Part shown: positions 1 through 64,000 of the stretch, in pieces
Position numbering within the stretch: position 1 is the first letter of the stretch
Layout of the letters: each line of letters begins with the position of its first letter
NCBI GenBank assembly: GCA_001816655.1
Contig: MHCP01000014.1
Coordinates: 27,068 to 91,067, forward strand
Source of the DNA: Candidatus Woykebacteria bacterium RBG_13_40_15
GTDB taxonomy: Bacteria; Patescibacteriota; Microgenomatia; Woykebacterales; RBG-16-39-9b
Length of the DNA stretch: 64,000 nucleotides
Direction of reading: 5' to 3'
Position numbers and translations under genes: made by a program
The notes under the pieces: model-generated
The model's input: the letters and a program-made list of their open reading frames with translations, nothing else
What the model was told of the DNA's origin: nothing
Databases searched by the model: none

Positions 1-1269
1 ATGAAAACTAAAAAAATTCATTTTATGGGGGTTGGTGGAACTGGCTGTTCAGCTGTTTATTTTATCGCTAAAAGTTTGGGGTACTCTGTTTCAGGCTGCG
101 ACAAGGAAATTTCTAGGTTTATTGGAACCGAAAAAGGAATCCAAAAAGGCCACAACGCCTTGCATCTAGTCGGAGTAGACTCTTTAGTTTACTCTCCTGC
201 TATTCCAGCCCTCGATCCTCAAAACCCTGAATTATTATCTGCCAAAGCTAGAGGTGTAGAAACTATGCCTTGGGAGAGGTTTGTTGCAAGGGAATTCCTG
301 AAGGATAAGTTTGTTATTGCGGTGTCCGGTACCCATGGCAAAAGCACGACAACGGCGATGATTGCCACGATTCTAGAGAAAGCAGGTTTAGATCCGACTT
401 GTTTAGTTGGGGCTATTGTAAATAGTTGGGGCCGAAATTTTCGTGTGGGAAAATCGAAATACTTTGTAATTGAGGCAGATGAGTACGGGGAAAAATTTTT
501 AGAATTTTCCGCGGATGCCGCTGTCATTACAAATATTGATTTTGATCACCCTGAGTATTTCAAAAACTTAGGAGAGGTGGAACTGGCATTTGAGAAGTTT
601 GTTAAAAATACAAAGGAAGGCTCGATCCTCATGACTGGCCCTGGTGTTAATATTCAAAATCCTAATGGTGAGACACTGAGAGTGGTATCCAACGGTTTTA
701 ATCTTAAGTTAATTGGGGAGTTTAATAAAACTAATGCAGCACTTGCTGCGTCGGTTGCGCGGAAGCTGGGTATTTCCGAAGAAACAATAAAAAGCGCGTT
801 GGAGAGCTTTTCAGGACTTGTTAGGCGATTCGAGTTTAAAGGCGAGGAAAAGGGTGTGGCCGTTTTTGATGATTACGCCCACCATCCAACCGCCGCTCTC
901 GAGACCTTAAAAGCCGTAAGAGAAAGGTTCCCAGACAAAAAAATCTGGTTAGTTTTTCAGCCCCACCTTTTTACGAGAACCAAGGCTCTTTTTGGCCAGT
1001 TTAAAGAAGCCTTTGAAAAAGCACCAGTTGATGAAATAATTCTGGTTGATATTTTTGCTGCAAGAGAAAAAGATACCGGAGAAATAAATAGTGGGGACCT
1101 CGCAAAAAGTATTGAAGGAAGGGAAGTAAAATATATCCCAGAGATAGAAGAAGCTGCAATTTACTTAGTGAAAGAAGTTTCTGCAGGAGACCTTGTAGTT
1201 TCTATGGGTGCTGGTGGTATCTCAAAGCTATCAGAAATTTTGCTAAAAAAATTAAAAGGAAAAGGATGA
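1..1269 (+). CDS. murC: UDP-N-acetylmuramate--L-alanine ligase
   Basis: N-terminal HFMGVGGTG dinucleotide-type motif and Mur-ligase P-loop GTHGKSTTT. 422 aa. First gene of the dcw cluster. Confidence 0.85.
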   Translation: MKTKKIHFMGVGGTGCSAVYFIAKSLGYSVSGCDKEISRFIGTEKGIQKGHNALHLVGVDSLVYSPAIPALDPQNPELLSAKARGVETMPWERFVAREFLKDKFVIAVSGTHGKSTTTAMIATILEKAGLDPTCLVGAIVNSWGRNFRVGKSKYFVIEADEYGEKFLEFSADAAVITNIDFDHPEYFKNLGEVELAFEKFVKNTKEGSILMTGPGVNIQNPNGETLRVVSNGFNLKLIGEFNKTNAALAASVARKLGISEETIKSALESFSGLVRRFEFKGEEKGVAVFDDYAHHPTAALETLKAVRERFPDKKIWLVFQPHLFTRTKALFGQFKEAFEKAPVDEIILVDIFAAREKDTGEINSGDLAKSIEGREVKYIPEIEEAAIYLVKEVSAGDLVVSMGAGGISKLSEILLKKLKGKG

Positions 1270-2162
1270 GCAAAGAGCTAATCAAGAAACTTGGATTTAA
1301 TCGAATAAAACTTAATGAACCGTTGTCAGAGCACACTTTTATTCAAGCGGGAGGACCGGCCGATTTCTATTATGAAGCGAAAATTTCAGAAGAACTAAAA
1401 GAGGCTGCAAAAGCGGCAGCTGCCGAAAAAATTCCTTTTGTGGTGATTGGTGCTGGTGGTAATATTTTAGCTTCGGATAAGGGGTTTCGAGGATTGGTAA
1501 TAAAGAATTCTTCAGAAAATATCAAATTTTCGCCATTTGATTTTGTTGAGGTGGATTCAGGGGTAAACAATAGTGAATTAATCACCGCTGCAAAGGATAG
1601 AGGCCTCACTGGTTTAGAAAGACTAATCAAAGTTCCGGGAACGGTCGGCGGTGCAATATACATGAATGCAGGGGATACAGCAAAATCTGAGTTTTTTGGG
1701 GATTTAGTTGAAACAGTGGCCGTCCTTGATCAAAATGGTGAGGTAAAAAAGTTGGGAAAAGAAGATTGCGGCTTTGCATATCGCACGTCTCGTTTTCAAG
1801 GTAGCGGCGAGATAATTTTGAGCGCCAGCATACAATTAAAACAGGCTACAAAAGAAGAGATAGAAAGTAAGGCGAAGGACGTTTTAGTTCGAAAAATGAA
1901 TCAGCCGACTGGTCCTTCAATGGGGTCAATTTTCAAAAACCCACCTGGAAATTTCGCTGGTAAGCTAATTGATGAAGCAGGTTTAAAAGGAAAAGAGGTA
2001 GGCAGTGCAAAAATATCGGAAAAACATGCAAATTATATAATCAATGAAGGTAGTGCTAAGGCTTCAGATGTAAAAGCTTTAGTAGATTTGGCAAAATCAG
2101 AAGTTAAAAAGAAATTTGGAATCGACCTCCAAGAAGAAATCCGCTATGTTGGGGAGTGGTGA
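1266..2162 (+). CDS. murB: UDP-N-acetylenolpyruvoylglucosamine reductase
   Basis: FAD-binding-type N-terminus (FIQAGGPADFYYEA...VIGAGGN) and MurB-like C-terminal region. ATGA overlap with murC. Confidence 0.8.
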   Translation: MSKELIKKLGFNRIKLNEPLSEHTFIQAGGPADFYYEAKISEELKEAAKAAAAEKIPFVVIGAGGNILASDKGFRGLVIKNSSENIKFSPFDFVEVDSGVNNSELITAAKDRGLTGLERLIKVPGTVGGAIYMNAGDTAKSEFFGDLVETVAVLDQNGEVKKLGKEDCGFAYRTSRFQGSGEIILSASIQLKQATKEEIESKAKDVLVRKMNQPTGPSMGSIFKNPPGNFAGKLIDEAGLKGKEVGSAKISEKHANYIINEGSAKASDVKALVDLAKSEVKKKFGIDLQEEIRYVGEW

Positions 2163-2217
2163 GGAACCGCACCGATATTCAGCACGGTTCCTCAAATCGG
2201 TAGTTGGGTGGTAGGTC

Positions 2218-2619
2218 TTATTGATCGTGGCAGGTACAGGGAAACTCGAAATCTCCGAAGAAGTGCCTCGGATGATCGTTGTGTACGTGGCAATCAAGGG
2301 CCTGACGGCCAGGGTAATCCTGGCACAGGCATTCTTGAGGGTACGGTAGGGTTTTCAGAACTGCCACGATTTTGTCCTCGACCTCAGGCCGTAGCCTTGC
2401 TTCCAAGCTGTGCAGGCACATAAGCTGCAATGTGGAATTGAATTCGTCGGGATCCTCGCAGGACAGGAGGAGCACCTGCGCGTCTCTGCTTTCCATTGGG
2501 CCTGGTTCATCTCGTCCTTGGACTCGCCATCGTTGCCCCCAGGCTTCTAACCTTTTGGTGTCTGGATTGAACCTGACTTCTACCGGTGCTAGTTCGATCG
2601 CCGTGCTTGTTTGCGACAT
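2218..2619 (-). CDS. hypothetical protein with Cys/His-rich C-terminus, encoded in a high-GC insert
   Basis: 133-aa ORF with GGAGGGAG RBS 5 nt upstream of the ATG. C-terminus CLCQDYPGRQALDCHVHNDHPRHFFGDFEFPCTCHDQ. GC content is clearly higher than the flanking mur genes. Confidence 0.45.
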   Translation of the reverse strand: MSQTSTAIELAPVEVRFNPDTKRLEAWGQRWRVQGRDEPGPMESRDAQVLLLSCEDPDEFNSTLQLMCLHSLEARLRPEVEDKIVAVLKTLPYPQECLCQDYPGRQALDCHVHNDHPRHFFGDFEFPCTCHDQ

Positions 2620-2728
2620 ACGGCTCCCTCCTCAGGATGGGTTTGATACTTCTCCAGCTCTTCTAACTAGGGAATAATAACAGAGCTAATCCCCCTCGGT
2701 CAACTATTAAGTTGTTTGACCAGGTTTC

Positions 2729-2757
2729 TTGCAATCTACTACTTGCTAGCTTAAAAT
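2729..2757 (+). promoter_or_regulatory. sigma70-like promoter (TTGCAA-17bp-TAAAAT) directly upstream of the murA ATG
   Basis: -35 at 2729-2734 and -10 at 2752-2757. The ATG at 2765 is only 7 nt downstream and there is no SD. Confidence 0.4.
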
Positions 2758-2764
2758 TAGGGAC

Positions 2765-4081
2765 ATGGCAAAATACATTATTGAGGGTGGCTTTCCCTTG
2801 AAAGGGAAAGTAGCTGTTCCTGGGGCGAAAAATGCCGGTTTTAAGTTAATAATTGCGAGCCTTCTTTCCGATGAAATTTCCACTCTAAGTAACATTTCTT
2901 ATATCCGCGACGTTATTTCAGTCAAAAAAATAATTGAGGCTTTGGGTGCAAAAGTTGCGTTTTCCGATGACACAATGCAGATTAGCGGTGGAATTAAAAC
3001 TTGGGAAGTACCAGCCGAACTTGGAATAGCTTCGCGGGCTTCTTTTATGTATTTGCCGGTTCTTCTGCATAGATTTAAAAAGGGAAAAGTTAATCTTCCT
3101 GTTGGCGATAAAATTGGTGATCGTCCGATAAACTGGTTTCTTGATGGTTTAAAGAAAATGGGGGCGGCTATTGTTGAGAATGATGGTTTAGTCGAAGTTA
3201 CCGCTCCAAACGGCCTTTCTGGCTGCAACTATACTTTTCCAAAAAATTCTCATACCGGAACTGAAGGTTTGATAATGGCAGCAGCTCTTGCTAGCGGAAA
3301 AACTAAGTTAGAAAATTCAGCTGCCGAGCCTGAAATTGATGATTTAATTGCCTTTTTGAACAAAATGGGAGCAAAAATCAGGCGGGTTTCGGAACGAACG
3401 ATTGAGATTGAAGGAGTAGTTTCTTTGAAAGGCGCTGTTCATAAGGTAATGCCAGACCGAAATGAAGTTGTGACTTTTGGTTGTATTGCTCTGGGTACCA
3501 AAGGGGACATTGAAATAGAAAACGCTAACCCTCAGGTCATTAAGGCATTTCTCGAAAAAGTTAAAGAGGCCGGTGGTGGAGTTGAAATGGCAGAGGGGGG
3601 CCTGCGTATTTTTTACAAAGGGGACTTAAAATCAACTAATGTCGAGACGAAACCGTATCCTGGTTTTATGACAGACTGGCAGAGTCTATGGACGGCTTTA
3701 ATGACTCAAAACTTTGGAGAATCGACTGTTCATGAAACAATCTTTGAAAATCGTTTTGGTTTTGTCCCAAGCTTGCAAAAAATGGGAGCAAAGATTGAAT
3801 TATTTTCCCCGAAGGTTACTAACCCAGCTAGTTTTTATAACTTTGATTGGAAAAGCGAATCTGAAAAATATCCTCACGCAGCAAAAATTTTTGGCCCAAC
3901 AAGGCTGAAAGGTAGTGATTTGGAAGTTACCGACATTAGAGCTGGTGCAACTCTTGTCTTTGCGGCACTTGCAGCAGAGGGCGAAAGTAGCCTTTCTGGT
4001 ATAGAGCATATCGAAAGAGGTTACGAAGACTTAGAAGGAAGGCTTGAACGTTTAGGCGCTAGAATCGGAAAGATAGAGTAG
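2765..4081 (+). CDS. murA: UDP-N-acetylglucosamine 1-carboxyvinyltransferase
   Basis: N-terminus MAKYIIEGGFPLKGKVAVPGAKNAG is typical of MurA/EPSP-synthase-fold enzymes. 438 aa. Confidence 0.85.
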   Translation: MAKYIIEGGFPLKGKVAVPGAKNAGFKLIIASLLSDEISTLSNISYIRDVISVKKIIEALGAKVAFSDDTMQISGGIKTWEVPAELGIASRASFMYLPVLLHRFKKGKVNLPVGDKIGDRPINWFLDGLKKMGAAIVENDGLVEVTAPNGLSGCNYTFPKNSHTGTEGLIMAAALASGKTKLENSAAEPEIDDLIAFLNKMGAKIRRVSERTIEIEGVVSLKGAVHKVMPDRNEVVTFGCIALGTKGDIEIENANPQVIKAFLEKVKEAGGGVEMAEGGLRIFYKGDLKSTNVETKPYPGFMTDWQSLWTALMTQNFGESTVHETIFENRFGFVPSLQKMGAKIELFSPKVTNPASFYNFDWKSESEKYPHAAKIFGPTRLKGSDLEVTDIRAGATLVFAALAAEGESSLSGIEHIERGYEDLEGRLERLGARIGKIE

Positions 4082-4090
4082 GGCTATTTT

Positions 4091-5290
4091 ATGAATGGCA
4101 GATTTTTCAAAAAAATTTTACATACCGGACGGAGATTTGCGGCCAAGTTTTGGATGTTGACTCATTCAAAAGTACAGGTAATAGGAATTACAGGAAGTTA
4201 TGGTAAAACGTATACTACGAGTGCCATTAGTAGTGTACTTTCGGAAAAATACAAAGTTCTACAAACTGATATTAACCTCGATACTCTTTATAATGTTCCA
4301 ATTACAGTTTTAAAACTTTCTGATCAACAAAAATTAGTTTTAGAGTACGGTATTGATCATCCAAAGGAAATGAGCGGGCATCTTTTTGTAGTAAAGCCGT
4401 CTATCGCAGTGATAACTGGTATTACACCAGTTCACGCCGACCCCGCTCATTTAGGATCCCTGGAAAACATTGTTAAGGAAAAAGGAAAGTTAGCTGAAGC
4501 TGCCTCAAAAAGGAAGGGTTGGATAGTAGCAAACTGGGATGATCAACTTGCAAGAAGAATTGCAGAGAGTGTAAAGGGAAAAATTATTTTCTACGGAAAA
4601 AACAGGTATCACTGCCAGTTTTGGGCCTCTCACATAAAGGTTCTTTCAAAAGGAACAAGCTTCAAAATGCATTTCAAAGGCCAAAGCCATAATGTCAAAT
4701 TACAACTTATAGGTAAACATCACGTATATACAGCGATGGCTGCTGTTGCTGTAGGGTACCTTTGTGATCTTAAATGGAGGGAAATAATTCGAGGCTTAGA
4801 AAAAGTTAAACCGCTTCCCGGTCGTGGCAACATTGAACTTGGTCCTAAAGAATCAATAGTTTTCAATGATTCGCGTCGGGCTAACCCCGCTTCAACGGTT
4901 GCGGGGCTCCAAACCTTGGCGGACTTTCCGGCAAAAAGAAAAATTGCCGTTCTTGGAGAGATGGGGGAGCTTGGTGACTATTCCGAGGAAGGACATCGCA
5001 GCGTTGGTAGAAAGGCGGCGGAAACAAAACCTGATTATTTGATTTGTGTTGGAGAGCAGACCAAATATATTGCTGATGAAGCCGAAAAAGGAATGAAAAA
5101 AGGGAAGGTAATTTGGGTCAAAGATGTATTTGAAGCTGCTGGAGCTCTCTCTGGGGTTTTGAAAAAAGGCGACCTCTGGTATTTGAAGGGCTCTCTGTTG
5201 AAACACTTAGAGCGGATCCCTCTAATTCTAGAAGGCAAAGATGTTGATCCTGACGAAATCGCTTCAAAACGCTACGAAGTCTACACTTAA
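4091..5290 (+). CDS. murF: Mur ligase family protein, MurF-like (UDP-MurNAc-tripeptide--D-Ala-D-Ala ligase), lacking the N-terminal domain
   Basis: P-loop GITGSYGKTYTT near residue 33. C-terminal domain NDSRRANPAST...IAVLGEMGELGDYSEE resembles MurF/MurE. 399 aa, shorter than typical MurF. Confidence 0.6.
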   Translation: MNGRFFKKILHTGRRFAAKFWMLTHSKVQVIGITGSYGKTYTTSAISSVLSEKYKVLQTDINLDTLYNVPITVLKLSDQQKLVLEYGIDHPKEMSGHLFVVKPSIAVITGITPVHADPAHLGSLENIVKEKGKLAEAASKRKGWIVANWDDQLARRIAESVKGKIIFYGKNRYHCQFWASHIKVLSKGTSFKMHFKGQSHNVKLQLIGKHHVYTAMAAVAVGYLCDLKWREIIRGLEKVKPLPGRGNIELGPKESIVFNDSRRANPASTVAGLQTLADFPAKRKIAVLGEMGELGDYSEEGHRSVGRKAAETKPDYLICVGEQTKYIADEAEKGMKKGKVIWVKDVFEAAGALSGVLKKGDLWYLKGSLLKHLERIPLILEGKDVDPDEIASKRYEVYT

Positions 5291-5353
5291 TTCTGCATTC
5301 TTAAGTCCCTGTAGTTTGCTTGAAAGCCAGTCAAGTGGTAAAATCAAGCCTAC

Positions 5354-6361
5354 ATGGTAAAACTTTTGGGGATTTTGCTTTTTTCTTTTGCGGCTACTTT
5401 TGCCGCGGCAGTCCCTTTTATCAACCTTTTATATAAGCTTAAGTTTCAACGCCAGCGTGAGGCGCAAAAAGATATTTTTGGGCATTTTACTTCAATCGTT
5501 AATCGTCTTCACGGTTGGAAAGTCGGTACTCCAAACGCTGGAGGAATTCTGATTATTTTGGTCACTATATTTTTCTCTGCCCTCTTTTACAAATTGACCA
5601 AGTATCACCTCAATTGGACAGCCTATATTTTGTATATAACTTTGACTGGATTTGGGATCCTAGGTCTTTATGACGACATTAGAAAGTTTTACGGCTTCAA
5701 AATTGCTGGTGTTTGGGGATTGCGAATTCGTTATAAATTTTTATTACAACTTCTTCTCTCATTACTGATTGGTTACCTTCTTTTTAGTAAAATGGGGTTG
5801 TCTTCAATCCACGTTCCTATTGCTAATTCAAATATAGAGCTAGGGCCTTTTTATATAATTTGGGCAGCCCTCATTGTTTTCGCAACAACAAATGCTGTAA
5901 ATATTACAGACGGGTTGGATGGACTAGCCACTGGTAGCGTTATAATTTCGTTAGTTGCTTTTTGGTACCTGGCTAGTCTAACTAACTTTGGTGATATCGA
6001 TTTATTTATCGCTGTAACTATCGGTTCTCTGTTAGCATTTCTTTACTTTAATATCTATCCGGCTAGAGTGTGGCTTGGTGATACAGGAGCGCTTCCTCTG
6101 GGAGCGATGCTGGCGGTAGTTGCTTTAATTTTGAATGCTTCGTTAGTTTTACCTTTCATTGGTTTAATTTTTGTCGTAGAAGCAGCAAGTTCCCTCGCGC
6201 AAATGCTCTCAAAAGGCCTTTTTCATCAGCGTGTTTTTATCGCTGCACCTCTTCATCACCATTTTGAAGCCAAAGGTTGGGATGAGACCAAAGTAACAAT
6301 GAGGTTTTGGCTTGGAAGCGTAGCAGCAGCCTTTATTGGTGTGTTCATTGCCTTATTATAA
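5354..6361 (+). CDS. mraY: phospho-N-acetylmuramoyl-pentapeptide transferase
   Basis: Polytopic membrane protein with NAVNITDGLDGLATG and HHHFE motifs. Confidence 0.85.
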   Translation: MVKLLGILLFSFAATFAAAVPFINLLYKLKFQRQREAQKDIFGHFTSIVNRLHGWKVGTPNAGGILIILVTIFFSALFYKLTKYHLNWTAYILYITLTGFGILGLYDDIRKFYGFKIAGVWGLRIRYKFLLQLLLSLLIGYLLFSKMGLSSIHVPIANSNIELGPFYIIWAALIVFATTNAVNITDGLDGLATGSVIISLVAFWYLASLTNFGDIDLFIAVTIGSLLAFLYFNIYPARVWLGDTGALPLGAMLAVVALILNASLVLPFIGLIFVVEAASSLAQMLSKGLFHQRVFIAAPLHHHFEAKGWDETKVTMRFWLGSVAAAFIGVFIALL

Positions 6362-6372
6362 CTTGTTCCGTT

Positions 6373-7740
6373 ATGTTGATTATGGATTTCAAAGGTAAAA
6401 AAATTGCAGTAATTGGTGCTGGTGTGGAAGGGCTTTCCTCACTAGAATTTTTTTCAAAAAAAGAAGCCTTACTATTTATATTGGACCAAAAAAACGAAAA
6501 CGAAATTAAAAGAGACAAGTTGGATAGGATAAAAGGTCTTGGCGCTAAAATAATTACCGGCAAAAATTATTTATCAAGCTTATCAGATTTCGATATTATA
6601 GTTCGATCGCCAGGGGTTAGGAGGGATTTGCCAGAAATAGTCCGCGCAGAAAAAAGAGGTGCTGTTGTAACATCACAAACTAAATTATTTTTTGATTTGT
6701 GTCCTGCAAAGATTATTGGTGTTACTGGTACGAAAGGAAAGGGAACAACATCAAGTTTAATCTATGAGATTTTAAAGCAGGCTGGGAGAGAAGTTTTCTT
6801 GGGGGGTAATATTGGAAAGCCACCTCTCGATCTTATTGATGAACTGACTAAGGAGTCCATCGTTGTTTTGGAACTTTCGAGCTTCCAACTTATTGATTTA
6901 GATAAAAGTCCCTACATTGCTGTGATCCTAATGATTACTAGCGAGCATCTTGATTGGCACAAAAGCCCTGACGAATACTTTAAAGCAAAGGAGACGATAG
7001 TAAAGTTCCAGAATGAAAATGATTCTGTAGTTATGAATGCGGATTTCGAACAGTCAAAAAAAATTGGGGATACTTCCCTCGCAAAAAAATATTATTTCTC
7101 CACAAAATCAAAAATAGGGCAAGGTGCATTTGTTGATGAGGACCAGATTGTATCAACCATTGGTAGCCTGCAGGAAGTTGTTAAGATTTCAGATATCAAA
7201 ATTCCCGGTGAGCACAATTTGCAAAATGTTGCGGCTGCGACCCTTGTAGCTGAAATTTTAAAAATTCCTGTTGATGCAATAAGATCAGCGGTTAGGTTAT
7301 ATAAAGGACTTCCGCATAGATTAGAGTTAATAGCAGAAAAAAACGGAGTTCCTTTTTACAATGATTCGGCTTCAACCAATCCGGAAACTACAATAGCTGC
7401 AATTTTGGCCTTTAAAAATCCAAAGATATTAATACTTGGAGGTTCAAGTAAGAACTCTAATTTTGATAATCTTGGAAAAGCGGCTTCCAATGAAAACGTA
7501 AAGGCAGTGATTCTGGTAGGACAAGAGGCAATAAGAATAAAACAGTCTTTGGAAAGAGCTAATTTTAAAGGACAGATCGTTGAGAATGTTGAAGAAATGC
7601 AGGGCGTTGTTGGTAAGGCTGTAAGTTTAGCCAATATGGGCGACGTTGTAATTCTTTCACCAGCGTGCGCCTCTTTTGATCAATATAAAAATTACATCGA
7701 GCGAGGGGAGAAATTCAAACAAGCTGTAAGAGAGTTATAG
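6373..7740 (+). CDS. murD: UDP-N-acetylmuramoylalanine--D-glutamate ligase
   Basis: KIAVIGAGVEG Rossmann N-terminus and GVTGTKGKGTTSS P-loop. Start moved to the ATG at 6373 to avoid overlap with mraY. Confidence 0.8.
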   Translation: MLIMDFKGKKIAVIGAGVEGLSSLEFFSKKEALLFILDQKNENEIKRDKLDRIKGLGAKIITGKNYLSSLSDFDIIVRSPGVRRDLPEIVRAEKRGAVVTSQTKLFFDLCPAKIIGVTGTKGKGTTSSLIYEILKQAGREVFLGGNIGKPPLDLIDELTKESIVVLELSSFQLIDLDKSPYIAVILMITSEHLDWHKSPDEYFKAKETIVKFQNENDSVVMNADFEQSKKIGDTSLAKKYYFSTKSKIGQGAFVDEDQIVSTIGSLQEVVKISDIKIPGEHNLQNVAAATLVAEILKIPVDAIRSAVRLYKGLPHRLELIAEKNGVPFYNDSASTNPETTIAAILAFKNPKILILGGSSKNSNFDNLGKAASNENVKAVILVGQEAIRIKQSLERANFKGQIVENVEEMQGVVGKAVSLANMGDVVILSPACASFDQYKNYIERGEKFKQAVREL

Positions 7741-7744
7741 TTTC

Positions 7745-8851
7745 ATGAAAAAAGCAATTAAACTTTCAGTTCACAAGCCAGATTTAATTCTTTTGGGAGT
7801 AGTTTTTGCTCTTTTGTTGTTTGGGCTTTTAATGATTTTTAATGCTTCTCCTGTAACCAGCCTTCGTGATTTCGGTGACAACCTTTACTTAATTCGGTGG
7901 CAGATCCTCTGGTCTATATTGGGCTTGGTAGCCGCTTCTATTGTGTTTATTTTTCCTTACACCTTTTGGCAAAAAATATCGCCTCTGATATTCATTTCTT
8001 CCCTGGTTCTACTTTGCGCAGTTTTAATTCCTGCGTTCGGCTTAAAAGTTTACGGTGCTCAAAGATGGTTGAGTTTTGGTTGGATTGGTTTTCAGCCGGC
8101 GGAATTTGCCAAACTTGCATATATTATTTATGTTTCTTCCGTCCTCGCAAGGGATATAAAAATTAAACATTTTTTGATTGTTACTGCAATTTTCGCTGGG
8201 ATCCTGCTTTATCAAAAAGACCTTGGGACAACTGTTGTTCTTGTAGCGTCGGGCCTAGCAATTTTATTTGCTTCTGGAGCAAGGCTTTTGTATTTTTTTC
8301 TTTTAGTCCCGGCCTTTGCCGCCATAGGGTCGGCTTTAGTTTTTTTCACAGATTATAGGAAAGCAAGATTTCTTTGCTTCTTAAATCCATTAGCTGATCA
8401 ACAAGGAGTTTGTTATCATATTTATCAATCGCTTCTTGCTATTGGATCTGGCGGTGTTTTCGGTCTTGGTTTAGGACAATCTAGGCAAAAATATGGTTTT
8501 ATTCCAGAGGTTGCAACCGACTCAATTTTTGATGTAATTGGAAACGAACTGGGGTTTATCGGAGCTTTGGTGTTGATTAGCACCCTTTTATTATTGATTT
8601 ACCGAGGTTTCAAAATAGCTAAAAATGCTCCTGATAAGTTTAGTTACTTGTTAGTAACAGGAATTACAACTTGGGTGGGTATTCAAGCTCTTATAAATAT
8701 AGCTGGTCTTTCGGCTCTTTTGCCTTTGGTTGGTGTACCTTTGCCCTTTATTTCCTACGGAGGAAGCTCTTTAATAGCAACTCTCCTTGCAGTAGCAATA
8801 CTTCTAAATATTTCCCGTTACACAAAACATGATTCAATTAATTTTAGGTAA
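7745..8851 (+). CDS. ftsW: SEDS-family peptidoglycan glycosyltransferase, FtsW by dcw position
   Basis: 10-TM FtsW/RodA-type protein sitting between murD and murG. Confidence 0.7.
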   Translation: MKKAIKLSVHKPDLILLGVVFALLLFGLLMIFNASPVTSLRDFGDNLYLIRWQILWSILGLVAASIVFIFPYTFWQKISPLIFISSLVLLCAVLIPAFGLKVYGAQRWLSFGWIGFQPAEFAKLAYIIYVSSVLARDIKIKHFLIVTAIFAGILLYQKDLGTTVVLVASGLAILFASGARLLYFFLLVPAFAAIGSALVFFTDYRKARFLCFLNPLADQQGVCYHIYQSLLAIGSGGVFGLGLGQSRQKYGFIPEVATDSIFDVIGNELGFIGALVLISTLLLLIYRGFKIAKNAPDKFSYLLVTGITTWVGIQALINIAGLSALLPLVGVPLPFISYGGSSLIATLLAVAILLNISRYTKHDSINFR

Positions 8852-8861
8852 GGCTTAGTAA

Positions 8862-8891
8862 TTGAACTTGTAAATGACTTTTATGTATAAT
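8862..8891 (+). promoter_or_regulatory. sigma70-like promoter (TTGAAC-18bp-TATAAT) abutting the murG ATG
   Basis: -35 at 8862-8867 and a perfect -10 at 8886-8891. The ATG at 8900 is 8 nt downstream with no SD, so the mRNA would be leaderless or near-leaderless. Confidence 0.4.
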
Positions 8892-8899
8892 CTACATTT

Positions 8900-10009
8900 A
8901 TGAAAGTAGCAATTTGTGGGGGGCATCTCACCCCGGCATTAGCAGTAATAGGGGAGCTAAAAAAACGTGGCATTAAAGATTTAATCTTCATTGGTCGCGA
9001 AAAAGCGACAGAAGGGGATAGTGCTTCAAGCGCTGAATCAGTAGTTATACCAACTCTGGACATTAAATTCTATGCTATTTCAGCAGGAAGATTGCAGAGA
9101 AAATTTACTAGGTATACGATTCCAAGCTTATTAAAAGTGCCGATTGGGTTGGCTCAAACTCTTTTAATCCTAAGTCAAGAGAAACCAAATCTTGTGATTT
9201 CTTTTGGTAGTTACGTTGCTTTTCCCGTTGTAGTTGCCGCTTGGATTTTAGGGATTCCTTCAATTACCCATGAGCAGACTGTTAAAGGCGGGTTGGCAAA
9301 CCATTTAATTGCCCGTTTCGCTAAAAAGATTGCCGTTTCGTGGCCTGATTCTTTAGAATTTTTTCCAAAAGAAAGAACAGTTCTTACTGGGAACCCAATT
9401 CGTGGAGAAATTTTGAGTATAAAGAAAAAAAGGGTAAGTCGCCCAGTCGTTTTTATAACCGGGGGGAACCAAGGCGCCCACACTCTAAATGAAATTGTCT
9501 TGGAAATAATTGAAGAATTGCTACAAAAATATGAAATTATTCACCAAACAGGCGGAGCAACAAAATTTAAGGATTTCGAAATGTTGAGCGCTAGGGTAAC
9601 GCAGCTTTCCCAGCGGCTGCAAAATCGTTATAAATTGTCAAAGTGGTTGAATAGCAACGATCTTATCGAGGTTTATTCCCGCGCTTCCTTGATTGTTGGG
9701 CGATCTGGGGCAAATACAGTTAGCGAGGCTGCTGCGGTTGGGATTCCAGCCTTATTTATCCCACTTCCTTGGGCAGGCGGTGGGGAACAGGATAGAAATG
9801 CAGAAATGTTGAAAGAGCTTGGCGCAGCCTTGATTTTACCACAAGATCGTCTTACCCCACAAAGGCTATTTGCGGCAATTAATATGATCATCAGTAATTT
9901 CGACGAATTCAAAAAATCTGCAAAAAAAGCAAAGAAATTAATTTATCCACAAGCAGCGAAAAACTTCGTCGACGAAGCTTTGAAATTAACCGACCAAAAT
10001 GCTGTTTAA
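8900..10009 (+). CDS. murG: undecaprenyldiphospho-muramoylpentapeptide beta-N-acetylglucosaminyltransferase
   Basis: N-terminus MKVAICGGHLTPALAV and GT-B fold. Confidence 0.8.
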   Translation: MKVAICGGHLTPALAVIGELKKRGIKDLIFIGREKATEGDSASSAESVVIPTLDIKFYAISAGRLQRKFTRYTIPSLLKVPIGLAQTLLILSQEKPNLVISFGSYVAFPVVVAAWILGIPSITHEQTVKGGLANHLIARFAKKIAVSWPDSLEFFPKERTVLTGNPIRGEILSIKKKRVSRPVVFITGGNQGAHTLNEIVLEIIEELLQKYEIIHQTGGATKFKDFEMLSARVTQLSQRLQNRYKLSKWLNSNDLIEVYSRASLIVGRSGANTVSEAAAVGIPALFIPLPWAGGGEQDRNAEMLKELGAALILPQDRLTPQRLFAAINMIISNFDEFKKSAKKAKKLIYPQAAKNFVDEALKLTDQNAV

Positions 10010-10466
10010 AAAACAAAGACCAAAAACCTTCGAGATTTCAAATGTAAATTCGAATAGGAAAAAAATAATTTTTTGGATTGAAATTGTGGCCGTTTTCACT
10101 TTAATTTCTGGGATTTGCTTTAGCTTTTTAAATGTGAAAAACTTTGATTTCTCAAAATTTCTCGAGACTATAAAAAGTTCAAGTGGATTAAAAAAGGACG
10201 AAGCAGAATCTAGGGAACTTACCTTTTTGGATAAAGCGAGAAATTCAATAGATAAAAAACTTTTGTCTATTACAGAATTGAAAGAGACACCAGAAGTCCT
10301 GAGCATTAAGAGTAGGGAGGGAATTGACGTTTTCATTTCGAAAAATAAAGATTTAGAAACCCAGGTGAAGACTTTACAAACTGTTCTATCTAAAGCTAAA
10401 ATAGAGAAAAGGGAAGTTTTGTTGGTGGATTTCAGATTTGATAAACTCACTGTTCGTTACAAATAG
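9999..10466 (+). CDS. small membrane-anchored protein, possible minimal FtsQ/DivIB-like
   Basis: N-terminal TM helix. Sits between murG and ftsA, where ftsQ normally lies. No clear POTRA signature readable by eye. Confidence 0.3.
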   Translation: MLFKKQRPKTFEISNVNSNRKKIIFWIEIVAVFTLISGICFSFLNVKNFDFSKFLETIKSSSGLKKDEAESRELTFLDKARNSIDKKLLSITELKETPEVLSIKSREGIDVFISKNKDLETQVKTLQTVLSKAKIEKREVLLVDFRFDKLTVRYK

Positions 10467-10500
10467 TTTATTCGAAGCTGATTAAATAAGAAGAGGAAAT

Positions 10501-11787
10501 GTGGCTAGAGAAAAAATTATTACGGCACTTGATGTCGGCTCCTCAAAAATTACTACATTGATCGCGAATTCTACCGAAGACGCGCTGACTGTCATCGGAG
10601 TTTCAACTGTTGCATCAAAGGGGATAAGAAAAGGACAAGTTGTTGATATCGATGAAGCTGTTAGCGCAATTTCGGAAAGTCTAGAAGCGGCGGAGCGAAT
10701 GGCTGGGGTTTCTACCTCCTCATGCTTTGCTAGTATTGGTGGTGTTCAAATCTCTTCTATAAATTCGAGAGGAGTGGTCGCCGTAGCTGGTGGCGAAAAT
10801 GAAATCAGCGAAGAAGATGTAAAAAGGGTTGTTGAAGCCGCTCAGGCAATTTCAACACCCTCTTCCAGAGAAATAATTCACGTCATACCGCGCGATTATA
10901 TTGTAGATTCCCAAGAAGGCATTAAAGATCCGGTTGGAATGACCGGTGTCCGTTTAGAAGTAGAGACTCATATAATTACTGGGGCTACTACTAGTATGAG
11001 GAATCTTGTTAAATGTATTCAGCAAGTGGGTTTGGATGTAGAAGGTTTGGTTTTTTCTGGTATTGCAAGTGCAGAATCTACTCTGACAGATACAGAAAAA
11101 GAGCTCGGTGTTGCTTTGATAGATATTGGCGGAGGCACGACCGATGTTGCTCTTTTTGTTGATGGGTCCATAGCCCACTCGGCTGTAATTCCAATTGGGG
11201 GTATAAATATTACTAACGATTTAGCTATTGGACTTCGCAGTTCTCTTGAAACAGCCCAAAAAATAAAATTGGCATTGAGTGAGAAAAGCGAAAAAGAGAA
11301 GATAGAGAGGACTGATAAAGAAGAAAGCTCTTCCAAAAGAAAGGAGGACACAGTTGATACATCTAATTTGGGGATAACAGAGGACTTGGGAAGCAGCCTT
11401 TCGCGGAAAACTTTAACTGAAGGGATTATAAAACCCAGATTGACAGAGATTTTCACTTTGATCGGAATGGAGATAAAACGAGCTGGATACGCTGGTCTTT
11501 TACCGGCCGGTTTAGTAATAACTGGTGGGGCGGCAGATACAATCCTTTTGAGGCAATTGGGGAAAGATACTTTGCGAATGCCTGTTAGGATTGCAGAACC
11601 GAAGGGAGTAAGTGGTTTAATTGACGAGATCTCAAACCCAGCATATGCGGCGTCCGTTGGGCTGCTTTTATATGCCCAAAAGAGTGGTTTAACAATTTCG
11701 GTTGGGGGTATAAGTTTGCCCCGCGGTAAGAACATCACCGACATCTTCAAAAAAGTATTTGGTTGGGCTAGGGGCCTTATCCACTAA
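10501..11787 (+). CDS. ftsA: cell division protein FtsA
   Basis: Actin-fold N-terminus IITALDVGSSKITTLIA. GTG start at 10501 with AGAGGA RBS. Confidence 0.85.
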   Translation: MAREKIITALDVGSSKITTLIANSTEDALTVIGVSTVASKGIRKGQVVDIDEAVSAISESLEAAERMAGVSTSSCFASIGGVQISSINSRGVVAVAGGENEISEEDVKRVVEAAQAISTPSSREIIHVIPRDYIVDSQEGIKDPVGMTGVRLEVETHIITGATTSMRNLVKCIQQVGLDVEGLVFSGIASAESTLTDTEKELGVALIDIGGGTTDVALFVDGSIAHSAVIPIGGINITNDLAIGLRSSLETAQKIKLALSEKSEKEKIERTDKEESSSKRKEDTVDTSNLGITEDLGSSLSRKTLTEGIIKPRLTEIFTLIGMEIKRAGYAGLLPAGLVITGGAADTILLRQLGKDTLRMPVRIAEPKGVSGLIDEISNPAYAASVGLLLYAQKSGLTISVGGISLPRGKNITDIFKKVFGWARGLIH

Positions 11788-11850
11788 AAAACAATTGACA
11801 AAAATTTCCGTTTAATGTACGCTGAAAAGACTCCAGTTTAAGGCAGGTTT

Positions 11851-12942
11851 ATGTTAATAAAGCCAGAAGTTAACAGATTCGCAAAGATTAAAGTTATTGG
11901 AATCGGGGGTGCTGGGTGCAATGCTCTCAATTCAATGATTTCCCTTCAACAAATTCAAGGCGTTGATTTTGTGGGTGTGAATACCGATGCTCAAGCCCTT
12001 CTTTCCTGTTTAGCTCCAACAAAAATCCAAATCGGAGAACAATTAACAAAAGGATTAGGTAGTGGGGGCTTTCCTGAAATTGGTCGAAAGGCTGCCGAAG
12101 AAAGTGCAGAAAAAATGCAGGAAGTAATTAAAGATTCCGATATGGTCTTCCTGACCGCTGGTATGGGTGGTGGTACTGGAACAGGAGCTTGCCCAATAAT
12201 AGCTGAGATCGCGAAGAAAACAGGGGTTTTGACTGTCGCAGTAGTTACTAAACCATTTGCCTTTGAAGGAGCGCACAGGAGAATTGTAGCTGAAGAAGGT
12301 GTAGAAAGCTTGAAAGATAAACTTGATACCATGATCGTTATTCCAAATCAAAGGCTTCTTGATGTAGTCGACAAGAAAATGAGTTTACTCGAAGCTTTTA
12401 AAGTTGCTGATTCAGTTTTGGGCCAGGGAGTGCAAGGAATTTCGGATATTATTGTGTTGCCAGGTCTTATAAATGTTGATTTTGCCGATGTTAGAACAAT
12501 TATGACGAATGCCGGGAGTTCCTTGATGGGTATTGGGCTAGGGTCCGGTGAGGGAAGAGCCGCAGCTGCGGCTAGAGCGGCAGTTGCTTCTCCGCTTCTC
12601 GAAGTTTCCATTGAGGGGGCTAAGGGAATTTTGTTTAGTATTACTGGTGGCCCGGACCTTTCAATGTATGAGGTTGATGAAGCAGCAAAAATCATTTCAG
12701 CTGCGGCAGAAAGTGATGCAAATATAATTTTTGGGGCGGCGATTGATGAAGCAATGGTGGATCAGGTAAAGATTACAGTAATTGCGACTGGTTTCTCGGA
12801 AGATAGAGTACGCGCAGTTGAAACCAAAGAAGCCCTAGAATCTCTTCCTGAAGTGGCTACTGCGGTTGAGGGCGACGGTTCCCCCGTTTCCGATGAAGAC
12901 ACTGACCAGTTCGACATACCAGCTTTCTTACGTCAACGTTAG
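11851..12942 (+). CDS. ftsZ: cell division protein FtsZ
   Basis: IGIGGAGCNALNSM and tubulin signature GGGTGTG. Confidence 0.9.
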   Translation: MLIKPEVNRFAKIKVIGIGGAGCNALNSMISLQQIQGVDFVGVNTDAQALLSCLAPTKIQIGEQLTKGLGSGGFPEIGRKAAEESAEKMQEVIKDSDMVFLTAGMGGGTGTGACPIIAEIAKKTGVLTVAVVTKPFAFEGAHRRIVAEEGVESLKDKLDTMIVIPNQRLLDVVDKKMSLLEAFKVADSVLGQGVQGISDIIVLPGLINVDFADVRTIMTNAGSSLMGIGLGSGEGRAAAAARAAVASPLLEVSIEGAKGILFSITGGPDLSMYEVDEAAKIISAAAESDANIIFGAAIDEAMVDQVKITVIATGFSEDRVRAVETKEALESLPEVATAVEGDGSPVSDEDTDQFDIPAFLRQR

Positions 12943-13077
12943 AAAGACGGTATACTAGATGTTTCAGCATCGTCTATTCCAGCTTTTTTGAGGCGTACTA
13001 ATTGACTTACCTTTAAAACCATATTGACAGAAATATAGTCCGAAATATATAGTTACGGTGGGCCCCAAAAAGACTTT

Positions 13078-13096
13078 CCCCTTCGGGGCTTTTTTT
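13078..13096 (+). terminator. intrinsic terminator-like hairpin after ftsZ
   Basis: Stem CCCC-TTCG-GGGG followed by CTTTTTTT. It directly abuts the pyrG start. Confidence 0.5.
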
Positions 13097-13097
13097 G

Positions 13098-14726
13098 ATG
13101 GTAAACAAGGCAGGTACAAAATATATTTTTATTTCTGGTGGAGTACTATCAGGAGTTGGTAAGGGAATAACTACCGCTTCTTTAGCTTTAATTTTAAAAT
13201 CAAAAGGCTTTACGGTAAGCCCTTTTAAATGTGATCCCTACATTAACGTAGATGCTGGTACGATGAATCCGACCGAACACGGCGAGGTTTTTGTGACCGA
13301 TGATGGGGCGGAGACAGACCAAGACCTTGGTCACTACGAGCGCTTTTTGGATATTGATCTTTCTGGGGCAAACTTTACTACTACCGGGCAAATTTATCAG
13401 ACAGTTATTCAAAAAGAGAGAAATTTAGATTATAAGGGTAAGTGTGTTGAAGTTGTACCTCATATTCCTGAGGAAATTATCAGGCGGATAAAAATTGCTG
13501 GGGAAAAGAATAATGCGGATATAGTACTTGTGGAAATTGGAGGAACAGTTGGCGAGTACCAAAATATTTTATTTCTGGAAGCCGCCAGAATTCTGAAATT
13601 TCGCCAACCTCAAGATGTGATTCATATTCATGTAGGTTACTTGCCAACTCCGAATAGTTTAGGGGAGATGAAATCAAAACCGGTCCAACAGTCGGTTCGG
13701 CTTCTAAATTCAGCCGGGATTCAACCCGATATTCTGGTTTGTCGGTCAGACGAGTTTATGGACGAGAAACGCCGGGAAAAACTCGCTCTTTTTTGCAACA
13801 TGAACCAAGCTGATATTTTTCGAAATCCCGATGTCGATTCAATTTATGAAGTCCCATTAGTTTTGGAAAAACAGCAAATAGGCCAAAAGGTCCTTGAAAA
13901 ATTAAAGTTTAGAGTTGGGAAAAAAGACCTATCGGCCTGGGAGAGTTTAGTTGCTACTATTAAAAAACCAAAAAAAGAATTGCCAATTGCGGTAGTTGGC
14001 AAATATTTTACCACTGGAGACTTTTCCTTGGAAGATTCTTACATTTCAGTAATTGAAGCAATTAAACATGCTTGTTGGGCGAATGTTGTAAATTCTCGAA
14101 TTGTCTGGGTCGATAGTGAGAAAATTGAAAAGGAAGGAACGGGAGCCCTAAAAAAATTTAAAGGGGTTGTAGTTCCTGGTGGTTTTGGTAGTAGAGGGGT
14201 TGAGGGGATTATTAAAGCGATTCAATTCGCCAGAGAAAATAAAGTGCCTTACTTGGGCCTTTGTTTTGGTATGCAGCTTGCAACAGTTGAGTTTGCAAGA
14301 AATGTAGCAGAGTTGAAAGACGCTAATACTACCGAAATAAATAGTGACGCGTACAACAAAGTAATTCATGTAATGCCGGAACAAGAAAAGTTATTAATTG
14401 GTAAGGAGTATGGTGGTACTATGCGGCTAGGAGCCTTTCCTTGTAAACTAGTTAATGGGACTACTGCACAGAAAGCGTATGGTCGCAATGAAATTTATGA
14501 GAGGCACCGTCATCGATATGAATTTAATAGTCAATTTAGAGATAAACTAGAAAAGTCAGGCTTTATTGTTTCAGGTACAAGTTTGAATGGCCGTCTTGTA
14601 GAGATAATTGAGATAAAAGGGCACCCTTTCTTTGTCGGGACACAATTTCATCCCGAATTTAAATCTAGACCACTCAGGCCTCACCCACTATTTTCAGCCT
14701 TTATTAAAAAAAGCTGTCTAGCATAA
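13098..14726 (+). CDS. pyrG: CTP synthase
   Basis: N-terminus KYIFISGGVLSGVGKGITTASLA. C-terminal glutamine amidotransferase domain GLCFGMQ. Confidence 0.9.
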   Translation: MVNKAGTKYIFISGGVLSGVGKGITTASLALILKSKGFTVSPFKCDPYINVDAGTMNPTEHGEVFVTDDGAETDQDLGHYERFLDIDLSGANFTTTGQIYQTVIQKERNLDYKGKCVEVVPHIPEEIIRRIKIAGEKNNADIVLVEIGGTVGEYQNILFLEAARILKFRQPQDVIHIHVGYLPTPNSLGEMKSKPVQQSVRLLNSAGIQPDILVCRSDEFMDEKRREKLALFCNMNQADIFRNPDVDSIYEVPLVLEKQQIGQKVLEKLKFRVGKKDLSAWESLVATIKKPKKELPIAVVGKYFTTGDFSLEDSYISVIEAIKHACWANVVNSRIVWVDSEKIEKEGTGALKKFKGVVVPGGFGSRGVEGIIKAIQFARENKVPYLGLCFGMQLATVEFARNVAELKDANTTEINSDAYNKVIHVMPEQEKLLIGKEYGGTMRLGAFPCKLVNGTTAQKAYGRNEIYERHRHRYEFNSQFRDKLEKSGFIVSGTSLNGRLVEIIEIKGHPFFVGTQFHPEFKSRPLRPHPLFSAFIKKSCLA

Positions 14727-14728
14727 AA

Positions 14729-14760
14729 GAACTCCCCGTGGAGGGCAACACAGGGAGTTC
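14729..14760 (-). terminator. hairpin (GAACTCCC...GGGAGTTC) with a T-run on the minus strand, probable terminator of the MerR-like gene, possibly bidirectional
   Basis: 8-bp stem. An A-run precedes it on plus, giving a T-run on minus. Confidence 0.4.
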
Positions 14761-14890
14761 GAGGTATGAATTATAGCTTATTATTACAATACTTGTAAGT
14801 GATTAACTTACAAAATTGCACAATAGTATTATCAGAAATACGTTGGAGCGTCAACAATCAAGCATTAATTTGATCTATAAAGAAAGCGGT

Positions 14891-15202
14891 TTAGATTATA
14901 TTGAATTCGTCGAAATCGGGGAAAATTTTTTTCTGCAAATCTACGCCATTTTTTCCAGCCAACTCGATCAACTTTAAAATTGAAGCCACTCCTGCAAGAT
15001 TTATTCCCTTCTTATTGGTTAGGTGCCTAATAAATTGCAGTTTTCGGATATCCTTTTGTGAAAATCTTCTTCGGTTTGTTTTAGTCCGCGCTGGGATAAC
15101 TAATCCTTCGTTTTCATAAATCATAAGAGTCCTGGGGTGAACTCCCATTATTTCGGCCGTGACAGAAAGTGTGAATAAGGGTTTGGTATCTGCTGATGTC
15201 AT
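14891..15202 (-). CDS. MerR-family transcriptional regulator (HspR-like)
   Basis: HTH region FTLSVTAEIMGVHPRTLMIYENEGLV. 103 aa. Confidence 0.7.
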   Translation of the reverse strand: MTSADTKPLFTLSVTAEIMGVHPRTLMIYENEGLVIPARTKTNRRRFSQKDIRKLQFIRHLTNKKGINLAGVASILKLIELAGKNGVDLQKKIFPDFDEFNII

Positions 15203-15508
15203 AGGAAAATACTACGATATAATATACTAATAAAATATCAATATGCAAGTGTTATTTTAGCGTAGTGAAAACCGTTTTCTTATCGGAACGGTTGAAGAAG
15301 CTAAAAGAAACTTCTTCCGATTTCGGAAGCCGAAGGTTTTAGCCCGCGGAGCTTCATTTTTGGGCTAGGTAGTAGGTTGGCTGTTGCATTTTTATGCGGA
15401 TCGGTATATTTTTTAATTAGTTAAATATTTGTTGTGTGTAGCCCGTTTTAATGTTTTAGACGGGCGTATTTTGGAACGGGCTTTGAGGGCAACACATAAC
15501 AGGGAAAA

Positions 15509-15536
15509 CCCCGGCAACTTCCGGGGTTTTCTTTTT
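15509..15536 (+). terminator. intrinsic terminator (CCCCGG-caactt-CCGGGG-TTTTCTTTTT) with no upstream protein gene on plus
   Basis: Perfect 6-bp GC stem followed by a T-run. The only upstream plus-strand sequence is a 300-nt ORF-less structured region. Confidence 0.5.
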
Positions 15537-15682
15537 ACCAATTGACCCCTTGACAAATAGTTAGACTTTTTATTACAGTAATGTTGTAAGGTTTTATGAT
15601 AGTAAGACTTTAGTATTAAGCAGGTTTTAAATGCAAGAGTCAGTTTAGAACAATCTTGAAGGGAGGTGAAAATAACAAGACT

Positions 15683-15940
15683 ATGACAATGAGTACCGAA
15701 GAAGCTGGGAGGAGAGGAGGCTTGATGGTAAAAAAGAAATATGGTCCCTCTTTTTACTCTGAGATCGGCCGAAAAGGTGGTCAAGCAACCAAAAAGGCAT
15801 ACGGCCCAGACTTTTATTCGAAGATCGGGGAAAAAGGTGGCGAGATGGTAAAGGAAAAGCATGGCCCCTCGTTTTACTCAGAGATTGGTAAGAAAGGTGG
15901 AAGAATGCGAGCGAACAAGCAAATGAAGTTTGAGTTTTAG
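15683..15940 (+). CDS. KGG-repeat general stress protein (YciG/Con-10-like)
   Basis: Three tandem ~20-aa repeats: YGPSFYSEIGRKGGQ, YGPDFYSKIGEKGGE, HGPSFYSEIGKKGGR. GGGAGGTG RBS. Start placed at the ATG at 15683. Confidence 0.7.
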   Translation: MTMSTEEAGRRGGLMVKKKYGPSFYSEIGRKGGQATKKAYGPDFYSKIGEKGGEMVKEKHGPSFYSEIGKKGGRMRANKQMKFEF

Positions 15941-16055
15941 CTTGGCGATTATGCCCTTAGTGGTCAAGCTAACCCCCGATCATTTCGGGGGAGGAATTAT
16001 CCGTAGTAAAAGCCGCTTGTCTAATTAGCCGTTTTTTGGTTTAATTTACTTCACG

Positions 16056-19010
16056 ATGTTTAAAAAGGTTAGTTCCAAAGTTGATTTTCCGCAACTAGAG
16101 CGTGAAACTCTTAAATATTGGCAAAAAAATAAGATTTTAGAAAAATATCTCGCCAGAAATAAAGATTCCAAAGAAAAGTTCAAGTTTCTCGACGGTCCAA
16201 TTACAGCCAACAATCCAATGGGAGTGCATCATGCTTGGGGAAGGACTTACAAAGATTTGTGGCAACGTTTTTTCAATATGTTGGGCAAACGCCAGCGTTT
16301 TCAAAACGGTTTCGATGAGCAAGGGCTTTGGGTTGAGGTTGAAGTCGAAAAGGACCTTGGATTAAAAACAAAAAAAGACATTGAAAATCTAGTTCCTGGA
16401 AACACCTTTGAATCAATTGCCAAGTTCGTCAATCTTTGTAAGGAAAGAGTTAAAAAGTATTCTGCAGTTCAAGCAGAACAGAGTAAGCGTCTGGGTTATT
16501 TCATGGATTGGGAAAATTCATACCACACAAGTTCCGATCAAAATAATTACGCAATTTGGAATTATCTAAAAACAGTTCACGAAAAAGGCTGGCTTTACAA
16601 AGGGAGAGACACCGTGCCTTGGTGCCCGCGCTGTGGTACCGCCATTTCTCAACACGAGATTTTGACTGAAGAATATCAAGAAATCACCCATAAAGCAGTT
16701 TACGTGCGATATCCTATTATTGGTAAAAAGAATACCTACTTACTTGTTTGGACCACGACTCCTTGGACTCTTCCAGGTAATGTTTCGACTGCTGTTAATC
16801 CTGAACTAAAATATGTAGAAATTGATTGGGTTGTGGGAGCTCCAATCGGGGTTCCAATGGGTAACTACATAGTTTCAGATAACCTCTCAGAACGTATTTT
16901 CAAGGATTTGGACAAGGAAGAAGTAATTCGAACTTTTTCTGGGAAAGAATTAATCGGATTAGAGTATGCGACCCCCTTCGATGATCTTGAAAGAGTTAAA
17001 AATGCAAAAAAAGAAGGAAATTTCCATAAAGTAATCGCTTCCAAAGATTTGGTGACAGCGGAAGAAGGTACCGGTTTGGTTCATATTGCACCGGGGCAGG
17101 GGGAGGAAGATTTTAAACTTGGAAGGGAACAAGATATTCCTACAATTGAATTGATCGATGAAGGGGCTAACTATATAAACGGGTTGGGTGAATTTTCTGG
17201 AAAAAACGCCAAAGACCATCCTGAATTAATCCTTGATTATCTCGAAAAATATGAGAATGGTAAATTTTTCTTTAAAGTCGAGGATTATAAACACCGCTAT
17301 CCAACTTGTTGGCGGTGCAAGACAGAGCTTGTTTGGCGAGTGGTTGATGAGTGGTATATTGCGATGGATAAACCATCGAAGTCAAAAGTAAAAAGTCAAA
17401 ATTCAAAAGTTGAGAAAAAGACTTATCGGGAAATGATGAAAGAAGTTATTAAAGATGTTAAATGGATTCCCTCTTGGGGCTACGAGCGAGAGTTAGACTG
17501 GCTCAACAATATGCACGATTGGCTAATTTCTAAGAAACGATATTGGGGCCTTGCGTTGCCAATTTGGGAGTGTAATAAGTGCGGTAATTTTGAGCTTGTT
17601 GGCTCAAAAGAGGAGTTAAATGAAAAAGCAGTTAGCGGTTGGAAAGAATTTGAAGGCAACTCTCCTCATAGACCTTGGATAGATCAAGTAAAAATAAAGT
17701 GTTCGAAATGTGGGGAAGTGGTATCTAGGATTCCAGATGTTGGAAACCCGTGGCTTGATGCCGGAATTGTTCCATTCTCAACTCTAAATTATTTCGAGGA
17801 CAAAGATTATTGGAGAAAGTGGTTTCCAGCAGATTTTATAACCGAAGCTTTCCCAGGCCAATTTAAAAATTGGTTTTACTCGCTGATTGCAATGTCAACA
17901 GCCCTTGAAGCTACAACCCCATTCAAAACACTTTTAGGTCATGGTCAAGTGAAGGATGAAAAGGGAGAGGAGATGCACAAAAGTAAAGGAAATGCAATTG
18001 AGTTCAATGAATCAGCAGATAAAATAGGGGTTGATGTAATGAGGTGGTTATATCTTAGAACCAAACCTGAACATAATGTTAATTTTGGTTATCACGTTGC
18101 CGAAGAGATAAAGCGCTTATTCTTGTTAAGACTTTGGAATGTTTACGTATTCTTCGTTACTTACGCAAATATTGATGAATGGAATCCGACTAACAAAAAA
18201 TTTAAGCCCACGAATGTTCTTGATAGATGGGTATTTTCCAGAATGAAAGGAAATATTGAGCACGTAACTGAGGCTTTAAATGGTCTTGGGGAGAAGAAAA
18301 GGTTCGATGCAGCAGACGCCATTGGAAACGCCGAAATTTTCGTAGACGACTTATCAAATTGGTATGTGAGGAGAATAAGAGACAGAGTGGGTCCTAACGT
18401 GCCTGATGGAGAAGATAAAAAGGATGCTTATGAAACTCTTTGGGTTGTGCTGAAAAGCTACTCAAAAACCCTTGCTCCAATGGTTCCATTTATTTCGGAG
18501 GAGATATACACAAATTTAACCGGAGAATTATCCGTCCATCTAGTTAATTGGCCTTCAGGTGATGAGTTTTTTAAAGACACAAAACTAGAGGAAGAGATGA
18601 ATTTGGCAAGGGAGATTGTTGAGGCAGCCCACTCTAAACGCAAAGAAAAAGCCATCAAGGTACGTCAACCATTGGCTCTTCTTACCTACCCGAAACAAAA
18701 ACTAGATACAGAAGTGGAAAAGGTAATCGCCGCTGAGGTCAATGTGAAAGAAGTAAGATTTGATCCTAAACAAAAAGAGGGTGTAAGACTTGATGATAGA
18801 ATTACTGAAGAATTAAAAGAAGAAGGAGAAGCAAGAGACTTAATACGGGCTGTTCAGGAAAAACGAAAAGAAGCTAGTGTTGAGTTTAGCGATGAAGTCA
18901 CGGTTTATGCCCCGCTACCAAGTAGAAAAGATCTGGTGGATTTAGTTAAGAAAGAAACATTGGCAAAGAAGCTTATTCAATCTAACGAAATAAAAGTAGA
19001 AAAAGATTAA
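16056..19010 (+). CDS. ileS: isoleucine--tRNA ligase
   Basis: HIGH motif (GVHHAWG), KMSKS-like MHKSKGN, Zn-binding CPRCGT and CSKCG. 984 aa. Confidence 0.9.
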   Translation: MFKKVSSKVDFPQLERETLKYWQKNKILEKYLARNKDSKEKFKFLDGPITANNPMGVHHAWGRTYKDLWQRFFNMLGKRQRFQNGFDEQGLWVEVEVEKDLGLKTKKDIENLVPGNTFESIAKFVNLCKERVKKYSAVQAEQSKRLGYFMDWENSYHTSSDQNNYAIWNYLKTVHEKGWLYKGRDTVPWCPRCGTAISQHEILTEEYQEITHKAVYVRYPIIGKKNTYLLVWTTTPWTLPGNVSTAVNPELKYVEIDWVVGAPIGVPMGNYIVSDNLSERIFKDLDKEEVIRTFSGKELIGLEYATPFDDLERVKNAKKEGNFHKVIASKDLVTAEEGTGLVHIAPGQGEEDFKLGREQDIPTIELIDEGANYINGLGEFSGKNAKDHPELILDYLEKYENGKFFFKVEDYKHRYPTCWRCKTELVWRVVDEWYIAMDKPSKSKVKSQNSKVEKKTYREMMKEVIKDVKWIPSWGYERELDWLNNMHDWLISKKRYWGLALPIWECNKCGNFELVGSKEELNEKAVSGWKEFEGNSPHRPWIDQVKIKCSKCGEVVSRIPDVGNPWLDAGIVPFSTLNYFEDKDYWRKWFPADFITEAFPGQFKNWFYSLIAMSTALEATTPFKTLLGHGQVKDEKGEEMHKSKGNAIEFNESADKIGVDVMRWLYLRTKPEHNVNFGYHVAEEIKRLFLLRLWNVYVFFVTYANIDEWNPTNKKFKPTNVLDRWVFSRMKGNIEHVTEALNGLGEKKRFDAADAIGNAEIFVDDLSNWYVRRIRDRVGPNVPDGEDKKDAYETLWVVLKSYSKTLAPMVPFISEEIYTNLTGELSVHLVNWPSGDEFFKDTKLEEEMNLAREIVEAAHSKRKEKAIKVRQPLALLTYPKQKLDTEVEKVIAAEVNVKEVRFDPKQKEGVRLDDRITEELKEEGEARDLIRAVQEKRKEASVEFSDEVTVYAPLPSRKDLVDLVKKETLAKKLIQSNEIKVEKD

Positions 19011-20110
19011 TGCCAATAGCAAAACTTTTCATAAAGATAGACCTATTAATTTTTATTCCAGCGATTCTACTGAGTTGTTTTGGACTCTTAATTATTTATA
19101 GTGTCTCTTTCGAATCTGACCCATCGTTCTTTTACAGACAAGTTTTCTACCTAATTTTTTCAATAGGACTTTTTTTATTGGTATCACAAATTAGTTTTAA
19201 GACAATTATCCAATTTTCATTTATTTTATATAGTTTGATCATCCTTTTGTTGATTATTACAAATTTCTTTGGAAGCGAAGTTCAAGGGTCTGTGAGATGG
19301 TTGGATTTTGGCTTGGTGAAACTTCAGGCATCTGAGCTTGCGAAACCGGTTGTCGTTTTAGCACTTTCGTTATTTTTTGCCAAGCATCCTGCCAAGAAGC
19401 TAAAAAACTTCCTAATATCTGCGATTTTAGTAGTTATTCCGGCTGTTCTTATTTTAAGGCAACCTGACTTTGGGAACTTTTTTATTTTATTTCTCATTTG
19501 GTTTTTTATCGTCTTTGTTGCAGGAACAAATATTATTTATTTGGTTTCTCTAGTTTTAATTTCGGCTGTTTCCTTTCCATTGCTTTGGAACCTATTAGCG
19601 AGCTACCAAAAGGCTAGAGTGACTACCTTTTTTAATCCCAATTTTGATCCGCAAGGAGCAAGTTACAACGTTGTTCAGGCGATTATTGCGTTTGGAAGCG
19701 GACAGTTAATCGGGAGGGGATTGGGTCGGGGGACACAATCGCATTTGAATTTTTTGCCAGCAGAGCGAACCGACTTTATTTTTGCTTCGACTGGAGAAGA
19801 ACTTGGTTTTCTGGGGATCAGTATAATATTACTTCTTTTTGTTTTTTTGGTTTACCGGCTTGTGAAACTAGCACAATCTACCACGCAGATTGAAGAAAGT
19901 ATATTTATTTTCGGTTCAGCGTTTGCGATTTTTCTTCAATTTTTTATAAATACAGCCGTAAATATGGGTATTTTACCGGCTACTGGTATCACTCTTCCAT
20001 TTGTTTCATTTGGCGGTAGTTCCTTAGCTTCAATGTTTTTGTTTCTCGCCTTGGTGCAATCGATAATTAATCAAAAGAAAGAAAAAGCTGATGCTGTTTT
20101 AACTAGTTGA
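19010..20110 (+). CDS. rodA: SEDS-family protein, RodA-like
   Basis: Second FtsW/RodA-family polytopic protein, outside the dcw cluster. Confidence 0.65.
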   Translation: MPIAKLFIKIDLLIFIPAILLSCFGLLIIYSVSFESDPSFFYRQVFYLIFSIGLFLLVSQISFKTIIQFSFILYSLIILLLIITNFFGSEVQGSVRWLDFGLVKLQASELAKPVVVLALSLFFAKHPAKKLKNFLISAILVVIPAVLILRQPDFGNFFILFLIWFFIVFVAGTNIIYLVSLVLISAVSFPLLWNLLASYQKARVTTFFNPNFDPQGASYNVVQAIIAFGSGQLIGRGLGRGTQSHLNFLPAERTDFIFASTGEELGFLGISIILLLFVFLVYRLVKLAQSTTQIEESIFIFGSAFAIFLQFFINTAVNMGILPATGITLPFVSFGGSSLASMFLFLALVQSIINQKKEKADAVLTS

Positions 20111-20134
20111 CAGTTCACACTCTAAGCCTATATT
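20107..20134 (+). promoter_or_regulatory. sigma70-like promoter (TTGACA-16bp-TATATT) for rplU-rpmA-parB
   Basis: Consensus -35 overlapping the rodA stop. The -10 lies about 38 nt before the rplU start. Confidence 0.4.
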
Positions 20135-20171
20135 ATTTAGGCAACCAAAAGATTATTGAAAGCTTAAATTT

Positions 20172-20480
20172 ATGAAATACGCGGTTATTAGAACAGGCGG
20201 CAAGCAATATAAAGTGATGGAGGGGCAAACTTTGGTTATTGAAAAAGTCGATGTTGAAAAGGAAAAACCCATAGAGTTCGATCAAGTCCTGCTTTTAGTG
20301 GAAGACGATAAAGCAAAGATTGGACAGCCGATTCTTGAAGCAAAGGTTAAGGCAAAAGTCATCGATCATATTAAAGGTGAAAAGATTGATGTTTTCAAAT
20401 ATAAAGCAAAGACGGGTTATCATCGTAAAATTGGGCACCGTCAAAACTTGACAAAGGTACAGATAGAAAAGATCGGATAA
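20172..20480 (+). CDS. rplU: 50S ribosomal protein L21
   Basis: MKYAVIRTGGKQYKV... Confidence 0.9.
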   Translation: MKYAVIRTGGKQYKVMEGQTLVIEKVDVEKEKPIEFDQVLLLVEDDKAKIGQPILEAKVKAKVIDHIKGEKIDVFKYKAKTGYHRKIGHRQNLTKVQIEKIG

Positions 20481-20525
20481 TAAAATTAGAAGTTAGTATT
20501 TAGAAATTATAAATCCGGAGACAGT

Positions 20526-20789
20526 ATGGCTCATAAAAAATCAGGTGGTTCAAAGGCAAGACAAGGTAGTAAACCAGCTGGAAAACGTTTAGGCGTAAAA
20601 ATTTATGCTGGTCAGGCAGTATCACCAGGAGAAATAATTGTTCGACAAAAAGGAACGCGTTTGCATCCTGGAGAAGGGGTAAAAATTGGCAGAGACTTTA
20701 CCATGTTTGCCGTAAAAGAGGGAACAGTCGCAATTAGAAACGTGAAAGGTAAAAAATTTGTGGGTATTGCTCGCGAGGCTAAAAAATGA
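20526..20789 (+). CDS. rpmA: 50S ribosomal protein L27
   Basis: MAHKKSGGSKARQGS... Confidence 0.9.
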   Translation: MAHKKSGGSKARQGSKPAGKRLGVKIYAGQAVSPGEIIVRQKGTRLHPGEGVKIGRDFTMFAVKEGTVAIRNVKGKKFVGIAREAKK

Positions 20790-21586
20790 TGGAAACGATA
20801 GATATTGAGACACTCGAAATCGACATTGATGTTTTACAACCAAACCCTCTGCAACCGCGAGGACAAATTTTACCGGATTCTTTGGTTGAATTGGCAGAAT
20901 CTATACGGGAACACGGGATTTTGGAACCTTTGATTGTTGCAAAGACGCCTGCTGGTTACCAAATAATCGCTGGAGAGAGGCGTTGGAGAGCATCGAAGTT
21001 GGCGGGTCTTACAAAATTACCCTGCTTGGTTAAGGAAACTTCCCCACGAGGCATGCTTGAAATGGCCTTAGTTGAAAATGTTCAACGAGTTGATTTAAAC
21101 CCAATAGAGCGGGCCCAAGCATATAGAAAATTAATTGAAGAATTTTCCTTGACAGCTACTGAAATTGGCCAGCGTGTTGGGAAAAGCGGTCCCTATATCT
21201 CAAATAGTTTGAGACTGCTTGAACTGCCTGATGCTCTAAAGGATGGATTACTTTCCAGTACAATTACCGAAGGCCATGCAAAGGCTTTACTTGGGCTAGA
21301 AGATATCAACTTAATGATAGCAGGTTACAAACAAGTTTTGTCTGAAAATCTTGGCGTTAGAGCGACAGAAGAAATGGTTCGTAGAATGAAGGCTAAAGCA
21401 GAAATAAAGCCCAAGACAAAGAGAGAGTATCAGCACTCAGAAGATATAACCAAAATTGAAAATGAAATTGCATCTTCTACAGGGTGCAAGACAAGGCTTT
21501 TGCGTTCTGCAAAAAGCGGTAGGCTTCTTTTGATTTTCACTTCAGACGATCAACTCCAAGCTATCTATAAGAAACTAACCTCCTAA
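20786..21586 (+). CDS. parB: ParB/Spo0J-like partition protein
   Basis: ParB box ILEPLIV...IIAGERRWRASKLAG and an HTH region. ATGA overlap with rpmA. Confidence 0.75.
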   Translation: MMETIDIETLEIDIDVLQPNPLQPRGQILPDSLVELAESIREHGILEPLIVAKTPAGYQIIAGERRWRASKLAGLTKLPCLVKETSPRGMLEMALVENVQRVDLNPIERAQAYRKLIEEFSLTATEIGQRVGKSGPYISNSLRLLELPDALKDGLLSSTITEGHAKALLGLEDINLMIAGYKQVLSENLGVRATEEMVRRMKAKAEIKPKTKREYQHSEDITKIENEIASSTGCKTRLLRSAKSGRLLLIFTSDDQLQAIYKKLTS

Positions 21587-22155
21587 TAAGTAATTCCTTT
21601 AATTATTGAAATCTTATTGGGTGGCCAGTAACGTAGCCATGCCTTTCCAATAATCGATTTTCTGGTGATTGGACCCCACTCTCTTGAATCATAGCTGTGC
21701 GTTCTATTATCCCCCAAAACAACATAACTGTCCGCTGGAACTTCAACTTTTTTCCCGTCTCGCAGGTAAGAGCCGCCTGATATGGGCTCAGTTATTTGAT
21801 ATGGTTCTGTGAGAGTAAAACCGTTTGGATGCTCGGAGTTATAAATAACGATGTGATCATTTCTAATTTCGACTTTTTCTCCGGGTAGCCCTATGATCCG
21901 TTTTATAAAGTCAACATCAGGGTTCGTTGGCGATTTAAAAACTATCACATCACCTCTCTGGGGTTTATTAAATCTGTAAGTTATTTTATCAGTTAGAATA
22001 TACTGACCATCATAAAAATTAGGCTCCATACTAGCACCTTTTACTTCATGGGGTTGGATAAGGAAGATGTACAAAACTACAAATATTGCGGCAGCGACAA
22101 CTACGGTTTCAATTATATCTATGAAAATAGCCAAAATGGATGTTTTTTCTCCCAT
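21583..22155 (-). CDS. lepB: signal peptidase I
   Basis: S26 motifs GASMEPNF and VLGDNRTHSYDSREWG. Confidence 0.8.
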   Translation of the reverse strand: MGEKTSILAIFIDIIETVVVAAAIFVVLYIFLIQPHEVKGASMEPNFYDGQYILTDKITYRFNKPQRGDVIVFKSPTNPDVDFIKRIIGLPGEKVEIRNDHIVIYNSEHPNGFTLTEPYQITEPISGGSYLRDGKKVEVPADSYVVLGDNRTHSYDSREWGPITRKSIIGKAWLRYWPPNKISIIKGITY

Positions 22156-22294
22156 AACTAAAAACTGGGTTTTTAAAACCAGCAGTTTAAGTATACCTAT
22201 AAAATAAATTGCTACGCAAGAGTCGTTTTGCTAAAATATCGTCGGAGCCGTTATTTTACGTCGATTGGAAGTTGTCGTAAAATTGTTTTGCTTT

Positions 22295-22370
22295 GGGCCC
22301 GTAGCTCAGTGGTTAGAGCGTTCGGTTCACATCCGAAAGGCCGATGGTTCAAATCCATCCGGGCCCACCA
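22295..22370 (+). tRNA. tRNA-Val (anticodon CAC)
   Basis: Cloverleaf GGGCCCGTAGCTCAGTGGTTAGAGCG...GGTTCAAATCC...CCA. Anticodon loop TTCACAT. Encoded CCA. Confidence 0.85.
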
Positions 22371-22375
22371 TTGTT

Positions 22376-23641
22376 ATGAATATTCCTTTTAAACTTGCCT
22401 ACAATACAACGGTTCAGTTTGCCGGCAGATTTATAACAGCAGTTTCTGCTGCAGGCATAACTTATTTAATAGCAAGCAAGTTTTCAGTTGGTAATTATGG
22501 TATTTACACTGCAATTTTGAGCTTTGTTTCACTATTTTATGTGTTCACTGATTTTGGATTCAATGCAATATTTGTTAGGGAGGTTGGGTTAGATTCCGAG
22601 AAGCAGAAAAGTTATTTCAAAAATTTGCTAGGGCTTCGGATTGTAACCTCAGTTCTTGTTGTTTTTATTGCGGTCGCTACGCTGTCATTTACAGATTACT
22701 CGGGGTTGGCAAAGCTGGGGATAATAATTGGACTACTTCTTATTGTTACGCAGTCTCTTGCTGCAACTGCTTTAGCCGTCTTCCAGGCTAAAATCCGTTA
22801 CGACCAAGCTTTGATTGCAGATACTTTTGGGGCGGTTGCCAACTTGGTTTTTGTTTATATAGCAGTTGTAAATTTTAGCAACATTCTTTTAGTGATTTTA
22901 GCTTTAGTTACGGGAAGTGCCGTCCGTACTATTGTAGCTTTATACTTAGCTCGGTTTCAGATTGGAGACCTCGAAATTTCATTCGATTGGATTTTCTGGA
23001 AAAAAATAATTATTCCAGCCATCCCAATTGGGGCCTTGGCAATTTTTAGTCAATTTAATGCACAAATTGATAAGCAGATAGTTTTCTTGGCCCACTATAA
23101 AGCAAGTTTAGGATTAGAGGGCCAGACTGCCGCTGGGATATACGGGCTGGCCTACAAAATTTTCGAGTTTGGTGTAGCTTTACCAACATTTATTATGAAT
23201 GTAGGCTATCCCCTAATGATTCAAAAAAAAGAAGAAGGGGAAGAAAAGCTACTTAACTTTTCAAAAAAATTAGGCATTTTGCTACTGATAATTGGGTTTC
23301 TTGGTTTGGTTTCTGGTTGGGTGTTATCACCTTGGGTTTTTAATATCCCAGGTCTCGAAAAGTTCTCTCAAAGTGTTCCAACACTTCGGGTTCTGTTGAT
23401 CGGATTGCCCTTGTTTTTTATTACCCCTGTATCTTTGTGGCTAGCAATTTCAATAAATAAGGAAAAGGAGATGATGTTTATTTATGGGTTTGTGGCCGCA
23501 CTTAATTTAGTTGCGAATTTGTTTTTCGTACCTTCGTTTGGTTACAATGCCGCGGCTGTAATTACTGTTGTAAGTGAGGGTTTGATCCTACTGTTAAGTT
23601 TTGGGGTTTTGTGGCTGGAAATTAAGAAGATAAAGACATGA
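22376..23641 (+). CDS. MOP-superfamily polysaccharide/oligosaccharide flippase (Wzx/MurJ-like)
   Basis: About 12 TM helices with a polysaccharide-biosynthesis-protein-like layout. Start placed at the ATG after the tRNA. Confidence 0.55.
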   Translation: MNIPFKLAYNTTVQFAGRFITAVSAAGITYLIASKFSVGNYGIYTAILSFVSLFYVFTDFGFNAIFVREVGLDSEKQKSYFKNLLGLRIVTSVLVVFIAVATLSFTDYSGLAKLGIIIGLLLIVTQSLAATALAVFQAKIRYDQALIADTFGAVANLVFVYIAVVNFSNILLVILALVTGSAVRTIVALYLARFQIGDLEISFDWIFWKKIIIPAIPIGALAIFSQFNAQIDKQIVFLAHYKASLGLEGQTAAGIYGLAYKIFEFGVALPTFIMNVGYPLMIQKKEEGEEKLLNFSKKLGILLLIIGFLGLVSGWVLSPWVFNIPGLEKFSQSVPTLRVLLIGLPLFFITPVSLWLAISINKEKEMMFIYGFVAALNLVANLFFVPSFGYNAAAVITVVSEGLILLLSFGVLWLEIKKIKT

Positions 23642-24909
23642 AAATATTACAAATTTTGGTAGCCGTAACTTTGATTTTCCTTCCGCTTTATGTAATTCGT
23701 TGTAAAAATTTTTCCTGGTGTTCTTCTTCGGTACCATTTACATTGTTGGAGGTTTTGATTTTGATTACTTTTGCCGCCTGGGTTGTGTGGAAGGTATATC
23801 TAGCTAAAAAAGGGGAAAAAGTCTCTTGTAGCCTTTATGAAAGCCTTAGAAGACCATTTTTTTGGCCCCTAGTGGTATTTTTAATTCTTGCTACCATTTC
23901 CTTGTTTATTTCGCCAGATATTAGGTCTGCCGCAGGTATTTGGAAAGCCTACTTTATCGAGCCGGCCTTGCTTTTTATTGTAATTACCGACCTTGCTTCA
24001 CGTAAAAAATCACTTAATTGGCTTATTTTACCTATGATTTTCTCAGGCCTATGGGTTTCTGCTATAGCGATATGGCAAGTAATAGCGGATGTGCCTCACT
24101 TTAGTTTGAGTTTAACTAGAATTGAAAGGGTTACAAGCGTTTATAACACGCCAAATAGCCTTGGTTTATACCTAGGCCCGCTTTTTTTATTGACTAGCGG
24201 ATTTTTAGCCGGAACATTTAAAAGCAGAAAATATGGTCTTCAGAAGGTTGTTTTAATTTCTTTTCTTAGCGCATGTCTAATCTCGTTTTTGCTGACTATA
24301 TATTTGAGCGGTAGTAGAGGAGCACTTTGGGGCTTACTTTTTTCGGTTTTATTTTTCTTCTCTTTGGCTGTTTATTCAAAAGTAACAAAAAAGATTAAGA
24401 ACCTACTTAAAATAACTTTTTTTCTTGGGATAGTGGCTTTTTTGGCAGGCTGTTTTTTTTATTTTATCAATATAGATAAAATTGTTGCTGAGAGTAGTCA
24501 AGAGGTGAGGAATAGCTATATTTCACGTTTGTGTATGTGGCAAGGAACTAAGAGAATAGTAAGCGAGAAGGCAATTACTGGAATTGGCCTTTCTGGTTTC
24601 CCGGCGGTTTACCCACGTTATGCTACCTGCGAGCCATTTCATTATCAGTATCCTCATAATATCTTTTTGAATTTCTGGGCCGAACTTGGGCTTTTTGGGT
24701 TGGCTGCTTTCCTTTGGATTACATTTAAATACGTTGAGGTGATAAGTAAAGTCCCCCGCAGCTTCTTAGCTTTTGGTTTATTTTCGGTGATTGTCTATAT
24801 ATTCATTCACGGTTTAGTGGATGTTCCGTACTTTAAAAACGATTTAAGTGTACAGTTTTGGGTATTTCTAGCGATGGTGGGTTGGTTTGATAATGTTTAT
24901 AAGGGCTAG
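23638..24909 (+). CDS. O-antigen ligase/polymerase family membrane protein (Wzy_C-like)
   Basis: Polytopic protein with a GSRGALWG loop motif typical of the O-antigen ligase family. Confidence 0.5.
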   Translation: MKILQILVAVTLIFLPLYVIRCKNFSWCSSSVPFTLLEVLILITFAAWVVWKVYLAKKGEKVSCSLYESLRRPFFWPLVVFLILATISLFISPDIRSAAGIWKAYFIEPALLFIVITDLASRKKSLNWLILPMIFSGLWVSAIAIWQVIADVPHFSLSLTRIERVTSVYNTPNSLGLYLGPLFLLTSGFLAGTFKSRKYGLQKVVLISFLSACLISFLLTIYLSGSRGALWGLLFSVLFFFSLAVYSKVTKKIKNLLKITFFLGIVAFLAGCFFYFINIDKIVAESSQEVRNSYISRLCMWQGTKRIVSEKAITGIGLSGFPAVYPRYATCEPFHYQYPHNIFLNFWAELGLFGLAAFLWITFKYVEVISKVPRSFLAFGLFSVIVYIFIHGLVDVPYFKNDLSVQFWVFLAMVGWFDNVYKG

Positions 24910-25631
24910 CTTTTGACAACCACTGTTAAATTGGTAGTCTTTGTATTTCCCGCTTTATCTTTAGCTCTAACTTCAATTTTTGTTTCTCCAGCTGAAACAG
25001 ACAAGACATAAGAAAAACTGTTGTTTTGATAAATTGGGGTTTGAATTGAGTTTATGAAAACTGTTGTATCGGGTTCAGTTGTTCCTTTTATCGTTACATT
25101 TTTGGTTTCTTTTCCAAATACTTGCCCATTTACTGGTTCTGAAACTGTTAAAGCTGGTTCTGTTTTGTCTAAGGTTATAGTTGCTCTTTCCTCTTGGGTC
25201 TCTCCAGATTTGTCGGAGGCAGCTATTTTTATAAAATTAAGGCCCTCGTTAAGAGAGACGTCAGTAAAGGCGAATTTTCCAGCGTTGTCCGTAACTGTTT
25301 TTCCAGTTTCAGTTCCGTTCAAATAAAGTAATACATTTACCCCGGCGGTAGTTGAACCTGAGATTGTAATCTTTTCTTTGTTGGTGAATTCAGGTAGGGA
25401 AGAAAAAGTAGGTTTGGTTAAAGGAATATTAAGATCGGTGGACTCTTCAGCGTCTTTACTGTTTAAGCCGCCTATTATTTGGACAAAAGTAATTCCCCAA
25501 AACCAAATTACCAAAATTAAAACGGCCGTTATACCAATAATTATTGCTAATCGGCGGTAGATCTGTTTATTTTCCTGATTGAATTGACGGTAAGTGTAAG
25601 CTGGCACTCCCGCACGGATTTTTCTTTTCAT
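24906..25631 (-). CDS. membrane-anchored surface protein with Ig-like (Big) beta-sandwich repeats
   Basis: N-terminal TM segment followed by a Thr/Ser/Asn-rich beta-strand repeat pattern. Confidence 0.4.
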   Translation of the reverse strand: MKRKIRAGVPAYTYRQFNQENKQIYRRLAIIIGITAVLILVIWFWGITFVQIIGGLNSKDAEESTDLNIPLTKPTFSSLPEFTNKEKITISGSTTAGVNVLLYLNGTETGKTVTDNAGKFAFTDVSLNEGLNFIKIAASDKSGETQEERATITLDKTEPALTVSEPVNGQVFGKETKNVTIKGTTEPDTTVFINSIQTPIYQNNSFSYVLSVSAGETKIEVRAKDKAGNTKTTNLTVVVKS

Positions 25632-25636
25632 TTCCT

Positions 25637-25692
25637 TGGAGCCGATGGTCGGATTTGAACCGACGACCCACTCTTTACCTGCCCGACATCCT
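25637..25692 (-). other. tRNA 3'-half fragment (T-arm, acceptor 3' strand and CCA), near-duplicate of the tRNA-Thr 3' end
   Basis: 39-nt direct repeat (25634-25672 vs 25689-25727) with 2 mismatches. No matching 5' acceptor strand. Confidence 0.5.
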
Positions 25693-25767
25693 TGGAGCCC
25701 ATGGTCGGATTTGAACCGACAACCTGGCGCTTACGAAGCGCCTGCTCTTCCGTTGAGCTACATGGGC
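25693..25767 (-). tRNA. tRNA-Thr (anticodon CGT)
   Basis: Reverse complement GCCCATGTAGCTCAACGGAAGAGCAGGCGCTTCGTAAGCGCC...GGTTCAAATCCGACCATGGGCTCCA. Anticodon loop TTCGTAA. Confidence 0.85.
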
Positions 25768-25787
25768 CCGTCAAGGCAGGCGGGCGA

Positions 25788-25820
25788 AAGAGGCGCTCTA
25801 CCACTGAGCTACATTAGCAG
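25788..25820 (-). other. tRNA 5'-half-like fragment (acceptor GCTAATG plus D-arm GTAGCTCAGTGGTAGAGC) with no downstream anticodon/T arms
   Basis: Reverse complement reads CTGCTAATGTAGCTCAGTGGTAGAGCGCC, then diverges. Confidence 0.3.
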
Positions 25821-25911
25821 GTTGATAGATCGAGAGTTCAAATACAATTTTCGACACCTGTATTATACATAATTTTTCAAAATAAAATAGGGACAGTTTG
25901 GGTGAAAAGGA

Positions 25912-26373
25912 TTAAATGTCTCCGGGGTCGAAAGTTCCAAACTCCACGTGTGTTAAGGCTTCTTTTAACAAGTCAATCGATGGAGCATGATATTCCCGAG
26001 GAGTGAGATCTACCTCCCCCATTCTCAAATGATTAGACATCCCAGAAAGTTGTGATATATCGCTTCTAAAATCACCTGCTTTAGCGTCCAGATCTTCTAC
26101 ATCATCATCCCACTTACTGAAGGCAAAATCTGGCTGTTCTTCGTTGGTCAGCGTTTCTCTAAGAACTCGAAAAACTCCTGGCTCTTTCTCTACAACATCC
26201 ATTTGGTATGGGCCTTTTTCTCGAGAAGCAGATTCTTCCACGCGCGGAATATCTAATGTCATTGGTTTTACTTCGCTTTCCCTAGCTTCAGCCTCTTCTT
26301 GAGATTCTATTTCCTGGGCTTCTGATTCACCCATTGAAGGGATTTCACCGTCCATAAATTTAGAATAACACAA
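25912..26373 (-). CDS. acidic hypothetical protein
   Basis: 153-aa ORF rich in Glu/Asp with no recognisable domain. Confidence 0.3.
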   Translation of the reverse strand: MCYSKFMDGEIPSMGESEAQEIESQEEAEARESEVKPMTLDIPRVEESASREKGPYQMDVVEKEPGVFRVLRETLTNEEQPDFAFSKWDDDVEDLDAKAGDFRSDISQLSGMSNHLRMGEVDLTPREYHAPSIDLLKEALTHVEFGTFDPGDI

Positions 26374-26403
26374 AATTTTTATAAGTCAAAAAAGCTGGAG
26401 CGG

Positions 26404-26515
26404 TTGATGGTTCGACTTCGCTTACCACAAGCCTGGCTATTAAATGGAGCAGGTGAAGGGATTAGAACGCTAAAGCGTTCTGCGACCACTTCGTGGGCTA
26501 CGAACCCTTCCATTT
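26404..26515 (-). repeat. 112-bp insert between the tRNA-Gly 3' end and an 8-nt duplicate of that end, carrying the 22-nt core GTAGCCCACGAAGTGGTCGCAG
   Basis: TGGAGCGG at 26396-26403 and 26516-26523. 22-mer at 26480-26501 is identical to 53432-53453. Confidence 0.4.
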
Positions 26516-26590
26516 TGGAGCGGCGGACCGGATTTGAACCGGCGACCTTCTCCTTGGGAAGGAGACATTCTACCGCTGAACTACCGCCGC
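26516..26590 (-). tRNA. tRNA-Gly (anticodon CCC)
   Basis: Reverse complement GCGGCGGTAGTTCAGCGGTAGAATG.CTCCTTCCCAAGGAG...GGTTCAAATCCGGTCCGCCGCTCCA. Confidence 0.85.
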
Positions 26591-26647
26591 GTGAATTCTA
26601 CCCAAGAAACATGAGCCTAAAAATTATACTTTATTAGCGGGTTTTTG

Positions 26648-27232
26648 TCACGGGACGACTAAGGTTTGCCCTGGAGTTATAAGTGGTTCACCGTTCGATA
26701 ATATACCAATTTTTCCGGGATTCATATCACGTATCTTAGTCCAATCAAATCCGTTTCCGTAGAACTTTTCCGCAATGCTCCAAAGACAATCGCCAGACGC
26801 AACAGTGTATTCTCGCACCTTTGTATCTGCTTTTGGAATATTCAATACCTGGTTTGGATTGATAAGGTTAGGGTTTGCTATTTTATTTTCAGTTGCTATC
26901 AAAACCCATTTGTACCCATCCTCGTAATATTTGGTTGAAATATCCCAAAGACTATCACCAGCCACAACTGTGTGCTTTGCTGGCAACTTGGTTGTTGTTT
27001 GTTTTGACGTATCCTGCTTTGGCGTTTCTTTGGCGGTTGATTTTTCGGTTGACTGATCGTTTGATTGTTCTGTCTTCGTACTTTCAGTCTGCTTTGCCGG
27101 CTGCGTAGCTGGTAGGGCGTTGAAAATAACAAAAAGACCGATTATGACAACAATCGCGATAATTCCCGAAATTATAGTTGAACGGGAAGACTGCCAAAAG
27201 TTAACCTTAGGTTTTCTACCTCTTCGAGCCAT
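26648..27232 (-). CDS. LysM domain-containing membrane-anchored protein
   Basis: Two LysM repeats (HTVVAGDSLWDIS..., YTVASGDCLWSIAEKFYG) after a TM anchor and a low-complexity Thr/Lys/Gln linker. Confidence 0.75.
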   Translation of the reverse strand: MARRGRKPKVNFWQSSRSTIISGIIAIVVIIGLFVIFNALPATQPAKQTESTKTEQSNDQSTEKSTAKETPKQDTSKQTTTKLPAKHTVVAGDSLWDISTKYYEDGYKWVLIATENKIANPNLINPNQVLNIPKADTKVREYTVASGDCLWSIAEKFYGNGFDWTKIRDMNPGKIGILSNGEPLITPGQTLVVP

Positions 27233-27430
27233 AAATTACCTCCAAAATTATAAATTATGAGAAGAATTTCGTCCCTCTTGATTTGGCAGTTTCGTCTCTC
27301 ACCAATTAGAAAAATACTATAGCAGTGGGCAATAGGCTAGTCAACAGGTACAAACAGAAGCTTTCTAGCTCATTTTGGTTCAGGAACGTTGACCAGGATA
27401 AGTTTATTTGGTAAACTATTTGGACTAAAT

Positions 27431-27506
27431 GGGTCCGTGGTGTAGCGGTTAACATGCCTCTCTGTCGAAGAGGAGATCGCCGGTTCGAATCCGGTCGGAC
27501 CCGCCA
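27431..27506 (+). tRNA. tRNA-Asp (anticodon GTC)
   Basis: GGGTCCGTGGTGTAGCGGTTAACATGCCTCTCTGTCGAAGAGG...GGTTCGAATCCGGTCGGACCCGCCA. Confidence 0.85.
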
Positions 27507-27645
27507 CTTTTTCCAATTCTCAATTCTTAGTTATTACGTTGACATCTCATAGTTTGTTTTTTATACTAGCGACAAGCAACTAGGTTGAAAGTATAGAGAA
27601 TCATAAAAGCACCCACCATTTTCATATTCCAAGGAGGAAAAAGAG

Positions 27646-28461
27646 ATGTCAGAACTAACACTTCCTTTCACAAGGGACAGGCTTGGCACGCGGGAGATGT
27701 GCGAGCTAATTCTCCACTCAGGGCAGGTGGCTCTTCGCGACATCAATGCGGGAGAGCTTCCATTTGAGTACAGCGCTAACAAGGCTACTCTGGTTCCAGG
27801 GCCCCACGGGCCGATCCTTGAAGGGACTCCCCGTTTTGGTCCTGGCTACATTCTCATCAAGGCGCTTGTCAGCCAGGAACACACATTCTTCAGCCTGATC
27901 AATCAGCTCGCTCTCCGAGTGGTTGACGCCCGTGTGCGGTTGGACGGAATCTGCGGAAATGTCTCGGGAGGGATGATTCCAGGATTCGTCCTAAAGCTCT
28001 ACCTCTCACATCTCTACGGTGGCCCCGTCTACTACTTCTACGCTAGGGAGATGCGAAAAGAGCACGGTTCCCGAGAGATGTTGGTAGGGGTGGACAACAC
28101 ACCCTTCATAAAGGAGGGCATGAACTTCGGGGACGTCGAGGAGCTGGTCAACAATGCCCAGACAACCTGTAACGCCGCTCTCACTCTCAGGGCGTCAGGT
28201 TTCAGGTGCACGCATGCGATTACCATTCTAGATTACGCCAACTCGGCGGCGAAGATTCAAAGGGAGGCGATTAATCTGACACAGATAAGTCTGGTAACAC
28301 TTCCCGAGCTTTTGGCTTACGCAAGGGATGTGGGGAAGTGGCCAGGCCCCGTCATCGACGATTATCTTTCCTACCTCGAAAGTCCTGACGATTGGGCGGC
28401 GAGGAATCAGGAGGCGATCATCAGGACACTTCAGCAAAAAGAGGAGGAGCATCATGGTTAG
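27646..28461 (+). CDS. orotate phosphoribosyltransferase-like (type I PRTase fold) protein with a non-canonical PRPP loop
   Basis: High-GC ORF with AAGGAGG RBS. Block order ICGNVSGGMIPG, YFYAREMRKEHGSREMLVG and GDVEELVNNAQTTCNAALTLRASGFRCTHAITILDY parallels PyrE. The hhhhDDxxTGGT loop is replaced. Confidence 0.5.
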   Translation: MSELTLPFTRDRLGTREMCELILHSGQVALRDINAGELPFEYSANKATLVPGPHGPILEGTPRFGPGYILIKALVSQEHTFFSLINQLALRVVDARVRLDGICGNVSGGMIPGFVLKLYLSHLYGGPVYYFYAREMRKEHGSREMLVGVDNTPFIKEGMNFGDVEELVNNAQTTCNAALTLRASGFRCTHAITILDYANSAAKIQREAINLTQISLVTLPELLAYARDVGKWPGPVIDDYLSYLESPDDWAARNQEAIIRTLQQKEEEHHG

Positions 28462-29182
28462 GTTCAACGTCGATCTCAGTAGACCTATTCTCTGCCTCGC
28501 TCTTGATGAAGGCTCGCTTGAGGGCAACCTGAAGCTAGCTGAGCAGGCGGCAGGCGAAGTCGATATGCTGAAGATCAACGATGACTCCGTGGACGACGCG
28601 GGACTTAGAGCCTGTGTTGAGCCTTTCCTTCAGTTCAGGCTCCCATTTTGGGTCGACATGAAGATGCTCAAGGGCGCAAGAACCATGGGGGAAAGGGCTA
28701 CATCCGCTGCCAAGCTTGGCGCCTCATTCATCAACGCCTACGCTCTGGCTGAAAGGCTTCTCAAGGGTCCTGTTGATGCTCTTGTCGGGACTGAAACAGG
28801 CCTTTTGGGACTAACTGTCCCAACCCATTTTGGAGAGGCCTACTGTCAGCTGGTGTTCCGGCGATCGCTGCCGGACTCAGTCCGCTTTCTCTCCGAGATC
28901 GCAATGGTTCAAAGCCTCGACGGATTGATTCTTCCTCCGACAACGCTTTCCGCAGTCGAGGACATCGATACCATCAAAGCGACCCCTGCCATCAGATCAG
29001 ATTGGTCCGAGAAGAAGGCGAATGACCAAGAGTCGTCGGCAACGCCGGCGGAAGCGGTCCTCGGTGGATCGAAGATCCTGATCGTCGGCAGCCCAATCCG
29101 CAAATACCCTGATGGTCCGGCGGCAGGGGCACGGAGGATCAAGGAGGAGATGCTTGAAGCCTTTGAGCGAAGAGGCGCTTGA
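28454..29182 (+). CDS. orotidine-5'-phosphate decarboxylase-like protein (PyrF family, divergent active site)
   Basis: PILCLALD, LKIN, WVDMKMLK (where PyrF has DxKxxD), LLGLTV, TPAIR..ANDQ..TP, ILIVGSPI all collinear with PyrF. 8-nt overlap with the upstream gene. High GC. Confidence 0.6.
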   Translation: MVRFNVDLSRPILCLALDEGSLEGNLKLAEQAAGEVDMLKINDDSVDDAGLRACVEPFLQFRLPFWVDMKMLKGARTMGERATSAAKLGASFINAYALAERLLKGPVDALVGTETGLLGLTVPTHFGEAYCQLVFRRSLPDSVRFLSEIAMVQSLDGLILPPTTLSAVEDIDTIKATPAIRSDWSEKKANDQESSATPAEAVLGGSKILIVGSPIRKYPDGPAAGARRIKEEMLEAFERRGA

Positions 29183-29702
29183 GCTCCTTACCGAGCAACT
29201 GCCTTTGGCTTTGTCCTTTGCCATCACCGCCCACTCGGAATCTCCTAGGAGACCGGACAAAGCACTGCGGAGGCACGACGGCAGAACGCCTTACTACGTG
29301 CACCCTCTTTGGGGCGCAATGACTGTCCTCCAAGAGCCAAACTTGCCCTTTCAAGTGAGAATCCTTGGCGCGCATGTTCTTGCGTTCCACGACGTTCTGG
29401 AAGATACTACAGCGGAGCTTCCCGACTGGGTGCGTCCGCTTGTGAAGGAAGGCGTTGAGCAGATGACCTTCACAGACTTCGCGGAGGAGAGGCGATTGGT
29501 TTGGGGAAAGCCTGAGTGGATCTGGCTCCTCAAGCTGTACGACAAGGTCAGTAATCTCCTCGATGGATGGCCATGGATGCGTACCAAGGGTGAGGAGTAC
29601 ACTACTGCCTATAAAGCCTTCACTCTGGAACTAGCTAGAAGAGTGCGTGAGCACTTCGGCGAACTCCAGATCCTTAAGATTGCAGAAGCAATTTGCAAGT
29701 GA
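29112..29702 (+). CDS. Mesh1/SpoT-type HD-domain (p)ppGpp hydrolase-like protein (small alarmone hydrolase)
   Basis: AHSESPRRPDKALRRHDGRTPYYVHPL, AFHDVLEDT and KLYDKVSNL match the RelA/SpoT hydrolase signatures (H..R.SGEPYI.HPL, HDvvEDT, KLaDRlhN). Exact start uncertain. High GC. Confidence 0.6.
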   Translation: MVRRQGHGGSRRRCLKPLSEEALELLTEQLPLALSFAITAHSESPRRPDKALRRHDGRTPYYVHPLWGAMTVLQEPNLPFQVRILGAHVLAFHDVLEDTTAELPDWVRPLVKEGVEQMTFTDFAEERRLVWGKPEWIWLLKLYDKVSNLLDGWPWMRTKGEEYTTAYKAFTLELARRVREHFGELQILKIAEAICK

Positions 29703-29726
29703 AGGAATCGGAAGATCGAGGGAGGA

Positions 29727-29772
29727 GCCCCGCTCTGTTGCAGAGATGCAGTAGTAGCGGGGCTTTTCGTTT
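29727..29772 (+). terminator. intrinsic terminator closing the high-GC cassette
   Basis: GCCCCGCT...AGCGGGGC 8-bp stem followed by TTTTCGTTT. Confidence 0.6.
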
Positions 29773-29801
29773 GGGAAAAAATCAGGTAAAATTTTCTAGA
29801 A

Positions 29802-31502
29802 ATGGAAAATAAATTTACAAACAAGGAAGTAGCAGCGTTATTGCGAAATGTTTCAGCTGCATACCAAGTTAAAGGACTCAACTATTTTCAAATACGTGCC
29901 TACGATACTGCTTCAGATGCTATAGAAAATACAGCTTCTGATATCAAGACTCTATGGGAACAAGGGAAACTCGATCAGATTCCGGGTATTGGTACTCACA
30001 TAGCAAATTACTTAGATGAGTATCTTACAACAGGTAAAGTTCGCCACTTCGAATCCGTTTTCAGACAAGTGCCAGAAGATATGTTCCGATTCCTCAAAAT
30101 CCCAGGTGTCGGCCCAAAAACCGCAGTTAAAATAGCAAATAGCGGGGTTGTGAGCATAAAAGATCTCGAGGAAAGAATTAAGAGTGGTTGGTTACTCAAG
30201 CATGACTTTGGTCAAAAAACCCTTGATAATATTTTGCGAGGAATAGAAGAGTTCAATCGAAAAAGCGATCGCTACTTGCTTCCAATAGCCGGAGAAATAG
30301 CAAAAGATGTAGTTAATTACTTGAAGCAAAATAAAGACGTTGTTTACGCAGATCCTCTAGGCAGTCTTAGGCGGAGATTATCAACTGTTGGCGACATCGA
30401 TATTGCTGCTGCTACAAGAAATCCAAAAGGTGTCTTAAACCATTTCGTAAAATACCCAGGTATTCACGAAGTAATTGAGAAGGGTGACACAACAGCTACT
30501 ATTCTGCATGGAAGTGGCATCCATGCTGACCTTATGGTACAACCACCAAATCACTATGGTTCTCTTCTGCAACACTTTACAGGCTCGAAAAGCCACAATA
30601 TTCATCTCCGTTCCTTAGCAAAAGAAAAGGGCTACTCAATATCAGAGTATGGTGTAAAAGAAATTAAAAGTGGAAAGAGCCTCGAATTTGAAAAAGAGGA
30701 GGGAATATACAAGCTTTTAGGCATGGAAACACCAATACCAGAAATCCGCGAAGATACTGGGGAGATTGAGGCAGCACTCGAAAATAAAATTCCAAGATTA
30801 ATCGACTTAAAAGACATCAAAGGAGATTTACATACCCATTCTTCCTGGAGTGATGGGCAAAATACTATTTCGGAAATGGCAGAGGCTGCAGCGCAACTGG
30901 GTAGAGAGTACATTGCCCTAACAGATCATAGTTACCCGAGCCTTAAGTTTGAGCAGAGGATAAAAGACATAGAACAATTTAATTACTCACAAGATAAAAT
31001 TAGAGTAATTTATGGACTCGAAGTAAATATAAATGTTGATGCAACATTACAAATAGCAGATGAGATACTAGAAAGACACGAGTTAATTTTGGTTTCTATA
31101 CACACTAGCTTTAGGCAGGAAAAGGACTTGATGACGAAGAGAATAATTAAGGCTTTGGAGAACCCTAACGTTGACATATTCGCTCATCCAACCGGAAGAC
31201 TTTTATTAGAGCGAGAAGGTATTGAAGCTGATTGGGAGCAAATTTTCAAGGTAGCAGCAAGGACTGGTACATTGATTGAAATTGACGCATATCCAAATAG
31301 ATTGGACCTTCCAGACACGTTAGTTAGGGAAGCTAAGCGTTTTGGGGTTCGGTTTACAATTTGTACTGATGCGCACCATACGGATCAGTTAAATTTGATG
31401 GAATATGGAATTTCAGTGGCTAGAAGAGGTTGGTTAGAACCAAAAGACGTAGTTAATACCTTGCCGTTCGAGAAGCTACGAGATATACTTAAATTCGATT
31501 AA
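29802..31502 (+). CDS. polX: DNA polymerase X family protein with C-terminal PHP phosphoesterase domain
   Basis: HhH motifs (GIGTHIANYL, IPGVGPKTA), PolX catalytic region and PHP motif LHTHSSWSDG...ALTDHS. Confidence 0.8.
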   Translation: MENKFTNKEVAALLRNVSAAYQVKGLNYFQIRAYDTASDAIENTASDIKTLWEQGKLDQIPGIGTHIANYLDEYLTTGKVRHFESVFRQVPEDMFRFLKIPGVGPKTAVKIANSGVVSIKDLEERIKSGWLLKHDFGQKTLDNILRGIEEFNRKSDRYLLPIAGEIAKDVVNYLKQNKDVVYADPLGSLRRRLSTVGDIDIAAATRNPKGVLNHFVKYPGIHEVIEKGDTTATILHGSGIHADLMVQPPNHYGSLLQHFTGSKSHNIHLRSLAKEKGYSISEYGVKEIKSGKSLEFEKEEGIYKLLGMETPIPEIREDTGEIEAALENKIPRLIDLKDIKGDLHTHSSWSDGQNTISEMAEAAAQLGREYIALTDHSYPSLKFEQRIKDIEQFNYSQDKIRVIYGLEVNINVDATLQIADEILERHELILVSIHTSFRQEKDLMTKRIIKALENPNVDIFAHPTGRLLLEREGIEADWEQIFKVAARTGTLIEIDAYPNRLDLPDTLVREAKRFGVRFTICTDAHHTDQLNLMEYGISVARRGWLEPKDVVNTLPFEKLRDILKFD

Positions 31503-31526
31503 AACCTTGAGGGGAGGTGACAGCAT

Positions 31527-32084
31527 TTGAGTCTGCCAATTATTATAGCAATCGTTATTATTTTGGCGATTGTGCTCTATATTTTTGCTCTTTATAACGG
31601 TTTAATTACTAGCCGACTTAGAGTTAACGAATCTTGGAGCGGAATTGACGTACAGCTAAAAAGAAGAACAGATCTGATTCCTAATCTTGTAGAAACTGTT
31701 AAAGGTTACGCTAAACATGAGCGAGAGGTCTTTGAGAACGTGACACAGGCGAGAAGCGCTCTTTTGGGAGCTACTGGTGCAAAAGCGGCTGCTTCTGCGG
31801 ATAATATGCTTACTGGAGCATTGAAGTCTCTCTTCGCAGTCGCAGAAAACTACCCAACATTGAGAGCAAGCGAAAACTTCAAACAATTACAAGAGGAACT
31901 ATCTGATACTGAAACAAAGGTAGCTGCTTCAAGACAATTCTATAATTCAAACGTTTTGGATTATAATACTAAGATTCAAGTGTTCCCAAATGTCTTGATA
32001 GCTGGGATGTTGAGCTTTAAACCGGCTGAGTTTTTTGAGGCTGAAGAAGCTGAGCGCAAGCCTGTCAATGTCAAATTCGAATAG
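31527..32084 (+). CDS. lemA: LemA family protein
   Basis: N-terminal TM helix followed by the [25 protein letters not shown] LemA signature. Confidence 0.75.
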
Positions 32085-32148
32085 AATAAAGAGAAATTAA
32101 AGCAGATTTGGTCAAAGGTGGTTTTTTAAAGATTGTTTAGGCAGGATT

Positions 32149-33066
32149 ATGGTGGCAACCACTTACAATCAAATAGACGCTAATCGGCGTAGAACACTCC
32201 TATTAATGGTAGGTTTTAGTTTTTTTATTGTAGTAGTGGCCTACATTTTAGTGAGAGCTTTGGGTTATCAAGGTGTAGGGGCTTTAAGTTTTGTTGGAAT
32301 ATTTTTAGTTGTTTCCGGATTAATTAATTTAGCTTCTTACTATTGGTCGGACAAGTTAGTTTTAGGGCTAGCAGGCGCAAAGGAAATACAAAAAAAGGAT
32401 AATCCGGAGGTTTATAGAGCAGTTGAGAATCTTTGTATTGCCGATGGTCTGCCTACCCCAAAGGTTTATATAATTGATGATCCCGCTCCAAATGCGTTTG
32501 CTACAGGTAGAGATCCGAAACATTCAGTGATAGCGGTTACTACTGGATTACTTAATCGCTTGGAAAAACTTGAGCTTGAAGGTGTTATTGCCCATGAGCT
32601 TTCCCATGTAAAAAATTATGATACAAGACTTATGAGTATTGTGGTTGTTTTAGTTGGATTATTAGCTGTTTTAGCAGATTTTTTCTTTAGATCTATGTGG
32701 TGGGGGCGTAGTGCCGACAATAGAAACAGCGGGGGTGCCATTTTTTTGGTTTTAGGAATTGTAGCCGCGATTTTTGCTCCAATTGCTGCGAATTTGATAA
32801 AATTAGCGGTATCCCGAAGGCGGGAATTTTTAGCTGACTCTTCTGGCGCGCTTCTAACTCGTTATCCTGAAGGATTAGCGTCTGCCTTAGTGAAGATATC
32901 TGCAGACCCAAACACTTTAAAGGGAGCTAATACGGCGACTGCACATCTCTATATTTCAAATCCATTTAAAGGAAAACAATCAACAAATTGGCTAGTGAAA
33001 CTGTTTAGTACACACCCCCCGGTGGAGGAAAGAGTAGCTGCTTTGAAAGGAATGGAAATGCCATGA
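32149..33066 (+). CDS. htpX: M48 zinc metalloprotease HtpX
   Basis: HELSHVKNYD HExxH motif and four TM segments. Confidence 0.8.
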   Translation: MVATTYNQIDANRRRTLLLMVGFSFFIVVVAYILVRALGYQGVGALSFVGIFLVVSGLINLASYYWSDKLVLGLAGAKEIQKKDNPEVYRAVENLCIADGLPTPKVYIIDDPAPNAFATGRDPKHSVIAVTTGLLNRLEKLELEGVIAHELSHVKNYDTRLMSIVVVLVGLLAVLADFFFRSMWWGRSADNRNSGGAIFLVLGIVAAIFAPIAANLIKLAVSRRREFLADSSGALLTRYPEGLASALVKISADPNTLKGANTATAHLYISNPFKGKQSTNWLVKLFSTHPPVEERVAALKGMEMP

Positions 33067-33365
33067 GGAAAAAAATTAGTTTGGAAGACGCAAGATATGT
33101 TGCAAAATTAGCCAACATACCCTTGACAGAAAGTCAGCTAGAAAAATTCACCTCCCAAGTTTCTGAAGTGATTGAATTTAACATGTCACTTTTGGAAAAA
33201 GTAAATACGGAAAAAATAGAACCGACAGCGCATGTAACAGGAGTTTCAAACAAACTGCGAAAAGATGAAACAGAGCAAAGATTAAGCTCTGACGAAGCTC
33301 TGCAAAATGCTAAAAGTAAACATAATGGATTTTTTAAAGTAAAGGCCATTCTAGAACCCAGCTAA
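33063..33365 (+). CDS. gatC: Asp-tRNA(Asn)/Glu-tRNA(Gln) amidotransferase subunit C
   Basis: 100-aa protein immediately upstream of gatA. Typical GatC N-terminus [15 protein letters not shown]. Confidence 0.8.
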
Positions 33366-33367
33366 TC

Positions 33368-34780
33368 ATGAACGATCTCTTCAAACTAACACTAAAGCAA
33401 GCTGCTGAAGGTTTAAAAACTAAAGAATTTTCTTCTAAAGAACTTACGACGTCTGTTTTAGACAGAATAAAAAAAATAGACCCGAAGATTGGCTCATTTC
33501 TTTTAGTCACTGAGAGCATCGCTTTTAAACAAGCAGAAAAAGCTGATAAACTTATTTCTGAAAATCAAATCTTAAGTTACTTAACCGGTATTCCTTTTGC
33601 CCTTAAAGATATTATTGTTACCAAAGATATTAAAACTACGGCCGGCTCCAAAATACTTTCTGATTTCATTCCCCCGTACTCCGCTACTGTTTACGAAAAG
33701 CTTGAAGGACAGTCTGCGGTATTAGTGGGCAAGACTAATTTGGATGAGTTTGGTATGGGAGCTAGTACTGAAAATTCTGCTTACCAAGTTACAAAGAATC
33801 CTTGGGATTTATCTTGCGTTCCAGGTGGAAGTAGCGGTGGTTCTGCTGCTGCAATTGCCGCCGATCTAGCTATTTATTCAATTGGCGCAGATACCGGCGG
33901 TAGTGTAAGGCAGCCTTCAAGTTTGTGTGGTGTAGTTGGATTAAAACCAACCTACGGTAGAATTAGCCGCTACGGTTTAATTGCTATGGCTTCTTCTCTT
34001 GATCAAATAGGAGTAATTACAAAGAATGCTGAGGATGCCGCATTAGCCCTTAAAGAAATTTCCGGTTATGATAGCCGTGATTCCAATTCTGTAGAAAAAG
34101 AAGTACCAGATTACGAAAAGTTTCTCAAAGACGACCTAAAAGGGTTAAAAATTGGAGTGCCGAAAGAATTTTTAAGCGAGGGTGTTGATATTAAAGTAAA
34201 GGAGACAATCAAAAGAGCCTTTACCCAACTAGAAAAAATAGGTGCAAAGTTAATCGATTTATCACTACCCCGCTTGAAGGAAGCAATTGCGGTTTACTAT
34301 TTGATTATGCCAAGTGAAGTTTCAGCAAATATGGCGCGGTTTGATGGAATTCGTTTTGGGAAAGAACGAGGCGAATTTGGGCCTGAGGTAAAAAGAAGAA
34401 TAATGCTCGGTACATACGCACTGTCGTCAGGTTACTACGACGCCTATTATCTAAAGGCAGCAAAAGTAAGAACCTTGATCCGCGAAGAATTTAAGAGTGC
34501 TTTTGAAAAGGTGGATGTTATTGCTGGCCCGACGTCTCCTGTTTTGCCTTTTAAAATCGGTGAAAGAGCTGACGACCCACTGCAAATGTATCTAGCCGAT
34601 ATTTTAACTGTCCCTGTAAATCTTGCCGGAGTGCCAGCAATCTCAATTCCGTGTGGGTTGGTTGACGGGTTACCAGTAGGCTTACAAATAATTGGAGATC
34701 ATTGGCAGGAAGGTAAGATTTTAAATACAGCCTTTGCTTACGAAAAAAATTATCCTTTCAATGATAAACCTAAATTATGA
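33368..34780 (+). CDS. gatA: Asp-tRNA(Asn)/Glu-tRNA(Gln) amidotransferase subunit A
   Basis: Amidase signature [10 protein letters not shown]. Confidence 0.9.
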
Positions 34781-35187
34781 GTTTTTTAAGTAAATTATTT
34801 AATTTTAATAAATCGGCGGTGGGTAGATCTTATAGGTCGGCTGTTAATTCGGTTGATAGGCAGAAAATTTTAGACAGATGGAAGGTTATAGAGGAATTAA
34901 AAATTACAGGAAAACCATCAGCCTTCAAGGAAGCGGTGATTGAAGCTGATAAACTGGTAGATTTTGCTTTAAGTTGTATTTATCCTTCGGTTGGAGTTTC
35001 TGTTGAAAGATTGAAACAAGCGAAAGAGCTTTTTATCTCAGATAAGCAAGATTACGAGAATCTTTGGTATGCACACAAAATTAGAAATGAGCTGGTTCAC
35101 AAAGTCGGCTTTGACCTACCAAGTATAGAAGCCAAAAACATCTTGGATTATTTCAAAAAAGCGTTGGAGATAATCGGCGGCTTATGA
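34777..35187 (+). CDS. HEPN-like small protein inserted between gatA and gatB
   Basis: 136 aa with an Rx4H motif (KIRNELVHK) in a predicted helical C-terminal half. ATGA overlaps at both ends. Confidence 0.4.
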
Positions 35188-36635
35188 GAACCTATTTAAC
35201 AACAATTGGGTTAGAGGTTCATGTACAACTAAAAACTGCTTCAAAAATGTTTTGCACCAATTCCGCTGAGTATTTTGGGGCACAACCAAACAGCCATGTT
35301 TGCCCAGTTTGTTTAGGACTGCCTGGAGCACTCCCTGTGGCAAATGAAAAAGCTATTGAGTCTGTGACTCGGTTTGCACTAGCTTTGAATTGCCGCATTA
35401 ACAAACAGAGCAAGTTTGATCGAAAGAATTACTTTTATCCCGATTTACCAAAAGGTTACCAGATATCTCAATTCGACTTACCAATTGGAGAACAAGGCTG
35501 GCTAGAGTTGGATGGTAAAAAAATCGGAATAACTAGAGTTCATCTTGAGGAAGATACAGGAAAACTCATACACGCAAATGTAAATGGGGAAAAAGTAAGC
35601 CTTATAGATTTTAACCGTTCTGGTGTCCCACTAATGGAAATAGTTACTGAGCCAGATATAGAAAGCCCTGAGGAAGCACGTTCCTTTTCAAAATTAATTC
35701 ACCAAATTGCACGATACTTAGAAGTTTCTAATGCAGACATGGAGAAGGCTGGGATGAGATTTGATGCCAATGTTTCTATACGTCCTAGAGGTGCTACCAA
35801 ACTTGGGAATAAGGTTGAAATAAAGAACATTAACTCCTTTAGATTTCTAGAAAAGGCCCTTGCTTATGAAATAGGACGACAAGTAGAGATTCTAGAGTCT
35901 GGTGGGAAAATTATTCAAGAGACGAGAGGTTGGGTGGAGTCAAAAAACGTTACAGTTTCTCAGCGAACAAAGGAAACCAGCCCCGATTATAGATATTTTC
36001 CAGAACCAGACTTACCACCTTTAGTTTTTGAACAGGCCCAAATTGAAGCTTTAAAAAACTCCCTACCCGAATTGCCGGCCGAAAAGAGCAAAAGATTCGA
36101 GGAAGAATATTCTCTGGATAAAAAATATGTTCGTATTTTGACTGAGGATAGTAATGTTGCTCAATGGTATGAAAAAGCACTGTCTTTGTACTCAAAAGAA
36201 AAATCAAAAATTCTTGCCAATTGGGTTGTCGAAGAATTATTAAGAATCATTCACGATAAAAATTTAATTATTAATGGGGTACCTATAGAACCGGCAGGTT
36301 TAATTGAGCTTTTAACAATTTTAGATAAGGGTGAAATAAATCAAACTACGGCTAGGAGGGTTTTAGTTCGTATGTTTGAAACAGGAAATTTGCCATCCCG
36401 AATTGTAAATGAAGAAAATTTGGCTCAGCTTTCAAAAAGTGAGGATTTGGAATCTGTGGTCGAGGAAATAATTCGGGAAAATCAGAAAGCTGTTAAGGAT
36501 TTTAAAAACGGAAAAGAAGCTTCAATTGGGTTCCTAGTTGGACAAATAATGAGTAAGACCAAAGGTCAAGCCAATCCAAAGACAGCAGAAACTTTGGTGA
36601 GGAAGAAAATTTATGGAAACCAAAGTGGAAGTTAA
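35184..36635 (+). CDS. gatB: Asp-tRNA(Asn)/Glu-tRNA(Gln) amidotransferase subunit B
   Basis: N-terminus TIGLEVHVQL and C-terminal YqeY-like domain. Confidence 0.9.
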   Translation: MRTYLTTIGLEVHVQLKTASKMFCTNSAEYFGAQPNSHVCPVCLGLPGALPVANEKAIESVTRFALALNCRINKQSKFDRKNYFYPDLPKGYQISQFDLPIGEQGWLELDGKKIGITRVHLEEDTGKLIHANVNGEKVSLIDFNRSGVPLMEIVTEPDIESPEEARSFSKLIHQIARYLEVSNADMEKAGMRFDANVSIRPRGATKLGNKVEIKNINSFRFLEKALAYEIGRQVEILESGGKIIQETRGWVESKNVTVSQRTKETSPDYRYFPEPDLPPLVFEQAQIEALKNSLPELPAEKSKRFEEEYSLDKKYVRILTEDSNVAQWYEKALSLYSKEKSKILANWVVEELLRIIHDKNLIINGVPIEPAGLIELLTILDKGEINQTTARRVLVRMFETGNLPSRIVNEENLAQLSKSEDLESVVEEIIRENQKAVKDFKNGKEASIGFLVGQIMSKTKGQANPKTAETLVRKKIYGNQSGS

Positions 36636-38409
36636 ATATACATTTGTTCAGAAAGATGGAGATCTTCAAAAAATTATCCCGGAGTTAGAGAGTGAACCAA
36701 TCATTGCTCTCGATACGGAAGGAAGCGATCTTGATCCCTACAAAGCTAGGCTTCTTTTGTTACAAATAGCGGTAAAAGATAAGACATATGTAATAGACTG
36801 TACGAAGGTAGATATCTCGCCGCTAAAAAATTTGCTTGAAGGAGAGCGGCCTCTAAAAATAGCCCAGAACTCAAAATTCGATTATGAACTACTAAGGGTA
36901 AAAGCGAATATTAAATTGGGAAATTTATTTGATACTATGCTGGCGGAAAGGATACTTACTTGTGGAGTTTCCCGAGAGATTTCCCTAAAGACCTTGGCGG
37001 CTAAATACCTAAATATGCAGATAGATAAGACTATAAGAGACACTTTCTCTGATCTTTCCAACCCTGCATTGAGAGGTAATTTTTCGAAGGGACAGTTAGA
37101 TTACGCTGCACGGGATGTCCAGGTTTTACTTGAAATTTTTAGCAAACAGTATAAGCAACTGAAGGACGATGAGCTAATAGAAACAGCAAAGCTAGAGTTT
37201 GCAGTAGTTCCAGTTGTTTCAGAAATGGAACTATACGGCTCCCTGATAGATAAAGAAAAATGGTCAGAACATATAAAAGAATTGAAGATAAAAAGAGACC
37301 AAATAAATAAGGAAATTCAAGATCAAATTAGGCACCTATCTCCGTACTCCCAGGTAGATCTTTTTGGTAACGTCAGTGATACAGTAAACCTTGATAGTCC
37401 TATCCAACTCTTGGAAATCTTTAAGAAATTGGGAGAAAATCTAGAAAATACAGCGGAGAGTACGCTACAAAAATCAACTCACGAACTTGCAAAAAAACTT
37501 CTTGAATATCGTGGTTATGAAAAAATGATTACGGCCTTTGGTCAAACCATTTTGGATAAGATAAATCCAATTACTGGCAGGCTCCATCCTGATTTTATTC
37601 AAATTGGAGCAGATACGGGTAGATTTGCTTGTAATAATCCTAATCTTCAGCAAATACCAGCCGACAGTGGATTTAGAAGCTGTTTTGTGGCAAAAAAAGG
37701 ATACAAATTGATAACGGCAGATTATTCTCAGATTGAACTTCGAATCATGGCAGAGGTTTCCGAGGATAATGCTTTTCTAGAGGCATTTGAAAAGGATTTA
37801 GACCTTCACTCCTTGACTGCCAGCCAGATGTTTAGAGTCCCATTGGAAAAAGTTGATAAAGATAAACGTTTTCAAGCAAAATCAATTAACTTTGGCCTGA
37901 TGTATGGTAGGGGACCTGCTTCTTTGGCAAATCAAATTGGACTGTCCGTTGAAGAAAGTAGGAAATTGTTAGACGTTTATTTTTCTAGCTACAAAAAAGT
38001 TAAAAGATGGCTTGATGTAGTTGGTAGGCAGGCTGTTCGTTATGGTTCGGTCCGGACACTTGGAGGCCGAAAAAGAGTTTTTATAATTCCAGAAAGGAAC
38101 CACCCTGATTATGATAAGCTTATTTCGTCAATCGAAAGACAGGGTAAAAATACACCAATACAAGGAACAAGTGCTGATATTACCAAGCACGCCCTAGTTT
38201 ATATTCACAGAGAGTTGGAAAAAAGAAATCTTGACGCGCATCTCATTCATACCGTTCACGATGAAATTGTTGTTGAGGCTAGGGATGATTCAACAAGTGA
38301 GGTTATGAAAATTATAGAACATAAAATGATCGAAGCTGGCGAAAAGCTTCTCAAAAGGGTTCCGGTAAAAGTAGATATTCATATTTCAGATTGCTGGGAA
38401 AAAGGCTAA
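36613..38409 (+). CDS. polA: DNA polymerase I, 3'-5' exonuclease plus polymerase domains only (no 5'-nuclease domain)
   Basis: Exo motif IALDTEGSDLDPY. Pol motifs RQAKSINFGLMYG (motif B type) and HDEIVVE. Confidence 0.85.
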   Translation: METKVEVKYTFVQKDGDLQKIIPELESEPIIALDTEGSDLDPYKARLLLLQIAVKDKTYVIDCTKVDISPLKNLLEGERPLKIAQNSKFDYELLRVKANIKLGNLFDTMLAERILTCGVSREISLKTLAAKYLNMQIDKTIRDTFSDLSNPALRGNFSKGQLDYAARDVQVLLEIFSKQYKQLKDDELIETAKLEFAVVPVVSEMELYGSLIDKEKWSEHIKELKIKRDQINKEIQDQIRHLSPYSQVDLFGNVSDTVNLDSPIQLLEIFKKLGENLENTAESTLQKSTHELAKKLLEYRGYEKMITAFGQTILDKINPITGRLHPDFIQIGADTGRFACNNPNLQQIPADSGFRSCFVAKKGYKLITADYSQIELRIMAEVSEDNAFLEAFEKDLDLHSLTASQMFRVPLEKVDKDKRFQAKSINFGLMYGRGPASLANQIGLSVEESRKLLDVYFSSYKKVKRWLDVVGRQAVRYGSVRTLGGRKRVFIIPERNHPDYDKLISSIERQGKNTPIQGTSADITKHALVYIHRELEKRNLDAHLIHTVHDEIVVEARDDSTSEVMKIIEHKMIEAGEKLLKRVPVKVDIHISDCWEKG

Positions 38410-38452
38410 TTTCCTTGCTACAAATTGCAGCCTTTAGTATAATAATTTATAC

Positions 38453-39442
38453 ATGGCTCCCTTGCCCAAAGAAATCAATAATTTAAAAGAAATACTAACA
38501 AAGATATTTATTCCTCACCATAAAAATAACCATAGGCCGTATGTGCTGCAGAGTAGTGGCTTAACTGTTTTTTTACTCGTTCTTCTTGTTGGGCAAGGCG
38601 TTGCTAATTTTCAATCAGGTAGCGTTAAAATACTTGGCTACGCTACTAATATTTCTCGATCGGAAATAATCCGTCTAACAAATATTGAACGGAGTAAAGC
38701 GGGGTTCCCTCAACTTTCAGAAAATTCTTCCCTTGATAAAGCAGCGACTTTTAAAGCCGGAGATATGTTTGCTAAAAATTATTGGGCTCATTATGCTCCG
38801 GATGGCACTAGCCCCTGGTACTTTTTCAATTTGGTTGGTTACCAGTATTCCACAGCAGGAGAAAACCTCGCTCGTGATTTTTCGACTTCTGGTGGGGTGG
38901 TGACAGCATGGATGGCAAGTCCTGGGCATAGGGCAAACATTTTACACGCAAGTTTTACGGAAATTGGTGTTGCTGTTGTAAATGGAAGTTTGCAAGGGGG
39001 AGAAACAACTTTAGTTGTCCAACTTTTTGGTAGGCCAGTAGCTTCTGCTGCGCCCTCAGCCTCTGCAAATCCCAGTCAACAGGGAACCTCGGCCCAATCT
39101 TCAATTCAAGGAACACCGTCGAAACTAGAGGCAAAATTACAGTTTCCCTCATCCACTAAAAGCGCGACAAGAACAGTTGCAGGAAATGTTGGCAGTGAAA
39201 GTACTCCTTTGTCTACACAGCAAGGGGGACAACCGATTTTATCAGTGTTTCAAAACGCGAGTTCTAGCCAGAAAGTTACACTTGCCCTGCTTTTGATAAT
39301 TTCAGTGTTTTTATTAATTGATTCGATCATTTTATATAGGAGAAGGCAGATGCGGGTGGGTAGCCACTCATTTGCGCATTTGTCAGTTTTATTAATACTT
39401 CTAGTTGTCTGCTTATTATATGGAAAAGGACTTATACTTTAA
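38453..39442 (+). CDS. CAP/SCP/PR-1 domain protein with C-terminal membrane anchor
   Basis: N-terminal signal/TM, CAP-like core (HYAPDGTS...GHRANILHASFTEIGVAVV), low-complexity linker, C-terminal TM. Confidence 0.55.
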   Translation: MAPLPKEINNLKEILTKIFIPHHKNNHRPYVLQSSGLTVFLLVLLVGQGVANFQSGSVKILGYATNISRSEIIRLTNIERSKAGFPQLSENSSLDKAATFKAGDMFAKNYWAHYAPDGTSPWYFFNLVGYQYSTAGENLARDFSTSGGVVTAWMASPGHRANILHASFTEIGVAVVNGSLQGGETTLVVQLFGRPVASAAPSASANPSQQGTSAQSSIQGTPSKLEAKLQFPSSTKSATRTVAGNVGSESTPLSTQQGGQPILSVFQNASSSQKVTLALLLIISVFLLIDSIILYRRRQMRVGSHSFAHLSVLLILLVVCLLYGKGLIL

Positions 39443-39706
39443 TTGGCATAAATACTATAGGGAGCATCTTTTGCAATATCTTTTGGTTGTTATAGTTTTT
39501 GTGTTTTCCTTGTTTTTGCTCCTGCAACTGAAGGATTTTTTATATAAATCTTTGGTCGTCGGCTTTCTCTCTATCTTTTACCTAACTTTTGGGATTTGGC
39601 ACCACTGGGAAGAAAAAAACCTCAGATTGGGTCACGTTTTGGAGTATTTGATAGTCTCCACTATTATTTTTGTTGTTTTATATTCCGTCTTTCTTTCTTA
39701 AAGCGA

Positions 39707-39735
39707 TTGACAAAATCGGTTTTTAACAATAGAAT
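39707..39735 (+). promoter_or_regulatory. sigma70-like promoter (TTGACA-17bp-TAGAAT) for rplS
   Basis: Consensus -35/-10 with a GGAG SD before the ATG at 39754. Confidence 0.4.
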
Positions 39736-39753
39736 CTTCTCTCGGAGCAGTTT

Positions 39754-40065
39754 ATGGAAAATAAAGATGAAGTACAAATATCTCCTGGCGATTTGATTCG
39801 GGTAGATGCCAAAGTCAAAGAAGGTGGGAAAGAAAGAATACAAAGCTTTGAAGGCACTATTATCTCTATTCGTGGCACAGGAGACTCCAAGACCTTTACT
39901 GTAAGAAAGATTGCAAGCGGTGGGATTGGTGTAGAGCGGATATGGCCATTGAACTCCCCTACGATTAGTAAAATAAAAGTTATTAAAAGCCGGAAGCAGA
40001 AAAAAGCAAAGTTATTTTACATTAGAGGACTTGCGGGTAAAGAAGCAACAGGTAAGTATTTATAG
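39754..40065 (+). CDS. rplS: 50S ribosomal protein L19
   Basis: IRVDAKVKEGGKERIQSFEGTIISIRG... Confidence 0.9.
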   Translation: MENKDEVQISPGDLIRVDAKVKEGGKERIQSFEGTIISIRGTGDSKTFTVRKIASGGIGVERIWPLNSPTISKIKVIKSRKQKKAKLFYIRGLAGKEATGKYL

Positions 40066-40070
40066 GCCTT

Positions 40071-40700
40071 ATGAAAATTAAAGCTACTTTCGAATTAGAA
40101 AGAGAGCTTTGGAAAAAAGGTATTGAGGCTATAGCCGGCATCGACGAGGTGGGAAGAGGTTCTTGGGCCGGGCCGGTTGTTGCCGCGGCAGTAGTTTTCC
40201 CTAAATTTTTTAAACCATCCTTTAATCTTTTTGATTCAAAAATGGTTACCCAGTCGGAAAGAGAAGAAATAGCTAAGAAAATCAAAGAAGTCTCAACGGT
40301 TGGGCTTGGAGTAATTGGGCTAGATTCGATTAACAAGTTGGGAATTGGGAAAGCAACTCAAAAAGCTTTCAAGGCAGCTATCAAATCTCTAGATATAGAG
40401 CCGCAACATTATCTGATTGATGCTTTTTACATTCGTGGTTGGAAAAAAGCAAATCAAACGGCCATGAAACATGGGGACCGTCTTTGTGCGTCAATTGCTG
40501 CCGCCTCAATAATCGCTAAGGTTTACAGAGATAATTTAATGGCGGGACTTGATCAAAAATATCCAGGGTACAATTTTGCAGCTCACAAGGGTTATGGTAC
40601 TACCGACCACCAAGAAGCAATAAGGCAACTTTTATTTTCACCCGTACACCGGAAATCTTTTAATTTGGTGCCGACTGTTTTTCCGGAGTTGCTTATTTAA
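40071..40700 (+). CDS. rnhB: ribonuclease HII
   Basis: GIDEVGRGSWAGPVVAAAV catalytic N-terminus. Confidence 0.85.
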   Translation: MKIKATFELERELWKKGIEAIAGIDEVGRGSWAGPVVAAAVVFPKFFKPSFNLFDSKMVTQSEREEIAKKIKEVSTVGLGVIGLDSINKLGIGKATQKAFKAAIKSLDIEPQHYLIDAFYIRGWKKANQTAMKHGDRLCASIAAASIIAKVYRDNLMAGLDQKYPGYNFAAHKGYGTTDHQEAIRQLLFSPVHRKSFNLVPTVFPELLI

Positions 40701-40705
40701 TCAAA

Positions 40706-41071
40706 ATGGGTAAAGAGAAAAAGGAATTAGGAAAAGTTGGCGAACAGTATGCGGCTGAACTGTTGAAAACTAAAGGTTACAAAATACTGCAAACAAATTT
40801 CCAGACCCGTTTAGGCGAGATTGATATCGTGGCAATTGATGGCGAAACTCTTGTTTTTGTCGAGGTAAAGACAAGAATTGGCCGCGTTTTTGGATTACCT
40901 GAAGAGGCAGTTGGATTCCGTAAGTTAAGATCAATTATAAAGGTCGGTGAAGTTTTTAGATTAAAAAATCAAAATCTTCCAGAGAGCGAGCGGATCGATG
41001 TGGCTGCAATTGAGCTAGATAATTCTGGTAAGGTCCTGAGGGAAGAATTAATTAAAAATGTTACTGGTTAG
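40706..41071 (+). CDS. yraN: YraN-family (UPF0102) endonuclease
   Basis: GEIDIVA...LVFVEVKTR PD-(D/E)xK-like motif. 121 aa. Canonical rnhB-yraN pairing. Confidence 0.75.
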   Translation: MGKEKKELGKVGEQYAAELLKTKGYKILQTNFQTRLGEIDIVAIDGETLVFVEVKTRIGRVFGLPEEAVGFRKLRSIIKVGEVFRLKNQNLPESERIDVAAIELDNSGKVLREELIKNVTG

Positions 41072-41152
41072 AGGTGAGGTGGCAGCTGCTCCGTAGGAAA
41101 CAACTGCCACATCTCCTTTCCTCGCTTTGAGTTGATTCTAGGCTTTGTACTT

Positions 41153-42121
41153 CTACCCTTCTTGTGGTTCATTCCTCCTTTCTCTATCTTGCTTCCAGAT
41201 TTGCTCAAGGTGCTGGTTGTAGATGCCGCCGTGTTCGGGAACAAGTTCGGCAATTGCCTTCCCTACAAGATCAACAAAGGCTTGACTTGGGGTGATGCCA
41301 TATTCTCTGGCTAGTCTTCGGCTCTCCTGGTCCAGCCAGTTTACAGGACGTGGTGGTCCAATCACCACTTTTACGTCTCTTCCGAACAACGGCCAGCGAG
41401 GCGGTTTGGATGTAGACCACACACCCTTTTGCGCCGCTCTTATACCGATTGGTACAACTGTATCGGCGCACCGAATAAGTCCGGCGGCGCCTGATTGGAT
41501 TCGTTTCATTTGGCCATCTAGGGCTCTTGCACCTTCTGGAAAGAGCATCAAGCCGTGTTGATTGATCTGTGCCTTGAGGGCCTTTAGGCACTCCTTGAGT
41601 ATTCTGGCTATTACTCGCTGCTCCTCGGGAGACCGTCCCTCGATCATGTCTGGAGGAACTATATTGATTCTGCCAGCAGATAGCAGCATTCTGCTGAGGA
41701 ACTTATCCCTGTTGAAGTACTTTGATCCGATCACGTAGATTAGGTTTTCTACAAATGATCGGAAGCCCTTGAACCAGAGAAATAGCTGGATCATTACCGT
41801 GTCCGCGCGGCTGGTGTGGTTGGAAGCAAGGACTACTCTCACACCATTCCCAAGACCCGAGAGGTTTTCCAACCCCTCAACCACCAAACGGCCGAATACC
41901 CAGTTCGGTATTCCGAAGCATACGATTGCCACCCATTTCCCGAACTGCCTTACAATCCAATTGTGAGGGTAAAATCCGGCAGGTTCGTCCATCGTGAAGT
42001 CGGCCGTTTTATCCTTGATTGGGTACGGTGTCCAAAGCAGGGAGGCTGCCAGAGCAATTATGAAGATAATTACAGCCGCAGCCAGAACTGCTAGAAGATC
42101 AAGAAAAACGTTAAAGAGCAT
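41153..42121 (-). CDS. lysophospholipid (1-acyl-sn-glycerol-3-phosphate) acyltransferase family protein, high-GC
   Basis: NHTSRAD (Hx4D) and FPEGAR motifs. N-terminal TM. GC much higher than neighbours. Confidence 0.65.
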   Translation of the reverse strand: MLFNVFLDLLAVLAAAVIIFIIALAASLLWTPYPIKDKTADFTMDEPAGFYPHNWIVRQFGKWVAIVCFGIPNWVFGRLVVEGLENLSGLGNGVRVVLASNHTSRADTVMIQLFLWFKGFRSFVENLIYVIGSKYFNRDKFLSRMLLSAGRINIVPPDMIEGRSPEEQRVIARILKECLKALKAQINQHGLMLFPEGARALDGQMKRIQSGAAGLIRCADTVVPIGIRAAQKGVWSTSKPPRWPLFGRDVKVVIGPPRPVNWLDQESRRLAREYGITPSQAFVDLVGKAIAELVPEHGGIYNQHLEQIWKQDRERRNEPQEG

Positions 42122-42267
42122 TGATCCTACCTCCCTTCAACCTAGTGTCAGGAGCTGCGGCTTATGGTTCTCTAGGTTGCTAGTTAGAGTATCATAAATA
42201 ATAACTATGGGCAAGGATATTAAAAATTGACTTTGTAAAGCTAGTATTAAATAATGGTTTTACTGTT

Positions 42268-42669
42268 ATGGAAAAAGACATGGTTGCAGGGTTGATTATT
42301 AAAAATAAAAAGGTGTTGCTGGTTCACAACACAAAGCATAATGGTTTAAGAATAGAACCTCCTGGCGGTAAGAAAAAAGCAGAAGAGGGCTGGAGGGATG
42401 CGGTTGTTAGAGAGGTGAGTGAAGAGTTAGGAGTAGAGGTTGATCCAGTAAAGTTTTTTGGTGCCTATAACACAAACTCGCCTGAAGGGAAATTCTCAGT
42501 TCACATGTATTTTTGCGATATAATTTCCGGCAAACTATCCGTCTTAGAGCCTAAAAAAATACCTAGCTTTGCCTGGTATAGTTATGACGAATTAGAGCAG
42601 TTGAGTAAATCTAAGATTTTAGTTCCAAATATGCGCCAAGCTCTCTCGGAGATTAGAAAATATCTTTAA
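42268..42669 (+). CDS. NUDIX hydrolase
   Basis: Nudix box GGKKKAEEGWRDAVVREVSEELGVE. Confidence 0.75.
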   Translation: MEKDMVAGLIIKNKKVLLVHNTKHNGLRIEPPGGKKKAEEGWRDAVVREVSEELGVEVDPVKFFGAYNTNSPEGKFSVHMYFCDIISGKLSVLEPKKIPSFAWYSYDELEQLSKSKILVPNMRQALSEIRKYL

Positions 42670-42683
42670 ATTCAGGGATTCCT

Positions 42684-43217
42684 ATGCAATTAGTTGACAC
42701 AAATTGGTATGTTGTAACTGGTGGACCGGGGTCTGGAAAAACTAAAACAATAGAATACCTCGCGTTTCTTGGCTATTCGACTGTTTCAGAAGCGGCAAGG
42801 AAATTGGTTGATCTAGAGATGAGTAAAGGGAAAACGGTTGAGGAAGTTAGGAGGAACGAAAAAAGGTTTCAAAGAAAAGTCTTAGCCATGAAAGTAGACG
42901 TCGAGGAAAAAATTCCGCCTGGGCAGATCACCTTTTTCGATAGGGGAATTCCCGACAGCCTTGCTTACTATAGACTTAGTAATATGGACGAAGCCGAAGT
43001 TGTAAATGCTTCTAAAAGGAAATATAAGGGCGTTTTCTTTTTGGATAGCCTTCCTTATGAAAAAGACTATGCAAGAATAGAGGACGAGAAAACGGCAAAA
43101 AAGTTGCATCAACTTCTTTACACGGCCTACACTAGGTTTGGATATAAAGTTATAAAAGTTCCGGTGATGCCGATAGATAAAAGGGCAAAATTTATTTTGA
43201 GTAAGATTTCCAAGTGA
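42684..43217 (+). CDS. P-loop NTPase (AAA_28/NadR-like predicted kinase/ATPase)
   Basis: Walker A VVTGGPGSGKTKT. 177 aa. Confidence 0.45.
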   Translation: MQLVDTNWYVVTGGPGSGKTKTIEYLAFLGYSTVSEAARKLVDLEMSKGKTVEEVRRNEKRFQRKVLAMKVDVEEKIPPGQITFFDRGIPDSLAYYRLSNMDEAEVVNASKRKYKGVFFLDSLPYEKDYARIEDEKTAKKLHQLLYTAYTRFGYKVIKVPVMPIDKRAKFILSKISK

Positions 43218-44180
43218 TTAGAGTTTTTCAATTGCTCGTATTTTTGCGCTTTGAGACCTTGGATTGCTAGAAGTTTCTTCGTTTGTTGGAAAAAGAGGCT
43301 TCTTAGTCAAAAGTTTTACTGTTGGCTGCTCTCGAAAATTGGCTGGTTGCGTGGCTTCCCTAAACGCATGTTTAACTATTCGATCCTCTAGGGAATGGAA
43401 AGTGATTACTACTAGTCTGCTACCGCTATTTAATCTATTTATCGCTTGCGGTACCATTTCTTCTAGGGCTTGCAGCTCTTGGTTTACTTCCATTCTGATT
43501 GCTCTAAAGACATTACTTGCATACTGCCCTTTCGGTTGGCTAAATCGGTACTTTGGTGGTGTTGCTGTTCTTATTATTGAAAGTAAGTCATTTGTTGTTT
43601 CTATTGGTTTGATAGTACGCTCCTTAACTATTTGTTGAGCAATTTTCGTTGAAAAAGGCTCTTCCCCATATCGGAAAAATATCTCTCGCAACTTAGCTTC
43701 TGGGTAGTTGTTAACAACGTCAAAGGCACTAAAGGGGCTTTCTTGATCCATTCTCATATCAAGGCGAGCATTTAGGTTTTCCTCTTTCTCGCTAGAACTA
43801 AAACCTCTGGAAGGACTCGTAAGTTGGTAACTAGAAACTCCTAAGTCGAGTAAGATCCCATCTACCTTTTCGATTTTTAAATTATCAAAAATTTTTCCAA
43901 GATCACGAAAGTTACCTTTAACAAAGGTTACTTGGTTTTCTGCAAAAGACAGGTTTTCTTTCGCTGCTTCCAAAGCTTGCGAATCTTGATCCATTCCAAT
44001 TAACCTTCCTTTTTCGCCAATTTTTTCTAAGATTAATTTAGCGTGGCCACCACTACCAATAGTTGCATCCATGTAAACACCACCCGGTTTTGGGCTAAGC
44101 AATTCTAAGACCTCTTTAGGCATTACAGGAGTGTGTTCGAATTTTACTTTGTCTATTTGATTCATTGTTTGAATTATCAA
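43218..44180 (-). CDS. rsmH: 16S rRNA (cytosine1402-N4)-methyltransferase RsmH (MraW)
   Basis: YMDATIGSGGHAKLILE SAM motif and DLGVSSYQL. Confidence 0.85.
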   Translation of the reverse strand: MIIQTMNQIDKVKFEHTPVMPKEVLELLSPKPGGVYMDATIGSGGHAKLILEKIGEKGRLIGMDQDSQALEAAKENLSFAENQVTFVKGNFRDLGKIFDNLKIEKVDGILLDLGVSSYQLTSPSRGFSSSEKEENLNARLDMRMDQESPFSAFDVVNNYPEAKLREIFFRYGEEPFSTKIAQQIVKERTIKPIETTNDLLSIIRTATPPKYRFSQPKGQYASNVFRAIRMEVNQELQALEEMVPQAINRLNSGSRLVVITFHSLEDRIVKHAFREATQPANFREQPTVKLLTKKPLFPTNEETSSNPRSQSAKIRAIEKL

Positions 44181-44217
44181 ACATTAATAAACAATAATTA
44201 ATTGCATTTGGTTTAAA

Positions 44218-44651
44218 CTAATTGGTTAGTATTCCTAGTATTCTTTCTGCTTCGTCTAGTTGTAGTTCCTTGTAGAGTGACTTTCGCTTAGTATCCAACT
44301 TCTTTGCTATTTCGTCAGTTTCTTCTCTCGGTACTAAGTGAAAATGGAGATGATTAACGTGAGTTCTACTGTTTTTAAAGTAAGGTTTGTAATTCTGTCT
44401 GATTTCAACTCCTTTGGAAAGCATATCTAAAATTTTCTTTTGATATTTTGATAGGAATTTAAAAATTTCTACAACCTCCTCGTTCCTTAGATCCGAAAGT
44501 ATCCGAATATGTCTACTAGGAATAATTAAAAGATGGCCTGGTGCAAGTCTTGGATCACTTAAAGTCACAAAGGAGTAACTGCCCTCTTCAACAGCACGTT
44601 TCTTTATTTCTCTCGAGCAAAAAGGACAAATTTCATCTATCACAATCATTG
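44218..44651 (-). CDS. HIT-family hydrolase
   Basis: Histidine triad HVNHLHFHLVP. Start trimmed to the ATG at 44651 so it does not overlap tRNA-Lys. Confidence 0.7.
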
Positions 44652-44664
44652 GTTTGTCAAATAC

Positions 44665-44739
44665 TGGTGAGCCCGGAGAGATTCGAACTCTCAACGCACA
44701 GCTTAAAAGGCTGTCGCTCTACCATTGAGCTACGGGCCC
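44665..44739 (-). tRNA. tRNA-Lys (anticodon TTT)
   Basis: Reverse complement GGGCCCGTAGCTCAATGGTAGAGCGACAGCCTTTTAAGCTGT...GAGTTCGAATCTCTCCGGGCTCACCA. Confidence 0.85.
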
Positions 44740-44786
44740 CAGCCCGCCAAGCAAGTCTAGCTTGCTAGGCGTTGCGGGCGGGCCCT

Positions 44787-45053
44787 TTAAGAACCCACCA
44801 CATCATTCAAAAAATTAGTAATCCTGTTCTTTAAGTATCTTCTGCCAAATCCTGTTTTGAAGTACTTTTCGCGTTTGACTGCGTCTGTTTCGTTTAAGCA
44901 GCACTCATAGTAAACAAGTTTGAGCGGTCTCCTTTTTCTAGTCGAGTTTACCGATCCATTATTGTGATCTTTAATCCGTGCTTTTAAATCCTTTGTAAAT
45001 CCAATATAAAATTTACCATCTTTTGAACTTAAAAGCACGTAGGTAAAGTACAT
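44787..45053 (-). CDS. GIY-YIG nuclease-domain protein (UPF0213-like)
   Basis: YFTYVLLSSKDGKFYIGFTKDLKARIKDHN...Y..TG. 88 aa. Confidence 0.75.
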   Translation of the reverse strand: MYFTYVLLSSKDGKFYIGFTKDLKARIKDHNNGSVNSTRKRRPLKLVYYECCLNETDAVKREKYFKTGFGRRYLKNRITNFLNDVVGS

Positions 45054-45141
45054 TGAAGAAGTATGATATCAAATTTAGCCTTAGGTTTCAATTTAGAGAA
45101 ATCTTTGACTTTTTTTACTAGGTTGCCCATAATTAATTTAG

Positions 45142-45582
45142 ATGGATAATCCTGCTTTAAAATCATCATCTTCGCCAGTCGATCTTAAGCTTCTTGCAAT
45201 TTTGATCGTTATATCACTAGCTCTCGCTGGCCTTTTGTACGCCTTTTTAGTAATTGATCAAGAATTGAATGTTCGGAAAGTGGCAAAAGTAAATAACACA
45301 ACAAGTAATAGCCAATCAAAGAAAACATATTTACAATCTTCCGAAGACCAGAAAAGAAAAAACGATATTTTTTCTATTAATTCAGCACTTAAAACTTACT
45401 TTTTGAAGAACCAATCCATACCAAAAAGTTTAAAGGAACTTTCGCCTGATTTCTTATCAAAAGTTCCGACTGATCCTGCTAATAATAAAGAATATAATTA
45501 TGTAGTTTCTTATGATGGGCTGAGTTGGTCGGTTTCAGCAACCCTTTCCGATAAAAGCACCTTCAACTTGAAAGGACCGTAA
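45142..45582 (+). CDS. membrane-anchored hypothetical protein (weak pseudopilin-like C-terminal region)
   Basis: Single N-terminal TM helix. No canonical prepilin cleavage motif. Confidence 0.3.
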   Translation: MDNPALKSSSSPVDLKLLAILIVISLALAGLLYAFLVIDQELNVRKVAKVNNTTSNSQSKKTYLQSSEDQKRKNDIFSINSALKTYFLKNQSIPKSLKELSPDFLSKVPTDPANNKEYNYVVSYDGLSWSVSATLSDKSTFNLKGP

Positions 45583-45614
45583 GGTGCCAAAGTAAAAAAA
45601 AATCAAAAAATTTA

Positions 45615-46070
45615 TTATTTTGGCCAACTGGAAAAAGGGTGTTTAGTAAGATTGTAATTCCGAAAACGGAGATCGTCTGTTACCTCTAATTCTACCCACA
45701 GAGGTTTTTTAAATTTATGATTTTCTTTAGGAAGTTCGACTTCTGCGAGTGCCAAACCTTTATTTGCACCTTTGTACAGATCTATTTGCCAGACAAGCCC
45801 ATCAATTTTTAAGCAAGATCGATTTTTTTCTATTTTTGCGCTTGAGAGATGTAATATTTTTCTGGCCTCGCGAAGGCAAATCTCATACTCAAATTCGTCT
45901 CTCGAAACTAACCCTGGGGTTTTTAATGTTAAAAAGCTGCGATTTCCTTCAGTTCTTACACGTATTTCTGGTTTTTCACAGAAATAACCAGTAATTAATG
46001 TTTTACCTTTAGGTAAGTGGGGGAGCTTATTTTTTTTGATCAGGAACTTTCGTTCAATTTCCCTCTTCAT
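45615..46070 (-). CDS. CYTH-domain protein (CyaB/triphosphatase-like)
   Basis: N-terminal EIERKFLI signature and acidic/basic beta-barrel pattern. Confidence 0.6.
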   Translation of the reverse strand: MKREIERKFLIKKNKLPHLPKGKTLITGYFCEKPEIRVRTEGNRSFLTLKTPGLVSRDEFEYEICLREARKILHLSSAKIEKNRSCLKIDGLVWQIDLYKGANKGLALAEVELPKENHKFKKPLWVELEVTDDLRFRNYNLTKHPFSSWPK

Positions 46071-48346
46071 TATTTTTTCGAGACAAGTTTCTTCTCGGCT
46101 TCGTAGACAATTTCTCTGGTTTTATCAATTGCGTCAGGTGAGACTGAAACAGATGAAATACCCCACTCGATTAATTTTTCAGTTAATTCTGGGTAAACTG
46201 AAGGTCCCTGCCCGCAAATTCCAGAATAAAGTTTTCTTTTGCGGCATTCCTTAATAATATGTTCTATGCTCCACAAAACAGCTTCATCGAGTTCGTTGAA
46301 TTCAGAAGAGACCTTGGCATTATCTCTATCAAGTCCAAGTAGGAGCATAGTTAGATCGTTACTTCCGATAGAAACCCCGTCAATTCCTAGATCAAGGAAC
46401 TTATCTACCAAAATTACATTGGAAGGAATTTCAGCCATCATTAGTAACTTGAAACTTGGTGATCTATGCAATCCTGCCGCCACAACGAGCTTCTTCACGG
46501 CCTCCATCTCAGAAAGGGTTCTTACAAAAGGGATCATTAACCAAAGATTTATGAATCCATATTTATTTCGAACCTGTTTTATTGCTTCAAGTTCCATCTC
46601 GAAAACTTGTGAATCAGCAAGGTAGCGATAGGCACCTCGATAACCAATTAGAGGATTTTCCTCGGTGTCTTCGTATTTTTCTCCTCCTTTTAGGTTTTTA
46701 TATTCATTACTTTTGAAGTCTGTCGTGCGGTAGATTATTGGTCGGGGGTCAAAGGCTTCGGCGAAAACTACGATGCTAGCGGCTAGCTTTTCAATAAACA
46801 CTTTTTGTTTCTTTTCCGCAATTATTTTTCTTGGGTGTGTTCCGATTTCAGCAATCATAAACTCAGCTCTAAGCAAGCCAATACCATCGACATATTTTTT
46901 AGCAACGTCCTCTGCAAGTTCTTTCTGGCCAAGATTAACAAATACCTTTGTCGCTGTTTTCATTAATTTTACTTGTTCCTCTTTTTGTTTTTCGACATAT
47001 TCAATAGTAGCTAGTTTATCGGTTGCGAGGGCACCTTTGTATACAATGCCATTAGCCCCATTTACAGTAAGGACGGAATGTTTCTGTCTTAGCATTTTAG
47101 TTGCTTTTTCGGTTCCGACAACACAAGGGATTCCAAGTTCTCTTGAAACAATTGCTGCGTGGCTGGTTCGCCCACCTTTGTCTGTTACTATTGCAGCCGA
47201 TCTTTTCATTGCCGGTACATAATCCGGATTGGTCATAGGGGCAACTAAGATATCGCCTTGTTTTATTTTTCCAAGTTCCCCGACTCCGTAGATTACTTTT
47301 GGAAAGCCGATGGCAATACCTGGAGAGGCAGGTGAACCCCTTAAAATTACTGGTAGGTTTATTTCAATATGCTCCTTTGTTTTATCGACCTCTTTTATAG
47401 TTGTCACTGGTCGTGATTGGACAATTTCGAGTTTATCATTCATTAGGGTCCACTCAATATCTTGAGGAAAACCGTAATGATCCTCGATTTTCTTGCCGAT
47501 TTTTGCGAGTTCCCTTATTTTTTCATCTGAAAGTTTTTGAATATTTCGGTATTGTTTAGCGACATCAATCTCTTTTGTTTGCCTTCCAACCTTTATTAGT
47601 TGCTTTGCTTGGTCAGACATTTGCTTTCTAATCAGTTTGAACCCATTTTTATCAACTTCGTAATGATCAGGAGTAACAATTCCCTGAACGATAAGTTCAC
47701 CTAATCCCCAAACCGATTCAATTACAATCTTTCTCTTATCATTTTTAATAGGGTCGATCGTAAACATTACTCCGGAGACTTCGGATTGGACCATTTTTTG
47801 AACAACCGCTGCAAGGCCCACCTTAAAATGATCAAAACCATTTTGCTCCCTGTAGAAAATCGCTCGCGGCTTGTAAAGGGATGCCCAACAATTTCGTACG
47901 GCCTCAAGAAGTTCTCTTTCTCCCAGCACATTTAAAAATGTTTCTTGCTGCCCTGCAAATGAGGCATTTGGTAGATCCTCTGCTGTAGCTGATGAACGGA
48001 CTGCAACCAAGCCATCCCCCCCATTAAAAAGTTTTTTGTAGCTTTTGGCAATTTCGGTTGCTAAGCTAGCTGGAATAGGCGCCTTTTTTATCACAGAGGT
48101 GATTAAATCAGAAGCCTCTGTCAAAAGATCAGTATTGTTTACATCGACTTTTTCTAAGAGTGATTTTATTTTTGGCTTCAATTTTTCTTCATCGAGAAAA
48201 TCGAAAAATGCGGAAGCGGTAACAGTAAAACCATCTGGTACTGGAAGGCCTGCGCTTTTTAATTCACCTAAATTTGCAGCCTTACCCCCGACTAGTGGAA
48301 TATCTTCCTTTCGTGTTTGCGAAAACCACAAAACATCTTTGGACAT
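46070..48346 (-). CDS. ppsA: phosphoenolpyruvate synthase (pyruvate, water dikinase)
   Basis: ATP-grasp N-terminus, phosphohistidine domain GGRTSHAAIVSRELGIPCVVG, C-terminal PEP-utilising TIM-barrel. 758 aa. Confidence 0.8.
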   Translation of the reverse strand: MSKDVLWFSQTRKEDIPLVGGKAANLGELKSAGLPVPDGFTVTASAFFDFLDEEKLKPKIKSLLEKVDVNNTDLLTEASDLITSVIKKAPIPASLATEIAKSYKKLFNGGDGLVAVRSSATAEDLPNASFAGQQETFLNVLGERELLEAVRNCWASLYKPRAIFYREQNGFDHFKVGLAAVVQKMVQSEVSGVMFTIDPIKNDKRKIVIESVWGLGELIVQGIVTPDHYEVDKNGFKLIRKQMSDQAKQLIKVGRQTKEIDVAKQYRNIQKLSDEKIRELAKIGKKIEDHYGFPQDIEWTLMNDKLEIVQSRPVTTIKEVDKTKEHIEINLPVILRGSPASPGIAIGFPKVIYGVGELGKIKQGDILVAPMTNPDYVPAMKRSAAIVTDKGGRTSHAAIVSRELGIPCVVGTEKATKMLRQKHSVLTVNGANGIVYKGALATDKLATIEYVEKQKEEQVKLMKTATKVFVNLGQKELAEDVAKKYVDGIGLLRAEFMIAEIGTHPRKIIAEKKQKVFIEKLAASIVVFAEAFDPRPIIYRTTDFKSNEYKNLKGGEKYEDTEENPLIGYRGAYRYLADSQVFEMELEAIKQVRNKYGFINLWLMIPFVRTLSEMEAVKKLVVAAGLHRSPSFKLLMMAEIPSNVILVDKFLDLGIDGVSIGSNDLTMLLLGLDRDNAKVSSEFNELDEAVLWSIEHIIKECRKRKLYSGICGQGPSVYPELTEKLIEWGISSVSVSPDAIDKTREIVYEAEKKLVSKK

Positions 48347-48384
48347 ACGCTCCTTTTAAAAATCCACTATTTATAATGTTGTAA

Positions 48385-49074
48385 TTAATCCTTTACGATT
48401 CGGTTTACTAATTTGCTTAGGATTCTTTCAGCCGGCTCTTTTCCACCCAAACCAAAAGCCAATCCGCCTGCCAAAGCAACCATCAATACAAACCCGGTAA
48501 ATAATATTCGAATCAAATCTCTTGCGACGCCAAGTTGGTTTAAAGCAGCTAAAAGAGCAAAGATAATTATTGCCCAGCGTGCTACCTCGCCAATGACTTG
48601 CGATGATTGAGTTCCGAGTCCCGTTATCGTTGCCGTCACAAAATCCCGAGCAATTTTTGCAAGAACTGCTCCGATGGATACAATTATCACTGCAACTGCT
48701 ACATTCGGGATGTAGAGCAGTAAGGATTTCAAGACATCGTTTACCGCCCCTAGACCCAGTTGATCAACGGCTGGAATCAAGAATATAAGAATAACAAACC
48801 ATCTAAGTAGCTCGCCGAGGAGGCCTGTAATGGTCAAGGACGTTTCGGCTTTTTTCAGAGCTTGCGGAATACCTGTTGATTCTAAGAGCTTCTCAAAGTT
48901 TATTGCGTTAAAAATCCTTACCAAGGCAGCGCGTAGAATAGCAGCGATCACGACGCCAATTATAAAGATAATAATGGCAATTAAAAGCTTTGGAAGTAAA
49001 TCTGCTGTAGCTACCAATGAATCACTCAGCGCCGAAGTTACACTATTTCCTAGTCCTTCTGTCATATTTTTCAC
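48385..49074 (-). CDS. membrane protein with duplicated conserved-TM-helix repeats (MscS-N-terminal-like)
   Basis: Internal repeats LLGELLRWFVILIFL... and IGEVARWAIIIFALL... Confidence 0.4.
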   Translation of the reverse strand: MKNMTEGLGNSVTSALSDSLVATADLLPKLLIAIIIFIIGVVIAAILRAALVRIFNAINFEKLLESTGIPQALKKAETSLTITGLLGELLRWFVILIFLIPAVDQLGLGAVNDVLKSLLLYIPNVAVAVIIVSIGAVLAKIARDFVTATITGLGTQSSQVIGEVARWAIIIFALLAALNQLGVARDLIRILFTGFVLMVALAGGLAFGLGGKEPAERILSKLVNRIVKD

Positions 49075-49187
49075 CTCCTTGTCGTTAAATCAAAGTATAT
49101 TAAGTTAGCCTCGTTGTGTCAATATAACAACGCGTAGGCGGCTTTTAAAAGCCGCCTACATCTAAGGTTACGACCTTAAATCAACTA

Positions 49188-49856
49188 TTATTTATTTACT
49201 CTACTAGCAAATTTCTTTAGCCAGTCGGAAGCTGTTTCTCTTCCAGCGAGACCAAAAGCCAAGAAACCGGCAGCAAGGAGGGCAATGATAACCAATCGAA
49301 TTATATCAATCGTTACTCCAAGCACCAATGCCGCTTGAAGTGCTGCGAAGATAACAGTCGCAAAGTAAGTCACATTTGCAATTAGGTTTGCTGGGTTGTT
49401 GCCGACTATTGTTCCGACGGCCATAACAATTCTGCGAACAAACCAGGCGACGACGAATCCAAAGAGCAAGAGTAATGAGGCGAGTAACACCTTGCTAATG
49501 TAACCGAACACGAGTGAGAAAGCAGTAGCGGCCCCCTCTATCTGCAGACTTGTGAAAGCCGGTATTAGGAAGACAATAATTGCTATCCATCTGACGACTT
49601 CACCAAGCATGTTTGTAAGCTCTAGTTCGTCGTCTGCCTTTACAACACCGGAATAAGCAGGAACCGATGAAAGTACGCGCTCAAGGCCCACTACCTTAGA
49701 AACTTCTTGGACGATTCTCTTCAAGATCCAACCCAATATAAGACCAATAATTATTGCTATAACTGCGGCAAGAATATTGGTAAACACGGGTAAGAAATTA
49801 TTGAAGAAAGCTCTGATCGAGTCCTGAGAAAGGTTAATATAATCTTGAAAAGTCAA
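49188..49856 (-). CDS. paralogous membrane protein with conserved-TM-helix repeats
   Basis: Same length and architecture as the 48385-49074 product, with motif LGEVVRWIAIIVFL. Tandem paralogues. Confidence 0.4.
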   Translation of the reverse strand: MTFQDYINLSQDSIRAFFNNFLPVFTNILAAVIAIIIGLILGWILKRIVQEVSKVVGLERVLSSVPAYSGVVKADDELELTNMLGEVVRWIAIIVFLIPAFTSLQIEGAATAFSLVFGYISKVLLASLLLLFGFVVAWFVRRIVMAVGTIVGNNPANLIANVTYFATVIFAALQAALVLGVTIDIIRLVIIALLAAGFLAFGLAGRETASDWLKKFASRVNK

Positions 49857-49966
49857 GTTGTTTCACCCCCCTTCAAAGTCGGTAGATTATAAGTTATTTT
49901 TCTTTTCCACGGGGGCAGTTATCAATTAACTATCAGTCTAACTAAACATTGCTCTATTGTCAAATT

Positions 49967-51070
49967 TTAACTTGCGAGTTTTTCCCAGGGGAAGCAGTCT
50001 CGTCCGAAATGACCATAGGAAGCGGTTTTCTCGTAGATGGGTTTTCTTAAATCTAACGCTGCCAATATACCGTTTACCGATAAATCCATTAGGTTCCAGG
50101 CGAAGGATTCAATTATCGAGACCTTCTTTTTCTCTGTTCCAAAGCAATTAACTGCTTTTACCAGGGGGTCTCTTTGTCCAATTACATAAGCTATTTGTAC
50201 CTCAGCCATTTCGGCTAGTTGTGCGGCAACGATGTTTTTAGCTAAAAACCTCGCTGCATACGCAGCAGAGCGATCCATCTTAGTTGGATCTTTTCCAGAA
50301 AACGCTCCACCACCAACTCGCCCGAAGGCGCCGTACGAATCAACTATTATTTTGCGACCAGTGACTCCTGTGTCAGTTGCTGGTCCTGGGGTAATCCAAA
50401 TACCCCCGCCATTAACAATTAGGTCTTCTTTAGGGGTTTTAAGACCAAACGTTTCCAATACAGGTAATACAACGAATTTCAAAAGATCTTCCTTGAGTTG
50501 AAAATTACTAATATTCTCTTCGTGGCAAGCAGCTAAAACCACCCTTTCTAATGATTTTGGTTTATTATTTTTGTATTCAAAGGTAACCTCACTTTTTCCA
50601 TCTGGCCTCAAATAGGGAATTATTTTTTTCTCTCGAACGGCATCTAATTTTTCAACGAGTTTGTGGGCAATACTTATTGGAAGGGGCATTAGTTCTGGCG
50701 TTTCACCTACCGCATAGCCAAACATCATACCTTGGTCTCCGGCGCCTCCAGTATTAACGTCGGCGGAAATTTCAGGAGATTGTTCATGAATGTAAACTTG
50801 AATATCGCTTTCTGGAGAAAATTCGAATTTCTTGTTCGTATAACCGAGGCGTTTAATTACGCCCTGGGCGATTTTTTTATAATCCAAGCTCGCTTTTGTT
50901 GTTAATTCTCCAGCAATGACCATTCGATTTTTTGTCACTAAGGTTTCCACAGCTACTCTGGAGCAGGGGTCTTGGGAGATGGCTGCATCAACAATAGCAT
51001 CAGAGATCTGGTCGCAGATTTTGTCTGGATGGCCGGCGGCGACAGATTCTGAAGTAAAGTACTTATACAC
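49967..51070 (-). CDS. metK: S-adenosylmethionine synthase
   Basis: FTSESVAAGHPDKICDQISDA..., GGGAFSGKD. GTG start with AAGGAGG RBS. Confidence 0.9.
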   Translation of the reverse strand: MYKYFTSESVAAGHPDKICDQISDAIVDAAISQDPCSRVAVETLVTKNRMVIAGELTTKASLDYKKIAQGVIKRLGYTNKKFEFSPESDIQVYIHEQSPEISADVNTGGAGDQGMMFGYAVGETPELMPLPISIAHKLVEKLDAVREKKIIPYLRPDGKSEVTFEYKNNKPKSLERVVLAACHEENISNFQLKEDLLKFVVLPVLETFGLKTPKEDLIVNGGGIWITPGPATDTGVTGRKIIVDSYGAFGRVGGGAFSGKDPTKMDRSAAYAARFLAKNIVAAQLAEMAEVQIAYVIGQRDPLVKAVNCFGTEKKKVSIIESFAWNLMDLSVNGILAALDLRKPIYEKTASYGHFGRDCFPWEKLAS

Positions 51071-51094
51071 AAAACCTCCTTTAAATTTTGATAA

Positions 51095-51230
51095 TTAAAA
51101 AACACTTCCCTCAAAGAGAAGTGCCACTAAACAGTTCCCTTTTCGGGCGCATCAATTTTGGCACCCTGCCTGTTTTAGGGTTGCCGCCCTCCGAAGCTTT
51201 ACGCGAAGGAGGGGCTCGAGATGCTTAATA
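51095..51230 (-). ncRNA. SAM (S-box-like) riboswitch candidate plus terminator in the metK leader
   Basis: Minus-strand leader contains GGAGGG..GCAACC and GGTGCCAAAATT, resembling SAM-I/IV core elements. A CACTTCTC-TTTGA-GGGAAGTG-TTTTTT terminator lies just upstream of the RBS. Confidence 0.4.
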
Positions 51231-51288
51231 ATTAGGAAAGATTATAACTTGACAGCTGCCAAGCGGTCAAGTATCATTTTCGCTTAGA

Positions 51289-53325
51289 ATGGGTACCGAT
51301 CAGGTTCTTTATTGGGTTATAGGTGCAGCTTCATTAGCAATCATTTACGCTTTAGTTCTTACCCTTAGATTACTGAGGCTTCCAACTGGCGATAGTAAAA
51401 TGCAGGAGATTGCCAAGGCAATTCAGGAAGGGGCAGGTTCTTACTTAAATCGCCAGTATTTTGTTGTTGGAATAGTTGGGGTTGTAATTTTTCTTGTTAT
51501 TTGGTTCCTTATGAAACAACCGACCACTGCGGTTGGTTTTCTAGTTGGAGCGGTCGCTTCTGCAGTTGCGGGCTACATTGGTATGAATGTTGCGGTTAGA
51601 GCAAATGTTAGAACAGCCGAGTCAGCTAAAAGAGGCTTAGCAGCCGCCTTGGGTGTTGCTTTCAGGGGTGGAGCAGTGACCGGTCTTATAGTTGTGGGTC
51701 TGGCACTTTTGTCAGTTGCTCTCTTTTATTTTTTCACACGGGATGTAAAAGCTTTGATTGGTCTTGGTTTTGGTGGAAGCTTGATTTCTGTATTTGCGAG
51801 ACTTGGAGGAGGGATTTATACAAAAGGGGCTGATGTTGGTGCTGATTTGGTTGGTAAGTTGGAGGCTGGTATTCCTGAGGACGATCCCCGAAACCCGGCA
51901 GTAATTGCAGACAATGTTGGAGATAATGTCGGTGATGACGCTGGGATGGCAGCTGATCTTTTCGAAACCTACGCTGTTACCGCAATTGCCGCAATGCTGC
52001 TTGGAAGTCTAGTTTTTCCAGGCAGTAGCAGCGCAATAATTTACCCACTTGCTATTGGCGCAGTTTCTGTCGTAGCTTCAATAATCGGAACATTTTTTGT
52101 CCGGCTTATAGGGAAAAGTATCATGGGGGCTTTATATTTAGGTTTAGCAGCTTCTGGGATACTAGCTAGTATTGGCTTTTGGTTTTTGACATCGTATATT
52201 TGGGGAGGAAACCTGTCCTCTACTCAACCATATTGGATACAAGCTGTCGAAACAAATAGGGTACTACCGTTTTTCTACTGCTCCTTAATCGGAATTTTTG
52301 TTACTTTGGGAATGGTTATTATTACCGAGTTCTATACTTCGAAAAGATTTGGTTCAGTGAAAGCAATAGCTAATGCTTCGCAGACTGGGCATGGGACAAA
52401 TGTAATTACAGGGTTGGCAGTTTCTATGAAGTCTACTCTGGCTCCAATTATTTTAATTTCCGCCGCAATAATGTTAGCGTTCAACCTGGCTAGTCTTTAC
52501 GGAATTGCTATTGCTGCTATGAGCATGCTTTCGATGACCGGGATTATTGTTGCGATTGATGCCTTTGGGCCTATTACTGATAATGCCGGTGGTATTGCTG
52601 AAATGGCAGGATTGCCAGATGATGTTAGAAAAGTAACCGACGAGTTAGATGCAGTTGGAAACACGACAAAAGCGATAACTAAAGGGTACGCAATTGCAAG
52701 CGCCGCTCTTGCAGCATTGGTGCTCTTTGCTTCATTTTCCCAAGATCTTGTAGCGGCTGGAAAAATCCATGTTATCTTCAACTTAGGAGATCCAAAAGTT
52801 TTAATAGGACTTTTTATTGGGGCAGCTCTGCCTTATTACTTTGGAGCGATGGCGATGGAGGCCGTAGGGAAGACAGCAGGCGCCGTTGTTAGTGAGGTTA
52901 GAAGGCAATTCAAGGAAATAAAGGGAATAATGGAAGGAAAAGCGAAGCCCGATTACGCAAGAGCAGTTAAGATTGTTACAGCAGCTGCGCAAAGGGAAAT
53001 GATTGTCCCAGCCTTACTCCCCGTTGTTGTCCCTATCATTGTTGGTCTTTGGCTTGGACCAGAAGCGCTCGGTGGGATGTTGGTCGGTTCAATTGTTACT
53101 GGTCTTTTTGTTGCTATTTCGATGACAACCGGCGGAGCAGCTTGGGATAATGCTAAAAAGTATATCGAAGAAGGTAACCTTGGCGGTAAAGGGAGTGAGG
53201 CCCACAAAGCCGCAGTGACTGGGGATACAGTAGGGGATCCTTATAAAGACACCGCGGGACCTGCTATAAACCCCATGATAAAAGTTATTAACATTGTTGC
53301 TCTTCTATTGGTTCCGTTTCTTTAA
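51289..53325 (+). CDS. hppA: membrane-bound H+/Na+-translocating pyrophosphatase
   Basis: [22 protein letters not shown] and a 16-TM layout. 678 aa. Confidence 0.9.
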
Positions 53326-53513
53326 TCTCTTCGCGGTGTCTTTGCGATAACTACACTCCATTTTAAAATCGTTGGTTTAAAATTACGTTCCATTATCTAA
53401 AAGATACAGCTGGGCCAGCGATAAACCCTATGTAGCCCACGAAGTGGTCGCAGGATTCGAGAGTACCTAAATACTTGAGTGATTAACGAATGGATTTAGT
53501 TATGGAGAATACT

Positions 53514-53576
53514 ATAAAGGTGATCAATATAGTGGCACTTCTACTCGTACCGTTTCTTTAATTTCCTCGGTAGCGT
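53514..53576 (+). repeat. degenerate duplicate of the hppA 3' end (last 15 codons, stop and ~12 nt beyond) with only synonymous changes
   Basis: 53514-53561 encodes [15 protein letters not shown], the same peptide as 53278-53325, with 8 synonymous differences. A 173-bp insert (53341-53513) separates the copies. Confidence 0.7.
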
Positions 53577-53587
53577 TTTTGGTTTAA

Positions 53588-53989
53588 TCAATTCTCTTTT
53601 AGGCTCACGTTGAAAAAACCAGGCATTCCTCTGTAGGGAATAGGTGTTATTCTTTTCGACTCTGAAATAACATAACCATATTTATTTTTTAAGCTCCATC
53701 CTTCTAGCTCTATTAAATCTCTGCTCGCAAGATGCAGTTTAACGTCCTTGTAGAACTCAGTATCGTTTTGATATCGCTTAACATCCTTCAAAAAAGCCTT
53801 TCCTACTATTAAACCAGTTGGTAGGTTTCTAAAACCAAATCTTTCAATTACCTCTGTTTTAGTATCTTTTCTCGCTGCATAAACGTAAAACCATCCTCTA
53901 AAGCTAGTGTTTTTGGTTCTCACTTCAACCTTTTTTCTACCTGAGACTAACAATTCTGCCCAAGGTTGGCTAAGCGCTAGTGCTTTCAT
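53588..53989 (-). CDS. ASCH (PUA-like) domain protein
   Basis: ALSQPWAELLVSGRKKVEVR matches the ASCH N-terminal motif. Confidence 0.55.
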   Translation of the reverse strand: MKALALSQPWAELLVSGRKKVEVRTKNTSFRGWFYVYAARKDTKTEVIERFGFRNLPTGLIVGKAFLKDVKRYQNDTEFYKDVKLHLASRDLIELEGWSLKNKYGYVISESKRITPIPYRGMPGFFNVSLKEN

Positions 53990-54002
53990 ATTAGATTCCA
54001 GC

Positions 54003-54551
54003 TTACTCGGTTGATGCACGATTTTTATTCAACCCTTCTAGTGCCAGTTCGATTGTTTGTGGAATGTTATTTTTGCCGGTATCAAGTACTAGATTAAAAA
54101 ATTTCGGGTTTTCATAGTTATCATTTGAATAGAGTTTTTTGAATTTTGCTCGAAGCTGGTGGCGTCGCTCTTCAATTTCGCGAGGGGTTTCTTTGTGGGT
54201 GTGTTGGCGGGCTAAAATTCTTTTTGTCGCCACTTCTTTGTCGCAAACAAGTAAAATCCTAAAATTGCTCGGCAAATTTCTGGCAAACCAAGCAGAATAA
54301 TGACTATCAACCACGATCTCTTTTTTTGTTTGTAGTTTTTCAAAAATTTCCTGGTCGATTTTTTTATCCACCTCGTCAGGAATTGAGGATTTGTCCCAGA
54401 GAGGGATGTTGTGGTTTTTATGATACGCTCGAAAAAAATCACCAGCAGAAAAAAATTGCCATCCGAGCTTTTCCGCAAGGCCTTTGGCTAGAGTGGACGT
54501 GCCCGTGCCAACATCTCCGGAGACTATAATGTTTTGATATTTCGTGTTCAT
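54003..54551 (-). CDS. P-loop nucleotide kinase (cytidylate-kinase-like/AAA_17)
   Basis: Walker A IIVSGDVGTGTSTLAK. 182 aa. Confidence 0.5.
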   Translation of the reverse strand: MNTKYQNIIVSGDVGTGTSTLAKGLAEKLGWQFFSAGDFFRAYHKNHNIPLWDKSSIPDEVDKKIDQEIFEKLQTKKEIVVDSHYSAWFARNLPSNFRILLVCDKEVATKRILARQHTHKETPREIEERRHQLRAKFKKLYSNDNYENPKFFNLVLDTGKNNIPQTIELALEGLNKNRASTE

Positions 54552-54682
54552 AGTTTTGGAAAATAAAATATTGGTTTACTAATTAATAATAACAGATTTA
54601 GCGGCTTATTATATGAGATTGGGTTGCTCTCCTTTCCTCCGTAGATGCAACCCCAATATAATTTGAACAGATACTCCACGGG

Positions 54683-55240
54683 CTAGCAGGAAATGGTGGG
54701 TGCTAATCGTAGTTTTCTCCCAACCCATTCAGCAAGTAGCGCGATTATCAGGCTGTGAGAAGTGCGGTGACGGCGGTCCGCATCTTCGGCCAGGACGTTA
54801 AGCACAAGGTGATCTGTATGCTCCTGCGTCCACTCTTCTCCTTTTCCAACACGAACCCGTCTCATGAGACTGAAGGCTGTGTCGAAATACTCGCCATGAC
54901 CGACATAGTACGTGCTTGTGAACCACCATCCTACGCGAGTCCATATCCGGCGCCAGCTGGGTGCTATCGTATCGCAGATCACATCGACAGTGACCAGTTC
55001 ACCCTTGAACAGGTGGTAAACGACGTAGACCGCTTTCCCATCAAAGGTTGTGTACATGGACTTTATCTGGTGATGGCAATCATGAAGCCATTCTTGGGCA
55101 GCGTATAGGATGTTGTTCACAAGCTTGGTTGTAACCACCACGTTTGGGAGTATTACCAAGAATATCCAGCGCGGCCAGTTGTGCCATGTGAAAGCATACG
55201 GACTATTGACCCTATTATCTATCATCTTAATGATGCTCAT
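54683..55240 (-). CDS. high-GC membrane-associated putative metal-dependent hydrolase (YdjM/DUF457-like?)
   Basis: His-rich motifs (HDCHH, HGEYFDT, HTDH) with hydrophobic segments. GC clearly above flanks. Confidence 0.3.
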   Translation of the reverse strand: MSIIKMIDNRVNSPYAFTWHNWPRWIFLVILPNVVVTTKLVNNILYAAQEWLHDCHHQIKSMYTTFDGKAVYVVYHLFKGELVTVDVICDTIAPSWRRIWTRVGWWFTSTYYVGHGEYFDTAFSLMRRVRVGKGEEWTQEHTDHLVLNVLAEDADRRHRTSHSLIIALLAEWVGRKLRLAPTISC

Positions 55241-55496
55241 GATATCTCTATCCTTTCAACCTTTGGTTAGGATTACGCTTATTGTATGGGTGCGAACACA
55301 CTGGCCGATATAATACCTAACTGCTAGGCAGAAAGTCAAATCATATCGGTCTGTAGGTTAATGGTGGTGGGTGTGGTTTTCCTGTGGGGACTGGCTCATC
55401 ATTTGTAGCATATCTGATTAATTTATGTCTATTGACAAACTCGGGTTTTAATATTATTCTGATAACAGATACCCCCTCCTGGGGTGGAGGTATAAG

Positions 55497-55757
55497 ATGA
55501 TAAAAGATGCAAAGAAAGAATCTGTCAGAAGATTAAAAATAATTGAAGGCCATGTTCGGAAAATCCGAGAGATGGTAGAAAAAGATGAGTATTGTTTGGA
55601 TGTCCTACAGCAAACGAGTGCAGTAAATTCCGCCTTAAAGAAAGTCGATGAGATAATTTTAGATTCACACCTACACACTTGCGTGATACCGGCGTTTAAA
55701 GGTTCAAAAGCAGAGGAATCAATTAAAGAACTTGTTGAGGTTTTCAAAAGGAGGTGA
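55497..55757 (+). CDS. csoR: CsoR/RcnR-family metal-sensing transcriptional repressor
   Basis: LKIIEGHVRKIREMVEKDEYCLDVLQQTSAVNSALKKV...HLHTC. Cys-His-Cys ligand pattern. Confidence 0.75.
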   Translation: MIKDAKKESVRRLKIIEGHVRKIREMVEKDEYCLDVLQQTSAVNSALKKVDEIILDSHLHTCVIPAFKGSKAEESIKELVEVFKRR

Positions 55758-55762
55758 ACGGA

Positions 55763-55927
55763 ATGATGATGAACGGTTGGACAGCGGATCACATGCAAAA
55801 TATGATGGGAAGCTCTTTTGCTCCGTTTGCTTGGTTTTTGATTCTCTTGTGGTTCGCTACGTGGATCTTAATAATTGTCGCTTTAGTAGCTTTAATCCGT
55901 TGGCTTTGGAGAAAAGGTGAAAGATGA
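55763..55927 (+). CDS. small (54-aa) membrane protein, not in the supplied ORF track
   Basis: GGAGGTG RBS, ATG at 55763, one TM helix (FAWFLILLWFATWILIIVALVAL). ATGA overlap with the next gene. Confidence 0.35.
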   Translation: MMMNGWTADHMQNMMGSSFAPFAWFLILLWFATWILIIVALVALIRWLWRKGER

Positions 55928-56442
55928 AAAATCTGTTTAGTAAGGGCAAAATTGACCCGGTTATCTTAGGCATCATAGGATTTTTCGTACTCTTACTATT
56001 GGGTAGCTTAATTTTTCTATTTAGTTCCGCAAAAGAAAATAAAACTGTTACCTATTCAAAAAGCGACGCAGAGAGACCCAAGTTGCAAATTGAAAAAACT
56101 AATATCGATCTGGGACGTATAAAAGTGGCTGATAAAAAAATCTCGGTGATAAAATTAAAAAATGTTGGTTCCAAACCACTGCAGATCACTAATGTTTTTA
56201 CATCTTGCGACTGTACATCCGCCCAATTGGTAATTAACGGTCAAGAATCACCAGTGTTTAGCATGCATGAAAATCCAACTTGGGTAGGTGAGTTACAGCC
56301 AAATGCGGAGGCGACTTTGAAAGCTATCTATGAACCCTACAAAATGCCGGTTCACGGAGCGGTAGAAAGAACCATATATTTTAAAACAAATGATCCTGAT
56401 AAAACTGACGTACAAATTCAAATGAAGGCAAACGTAAATTAA
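55924..56442 (+). CDS. DUF1573-like membrane-anchored beta-sandwich protein with CxC motif
   Basis: N-terminal TM and TSCDCT motif. Confidence 0.45.
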   Translation: MKNLFSKGKIDPVILGIIGFFVLLLLGSLIFLFSSAKENKTVTYSKSDAERPKLQIEKTNIDLGRIKVADKKISVIKLKNVGSKPLQITNVFTSCDCTSAQLVINGQESPVFSMHENPTWVGELQPNAEATLKAIYEPYKMPVHGAVERTIYFKTNDPDKTDVQIQMKANVN

Positions 56443-56445
56443 AAT

Positions 56446-57123
56446 ATGCTTCCTCTAGTGATTGTTAATGGACTAATTGATTCTTATAATCCATGCGCAA
56501 TTGGAGTTTTATTACTTTATATTGCTATTCTTCTTGGTACCAACTCTTCCAGGCGATTTGTGCTAACTTTCGGCGGTTTTTACATCCTTGCTACTTTCGT
56601 TACTTATTTTTTGATTGGTTTGGGGATTTTGCACGTTGTCCATTTTTTTGGTATTCCCCACTTTTTTGGTTGGGTAGCCGCAGCTGTAGTTTTATTCATC
56701 GGACTTTTTCAACTAAAGGATTACTATTTTCCACTTGTTAAGATCCCAATAATTTCACCGATACTTTCCACCTGCCGAATGATTACCTGGAACAAAGAAC
56801 TGACAATTTTATCAGCCGTTGTTCTGGGTGTATTAATCGGCTTGTGTGAGTTTCCCTGTTCTGGAGGTATTTACCTTGCTACTGTTGCTATGCTTTCGCT
56901 AAAAGAAACATTTTGGCAAGGCGCTTTATATCTATTTATTTACAACCTAATGTTTATTTCTCCCTTGGTAATAATATTTCTCTTCGCAACAAACAAGACT
57001 CTTTTAAATAAAGTTAAAGGTTGGCAATCTAAATATGCAGGGAGAGCAAAATTAATTTCAGGGTTTCTGATGACAATTTTGGGTATAATATTATTAATCT
57101 GGTTGATAATCGAGCGGATCTAA
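56446..57123 (+). CDS. CcdA/DsbD-family thiol-disulfide transporter-like membrane protein
   Basis: Six TM helices with Cys in NPCA and FPCSGG motifs. Confidence 0.5.
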   Translation: MLPLVIVNGLIDSYNPCAIGVLLLYIAILLGTNSSRRFVLTFGGFYILATFVTYFLIGLGILHVVHFFGIPHFFGWVAAAVVLFIGLFQLKDYYFPLVKIPIISPILSTCRMITWNKELTILSAVVLGVLIGLCEFPCSGGIYLATVAMLSLKETFWQGALYLFIYNLMFISPLVIIFLFATNKTLLNKVKGWQSKYAGRAKLISGFLMTILGIILLIWLIIERI

Positions 57124-57160
57124 AAACTGTTTTGCGGGGCTTTAGTATATTAAAATATTT

Positions 57161-59395
57161 ATGAAAACTTGTCCGATGCACCCGGAGGTGACTTCTTACC
57201 AACCTGGTTCTTGCCCAAAGTGCGGGATGAAATTGGTTGAAAAAAATCAACAGCCACAAAACACAGTAGAATCTTCGCAACACGTCACTCACTCTCAAGA
57301 AAGAAATACTCACCGAGGGATACGAATTTTTTATACCTGTCCAATGGATCCAGATGTAATACAAGGGCAGAGTGGAAATTGTCCAAAGTGTGGGATGAAG
57401 CTTGTAGCGATGAACTCAGACCATGAAGGTCACGAGGACCACGCTGCGATGGAAAAAGATTTTAAGAAGCGTTTCTTTATCACTCTGCCTTTTGTTATTA
57501 CCACCATGCTCCTTTCACCGAATATCCAAAAATGGCTCCATTTCAGTATAAATTTTCAAGGTATTGGATGGCTCCTTTTTGCGATAGGTGCCTTTATTTT
57601 CTTTTTTGGCGGGTTACCTTTTTTCAAAGCGGCAAGGGGAGAATTGTTAAATAAAAATCCCGGAATGATGACCTTAGTAGCCTTTGCTATAACAGTAGGT
57701 TTTAGCTTTTCGGTTGCCGCAACATTTCTTTTTCCGGGAGAATCCTTATATTGGGAAATAGCCACTCTTATTTCGGTTTTCCTATTAGGTCATTGGTTGG
57801 AAATGAGGGCGGTGAGGGGTGCAACAGGTGCCCTGACAGAACTAGCTAAACTCATTCCCCCATCTGCCCACCTTGTTGAGGCTGGAAACATTGTAGATGT
57901 TAAAACAAGTGAACTAAAAATAGGCAATAGGGTTTTGGTCAAGCCAGGAGAAAAAATCCCGGTTGATGGAGTAGTAATAGATGGAGAAAGTTCTGTTAAT
58001 GAATCAATGATTACCGGAGAATCAAGGCCCATTATCAAGAAAAAAGGGGAGAGCGTAATTGGTGGCACTATAAACCAGGATGGATCATTAACGATTGAGG
58101 TTTCCAAAACAGGGGCTGATACAGCAATATCTCAAATCATGAAGCTTATCCGGGAAGCTCAATCTACAAAACCCAATGTTCAGCACCTGGCTGATAGAGC
58201 TGCCGGTGTTTTATTTTACATAGCTGTTATTGCCGGAGCTCTCTCATTTATCACTTGGTTACTTATTTTACCTCACGGGGCTATTTTTGCAGCGACTGTG
58301 GCAGTAGCGGCGGTTGTTGTTGCCTGTCCTCATGCACTTGGACTTGCTATTCCTACCGTTACTACAATTACTTCCACTCTTGGCGCTAAAAATGGCATTT
58401 TAATAAAGGATATGAAAGGCCTAGAAATCGCGAGAAAGTTGAACTACGTGGTATTCGATAAAACAGGAACATTAACTCGTGGGGAATTTGGGGTAACCGA
58501 GATTATTTTAAACCAAAAATCAGATATTAAAGACCAAATTAAATTATTGCGGCTGGCCGCGGCTATCGAAGTTCAATCACAGCATTCTATTGCGAGAGGA
58601 ATCGTTAGTGAAGCCAAAAAGAAAAAATTGGAAATTACCAATGTAAAAGAATTTAAATCTTATCCAGGAAAAGGAGCAACTGGGAAAGTTGATGATAAAA
58701 AAATTGTTGTTGGCAATAAAACCTTGATGGAAGAATTGAAAATAGAAATGGAAAATGGTGGTTGGGAAACAGAAAATAAGACTAATACACCAGTTTATGT
58801 CGCTATAGAGGGCGAACTAGCCGGGGTAATCCTTTTGGCAGACATTATCAGAGAAGAATCAAAAGAGGCTGTTAAAAGGCTTCATGATATGGGAGTAAAG
58901 ACAGCGATGCTTACAGGAGATACCCAAGATGTAGCCAATGAAGTAGGAAAACAACTTGATATGGACACAGTTTTTGCCCAAGTGCTACCCGAGGAAAAAG
59001 TTAATAGGGTCAAACAACTGCAAAATGAAGGGAATATTGTGGCTATGGTGGGAGATGGTGTGAATGATGCCCCATCTCTTACTCAATCACATGTCGGTAT
59101 TGCAATTGGAGCAGGAACTGATGTAGCGGTAGAGGCAGCAGACATAGTGCTAATGAAAAATGATCCTATGGATGTGGTTAAGGCAATATCGCTGAGCCGA
59201 AAGACTAATACAAAGATGATGCAAAATCTTGCTTGGGCGACAGGATATAACGTCTTTGCTATTCCAACGGCAGCAGGAGTACTTTATCCGTCATTTGGTA
59301 TTTTACTTCGGCCTGAATGGGCAGCACTTTTAATGAGCGCATCATCAATTATCGTCGTTTTCAATGCCTTGTTGCTGCGACGCTCAAGTCTATAA
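57161..59395 (+). CDS. copB: copper-translocating P1B-type ATPase (CPH-motif, CopB-like)
   Basis: Two N-terminal CPMHPE/GxCPKCGMKL metal-binding fingers, TM CPH motif, DKTGTLT, GDGVNDAP. Confidence 0.85.
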   Translation: MKTCPMHPEVTSYQPGSCPKCGMKLVEKNQQPQNTVESSQHVTHSQERNTHRGIRIFYTCPMDPDVIQGQSGNCPKCGMKLVAMNSDHEGHEDHAAMEKDFKKRFFITLPFVITTMLLSPNIQKWLHFSINFQGIGWLLFAIGAFIFFFGGLPFFKAARGELLNKNPGMMTLVAFAITVGFSFSVAATFLFPGESLYWEIATLISVFLLGHWLEMRAVRGATGALTELAKLIPPSAHLVEAGNIVDVKTSELKIGNRVLVKPGEKIPVDGVVIDGESSVNESMITGESRPIIKKKGESVIGGTINQDGSLTIEVSKTGADTAISQIMKLIREAQSTKPNVQHLADRAAGVLFYIAVIAGALSFITWLLILPHGAIFAATVAVAAVVVACPHALGLAIPTVTTITSTLGAKNGILIKDMKGLEIARKLNYVVFDKTGTLTRGEFGVTEIILNQKSDIKDQIKLLRLAAAIEVQSQHSIARGIVSEAKKKKLEITNVKEFKSYPGKGATGKVDDKKIVVGNKTLMEELKIEMENGGWETENKTNTPVYVAIEGELAGVILLADIIREESKEAVKRLHDMGVKTAMLTGDTQDVANEVGKQLDMDTVFAQVLPEEKVNRVKQLQNEGNIVAMVGDGVNDAPSLTQSHVGIAIGAGTDVAVEAADIVLMKNDPMDVVKAISLSRKTNTKMMQNLAWATGYNVFAIPTAAGVLYPSFGILLRPEWAALLMSASSIIVVFNALLLRRSSL

Positions 59396-59415
59396 CATTT
59401 ACGCTTAATCATCTG

Positions 59416-61260
59416 TTAATAGGAGTTTAAATCAAGTTTTCTTATTCGGATGTTTTTAGGGGTGACTTCCACGATTTCACTATCATTGATATATTCCAAA
59501 GCCGCCTCTAAATGCATCTGTCTCGGAGCATTAAAATGTTCTGATACTCCTTCCCCGCTGGAACGGTGATTGGTTTGCTGCTTTTCTTTGCAAACATTGA
59601 TTCGGATATCATCGATCCGGGAATTTTGACCAATTACCTGCCCGGCATAAACCGGAACAGATGGGCCAATGAATAGATCACCTCTCCCTTGAGCTGCAAT
59701 TAAACCATAAAGTTTGGTAGTACCATTTTCATGGGCAACGAGAGATCCTCGATCGCGGGCGTATGAATTGCCGGAATTTCTCCGATATTCTAAAAAGGAG
59801 GAATTAATTATTCCCAAACCACGAGTATCGACAATAAATTCACTTCTGTAACCAAAAAATTCTTTTGTAGAAATAATAAACTCAAAACGCACCACGCCCT
59901 CTTCAGTAGTCATGTTCTGCAACTCCCCATGGCGCACACCCATTTTTTGGATTACCACACCGGAATAAGTTTCTGGAACTTCAATCAAGACCCTCTCAAA
60001 AGGAGTCAGTGTTTCTCCATTGATACTTTTCTCAATCACTTCGGGTCTGGAAACTTGGAACTCATAACCTTCCCTTCTCATTCTTTCAATTAAAATTGCC
60101 AAATGCAGTTCTCCTCGTCCCAAGACTACCCAACCTCCTGCTGTCGCTTGCCCTGAGGACATTCGGCTGAGCTCAGTCGAAGTCCTTGTTGAAGGGTCTA
60201 CCCGCAAGGCGACATCCGTTTCCAGTTTCCTATACAATCTTTCCTGAATTTGTCTGGTTGTTTTAAATTCACCTTCTTTGCCAGCAAAAGGGGAGGCGTT
60301 AACGCTAAAAGTCATTCGCACTGTCGGTTCCTCTATATTAAGCAGCGACAAAGCCAGGGAGGCTTGTCCCAAACTAGCTGAAGGGTCAGCTATCGTATCC
60401 CCACAAGTAATTTCAGGAATACCAGACACCGCTACAATATCACCTGCTACTGCTTCCGGAGTGTCCACTTTCCCCAATCCTTCAAAAGTCATTAGAGATG
60501 TGAGACGCATTTTTTTCATCTCGCCAGAGCGGTTAATATGCATTACATCTTGACCAGCCGTAATTTTACCGCTGTAAATTCTGCCGACGGCAATCCTGCC
60601 CTTAAAATTATCACCAATGGTAAAGGTAACAAGCATTTGCAGGGGTTTGTTTATGTCGCCTACGGGAGCTGGAATATATTTCAAGATAGCTTCAAAAATG
60701 GGGGAGATATCGACCATTTTAGCGAGATCCGGCTCTTTTGCAGCCTTACCATACTTGCTTGAGCAATAAACAGTTGGAAAATAAGCAGTCTCTTCATCTG
60801 CTCCCAGTTCCAAGAAAAGATCGAGAGTTTTATCTAAAACGTGATGGGCTCTGGCGCCGCTCTTATCTACCTTGTTAATTACGACAATTATTTTGTGTCC
60901 CAGCTCCAAGGCTCTTTTTAAAACAAACCTGGTTTGGGGCATTGGCCCTTCTTTAGCATCAACTAAAAGCAGGCAGCCATCTGCCATTTTTAAAACTCTT
61001 TCTACTTCTCCACCAAAATCAGCATGTCCCGGGGTATCAATTATATTTATCTTGATCCCGTTCCAGACAACAGAGGCATTTTTGGAAAAAATAGTGATTC
61101 CCCGTTCCTTTTCTAAATCATTACTGTCCATTATAAGTTCACTGCTTTCAGTAAACCCTTTTCCTAAATTAGTTTTGGATTGGTGAAGCAAGGCGTCCAC
61201 TAAAGTGGTCTTGCCGTGGTCAACATGGGCGATAATTGCAACGTTTCGAATTTTATTCAT
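59416..61260 (-). CDS. typA: translational GTPase TypA/BipA
   Basis: NVAIIAHVDHGKTTLVD, DTPGHADF, NKVD. Start trimmed to MNKIRNV. Confidence 0.85.
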   Translation of the reverse strand: MNKIRNVAIIAHVDHGKTTLVDALLHQSKTNLGKGFTESSELIMDSNDLEKERGITIFSKNASVVWNGIKINIIDTPGHADFGGEVERVLKMADGCLLLVDAKEGPMPQTRFVLKRALELGHKIIVVINKVDKSGARAHHVLDKTLDLFLELGADEETAYFPTVYCSSKYGKAAKEPDLAKMVDISPIFEAILKYIPAPVGDINKPLQMLVTFTIGDNFKGRIAVGRIYSGKITAGQDVMHINRSGEMKKMRLTSLMTFEGLGKVDTPEAVAGDIVAVSGIPEITCGDTIADPSASLGQASLALSLLNIEEPTVRMTFSVNASPFAGKEGEFKTTRQIQERLYRKLETDVALRVDPSTRTSTELSRMSSGQATAGGWVVLGRGELHLAILIERMRREGYEFQVSRPEVIEKSINGETLTPFERVLIEVPETYSGVVIQKMGVRHGELQNMTTEEGVVRFEFIISTKEFFGYRSEFIVDTRGLGIINSSFLEYRRNSGNSYARDRGSLVAHENGTTKLYGLIAAQGRGDLFIGPSVPVYAGQVIGQNSRIDDIRINVCKEKQQTNHRSSGEGVSEHFNAPRQMHLEAALEYINDSEIVEVTPKNIRIRKLDLNSY

Positions 61261-61354
61261 AAGAAAAAGCCGCTCTTTGCGGCGTTTATATGATACCATT
61301 TTAAGCTTAAATTTACAAATCAAGTTTAAACCAATCGGAAAACTACGGCATTTG

Positions 61355-61825
61355 TTAGTAGCTGATTACCTGCAAATTAGGAACCTTATCGAATTCCTTT
61401 TTATTTTTTGTAACAATAGCTTGAAGGTTAAGATCTTGCATATAGGCTAGGTGAAAAGCATCGCGTGGGCGAAAGTTAAAACTACCAATGTTCTCTATAA
61501 CCTGTCTCACACCTGATTCAAAGTCGTTTTCAAATTGAATTATTTTTATGTTTTCTGGTAATTTTCTTATTTCTTCTAAAATTCGTTTAATCTCCGAATA
61601 AAATTCCTTAATTGGCTTTCTTTTCTCCTTAGGTATGTCTTTTTGTGAAACTTCATATATCTTGTACCAAGCCTCATCTAATCCCAGGGTGGAAATATAG
61701 GTTACGCAATTTTGCTTTAGTAAATTAAAAAAGAGCAATCTGCTTGCATTATGATCATTGTGGTCATCCAGAAAATATGCGATTAGAAAGTTTGCATCAA
61801 GATATATTTTCTCTGGCAAACCCAT
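61355..61825 (-). CDS. PIN-domain nuclease (VapC-like)
   Basis: YLDANFLIAY (Asp1), LDEAW (Glu), RPRDAFHLA (Asp). 156 aa. Confidence 0.65.
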   Translation of the reverse strand: MGLPEKIYLDANFLIAYFLDDHNDHNASRLLFFNLLKQNCVTYISTLGLDEAWYKIYEVSQKDIPKEKRKPIKEFYSEIKRILEEIRKLPENIKIIQFENDFESGVRQVIENIGSFNFRPRDAFHLAYMQDLNLQAIVTKNKKEFDKVPNLQVISY

Positions 61826-61829
61826 AAAT

Positions 61830-62198
61830 TCAATAAATCGAGGTATTATAAATTTTTATTATGTCAATTTTTTCTTCAAGCCTAATTGCCCCCGCAGTTT
61901 TAAGGAGAAATTGCCTTTTTTCATCCGACAATGTGTAAAAGCTATCACCAACTAACTCAAGCCACTCATTTTCTTTTTGTTGATTTTCTAACGAGGGTAA
62001 CCTTTCAATATAAGGCAAGGGGCCATAAGCCTTTTTATCGATTTCGTCTTTTGGAAATAATTTTGTCGGCCAAGCTGTGTCTATATGCTCATCTATATTA
62101 AGAGTACCTGCCGTATCTTTATGTGGATTGACAAGTAAATCAAGTAGTACTGGGTTTTTAGAAAAATCAGATGTAAAATCAGATGTAAGACTTGGCAT
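61830..62198 (-). CDS. hypothetical protein (middle gene of the PIN operon)
   Basis: 122 aa with no recognisable domain. N-terminus contains TSDFTSDF, encoded by a 12-nt tandem duplication. Confidence 0.35.
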   Translation of the reverse strand: MPSLTSDFTSDFSKNPVLLDLLVNPHKDTAGTLNIDEHIDTAWPTKLFPKDEIDKKAYGPLPYIERLPSLENQQKENEWLELVGDSFYTLSDEKRQFLLKTAGAIRLEEKIDIIKIYNTSIY

Positions 62199-62199
62199 A

Positions 62200-62823
62200 T
62201 TATCCTTTCACAAATTTATTAATCGCTTGTTCAATCTCTCTATAATCAACCAATAGCTCTTTAGCTAATTTTGTAAAATCGATTTTTCCTGTTTCATAAT
62301 GTACGTTGGTATGCGCTTCTAATTGTTTTTCTTGCCCGCTAGGAACTATTTGTATATCAAACTTCCGACCTAATTTACTGAAGACAACTCTTGCTCCAGC
62401 TTCTAATAATTTGCCTCCATTTATAAGACTTTTAAGGCTAGGTGATAAAAGTTTTTCATAAGAAATATCTTCCTGTAATTGCAACGATATATCGTAGTTA
62501 TAACCGTAAGCCCTAAGCGTAGATTTACCGATAAAGGCTTTATATACTTTTTCAAAATCGCCTACAACCTTCGATTTAGATGGATCTTCTACACTAGCAT
62601 CACTCACTCGTAATCTATTTGGTTCGATAACGACTTCTTTCTTAAGAGTAGGTATAATCAATACTTTTGTTCCAGGCAGTTCAATAAAAGGGGTATTTAC
62701 CCTCTCTGAAGCTTCTAAATCGAATAAATCTCTTATAGTATCACTCGTAATTTGAGATTGATCTATTTTGTCGAAAAGAGCGGTTATATTTAATTTCTTC
62801 AATTGTAGGTTTTGAATCTTCAT
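62200..62823 (-). CDS. hypothetical protein (first gene of the PIN operon)
   Basis: 207 aa with no recognisable domain. 1-nt gap to the next gene. Confidence 0.35.
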   Translation of the reverse strand: MKIQNLQLKKLNITALFDKIDQSQITSDTIRDLFDLEASERVNTPFIELPGTKVLIIPTLKKEVVIEPNRLRVSDASVEDPSKSKVVGDFEKVYKAFIGKSTLRAYGYNYDISLQLQEDISYEKLLSPSLKSLINGGKLLEAGARVVFSKLGRKFDIQIVPSGQEKQLEAHTNVHYETGKIDFTKLAKELLVDYREIEQAINKFVKG

Positions 62824-62975
62824 ATTACTTTCCTGAAGCTATTCTAGCAGAAATCACTTAGAGTGGCTACTACGCAAAAATTTTTCTTACCTCACCACCT
62901 TTTTGCAAACTTCCAAGAAGCATTATTTTCATATTGTCCATGTGATTATTTTTATCTTACAACAAAAAATGATAG

Positions 62976-64000
62976 AATGTTAGCCATGAAAAACAAAATT
63001 GCAATTTTAGGATTTGGCGGAACGATTGCGATGGTTCCAAATAAAGAAGGTACTTTAGTTCCAGCCAAGGGCGTTGATGAACTTATTTCTTTCGTACATA
63101 AGATTAAAGAATTAGCAGATGTAACCCTCGTACAGCTTGAAAATCTAGATAGTACAAATATAAACCCGACTCATTGGACTAAACTGGCAAATAAAATAGC
63201 CCAGGTTTACAAAGATTACGATGGTATTATCGTCATCCATGGTACAGATACAATGGCTTATACCGCAGGAGCAGTTGCACTAGCTGTAGGTAAAGCTTTA
63301 TCAATACCAGTAGTCTTTACTGGTTCGCAACTTCCAATGATTGAAACAGGTACTGACGCTCCTTTCAATCTAGAAAATTCAGTGAAAACGGTTTTACAGG
63401 CAATTAGAGAAGGTATAGCTGAGGTAATGATAGTTTTTTCGGATAGAGTGTTGAGGGGTGTTCGCGCTATCAAAACTAGTGAATCAAAATTCGGGGCTTT
63501 TGATTCTCCCGCCTTTCCTTATCTAGCCCAAATAACGGCAACTGGAGTTTCATTTAGCCCTTTAGCCCTCAAAGCTACTAAAAATAAAACCAATGAATTA
63601 AAGATAAATGGGCATTTCAAGAGTGATATCTTGGCTATTGACCTAGTTCCGGGATTAGAACCAGGGATATTAAGAAAGACAATAAAGTCTGGAAATATTC
63701 AAGCTTTGCTTCTCAAGTCTTTAGGGGCTGGTAATGTTCCTTCCATTGAACCATATTCGTTTTTGCCTCTGATAGAAGAAGTGGTTAAGGATGGTATCCC
63801 AGTTCTAATCTCAACCAAGTTTGTTGGCGGAAAGACCATTTTAGACCTTTATGAGCCAGGCAAAAAGGCCCTCGAGGCTGGTGCTATTCCCACAGGAGAT
63901 ATGACTGATGTTATGTCCCAGGTAAAGCTGATGTGGCTTTTAGGCAAAGGCTTTACCTCAATGGAAGATTTGAAGAAAGAAATACTTACTGATTATGTCG
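62976..64000 (+). CDS. ansA: L-asparaginase (type I), 3'-truncated by the window end
   Basis: IAILGFGGTIAM and HGTDTMAYTA motifs. The ORF runs off the end of the window. Confidence 0.8.

Follow-up and report, generated by a model that had tools for sequence, protein, structure and literature searches.

How a GC-rich antisense gene came to lie inside a cell wall gene cluster, and what its product might do, is the question raised by the murB–murA junction of Candidatus Woykebacteria RBG_13_40_15. In the window analyzed here, a 64-kb stretch of DNA, the genes are ordered murC-murB-[ORF]-murA-murF-mraY-murD-ftsW-murG-x-ftsA-ftsZ, the bracketed frame encoding a protein of 133 amino acids (hereafter ORF133). 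The best explanation as a whole, to which we assign a probability of roughly 0.7, is that ORF133 represents a captured foreign cassette in the mur cluster whose product would bind metal and have a nucleotide-linked role. Taken by itself, the proposal that ORF133 is a horizontally acquired, functional and autonomous cassette is very likely to be correct.

A compositionally foreign segment between murB and murA

ORF133 (2218–2619, minus strand) starts with ATG and is annotated as 'hypothetical protein' (OGY24294.1; UniRef100_A0A1G1W9J3). Both the coordinates of this minus-strand frame and its Cys/His-containing C-terminal sequence are exactly as the original prediction had them. The flanking genes are host genes on the plus strand. 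On the left is murB (1266–2162; OGY24293.1), with the Pfam domains FAD_binding_4 and MurB_C, a GC content of 0.398 and a GC3 of 0.308. On the right is murA (2765–4081), identified by Pfam EPSP_synthase (1.3e-70) and having a GC3 of 0.328.

The segment between the two genes had been described as GC-rich and foreign in composition; sliding GC, GC3 and codon usage all deviate and bear this out. The GC content is 0.540 in ORF133 and 0.515 in the interval 2163–2764, as compared with 0.403 in the whole window. A GC content as high as that of ORF133 is found in only 2.3% of 402-bp windows, all of which fall within the ORF133 island or other discrete islands. GC3 of ORF133 is 0.582 versus 0.332 ± 0.035 in 57 host ORFs (z = 7.2), and its RSCU correlates with that of host genes at −0.20, whereas host genes correlate among themselves at +0.73. 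The hairpin and the 5′ UTR of ORF133, which are non-coding, are likewise GC-rich. Family members in other lineages carry the same conserved module with a host-like GC3 of 0.37–0.40; the high GC of ORF133 is therefore not imposed by its protein sequence. The acquisition looks recent because the synonymous sites have not yet been ameliorated.

The foreign segment is a sharp GC island that extends from 2163 to about 2700, with host-level GC regained by 2660–2720. The interval originally proposed, 2163–2764, holds for this part. It does not hold for the final ∼50 bp before murA, which have host GC and are host DNA, since the same stretch is conserved in a relative.

At least four GC-rich islands, including that of ORF133, are present in the 64-kb window. 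The other three are unrelated genes or islands with the same anomaly; the largest island carries PRTase-like and OMP-decarboxylase-like genes, and no tRNA-linked att repeats were found at the 27.6-kb island. The RSCU correlation between ORF133 and the other GC-rich islands of the window is +0.39. No donor emerged: the closest homologs of ORF133, three proteins of 52–55% identity, have GC contents of 0.48–0.50, below that of ORF133, and a codon usage unlike it.

Predicted expression signals of ORF133 and of murA

The strong ribosome-binding site that had been predicted for ORF133 is present as a Shine–Dalgarno sequence, GGAGGGAG, read on the minus strand at 2624–2631, with 4 nt separating it from the ATG that follows. 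A consensus scan further identified a predicted σ70-like promoter (TTGACC-18-(TG)TATTAT, 2674–2703, minus strand; 10 of 12 positions matching) 55 nt upstream of the ATG; a transcript initiated from this consensus match would have a 5′ UTR of ∼48 nt. The homologs at loci L002 and L003 have their own TGnTATAAT and GGAG elements upstream.

At the other end, fold and repeat searches identified a GC-rich inverted repeat (2160–2194), which we read as a 3′ stem-loop of the ORF133 transcript on the minus strand. Its arms, TGAGGAACCG (2160–2169) and CGGTTCCTCA (2185–2194), are perfect over 10 bp and take in the murB stop codon; the TGA at 2160–2162 forms the first three nucleotides of one arm. On the minus-strand RNA, where the ORF133 stop codon precedes it by 24 nt, the hairpin has a stem of 16 bp and a loop of 3 nt (ΔG −26 kcal/mol, z = −5.55; equaled by 0 of 200 shuffles), whereas the plus-strand fold gives z = −0.37. 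The repeat is assigned to the ORF133 transcript because it folds well on minus-strand RNA only. The perfect inverted repeat noted earlier at the murB side is thus real and longer than claimed, with 10-bp arms; it is refined to a strand-specific RNA hairpin and is not the end of a mobile element. The canonical terminator scan called no site, the hairpin being without a U-tract, and none of the homologs L002, L003 and L070 has a significant conserved 3′ hairpin. The hairpin may also stop read-through from murB.

A second promoter-like element (TTGCAA-17-TAAAAT, 2729–2757, plus strand), found by the consensus scan, lies outside the insert and ends 7 nt before the murA ATG, predicting a near-leaderless mRNA. 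L004, a related locus with another gene inserted, keeps the same hexamers and 17-nt spacing upstream of murA. The element is host DNA because of this conservation, by which it is judged older than, or independent of, the ORF133 insert.

Taken together, these features describe a self-contained foreign cassette of ∼0.5 kb, composed of a promoter-like site, a strong Shine–Dalgarno sequence, the 133-residue frame and a strand-specific 3′ hairpin, which would have been acquired horizontally and placed antisense into the murB–murA junction. The insertion would divide the cluster into a murC-murB unit and a murA-murF-mraY-... unit, with murA, after the split, apparently driven by the promoter-like element directly abutting its ATG.

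The arrangement also raises the alternative that ORF133, transcribed divergently from murA, has been recruited by position as a regulator or accessory factor for murA and the dcw genes that follow it. ORF133 is head-to-head with murA, with the predicted −35 elements (2698–2703, minus; 2729–2734, plus) ∼25 bp apart, and closely spaced divergent −35 elements are a common layout for regulator–target pairs. The protein, however, is acidic and contains neither an HTH nor any other known DNA-binding domain; no other family member adjoins mur or fts genes, and the nearest genomes found do without ORF133. A cell wall function of this kind is improbable.

The murB–murA junction in related genomes

The junction was compared across 60 related loci, the nearest genomes found having MurB proteins 57–61% identical. 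This comparison had been proposed together with the prediction, and it supports an insertion. In L006, a single base separates the end of murB (6891) from the start of murA (6893). In L004, whose MurA is 70% identical to the murA product here, the junction holds a different plus-strand gene of 233 residues with host GC. No homolog of ORF133 was found among the 60 loci. ORF133 does not behave as a dcw core gene: it runs antisense, is missing from L004, L006 and the other 58 loci, and has no family member near mur or fts genes elsewhere. Relatives carrying the gene at host-like composition, which would have spoken against an insertion, were not found; the close relatives are without the gene.

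Judging from these sequences, what lies between murB and murA varies within the clade, and the junction is a recurrent acceptor site. The original picture of an antisense gene breaking a tightly packed dcw cluster consequently stands only in part. The gene is antisense and foreign, but the junction, being variable in the clade, is not a uniquely violated tight operon.

The same variability, with a gene also present in L004, could be taken to mean that ORF133 was resident at the junction in the ancestor, with later loss or replacement in L004 and L006 and with sequence constraint as the cause of its high GC. The conserved murA promoter-like element implies an operon break older than the ORF133 insert, and at 57–61% MurB identity the comparison genomes are distant enough that loss in the relatives instead of gain is formally possible. 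Such a history is difficult to reconcile with a GC3 of 0.58 versus 0.33 and a codon usage anticorrelated with that of host genes. Members with the same module at a GC3 of 0.37–0.40 show that a high GC is not dictated by the protein, the enrichment extends to the non-coding hairpin and 5′ UTR, and the anomaly is shared by three further, unrelated genes or islands of the window. We regard ancestral residence as highly unlikely.

The insert could also be an artefact of assembly or binning, the GC-rich segment having been joined chimerically or brought in by contamination; the genome is a MAG recovered from complex aquifer metagenome data, and one contig contains several GC-rich patches. However, host synteny is present on both sides, so that an artefact would require two breaks, each placed precisely at a gene boundary, and the regulatory signals are intact. 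A second assembly (L001) covers positions 1–2844 of the window, including both junctions, with a single SNP, at 2310, which argues against a chimera; L001 shares its study and BioSample series with the genome analyzed here and is a re-assembly, not fully independent data. The ORF133 protein is also present in a third data source, beside another of the GC-rich genes of the window. An artefact is extremely improbable, and the second assembly, which reproduces both joins, reveals no problem at the junctions. The predicted horizontal insertion of an antisense foreign gene is upheld by the absence of the gene from the nearest genomes, the codon and GC3 anomaly, the host-like GC3 of its kin and the support of L001.

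Searches for a phage or mobile element

Phage morons such as the HK97 gene 15 element are independent transcription units located between genes that are adjacent in related genomes (PMC3594210). The anatomy of the ORF133 cassette fits this definition: it is extra DNA relative to the relatives, inserted between otherwise adjacent genes, differs in GC and has its own promoter-like and terminator-like elements, the terminator counterpart being a hairpin without a U-tract. ORF133 might accordingly be a remnant of, or have been transduced by, a phage or mobile element, with a phage-type accessory or anti-host role. One family member (P0021), fused to a phage methyltransferase-like region, comes from a phage-like contig that also encodes a LexA-type repressor and both terminases, small and large; the closest relatives, P0003 and P0004, lie among small ORFs without a Pfam family. 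In addition, phage inhibitors are typically small and acidic.

Residence in a phage or prophage, which defines a moron in the strict sense, is not seen here. The cassette is in a bacterial chromosomal cell wall operon, flanked by murC/murB and murA/murF/mraY, with no phage genes nearby; no phage, integrase or transposase genes, att repeats or target-site repeats were found at the site, and no flanking direct repeats of ≥10 nt bracket the insert. The family is also absent from the viral collections searched. Peptide patterns and a degenerate invariant-residue pattern, which recovered known members, gave zero matches in 2.9 million IMG/VR contigs; tblastn against 50,697 phage genomes gave no significant match, and no family match was found in 72,556 plasmids. 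A locus scan with the module alignment returned 0 viral loci and 1 metagenome locus. Furthermore, the stand-alone family proteins have no PHROG match, and the family contexts with enough DNA are mostly chromosomal housekeeping neighborhoods. A phage or mobile-element origin of the cassette is, on this evidence, unlikely.

Two narrower candidates were rejected. A transposon, insertion sequence or integron does not fit, as the only strong inverted repeat has both arms at one end (2160–2194) and terminal inverted repeat pairs, a target-site duplication and a transposase or recombinase are lacking. A toxin–antitoxin or defence function was discarded for a single gene that has neither a partner nor a PADLOC match.

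The captured cassette finds a closer setting in Patescibacteria, whose genomes often contain HGT islands, with thyA among the nucleotide-metabolism genes found in them (Gios et al., 2025; PMC12455944). In both cases compositionally distinct genes, with nucleotide-metabolism acquisitions among them, occur in a streamlined aquifer CPR genome. ORF133 differs in being a single-gene islet of ∼0.5 kb that is antisense and interrupts an essential operon. It thus appears to be a clear case of an essential cell wall operon in a streamlined CPR genome absorbing a foreign, antisense, autonomous gene, at an acceptor site apparently buffered by the promoter-like element that abuts the murA start codon. The capture is a real but fairly ordinary gene acquisition and overturns no current understanding, since HGT into Patescibacteria is already documented.

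The ORF133 protein and its Cys5His3 module

The profile search proposed for the 133-residue protein was performed; it found no curated family and recovered a rare family of its own. No match to the protein was detected in Pfam, PHROGs, NCBIfam or PADLOC, and searching these with 16–23 family members gave no recurrent weak match even at E ≤ 10, including to Pfam zinc fingers. The family amounts to 21 clusters among 1.84 billion representatives, and its two organism-named members are both from CPR bacteria. The dN/dS ratio is ∼0.1, with dS saturated and pN ∼0.3. The ORF133 protein is real, and its family is under purifying selection.

ORF133 is acidic (pI 4.9), as is the family throughout. An AF2 model built from four sequences (pLDDT 48) was unusable, and the model from a 16-sequence alignment (pLDDT 79) was used. 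It contains an N-terminal half of four β-strands and a long helix, followed by a C-terminal Cys/His module modeled at pLDDT 55–76. Foldseek searches of the model against PDB and BFVD gave no significant match.

The module (residues 93–130, encoded at 2230–2343 on the minus strand) is conserved in an alignment of 23 sequences. It reads Y-P-Q-x-C-x-C-x7-A-x-D-C-H-x-H-x3-P-x-H-F-F-G-D-x4-C-x-C in ORF133 and Y-P-Q-x-C-x-C-x7/8-A-x-D-C-H-x-H-x3-P-x-H-F-x-G-D-x4-C-x-C across the family. Tyr-93, Cys-97, Cys-99, Ala-107, Asp-109, Cys-110, His-111, His-113, His-119 and Cys-128 are invariant in the 23 sequences and Cys-130 is near-invariant. A degenerate DNA pattern of the module has one match in the window, with 0 expected. 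Eight residues (Cys-97, Cys-99, Cys-110, His-111, His-113, His-119, Cys-128 and Cys-130) are candidate metal ligands, and the module probably binds zinc, plausibly two ions. As judged by these searches, the Cys5His3 module is previously undescribed.

RING/PHD-type and CXC/pre-SET-type clusters are cross-braced or binuclear zinc modules with eight ligands. The ORF133 module is similar in having eight Cys/His ligands within ∼35 residues, with C-x-C pairs suggestive of two metal sites. Its ligand spacing and order, when compared with the general descriptions of those clusters, match none of them, and its origin is bacterial (CPR).

When PDB sequences were queried with the single sequence, with a profile of the module and with one of the full-length protein, nothing significant was found. 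The only PDB sequence to surface was the lambda Q antiterminator, in which a helix is followed by Y..C....DCH (E = 0.04–0.07, best 0.038); the similarity covers a 40-residue stretch ending at 'DCH', halfway through the module, and the three matches are apparently constructs of the same Q protein. Membership in this family (PDB 4mo1, 7ubj–7ubn) was rejected: the similarity is not significant, the ligand patterns differ and no Foldseek match was obtained. The Q cysteine just upstream of 'DCH' aligns with an alanine in ORF133. The zinc site of lambda Q is C-x2-C...C-x2-C, as against C-x-C...C-H-x-H...H...C-x-C in the ORF133 module. The two are alike as small, phage-associated or mobile, zinc-type proteins, and differ in that the ORF133 family is acidic.

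Genomic company and possible function

Because ORF133 is acidic and lacks an HTH, it would be expected to work by contacting proteins or nucleotides, and not in the manner of a classic DNA-binding regulator. Elsewhere, some family members lie between a ThyX or ThyA gene and an SHMT or Nudix gene, and fusions to an ITPase-type NTPase and to a phage methyltransferase-like domain occur. About 6 of 11 contexts involve nucleotide metabolism, the three Thy-linked ones belonging to one subfamily and possibly one lineage; no thymidylate-cycle genes were found in the 64-kb window itself. From contexts and fusions, a role of the family in deoxynucleotide or nucleic-acid metabolism can be suggested tentatively, at odds below even.

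Small zinc proteins of the NrdR type are encoded with deoxynucleotide-synthesis genes; they combine a zinc ribbon with an ATP-cone and are linked to ribonucleotide reductase. The ORF133 family resembles them in being small, Cys-rich and linked in some lineages to dNTP/dTMP synthesis genes. It differs in having no zinc ribbon, ATP-cone or sequence similarity, in having an acidic and not a DNA-binding character, and in being linked to ThyX/ThyA/SHMT.

A more specific proposal, doubtful in its full form, is that the Cys5His3 module and the β4-α N-terminal domain define an undescribed metal-binding family, mainly on chromosomal contigs, that would serve as an accessory (scaffold, sensor or inhibitor) of the thymidylate cycle and dNTP-pool sanitation. 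The Woykebacteria copy would then be a recently captured free-standing cassette, with a donor possibly of the same kind as that of the pyrimidine-related GC-rich island of the window. The company of the module (ThyX/ThyA, SHMT, Nudix and ITPase fusions) makes it a testable candidate in the deoxynucleotide metabolism of salvage-dependent organisms. The Thy-linked members are kept even where ThyX is replaced by ThyA and DHFR, and other family members are found next to RmuC and TatD.

A GC-rich gene within the cell-wall cluster

The window is part of a 91-kb contig belonging to Candidatus Woykebacteria bacterium RBG_13_40_15, a CPR/Patescibacteria MAG from the Rifle aquifer. Its first 13 kb hold a cell-wall and division cluster with all genes on the plus strand and mostly tight coupling. 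murC (1–1269) overlaps murB (1266–2162) by 4 nt, and murA (2765–4081) is followed by a MurF-type ligase gene (4091–5290) and then by mraY, murD, ftsW, murG, a 155-aa ORF, ftsA and ftsZ. Between murB and murA, as the original prediction had described, lies a minus-strand gene for a 133-aa protein with a Cys/His tail (ORF133, 2218–2619), preceded by the ribosome-binding site GGAGGGAG 4 nt before the ATG. Exact-sequence look-up identified MurB, ORF133 and MurA as OGY24293.1, OGY24294.1 and OGY24295.1, respectively; ORF133 is annotated as 'hypothetical protein A2172_00285'.

The GC content of ORF133 is 0.540 versus 0.403 for the window, and its GC3 is 0.582 versus 0.332 ± 0.035 in 57 host ORFs (z = 7.2), confirming the GC-rich character of the segment. 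Relative synonymous codon usage of ORF133 correlates with that of host genes at r = −0.20, compared with +0.73 among host genes themselves. Of all 402-bp segments, only 2.3% reach the GC of ORF133, every one inside a handful of discrete islands. The GC step is abrupt and coincides with the murB stop codon at ∼2160; the host level is regained by 2660–2720. Of the proposed interval 2163–2764, the foreign part takes up ∼2163 to ∼2700.

The murB–murA junction in related genomes

In a collection with one genome per species, the closest genomes were Patescibacteria MAGs with MurB identity of only 57–61%. In the relative L006, a single base separates murB (end at 6891) from murA (start at 6893). In the relative L004, a 915-kb chromosome, the junction is occupied by an unrelated plus-strand gene of host-like GC for a 233-aa membrane-anchored protein. 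By tblastn, none of the 60 related loci contains an ORF133 homolog. The junction thus varies within the clade, and ORF133 is specific to the Woykebacteria lineage studied. The L004 gene (6967–7668 of OZ246414.1) encodes an N-terminal membrane anchor, and a perfect palindromic hairpin lies between it and murB. OZ246414.1 is labelled 'Gammaproteobacteria'; the chromosome is Patescibacteria-like and the label looks wrong.

A separate ENA assembly from the same study as the window (L001) matches window 1–2844 and so spans both junctions. It has one substitution, at position 2310 (Gly104Arg), a variable position of the C-terminal Cys5His3 module. A third source, SRR4030042, contains a fragment of the ORF133 protein and one of another GC-rich gene of the window. 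A chimeric join is considered very unlikely, although L001 comes from the same study. The composition step, the absence from 60 related loci and the continuity of L001 across both junctions support the proposed horizontal insertion into the mur/dcw cluster, an event of an already known kind. No flanking direct repeats, terminal inverted-repeat pair, recombinase or phage genes were found at the insert.

Predicted expression signals of the insert

The inverted repeat reported beside murB is real and longer than claimed, with 10 perfect base pairs (2160–2169/2185–2194). In minus-strand RNA, G-U pairs lengthen the stem to 16 bp, closed by a 3-nt loop (ΔG −26 kcal/mol, z = −5.55), and none of 200 shuffled sequences folded equally well; on the plus strand folding is unremarkable (z = −0.37). 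Situated 24 nt downstream of the stop codon of ORF133, the hairpin lacks a U-tract, and a terminator scan made no call on it. Given this strand-specific fold and position, the repeat is best read as a predicted 3′ stem-loop of the ORF133 transcript rather than as the end of a mobile element.

A predicted σ70-like site for ORF133, TTGACC-18-(TG)TATTAT, is located on the minus strand at 2703–2674 (10 of 12 matches). Together with the ribosome-binding site, the ORF and the hairpin, it would make the foreign segment from ∼2163 to ∼2700 a complete cassette. The closest homologs, at loci L002 and L003, are likewise preceded by a conserved TGnTATAAT and a GGAG of their own. On the plus strand, a murA promoter-like site, TTGCAA-17-TAAAAT (2729–2757), stops 7 nt short of the murA ATG. 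Both hexamers and the spacing between them recur upstream of murA in L004, indicating that the element is host DNA. The insertion reading is refined in three ways: a probably autonomous cassette, a hairpin assigned to the ORF133 transcript and a host-derived murA element. From this element, the murA mRNA is predicted to be near-leaderless in the window organism and in L004, and a leaderless or near-leaderless form is predicted to be conserved in the clade. The element falls within 2729–2767 in the window and 7680–7722 in L004, ending 6–7 nt before the ATG in both; L006, with its abutting genes, lacks it.

By published definition, a phage 'moron' differs in GC and has a promoter and terminator of its own (PMC3594210). 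The ORF133 cassette has a deviant GC too, and its predicted promoter and candidate terminator hairpin would complete the match, but its recipient is a chromosomal operon.

ORF133 represents an uncharacterised protein family

Searches with ORF133 against Pfam, PHROGs, NCBIfam and PADLOC, including the profile search called for originally, gave no match. A search of 5.8 billion clustered proteins recovered only three relatives (one 99% identical, two 52–55%), and a profile run against 1.84 billion representatives yielded 21 family members. The family is under strong purifying selection: dN/dS between members P0002 and P0003 is 0.10, and comparing ORF133 with either homolog gives a pN of ∼0.3 with saturated synonymous sites. 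All members share the motif Y-P-Q-x-C-x-C-x7/8-A-x-D-C-H-x-H-x3-P-x-H-F-x-G-D-x4-C-x-C, with Y93, C97, C99, A107, D109, C110, H111, H113, H119 and C128 invariant and C130 nearly invariant. The eight candidate ligands, five Cys and three His, may form two sites for a metal, presumably zinc. The module is undescribed and the family uncharacterised. Family members are uniformly acidic (pI mostly 4.5–5.7), which speaks against a DNA-binding regulator of the conventional type.

An AlphaFold model from 16 sequences (pLDDT 79, pTM 0.61) contains four β-strands, a long helix (57–88), the Cys/His loop and a terminal β-hairpin. Foldseek searches with this model gave no significant match, the best E being 0.6 in PDB and 0.03 in BFVD (TM ∼0.3). 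The full-length profile weakly matched lambda Q (E 0.04–0.07) over the helix and 'Y..C....DCH', ending halfway through the module. A Q cysteine just upstream of 'DCH' is aligned with an alanine in ORF133, and the zinc site of Q follows the pattern C-x2-C...C-x2-C, unlike that of the module. The apparent resemblance is a lead only.

Genomic context of the family

In locus L064 the gene order is secE-nusG-L11-L1-DCD-Tmk-ThyX-member-SHMT-...-L10, and in L065 L1-...-dCMP deaminase-DHFR-ThyA-member-SHMT; the member and SHMT are thus retained while ThyX is swapped for ThyA and DHFR. This persistence hints at a thymidylate or dNTP-related role, which we consider possible but rather unlikely. A member at L069 lies between ThyX and a Nudix-like gene. 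The thymidylate-linked members number three, all of one subfamily, and the window contains no thymidylate genes. The thymidylate/folate island, inserted between the genes for ribosomal proteins L1 and L10, lies at 5547–13244 in L064 (DCD, Tmk, ThyX, SHMT) and at 17–6351 in L065 (dCMP deaminase, DHFR, ThyA, SHMT). At 317–318 aa, the L1 protein of both loci is unusually long, and the L064 ThyX has 597 aa.

Elsewhere, a module-only mini-protein is encoded between RmuC and TatD with a Nudix gene nearby (L072), and members occur near LemA/HtpX/LigA (L067), near an SMC-like ATPase and RNase III (L071), and on a phage-like contig with a LexA-type repressor and terminases (L068). P0014 comes from a Saccharibacteria MAG. 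P0023 and P0024 are fusions of the module with an ITPase/XTPase-type NTPase (PF01931), and P0021 is a fusion with a phage methyltransferase-like region. After the module, the fusion proteins P0017, P0023 and P0024 have a second conserved C-terminal tail, C-x2-C...F-S-G-x-H-[FY]-F-C-x2-C-A-x-x-E-x-x-F-G-Q-E...[FY]-W, which looks like another unclassified zinc-ribbon-like element. The module was absent from 2.9 million viral contigs, also when sought with a degenerate invariant-residue pattern that recovers known members; 50,697 phage genomes gave no significant match to the family and 72,556 plasmids no match.

Other GC-rich islands in the window

At least three further GC3-outlier islands are present, with codon usage alike among themselves (r 0.2–0.6) and to ORF133, and unlike the host. 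The largest (27560–29702; GC 0.53–0.57, GC3 ∼0.61) starts ∼55 bp past tRNA-Asp (27431–27506); no att-like direct repeat was found there. Its ORFs (27646–28461, 28328/28460–29182 and 29112–29702) encode a phosphoribosyltransferase-domain protein, so named in UniRef and with no Pfam match, an OMP-decarboxylase-like protein (PF00215) and a 196-aa protein of no family. They resemble pyrimidine-type genes acquired by a CPR genome. The other islands contain minus-strand genes for an acyltransferase (PF01553; 41153–42121, GC3 0.53) and a 185-aa hypothetical protein without Pfam matches (54683–55240, GC3 0.575). These islands fit the many acquired islands and single genes, nucleotide-metabolism genes among them, reported for Patescibacteria genomes (PMC12455944).

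Directly downstream of the largest island, the gene for a PHP-domain DNA polymerase of the PolX family (29802–31502, plus strand) has host composition. A SAM-I/IV riboswitch match on the minus strand (51120–51229), scoring 42.6 bits, just over the gathering score of 41.1, sits upstream of a minus-strand 367-aa ORF (49967–51070).

Follow-up and report, generated by a model that had tools for sequence, protein, structure and literature searches.

The working hppA gene, which encodes a membrane pyrophosphatase, lies at 51289-53325 on the plus strand of the window, as we call the whole 64-kb stretch of DNA that was analysed, and its product is 100% identical to the protein of Candidatus Woykebacteria bacterium RBG_13_40_15. 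Downstream of the gene, its final 26 codons are repeated, and this second copy is interrupted by 81 nt headed by a 21-mer. The spacer after the working stop codon (53326-53399, plus strand, ending in ATTATCT^A, where the caret here and below marks a junction) contains a sigma-70-like TTGCGA-16-TAAAAT arrangement at 53342-53369, as well as a 35-nt stretch that is 91% identical to the related locus L127 (loci are designated by L and a number). The second copy, also on the plus strand, consists of a left part, L' (53400-53432), which is a relic of 11 hppA codons with 7 differences from the working sequence at 53245-53277, and a right part, R' (53514-53561), which is a relic of the last 15 codons and the stop with 10 differences from 53278-53325; all of these differences are synonymous. 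The insertion between them, the long form of an element that we term E, occupies 53433-53513 on the plus strand, and its boundaries can be read from the uninterrupted hppA end: the working gene has ...CCC ATG^ATA AAA..., and the second copy has ...CCT ATG^[TAG...ACT]^ATA AAG.... It is built from the 21-mer, a pairing P2 (AGGATTC/GAATACT), a GAGAGUA..UAUGGAG internal loop and an apical hairpin, and its folding energy is not unusual (z = -0.2). An ASCH gene (53588-54019) that is absent in relatives is located beside the locus.

At the second locus, ARAGORN places a working tRNA-Gly(CCC) gene on the minus strand at 26516-26590, with an anticodon arm as in relatives and with acceptor, D and T arms that differ from theirs. 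It is followed by a split tRNA fragment, GGAAGGGTTCG^E^AATCCCTTCACCTGCTCCA, all of it on the minus strand. Here the left part is the 5' portion of a relic T-arm (GG-AAGGG-TTCG, 26501-26511), directly 5' of E, and the right part is a relic tRNA 3' end (AAT-CCCTT-CACCTGC-T-CCA, 26445-26463) corresponding to tRNA positions 58-76. Between them, the mini form of E spans 37 nt at 26464-26500 and reads TAGCCCACGAAGTGGTCGCAG-AACGC-TTTA-GCGTT-CT; as single-stranded DNA, it folds into two adjacent hairpins with an energy of -8.4 kcal/mol (z = -2.9). The AAGGG of L' pairs with the CCCTT of R', and the loop without E is TTCGAAT, a canonical T-loop. Since the acceptor and T-stem of the relic are unlike those of the working tRNA-Gly, which lies 15 nt upstream, the relic is not an in-situ copy of that gene. 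Behind a third tRNA-end fragment (GTCGAACCATCAACCGCTCCA, 26396-26416, minus strand) comes GCTTTTTTGA, similar to the TCCA-TTTTTGA flank that tRNA-Gly has in the relatives L137 and L138. In these relatives, whose LysM neighbours are 82% and 73% identical, the order is LysM, tRNA-Gly, 86 nt and tRNA-Thr, and their tRNA-Gly loci contain no E, no fragments and no 153-aa ORF. The ORF of that length in the window (25912-26373) is situated beside the tRNA-Gly locus and is absent in relatives.

The two loci are linked by a 22-mer, GTAGCCCACGAAGTGGTCGCAG, which occurs exactly at 26480-26501 (minus) and 53432-53453 (plus). No third copy with up to three mismatches is present in the 64-kb window, and none arose in 100 shuffles, which rules out a chance origin, as the first-pass annotation had maintained; equally borne out were its statements that the orientation relative to the nearby gene is identical at both loci, that the 22-mer marks inserted DNA (it stands at the start of the discrete 37-nt and 81-nt insertions), and that both loci share one layout, in which the working gene end is followed by a duplicated gene-end fragment holding the core. 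A housekeeping motif from tRNA or rRNA, which that annotation had named as the finding that would overturn it, is ruled out by the lack of any Rfam match and by the unrelated contexts of the copies. The leading G of the 22-mer is flanking DNA, and the element begins at TAG, so that its 5' module in mini E (26480-26500, minus strand) is the 22-mer minus the first G. The extent of the insert had been judged differently, as 112 bp between two copies of an octamer, TGGAGCGG (26516-26523 and 26396-26403), the distal one being taken as a duplicate of the tRNA-Gly end. The insert is instead the 37-nt element, within the T-loop of a separate tRNA 3' fragment, and the distal octamer closes the third tRNA-end fragment. 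That the octamer alone is weak evidence stands, as it occurs six times in the window, against 1.1 expected. The 22-mer is thus the conserved 5' module of a small hairpin mobile element, E, and not the core of a 112-bp integrase-type insert.

An exact scan with the 21-mer, using one genome per species, yielded 22 loci, and a 20-mer scan of metagenomes added 101 further loci; a scan of viral contigs yielded no copy. Including those of the window, 126 copies of E were collected, of which 107 were distinct by a first count and 104 represented distinct contexts after the ends had been located. The hosts are mostly Woykebacteria or other Patescibacteria (CPR) assemblies. Some of the E-bearing MAGs are labelled 'Nanoarchaeia', and because they carry tmRNA (in L020) and a Woykebacteria-like hppA, these labels are probably wrong; no cross-domain spread is claimed. 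E is sparse in its hosts, with two copies in the 64 kb of the window and at most five exact copies per MAG. A structure-based scan of the window returned 11 matches (shuffles gave approximately 5), none of them convincing apart from the two copies already known. Neither E of the window matched Rfam 15 at the gathering score, no match at E <= 1 was obtained in four E-bearing loci, and the sequence of E itself was not found in the literature.

The plan common to all copies is TAG, a hairpin h1 (CCAC-GAA-GTGG with a 2-nt bulge), GCAG, and a second hairpin, P2, which is closed by AG:CT and leads to the 3' end ...CT. The 5' module, TAG followed by h1 and TCGCAG, is the 21-mer TAGCCCACGAAGTGGTCGCAG. 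Its invariance is partly by construction, the copies having been fished with the exact 20-mer or 21-mer, and diverged heads that keep TAG, the hairpin and GCAG are found in L127 (TAGTCCACGAAGTAGTCGCAG), L009 (TAGCTCTGAAGGAGCGCAG), L036, L119, L046, L071 and L073. The head begins with TAG in most copies and with AAG in a few; the preceding base belongs to the flank (T 48%, C 28%, G 23%, A 1%). Mini forms, of which 23 are distinct, measure 35-37 nt and have GAA, TTTA or AAA as the P2 loop. In long forms, of 65-122 nt, that loop is a 30-90-nt structured domain with a GA-rich internal loop (GAGAGUA / UUACGGAG), a 3-bp helix and a variable apical hairpin, while a second long class is characterized by CAGUAGCUGGC...GGCAUAAGCUACGAG, and loops bearing cargo also occur. 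No recombinase is found in the longest forms, whose additional sequence is a structured hairpin domain, a tRNA or a gene end.

The pairings are strongly supported by covariation: in 48 long forms, 97.6% of cells are paired, as compared to 88% in shuffles, and cells with a double change number 72 against 27, a value reached by none of 500 shuffles. When the partners are slid against one another, pairing in the long forms falls to 22-55%. Nearly every copy terminates in CT at the 3' end, and in 47-48 of the 48 sequences this CT is paired to the AG of GCAG, a second tag-like motif that stands before P2. Furthermore, the stems contain both U-G and G-U wobbles, which implies that only the top strand folds.

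The insertion of E is precise: the target is not duplicated, and terminal inverted repeats are lacking. Across 88 sites the target consensus is TTYB^ATW, with A at +1 in 92% and T at +2 in 75%, and with no A at -1 or -2; the relic T-loop at the tRNA-Gly locus (GGTTCG^AAT) matches it. The A that follows the terminal CT of E completes CTA, so that both strands begin with TAG. Once [TAG..CT] is taken out, four relic tRNA fragments again have a T-loop of 7 nt, namely GGGTTCG^AAT in the window, GGTCCG^AAT in L073, GGTTCG^ATT in L094 and GGTTCG^ATC in L118; the E of L101 occupies the same T-loop position, but a shorter loop is left after its removal. In addition, 36-nt copies are in frame within long ORFs in L012 (antisense), L019 and L022. 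Thirteen copies are antisense to a gene whose stop codon they touch, and 10 of the 13 are inside that codon: the stop of these ten genes is split as T^RR, with E in place the stop is a TAG formed from the CT of E and the flanking A, and removal of E restores a stop at the same place. With many copies intergenic, in frame in ORFs, within stop codons or nested in other elements, the association of the core with gene 3' ends that the two window loci had suggested does not hold for much of the family.

The 3' junction of E (..CT^AT) resembles its own target, which fits the occurrence of tandem copies in L020, L009 and L046 and of a nested copy in L108. The orientation of E relative to flanking genes is unbiased, and this argues for an element that acts at the level of DNA. 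A TA target-site duplication of the IS630/mariner kind predicts a 35-nt net insert and is one base off in all informative cases; it was rejected because the hppA paralogue, the 7-nt T-loops and the in-frame ORFs all require exactly [TAG..CT]. General targeting of hairpin loops was likewise unsupported, with 7.9% of E sites in such loops and 4.4% of controls.

Among known systems, the design of E is closest to that of REP elements. REP elements are present in tens to hundreds of copies per genome and are mainly extragenic, and REP-like elements with their Y1 transposases are known mainly from Proteobacteria, where they are regarded as extragenic, high-copy passengers. Like the REP/BIME and RAYT systems of E. 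coli, Pseudomonas and Stenotrophomonas, E has neither inverted terminal repeats nor target duplication, TAG termini that serve as stop codons for neighbours, some in-frame ORF copies, G-T pairs, and RAYT-like Y1 transposase genes in the same clade. The AG-ending motifs in front of its hairpins may correspond to the REP tag, and its terminal CT, which can pair with such an AG, may correspond to the cleavage site. At 35-37 nt and with two imperfect hairpins, mini E also falls within the approximately 20-40 nt of a REP palindrome. GTAG-REPs have been described as providing TAG stop codons for neighbours, occurring in frame in ORFs, containing G-T pairs and possibly inserting in palindromes (PMC3733652), and RAYT requires the tag at the 5' hairpin foot, where the A and G of the tag pair with the CT cleavage site (PMC3479197). 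Unlike REP, E is composed of two different tandem hairpins, the second of which is expandable and can accommodate a structured domain or cargo; no conserved G precedes TAG, and the putative boundary is CT^A rather than C^T; copies are few per genome, not hundreds, and are found in tRNA T-loops; and the RAYT-like genes are flanked by another palindrome family.

With IS200/IS605 elements and PATEs, E shares hairpin-defined ends, precise insertion without duplication, the carriage of DNA between the ends and a presumed single-stranded DNA substrate. It differs from IS200/IS605 in having no fixed 4-5-nt target 5' of the insertion, the left flank being merely T/C-rich and the conserved ATW lying on the 3' side (+1 to +3), and in that its two 'ends' are adjacent and pair with each other in P2; no parent IS with tnpA/tnpB and E ends was present among the copies found. 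The Rickettsia palindromic elements (RPE), which are roughly 100-150 bp in size, and in-frame MITEs resemble E as small palindromes that persist in frame in protein-coding genes and also in RNA genes, whereas E is distinguished by a 36-nt coding-compatible form, a defined target, ends that act as stop codons and a plausible enzyme class.

Several other candidates were discarded. The R''/R' cores of integron attC sites (RYYYAAC / GTTRRRY) are not visible in the E alignment. An archaeal bulge-helix-bulge intron was rejected by reasoning, as its central helix would call for pairing between the variable 3' exon and the constant 5' end, and as E is found in bacterial hosts. Core motifs of hammerhead, twister, pistol and hairpin ribozymes were not seen by eye, nor was there an Rfam match, and TIGR-Tas guide arrays were dismissed in view of the lack of both arrays and tas genes.

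With respect to an enzyme, E. coli RayT was compared by phmmer with the 1693 ORFs of the fetched loci, and two of them matched, both at E-bearing loci (L079 and L097). Both proteins are Y1_Tnp (Pfam 8.6e-14 and 2.6e-9), and the best NCBIfam match is the REP-associated tyrosine transposase (7e-19), whose 80-bit cut-off is not reached by the score of 68 bits. The 192-aa protein of L079 has an identical counterpart in Woykebacteria RBG_16_43_9 and many homologues of 56-73% identity, and such RAYT-like homologues are widespread in Woykebacteria. One of them is encoded on a contig of 140,550 nt, and the E of L002 is likewise on a contig of 140,550 nt. In L079, and there only, an E 5' module without a clean 3' end is found approximately 200 nt upstream of the RAYT-like gene. 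In REP systems, a RAYT gene present once is bordered by its cognate REPs; the genes in L079 and L141 are flanked not by E, but by a different, TAGC-tagged palindrome (TAGCTTCAAGGGTCWGACCC). The 64-kb window itself contains no Y1 gene.

Taken together, the two 22-mers probably represent the 5' recognition module of a single family of mobile elements, miniature and non-autonomous, that belong to Woykebacteria and related CPR bacteria and are REP-like in design. A trans-acting HUH transposase of the Y1 type, RAYT-like, would cut and rejoin the folded top strand as single-stranded DNA; this mechanism is suggested because the design of E most resembles GTAG-type REPs and IS200/IS605-derived mini-elements, and by that analogy we consider a Y1/HUH route for E to be about evenly balanced between right and wrong.

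The fragments in which E resides raise the further question of how they came about. At six loci, an intact tRNA is followed by a spacer of 15-84 nt and then by a 3' fragment split by E, and disruptive copies are found only in fragments with a working copy adjacent. The origin of such fragments is seen most directly in L073, in which an E-like element with a complete tRNA-Thr in its P2 loop splits a homologous tRNA at the anticodon loop. Its layout is TAGCTCGTAAAAGCGCAG-CAAGC-[complete tRNA-Thr]-GTATAATAA-GCTTG-CT^AT, the split tRNA resembles the inner tRNA-Thr in the D arm, variable region and T-arm, and an exact-21-mer mini E lies in the T-loop of the dead 3' half. A second example is provided by the window, where an older tRNA-Thr gene is split at its anticodon loop (TTCG^TAA) and the present tRNA-Thr(CGT), at 25693-25767, is nested within it. 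Of the old gene, the 3' half (25637-25677) matches the tRNA-Thr of relatives at 41 of 41 positions, and the 5' half (25785-25818) differs from L138 by two mutations in the acceptor. The inner tRNA-Thr is enclosed by arms (CCCGCCTGCC...GTCGGGCAGG) of a second hairpin family, F, with the signature CCCGCCTGCC...GGCGGGCAGG; F elements with loops of 13-22 nt are nested inside E copies in L036 and L119. In L073 and at the tRNA-Thr of the window, relics have arisen as a hairpin element disrupted an essential gene while carrying its replacement.

The methionyl-tRNA synthetase (MetRS) loci L059/L106 and L104 present the mirror case, in which the cargo is the 5' end of a gene. There the order is a decaying original 5' end, the 21-mer, a pairing stretch, and a new start with 14 codons that continue into the rest of the gene; the partner of the pairing stretch is coding sequence approximately 90 nt downstream, and between lineages P2 shows one compensatory change (AAATT/AATTT versus AGATT/AATCT). 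The relic decays from VTTPIY to VATLVY. An integron-like cassette opened at the 3' end of E was considered for the tRNA loci and rejected, since the pairing partner of L' is R' rather than the working tRNA, and in view of the L073 layout.

A hairpin element that brings a spare part would survive insertion into the very gene that it replaces, and the displaced pieces would be neutral DNA with T-loops that match the E target, in which later insertions of E could persist. The tRNA-Gly relic of the window may have the same origin; neither a 5' half nor carrier arms were found there. Replacement may similarly account for the hppA relic. Prophages (phage 21/e14 in icd) and free-standing homing-endonuclease genes (Allomyces atp6) are known to insert into a gene end and to supply the gene with a new one, and the E loci resemble these in placing a working end beside a displaced older end with mainly synonymous differences. 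They differ in that the carrier measures tens to a few hundred nucleotides, that it has no recombinase or endonuclease gene, and that an entire tRNA may be the cargo.

The hppA relic itself is recorded in a second genome. The Woykebacteria contig L127, 846 kb in length and with an hppA of 77% identity, has the same module in the same order: stop, spacer, L', E (whose head has two mismatches), R' and then the downstream flank, repeated. The sigma-70-like hexamers are identical in the two genomes; the 24 differences in L' and R' combined fall on third codon positions in 20 cases and change one amino acid. Within each genome, relic and working end are distinguished by synonymous differences only, bar one Met-to-Lys in L127. 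Within E, both genomes retain an ATG that shares the frame of R' and opens a 23-codon ORF (53490-53561 in the window). R' of the window is 85% identical to the closest relative, L126, and the working copy 77%, as counted on the alignment, and sliding identity to relatives is suggestive of a recombinant patch in hppA from about codon 460 onward, although it is not decisive. As the hppA C-terminus is invariant across approximately 100 homologues, a recently captured allele would also look synonymous-only. Nevertheless, a recent date for the relic conflicts with its saturated third positions.

Three further explanations were rejected. In-situ tandem duplication of the hppA end cannot yield approximately 20% divergence that is purely synonymous, the differences between copies are not adenine-specific as a diversity-generating retroelement (TR/VR) would have them, and the take-off and landing codons for a translational bypass of the gene-60 type are mismatched at both hppA loci. 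A simple model of a dead relic plus a parasite does not predict the codon-like conservation, and the module is either selected or repeatedly re-formed from functional alleles. It is possible, though less likely than not, that the CPR hairpin mini-elements E and F carry spare parts (a complete tRNA or a gene end) and have serially disrupted and replaced essential genes, leaving stacked relics. In this reading the hppA relic, together with its conserved spacer, its promoter-like site and its codon-preserving arms, would be part of a maintained module and not debris.

A more specific proposal, that the spacer, L', E and R' at hppA together form a selected functional unit, such as a small RNA or the 23-codon ORF, is compatible with a mobile E and we regard it as unlikely. 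It draws on the same layout having been kept at L127 despite the distance between the two hppA genes, on the conserved spacer stretch and identical hexamers, on the preponderance of third-position changes in L' and R', and on the shared in-frame ATG. Yet the whole relic structure is absent at five other Woykebacteria hppA loci (L126, L129, L131/132, L134 and L135), L' lacks a start codon and is not in the same frame relative to hppA in the two genomes, the invariant C-terminus would give a recently captured allele the same synonymous-only appearance, and the equivalent MetRS relic decays.

Somewhat less likely still is that E acts as RNA, be it a small structured RNA, a ribozyme or an intron-like insert that is cut from transcripts or processes them. 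The strong one-strand covariation with G-U wobbles, the conserved GA-rich internal loops of the long forms, and junctions that meet at the base of two stacked hairpins in a geometry suited to excision are all what such an RNA would show, as are the coding character kept by the hppA relic and the conserved promoter-like site in front of it. However, folded single-stranded DNA equally allows G-T pairs, and no Rfam family is matched even at E <= 1. The unbiased orientation, including the 13 antisense copies at stop codons, 10 of them inside, also opposes this explanation, as do the copies in long ORFs, which have the 36-nt frame-preserving form expected if they are translated rather than spliced, and the confinement of disruptive copies to fragments beside a working copy.

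The remnant of an integrase island between 8-nt att-like repeats at tRNA-Gly, with a sister at hppA and the 22-mer as a shared att or arm site, is very improbable: tRNA 3' ends are classic integration sites, at both loci a working gene end is followed by a duplicated one, and beside both there are extra genes absent from relatives (the 153-aa ORF and the ASCH gene), but the two inserts, whose comparison the first-pass annotation had advised, do not align outside the 22-mer, which starts a discrete 37-nt or 81-nt insertion inside a duplicated fragment and is no arm site, the repeat has just 8 nt and recurs six times in the window, empty sites, which that annotation had proposed to look for, are found in relatives at both loci and show no att duplication at tRNA-Gly, E also occupies ORFs, stop codons and other elements, and neither a full-length element with an integrase between repeats nor any integrase linkage was found among the 126 copies, those of the window included, with no recurrent transposase or recombinase in the clustering of their neighbours.

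A REP-related mobile element thus remains the preferred reading of both 22-mers, and by analogy E may be regarded as a new variant of the REP / Y1-transposase design in CPR bacteria, with the RAYT-like proteins as its putative enzymes. In these tiny, gene-dense genomes, the design is encountered at low copy, in stop codons, ORFs and tRNA loops, and with a loop that can hold cargo. E furthermore gives a sequence tag (TAG-hairpin-GCAG...CT) with which such events can be found, as well as a defined substrate for the RAYT-like enzymes of the CPR. If the disruption and replacement of essential genes by these elements proves true, it would constitute an undescribed route for selfish DNA into essential genes and for the xenologous replacement of tRNAs and gene ends, and it would explain the odd tRNA fragments and duplicated gene ends that confuse the annotation of CPR genomes.

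Directed into the relic 3' end of hppA is a sigma-70-like sequence, TTGCGA-16-TAAAAT (53342-53369), whose two hexamers are the same in the window and in L127, the 846-kb Woykebacteria contig that carries the same relic module. A 23-codon ORF (53490-53561) takes its ATG from within E, the hairpin mini-element that splits the relic, and continues through the right-hand part of the relic; its counterpart in L127 reads MNLVSEDA-IKV.... The same puzzle as that of the hppA relic is posed by the duplicated gene end of three further loci (L007, L027 and L037). There, a gene ends in KTIYWHIR and a stop codon, and 4 nt further on comes a second copy of this end, KTI(T|E|AT)WHIR and stop, in which E splits a Tyr codon. 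The two copies use different codons at six of the nine positions, in every case synonymous ones, including CGT/AGA.

Over the first two thirds of hppA itself (51289-53325), nucleotide identity is 0.72-0.78 to L126, the closest relative, versus 0.58-0.66 to L127, while beyond about codon 460 the identity to L126 is no longer clearly above that to L127. The 3' third of the gene could be recombinant, although the pattern is not decisive.

A nested structure lies on the minus strand at 25637-25818, where an older tRNA-Thr gene is split in its anticodon loop, between TTCG and TAA, and contains a functional tRNA-Thr(CGT) (25693-25767). The 5' half of the old gene occupies 25785-25818 and its 3' half 25637-25677, the latter with 41/41 identity to relatives, and the inner tRNA is flanked by the arms CCCGCCTGCCTTGACGG (25768-25784) and AGGATGTCGGGCAGG (25678-25692), all on the same strand. 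These enclosing arms are matched by those of a second hairpin family, F, which has the form CCCGCCTGCC - 13-22 nt - GGCGGGCAGG and was found within copies of E at L036 (5107-5139, minus), L119 (4458-4499, plus) and L101 (about 10260-10320). In L073 (200-640, minus), tRNA debris densely fills a 1-kb contig: a homologous tRNA is split by an E-like element whose P2 loop bears an entire tRNA-Thr as cargo, an additional palindromic insert of 46 nt occupies the same anticodon loop, and another diverged E (TAGTTCGCCGCCAACGAAGTGCGCAG...) lies within a T-loop fragment resembling tRNA-Thr(GGT).

Elements are also nested within elements at L108 and L119. In the former, a diverged antisense mini E (TAGTCCAGCTTGCTGGTCGCAAAACGCTTTAGCGG) sits within the inner domain of another E (~3027, minus strand), and in the latter the hairpin CTCCGATTGAATCGGAG interrupts the h1 loop (about 4400-4460).

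Both E loci of the window adjoin a gene that is missing in the closest relatives. Between tRNA-Gly and tRNA-Thr is a 153-aa ORF that matches no Pfam family (25912-26373, minus), and between hppA and the cytidylate-kinase-like gene is a 143-aa ASCH-domain gene (53588-54019, minus); in L127, L129 and L135, the hppA-kinase gap holds other genes. Six copies of the terminal octamer of tRNA-Gly, TGGAGCGG, are present in the window versus 1.1 expected, four of them outside the tRNA-Gly locus (3201, 31635, 32483 and 51546). Upstream of metK (49967-51070), a SAM-I/IV riboswitch (51120-51229, minus) scores 42.6 bits, barely over the gathering score, and is an ordinary arrangement.

Two MAGs labelled 'Candidatus Nanoarchaeia archaeon', SMAG_U7546 and SMAG_U2959, possess a tmRNA, bacterial tRNA clusters and a Woykebacteria-like hppA (76% identity), and they look like mislabelled CPR bacteria. 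Among the genome-collection loci, this concerns L020, L007, L008, L010, L018 and L021; L002 and L006, labelled 'Gammaproteobacteria', may likewise be mislabelled.

Finally, a third repeat family, TAGCTTCAAGGGTC(A/T)GACCCTTG, lies in both orientations on both sides of a RAYT-like Y1 transposase gene (L079, 150-960; L141, 1390-2110), with single copies in L052, L102 and L119. The arrangement is REPtron-like.

Follow-up and report, generated by a model that had tools for sequence, protein, structure and literature searches.

Divergent OPRTase- and OMPDC-family proteins and a MESH1-type hydrolase encoded in a gene module conserved among CPR bacteria and DPANN archaea

OMP decarboxylase (OMPDC) is a classic example of an extremely proficient catalyst, with a Lys-Asp-Lys-Asp tetrad that is regarded as universal. 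The second Asp of the enzyme binds the 2'-OH of the substrate, and in published mutagenesis its loss alone was very damaging. Hydrolases of the MESH1 family act on the ribose of nucleotides such as ppGpp, NADPH and PAPS, from whose 2' or 3' position they strip phosphate or pyrophosphate. MESH1 itself is described as ppGpp hydrolase, NADPH 2'-phosphatase and PAPS 3'-phosphatase (PMC12934728). The locus presented here combines a gene of this family with an OPRTase-like and an OMPDC-like gene, a module that we did not find described previously. The searchable literature did not reveal that MESH1-type hydrolases play any part in making UMP, and to our knowledge no such role is known.

Operon structure and composition of the locus

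The window, i.e. the whole 64-kb stretch of DNA that was analysed, carries three overlapping genes, g1, g2 and g3, which span positions 27646-29702 and possess their own promoter and a strong terminator. The ORFs were found where they had been placed by the first-pass annotation, which had described three overlapping GC-rich genes between a tRNA-Asp and a terminator. The tRNA-Asp (GTC; 27431..27506, + strand; found with ARAGORN, Rfam tRNA 65.9 bits) is separated from g1 by 139 nt. It lies directly 5' of the trio in eight of nine scanned related loci (L011 contains no tRNAs), and its orientation varies among them. It is a conserved upstream neighbour, which does not imply membership of the operon.

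A consensus scan placed a sigma-70-type promoter, TTGACA-17-TATACT, at 27539..27567 (+ strand) with 11 of 12 positions matching. The two hexamers do not vary among seven aligned relatives, and neither does most of the spacer (CTCATAGTTT). The 5' UTR between promoter and g1 measures about 78 nt, and no riboswitch was found in it by Rfam search. With the RBS AAGGAGG, g1 (27646..28461, + strand) encodes a divergent OPRTase-like type I PRTase of 271 aa. The gene g2 (28454..29182, + strand; 242 aa) encodes an OMPDC-family protein with remodelled active site and most likely starts at ATG 28454, in agreement with the overlap of 8 nt with g1 reported before. For g3 (29154..29702, + strand), an HD phosphohydrolase of the MESH1/small-alarmone-hydrolase type with 182 aa from TTG, the most likely start is this TTG at 29154, 5 nt after AAGGAGGAG, resulting in an overlap with g2 of 29 nt. 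From the alternative in-frame ATG 29112 the overlap would amount to 71 nt. Downstream of g3, RNA folding gave an intrinsic-terminator-like hairpin with U-rich tail at 29722..29777 (+ strand), consisting of a stem of about 20 bp at 29722-29768 followed by UUUUCGUUU. With -38.9 kcal/mol (z = -6.2) the fold is more stable than each of 200 shuffles. A simple terminator scanner missed this hairpin, probably because it demands at least five T in the eight bases past the stem. The trio is one operon with promoter, 5' UTR, three translationally coupled genes and terminator.

The GC content of the trio is 0.549 compared to 0.398 in the remaining window, and the GC3 of its genes is 0.61-0.63 compared to 0.33-0.34 in neighbouring genes. 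Besides the trio, only three ORFs in the 64 kb exceed a GC3 of 0.5, and the foreign composition pointed out earlier is real. Across relatives the cassette keeps a GC3 excess of 25-35 points, with neighbouring genes that are saturated at synonymous sites. Such a long-lasting excess is an evolutionary signal. The order tRNA-Asp, trio, PolX, LemA is common to the recovered relatives sharing that arrangement, and among these the position of the trio beside tRNA-Asp is kept even where g1 identity falls to 35-48%. All three trio genes have histories that conflict with that of the flanking PolX. At the same time, g3 is 40% identical to its counterpart in L003 and 68-72% identical to that in L006, and comparison of the sequences indicates that g3 alleles were exchanged while the genomic position stayed. 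The module would have reached the Woykebacteria lineage by horizontal transfer and would have remained at the tRNA-Asp/PolX site from then on, with some later swapping of individual genes.

A recent genomic islet, as suggested in the first-pass annotation, does not agree with the occupation of the same site in synteny-sharing relatives. No integrase ORF was found between 27507 and 29800, nor was a direct repeat derived from the tRNA (att-like). Among the features of a tRNA-linked genomic island only the deviating composition is seen here; integrase, repeat and presence/absence variation are not.

Folds and active-site residues of the three proteins

The motifs quoted from the sequence alone are all present: NFGDVEELVNNAQTT in g1, DMKMLK in g2, and R..G.PYYVHPL, HDVLEDT and KLYDKVSNL in g3. 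The product of g1 is annotated as hypothetical by NCBI. A Pfam search gave no match at E <= 1, PF00156 included, and the NCBIfam scores stay below the PyrE cutoffs (NF001729, 34.6 bits vs 245; TIGR00336, 29.2 vs 106.8). When the family profile was compared with the PDB, OPRTases were the only proteins matched; all five chains under E 1e-5 belong to this class, including 4ohc (E 6.7e-12) and the OPRT domain of human UMPS (E 2.5e-9). Foldseek with the AF2 model (pLDDT 90.1) returned OPRTases at all PDB ranks from 1 to 38, with E 2.7e-16 for 4ohc and a target-normalised TM-score of 0.78-0.82. The predicted fold is that of type I PRTases, with the hood and the dimer architecture specific to OPRTases, confirming the proposed likeness to this class. 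The protein would be a highly divergent OPRTase, with the 4ohc-like enzymes of Burkholderia as its subtype. Its family is small, with 74 clusters at E <= 1e-30 among 1.84 billion representatives. All related loci with an organism name are labelled CPR or DPANN, with the exception of two MAGs binned elsewhere, and the metagenome loci carry no label.

Invariant motifs of the g1 family are GPGY..K, GNVSGGMxP, YxRxxRKxxG and EELVNxAxTTCN. Alignment by hhalign with E. coli PyrE (reference 100% identical to 1oro) equates R134 with R99, K138 with K103, H140 with H105 and G141 with G106. R134, K138 and G141 are invariant in 18 sequences, so that Arg and Lys of the flexible catalytic loop are present. 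The acidic pair E165 E166, also invariant, aligns with ED/DD of the 4ohc, human and E. coli enzymes. The 5-phosphate loop reads NNAQT compared to TAGTA, without Gly and without the leading Thr, and is a strictly conserved motif of the family. To call the PRPP loop replaced, as was done before, is therefore an overstatement; it is modified in a protein whose acidic pair and catalytic-loop residues R134 and K138 do not vary, and it forms part of the family signature EELVNxAxTTCN. The orotate-contacting Arg156 of E. coli PyrE corresponds to Tyr in g1, a replacement that also occurs in the solved Burkholderia OPRTase 4ohc. With this Tyr and the NNAQT loop a different substrate is possible.

The g2 protein matches Pfam OMPdecase PF00215 (E 5.8e-21; 75.9 bits, cutoff 27) over 218 of 221 profile positions, while it stays below the PyrF cutoffs of NCBIfam (NF001273, 71.1 bits vs 193; TIGR01740, 56.2 vs 92.3). 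In the PDB its family profile finds OMPDCs first, with E values down to 2.8e-22 (1dbt, E 5.5e-22); one hexulose-6-phosphate synthase appears far down the list (E 4e-4). Judged by these matches, g2 belongs to PF00215, the predicted fold being the OMPDC-type TIM barrel. The residues D11, K33, D60 and K62 (B. subtilis numbering) are kept, the last three as K40, D68 and K70. The tetrad of K33, D60, K62 and D65' is incomplete in g2, as the D65 position is taken by Lys73. The assignment as an OMPDC relative with altered DxKxxD, here DxKxxK, is thereby confirmed. None of 73 g2 family members has the second Asp of this motif; they carry Asn (60), Lys (8), His (2) or Gly, Phe and Gln (1 each). The canonical PyrF of L001, included in the same alignment, has Asp at this position. 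The pyrimidine-contacting Ser of LTS has become His125 (His in 68 of 74 rows) and the phosphate-gripper Arg215 of GR has become Ser213 (Ser in 60 of 74 rows), while the Gln of DQ is kept. Conserved residues of the family's own are Asn42, Asp44, His125, Tyr130, Cys131 and Arg137.

No Pfam model, including any HD model, matched g3, and NCBIfam TIGR00691 gave E 0.1. The family profile matches human MESH1 (3nr1, E 7.4e-11), Drosophila Mesh1, Rel hydrolase domains and SAHs. The AF2 model (pLDDT 95.6) finds Mesh1, MESH1, RelH and PaSAH as its top 16 Foldseek matches (TM about 0.67-0.72); Rel/SpoT hydrolase domains rank next, and the remaining HD families stay at E > 0.4. Accordingly modelled as a single-domain RelA/SpoT-type HD fold, g3 shows R39, H50, H79, D80, E83, D84, D130 and N134 invariant or nearly so in 29 homologues, and these catalytic and metal-binding residues align with their MESH1 counterparts. 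With profile, structure matches and intact catalytic residues in agreement, the assignment as Mesh1/SpoT-type hydrolase stands. Since all catalytic residues are kept, the protein presumably requires a metal, as its homologues do. Members of the family are common throughout Patescibacteria and DPANN.

Linkage and fusion of the genes in other genomes

The gene neighbourhoods were surveyed in 90 non-redundant loci found through g1. The g1 gene is present in 83 of them and directly followed by g2 in 72, in CPR bacteria as well as DPANN archaea. The gene of dihydroorotate dehydrogenase (pyrD) adjoins in eight independent loci, some of them archaeal, with the order pyrD-g3-g1-g2 in L056, and a probable dihydroorotase gene is found beside the g1-g2 pair in L016 and L028. 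Fusions occur in both orders, g1-g2 in eight proteins (P0161, P0164, P0174, P0177, P0185, P0186, P0190 and P0265) and g2-g1 in three (P0173, P0187 and P0196). In P0191 an OMPDC of the canonical type is fused to a g1-like domain, and P0153 is a fusion of g3 with g1. At least 18 of the 90 loci show g3 adjacent, in the four arrangements g1-g2-g3, g3-g1-g2, divergent and convergent, in bacteria and archaea. In the Saccharibacteria loci L013, L014, L016 and L080 its slot is occupied by an IMPase-family phosphatase, while no phosphohydrolase adjoins the pair in about three quarters of the loci that are flanked by sufficient sequence. The trio belongs to a module of genes that is conserved among tiny symbiotic bacteria and archaea.

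The first-pass annotation had set against its own reading the case of canonical PyrE and PyrF with an unrelated HD protein, common and syntenic in relatives at native GC. The trio is indeed common and syntenic in relatives, whereas neither enzyme is canonical, the HD protein cannot be called unrelated, and the GC departs from the native level.

No canonical pyrE, pyrF or pyrD was found in the 64-kb window, which does encode CTP synthase, so that the cell needs a supply of UMP/UTP. In one relative, L001 (contig of 271 kb), a complete canonical pyr operon lies 3 kb from the trio, which is consequently not needed there for the canonical reactions. This canonical operon is itself compositionally odd, with GC3 of 0.31-0.38 compared to 0.43-0.58 in its flanks.

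Function of the module and its closest relatives

We read the trio as a horizontally acquired CPR/DPANN operon that provides the two final steps of UMP synthesis together with an accessory phosphohydrolase, and assign this reading a probability of roughly 0.58; the substrates of g1, g2 and g3 are those that we infer. In its favour are the profile and structure matches, the kept catalytic residues, the adjacent pyrD and dihydroorotase genes, the fusions resembling UMP synthase, the recurrent g3 linkage and the CTP synthase of the window. Against it are the three canonical OMPDC residues missing from g2, the NNAQT loop and the Tyr of g1, the additional canonical pyr operon of L001, the lack of a known role for MESH1-type enzymes in this pathway and the absence of g3 from L031 and L032. 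Among the functions proposed in the first-pass annotation, the orotate-to-UMP pair with a nucleotide pyrophosphatase is the one favoured by the evidence. In this scheme g1 would condense orotate with PRPP, giving OMP and PPi, and g2 would decarboxylate OMP to UMP in a remodelled active site in which the Asp/Lys/Asp-x-Lys core is kept and the inter-subunit Asp is now Lys or Asn. As accessory hydrolase on 2'/3'-(pyro)phosphorylated nucleotides, g3 would serve the PRTase step. Most likely it would protect g1 from inhibition by destroying a 3'-(pyro)phosphorylated nucleotide that mimics PRPP, and with lower likelihood it would trim a phosphorylated pathway intermediate.

The residues changed in g1 (NNAQT) and g2 (positions of D65 and Arg215) are exactly the ribose and phosphate contacts, and base contacts are changed too (Ser to His in g2, Arg156 to Tyr in g1). 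This might point towards a new nucleotide pathway, in which g1 and g2 would use a differently substituted base or a differently phosphorylated ribosyl group, e.g. with a 2'- or 3'-(pyro)phosphate, and the final step would be removal of this extra group by g3 or, in Saccharibacteria, by the IMPase-family enzyme. The slot beside the pair is filled by two unrelated phosphohydrolase families, both known as nucleotide 2'/3'-phosphatases, and the g3-g1 fusion as well as the canonical pyr operon of L001 are also in line with such a route. However, the dihydroorotate dehydrogenase and probable dihydroorotase genes adjacent in several lineages point to orotate, P0191 joins the g1-like domain to a canonical-type OMPDC, and the Tyr in place of Arg156 is shared with 4ohc. 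Most well-flanked loci (about three quarters, see above) lack the phosphohydrolase neighbour, and we know of no natural 2'/3'-phosphorylated PRPP analogue. We consider a new pathway unlikely. The bolder proposal that g1-g2(-g3) makes pyrimidine or other nucleotides via ribosyl intermediates that bear an additional 2'/3'-(pyro)phosphate or are changed at the 5' group would explain together the remodelled ribose/phosphate contacts, the lost second Asp of OMPDC and the repeated linkage of the pair to a MESH1-type hydrolase, in one case by fusion, or to one of the IMPase type, and we regard it as quite unlikely.

Returning to the UMP-synthesis reading, the coupling of g3 to the pair has to be weighed. 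An ordinary housekeeping alarmone or NADPH/pAp phosphatase could share the transcript of a divergent PyrE/PyrF pair without functional coupling. The g3 family is much larger than that of g1 (at least 116 vs 18 matches in the same database), its genes are often located away from the pair, e.g. in L109 and L111, and g3 is absent from L031 and L032, which makes it dispensable in some lineages. In contrast, adjacency recurs in four gene orders in bacteria and archaea, one of three g3 homologues sampled independently of g1 adjoins a g1-g2 pair (L113), and a g3-g1 fusion protein exists. Moreover, g3 shares the foreign GC3 of the trio and kept its position while alleles were swapped. We hold an uncoupled g3 to be very unlikely. 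SAHs act as antidotes to toxSAS enzymes, and together with the foreign composition, the tRNA neighbour and the histories disagreeing with PolX this could suggest a toxin-antitoxin or anti-phage module on a tRNA-linked islet, with a nucleotide-modifying toxin pair neutralised by the small alarmone hydrolase. No RelA/SpoT-type alarmone synthetase was found in the window or beside the module at the loci searched; the neighbours of g3 in the trio are OPRTase- and OMPDC-family proteins, and none of the three proteins matches PADLOC or PHROGs. With a position conserved in the recovered synteny-sharing relatives, neither integrase nor att repeat, and a pair linked to pyrD and fused like UMP synthase, this toxSAS-SAH-like idea of the first-pass annotation is extremely improbable.

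A whole natural g2 clade in which the second Asp, the base-binding Ser and the gripper Arg are missing offers a test of the OMPDC mechanism that nature has already set up, whether OMP is still decarboxylated or not. Because g1 is invisible to Pfam and the NCBI PyrE models, metabolic reconstructions of CPR and DPANN organisms may score the OPRTase step as missing and would thereby add to the impression that such organisms are unable to synthesise pyrimidines. That a MESH1-type hydrolase is repeatedly linked with, and also fused to, a PRTase points to an unrecognised tie between 2'/3'-(pyro)phosphorylated nucleotides and PRPP-dependent nucleotide synthesis.

Similar to PyrE of the ~230-aa alpha/beta-proteobacterial subtype (NF001729; Burkholderia cenocepacia 4ohc/9e5g), g1 exhibits the type I PRTase fold with an OPRTase-type hood and a helical extension at the C-terminus, and it shares the acidic pair of the PRPP motif, Arg and Lys of the catalytic loop and the Tyr of 4ohc; its gene adjoins or is fused to an OMPDC-family gene, near pyrD. 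It differs in an identity of about 17% to the closest solved OPRTase, the missing PF00156 match and scores far under the NCBIfam cutoffs, a loop N-N-A-Q-T-T-C-N instead of T-A/T-G-T/S-A/S, and the family-specific invariant motifs GNVSGGMxP and GPGY..K. In comparison with PyrF (PF00215, B. subtilis 1dbt), g2 is collinear over the whole length and retains the equivalents of Asp11, Lys33, Asp60 and Lys62, the Thr four residues past the lost Asp, TPGIR and DQ..ATP. Its differences are the changes of the second Asp of DxKxxD to Lys, of the LTS Ser to His and of the GR Arg to Ser, with the conserved Asn42, Asp44, Tyr130, Cys131 and Arg137 being new. With MESH1 and SAHs (human HDDC3, Drosophila Mesh1, C. 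glutamicum RelH, P. aeruginosa SAH) g3 has the single-domain all-helical HD fold, the size and all metal-binding and catalytic residues (Arg, His, His-Asp, Glu-Asp, Asp, Asn) in common at about 20% identity, whereas its genomic tie is to an OPRTase/OMPDC-like pair instead of alarmone synthetases. Like the UMP synthase of eukaryotes, which has the OMPDC-OPRTase order in kinetoplastids (Leishmania 3qw4), the g1 and g2 families are found fused, here in both orders, although g1 and g2 of the window are separate, overlapping genes. Both domains of the g1/g2 fusions are of the divergent types, and the pair has a third linked partner, the HD hydrolase, which in one case is fused to g1.

The cassette and its locus

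Three overlapping genes follow tRNA-Asp(GTC) (27431-27506, +): g1 (27646-28461, +), like orotate phosphoribosyltransferase (OPRTase, PyrE), g2 (28454-29182, +), of the OMP decarboxylase (OMPDC, PyrF) family, and g3 (29154-29702, +), an HD hydrolase gene of the MESH1/small alarmone hydrolase (SAH) type. The overlap of g1 and g2 measures 8 nt; the start of g3 was taken as the TTG 5 nt past AAGGAGGAG, with an ATG at 29112 as the alternative. Between tRNA-Asp and g1 lies a near-consensus promoter, TTGACA-17-TATACT (27539-27567, +), and the trio is followed by a hairpin of about 20 bp with a U-rich tail (29722-29777, +; -38.9 kcal/mol, z = -6.2). The description in the first-pass annotation, three overlapping GC-rich reading frames after tRNA-Asp with a hairpin at their end, is thereby confirmed as written. 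The products of g1 and g3 are 99-100% identical to A2172_00425 and A2172_00435, proteins of Candidatus Woykebacteria bacterium RBG_13_40_15, the CPR bacterium from which the window derives.

The promoter, including its spacer, is kept in relatives, with homologous sites in the genomic or metagenomic loci L001, L003, L006, L008, L010 and L031. Since conservation extends past both hexamers into the spacer, an operator or other regulatory site is suggested by the sequence. The spacer CTCATAGTTTnTTTC is near-invariant, although the coding regions diverge by 35% across the same relatives. No riboswitch for PRPP, ppGpp or similar ligands was found in the 5' UTR; a permissive Rfam scan returned the tRNA and chance-level matches only.

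In relatives with tRNAs, tRNA-Asp(GTC) likewise adjoins the trio upstream, its orientation being reversed in about half. As in the window, it lies on the plus strand in L001 (7787-7862), L006 (4010-4085) and L008 (2203-2278), and it occupies the minus strand in L003 (50-125), L007 (7681-7756), L010 (5400-5475), L017 (5726-5801) and L031 (5735-5810). The inversion appears to take in the tRNA's own promoter-like TAAACT box, and no inverted repeats were seen flanking it. Between tRNA-Thr and tRNA-Gly, a 153-aa acidic reading frame (25912-26373, -) has no Pfam match; the closest relative, L006, lacks a counterpart, alignment coverage being absent there over about 25950-26400.

Relatives with 35-66% g1 identity share the order Big-domain protein, tRNA-Thr, tRNA-Gly, LysM protein, tRNA-Asp, g1-g2-g3, PolX and LemA; among those of Woykebacteria type, L031 and L032 are without g3. 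The integrative islet that had been proposed is not borne out: the position is kept in relatives, the promoter is conserved, and neither an integrase nor att-like repeats were found. Scans of all three proteins with PADLOC and PHROGs gave no match, which speaks against a defence or toxin module and against the toxin/antidote pairing that had also been considered. One locus of this type, L017 (CAYIWY010000003.1), is labelled 'uncultured Gammaproteobacteria'. An error of binning or labelling is probable in view of its full Woykebacteria-type synteny (tRNA-Thr/Gly/Asp, trio, PolX, LemA, M48) and its GC of 0.38.

Composition and history

The trio has a GC content of 0.55 compared to 0.40 in the rest of the window, and a GC3 of 0.61-0.63, whereas the PolX and LemA genes on its flank have 0.33-0.34. 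Outside the trio, only three reading frames in the 64 kb exceed a GC3 of 0.5: a PlsC-type acyltransferase gene (PF01553; 41153-42121, -; 0.53) and two frames without Pfam match (2221-2631, -, 0.58; 54686-55255, -, 0.57), which may not be genes. An effect of amino-acid composition is rejected because the excess is greatest at third codon positions. Every Woykebacteria-like relative shows the excess (GC 0.49-0.58 vs. 0.39-0.46; GC3 up to 0.72), as do the loci L020, L022, L023 and L072 from other CPR lineages (+15 to +21 GC points). Nor is high GC a property of the family as a whole, since the g1-g2 pair is native in composition in L014, L016, L027, L028, L060, L067 and L080.

PolX of the window shares 85% identity with its counterparts in L006 and L032, whereas g1 reaches only 61-63% and g2 60-62%. 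With L003 and L031, g2 shares 74-76% identity, at only 64-66% for PolX. Simple vertical descent with fast evolution is thus ruled out for g2, which groups with L003 and L031 and not with the PolX sisters. The g3 alleles form groups about 40% identical to one another, and the g1 that L017 has in this place belongs to a different subtype (35% identity). The histories of the three genes disagree with those of the flanks, which fits a cassette that was acquired horizontally and whose genes were later exchanged without a change of locus. This does not explain the persistence of the GC3 excess without decay.

Partners of the pair and its proposed function

Reference genomes yielded 19 loci and metagenomes 79 in pattern scans with the g1 alignment. 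The organisms named are Woesebacteria, Saccharibacteria, Berkelbacteria, Falkowbacteria, Aenigmatarchaeota and Nanoarchaeota, and two further MAGs are binned as Gammaproteobacteria and Bacteroidetes. The reading frames of all loci (90 non-redundant, up to 10 kb on each side) were searched with HMMs from the three alignments, and the neighbours were clustered. Of the 90, g1 occurred in 83, and g2 directly followed it in 72. The next commonest partner was g3 (at least 18 of 90), which stood in the order g1-g2-g3 or g3-g1-g2, pointed away from g1, or faced the end of g2 convergently. Where at least 1.5 kb were available on both sides (34 loci), g3 stood beside the pair in nine and an IMPase-family gene in two; sampled from the side of g3, one of three homologues adjoined a g1-g2 pair (L113). 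A GyrB gene beside a further g1-g2 locus (L053, 7648-9840) carries an intein (PF14890).

Among the homologous proteins from the g1-family search, eight g1-g2 and three g2-g1 fusions were found, besides many tandem or nested PRTase duplications. In P0191 a canonical-type OMPDC is fused to a g1-like domain, and P0153 joins g3 and g1 in one protein. The hydrolase is linked to the pair both by this fusion and by an adjacency that does not depend on gene order. Dihydroorotate dehydrogenase adjoins the pair in eight independent loci, archaeal ones included; the order in L056 is pyrD-g3-g1-g2, and a probable dihydroorotase lies beside the pair in L016 and L028. Conversion of orotate to UMP is the most economical function of g1-g2, judging by the two folds (OPRTase and OMPDC), by the association with pyrD and by the fusions that resemble UMP synthase. 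The window encodes a CTP synthase, and tblastn with pyrF, pyrE, pyrD and pyrK of L001 detected no canonical pyr genes in its 64 kb.

Simple equivalence of the trio with the canonical genes is argued against by L001, which holds both. There, a full canonical pyrimidine operon 3 kb downstream of the trio and directly after LemA (12773-16783) comprises pyrF, a SLOG/LDcluster4 protein gene, pyrE, pyrD, pyrK and pyrC. This operon is, however, itself AT-shifted (GC3 0.31-0.38 vs. 0.43-0.58 in its own flanks); other relatives are without it and have an M48 peptidase at that site instead.

In four Saccharibacteria loci, the slot that g3 holds elsewhere is taken by an IMPase-family gene (PF00459, E 5e-42), which either shares about 15 nt with the end of g2 or lies immediately before g1 (L013 7400-8218; L014 4131-4922; L016 7412-8209; L080 5060-5911). 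The IMPase family includes CysQ-type pAp/PAPS phosphatases and an archaeal NADP phosphatase. For g3 itself there is no Pfam match. Its family profile matches human MESH1 (E 7.4e-11), Drosophila Mesh1, Rel hydrolase domains and SAHs, and so does the structural model (pLDDT 95.6), with other HD families far behind; in the alignment, all catalytic residues of MESH1-type hydrolases are present. The MESH1 family hydrolyses ppGpp and also removes the 2'-phosphate from NADPH and the 3'-phosphate from PAPS (PMC12934728). The JGI protein P0149 (309 aa), which combines an HD domain of the g3 type with a NUDIX hydrolase domain, is a second instance in which the family is joined to a nucleotide-pyrophosphate enzyme.

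The adjacency and fusion of g3, the MESH1 activities and the IMPase family in the same slot point towards a nucleotide 2'/3'-(pyro)phosphate hydrolase that would be associated with the PRTase step. Most likely, g3 would remove an inhibitor mimicking PRPP. PRPP and ppGpp are, according to PMC6031431, alike enough for one point mutation to swap riboswitch specificity between them. Alternatively, g3 might trim a phosphorylated intermediate. As judged from the alignments, the residues remodelled in both g1 and g2 are those contacting ribose and phosphate, which leaves room for a pathway via differently phosphorylated intermediates as a less probable reading. Literature searches linking OPRTase with CPR, SAH with Patescibacteria or Mesh1 with orotate returned nothing relevant, and those on ppGpp with OPRTase or SAH with PRTase only general stringent-response papers.

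Active sites compared with OPRTase and OMPDC

The g1 protein has no Pfam match and only a weak one to NCBIfam PyrE (34.6 bits vs. a cutoff of 245). The best PDB matches of a profile from 18 database homologues are OPRTases, which account for each of the five chains with E below 1e-5 (4ohc, E 6.7e-12; OPRT domain of human UMPS, E 2.5e-9), and OPRTases take Foldseek ranks 1-38 for the AlphaFold model (pLDDT 90). The family is small, with 74 clusters at E ≤ 1e-30 among 1.84 billion in an exhaustive profile search. In DPANN archaea and some bacteria, g1-type PRTases of 360-480 aa occur (proteins P0152-P0172), with a second, degenerate PRTase domain nested inside or in tandem before (L027 5926-7218; L028 2850-4298; L029 1005-2171; L108 5998-7152).

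Aligned with E. coli PyrE (reference sequence 100% identical to 1oro), the catalytic loop of g1 is retained, R134, K138, H140 and G141 corresponding to R99, K103, H105 and G106. The PRPP loop, which the first-pass annotation took as replaced, reads as a conserved variant, EELVNxAxTTCN, and not as a loss; its invariant E165 and E166 align with the two acidic residues of the PRPP motif in HMMER alignments to closer OPRTases. These were preferred to an hhalign result placing G162-D163 on E. coli D124-D125, which was set aside. The 5-phosphate loop reads NNAQT in g1 in place of TAGTA, and Arg156 of E. coli PyrE is Tyr in g1, as it is in Burkholderia 4ohc.

The g2 protein is a clear member of the OMPDC family (PF00215, E 5.8e-21), and its profile ranks OMPDCs first in the PDB (1dbt, E 5.5e-22). 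Residues conserved specifically in the g2 family are Asn42, Asp44, His125, Tyr130, Cys131 and Arg137. The roles of individual OMPDC residues are those assigned in published enzymology. Of B. subtilis OMPDC, g2 keeps D11, K33, D60 and K62, whereas D65 is replaced by Lys73, the Ser of the LTS motif by His125 and the Arg of the GR motif by Ser. At the D65 position, 73 family members from related loci show Asn (60), Lys (8), His (2) and Gly, Phe and Gln (one each) and in no case Asp, the residue that a canonical PyrF carries there within the same alignment.
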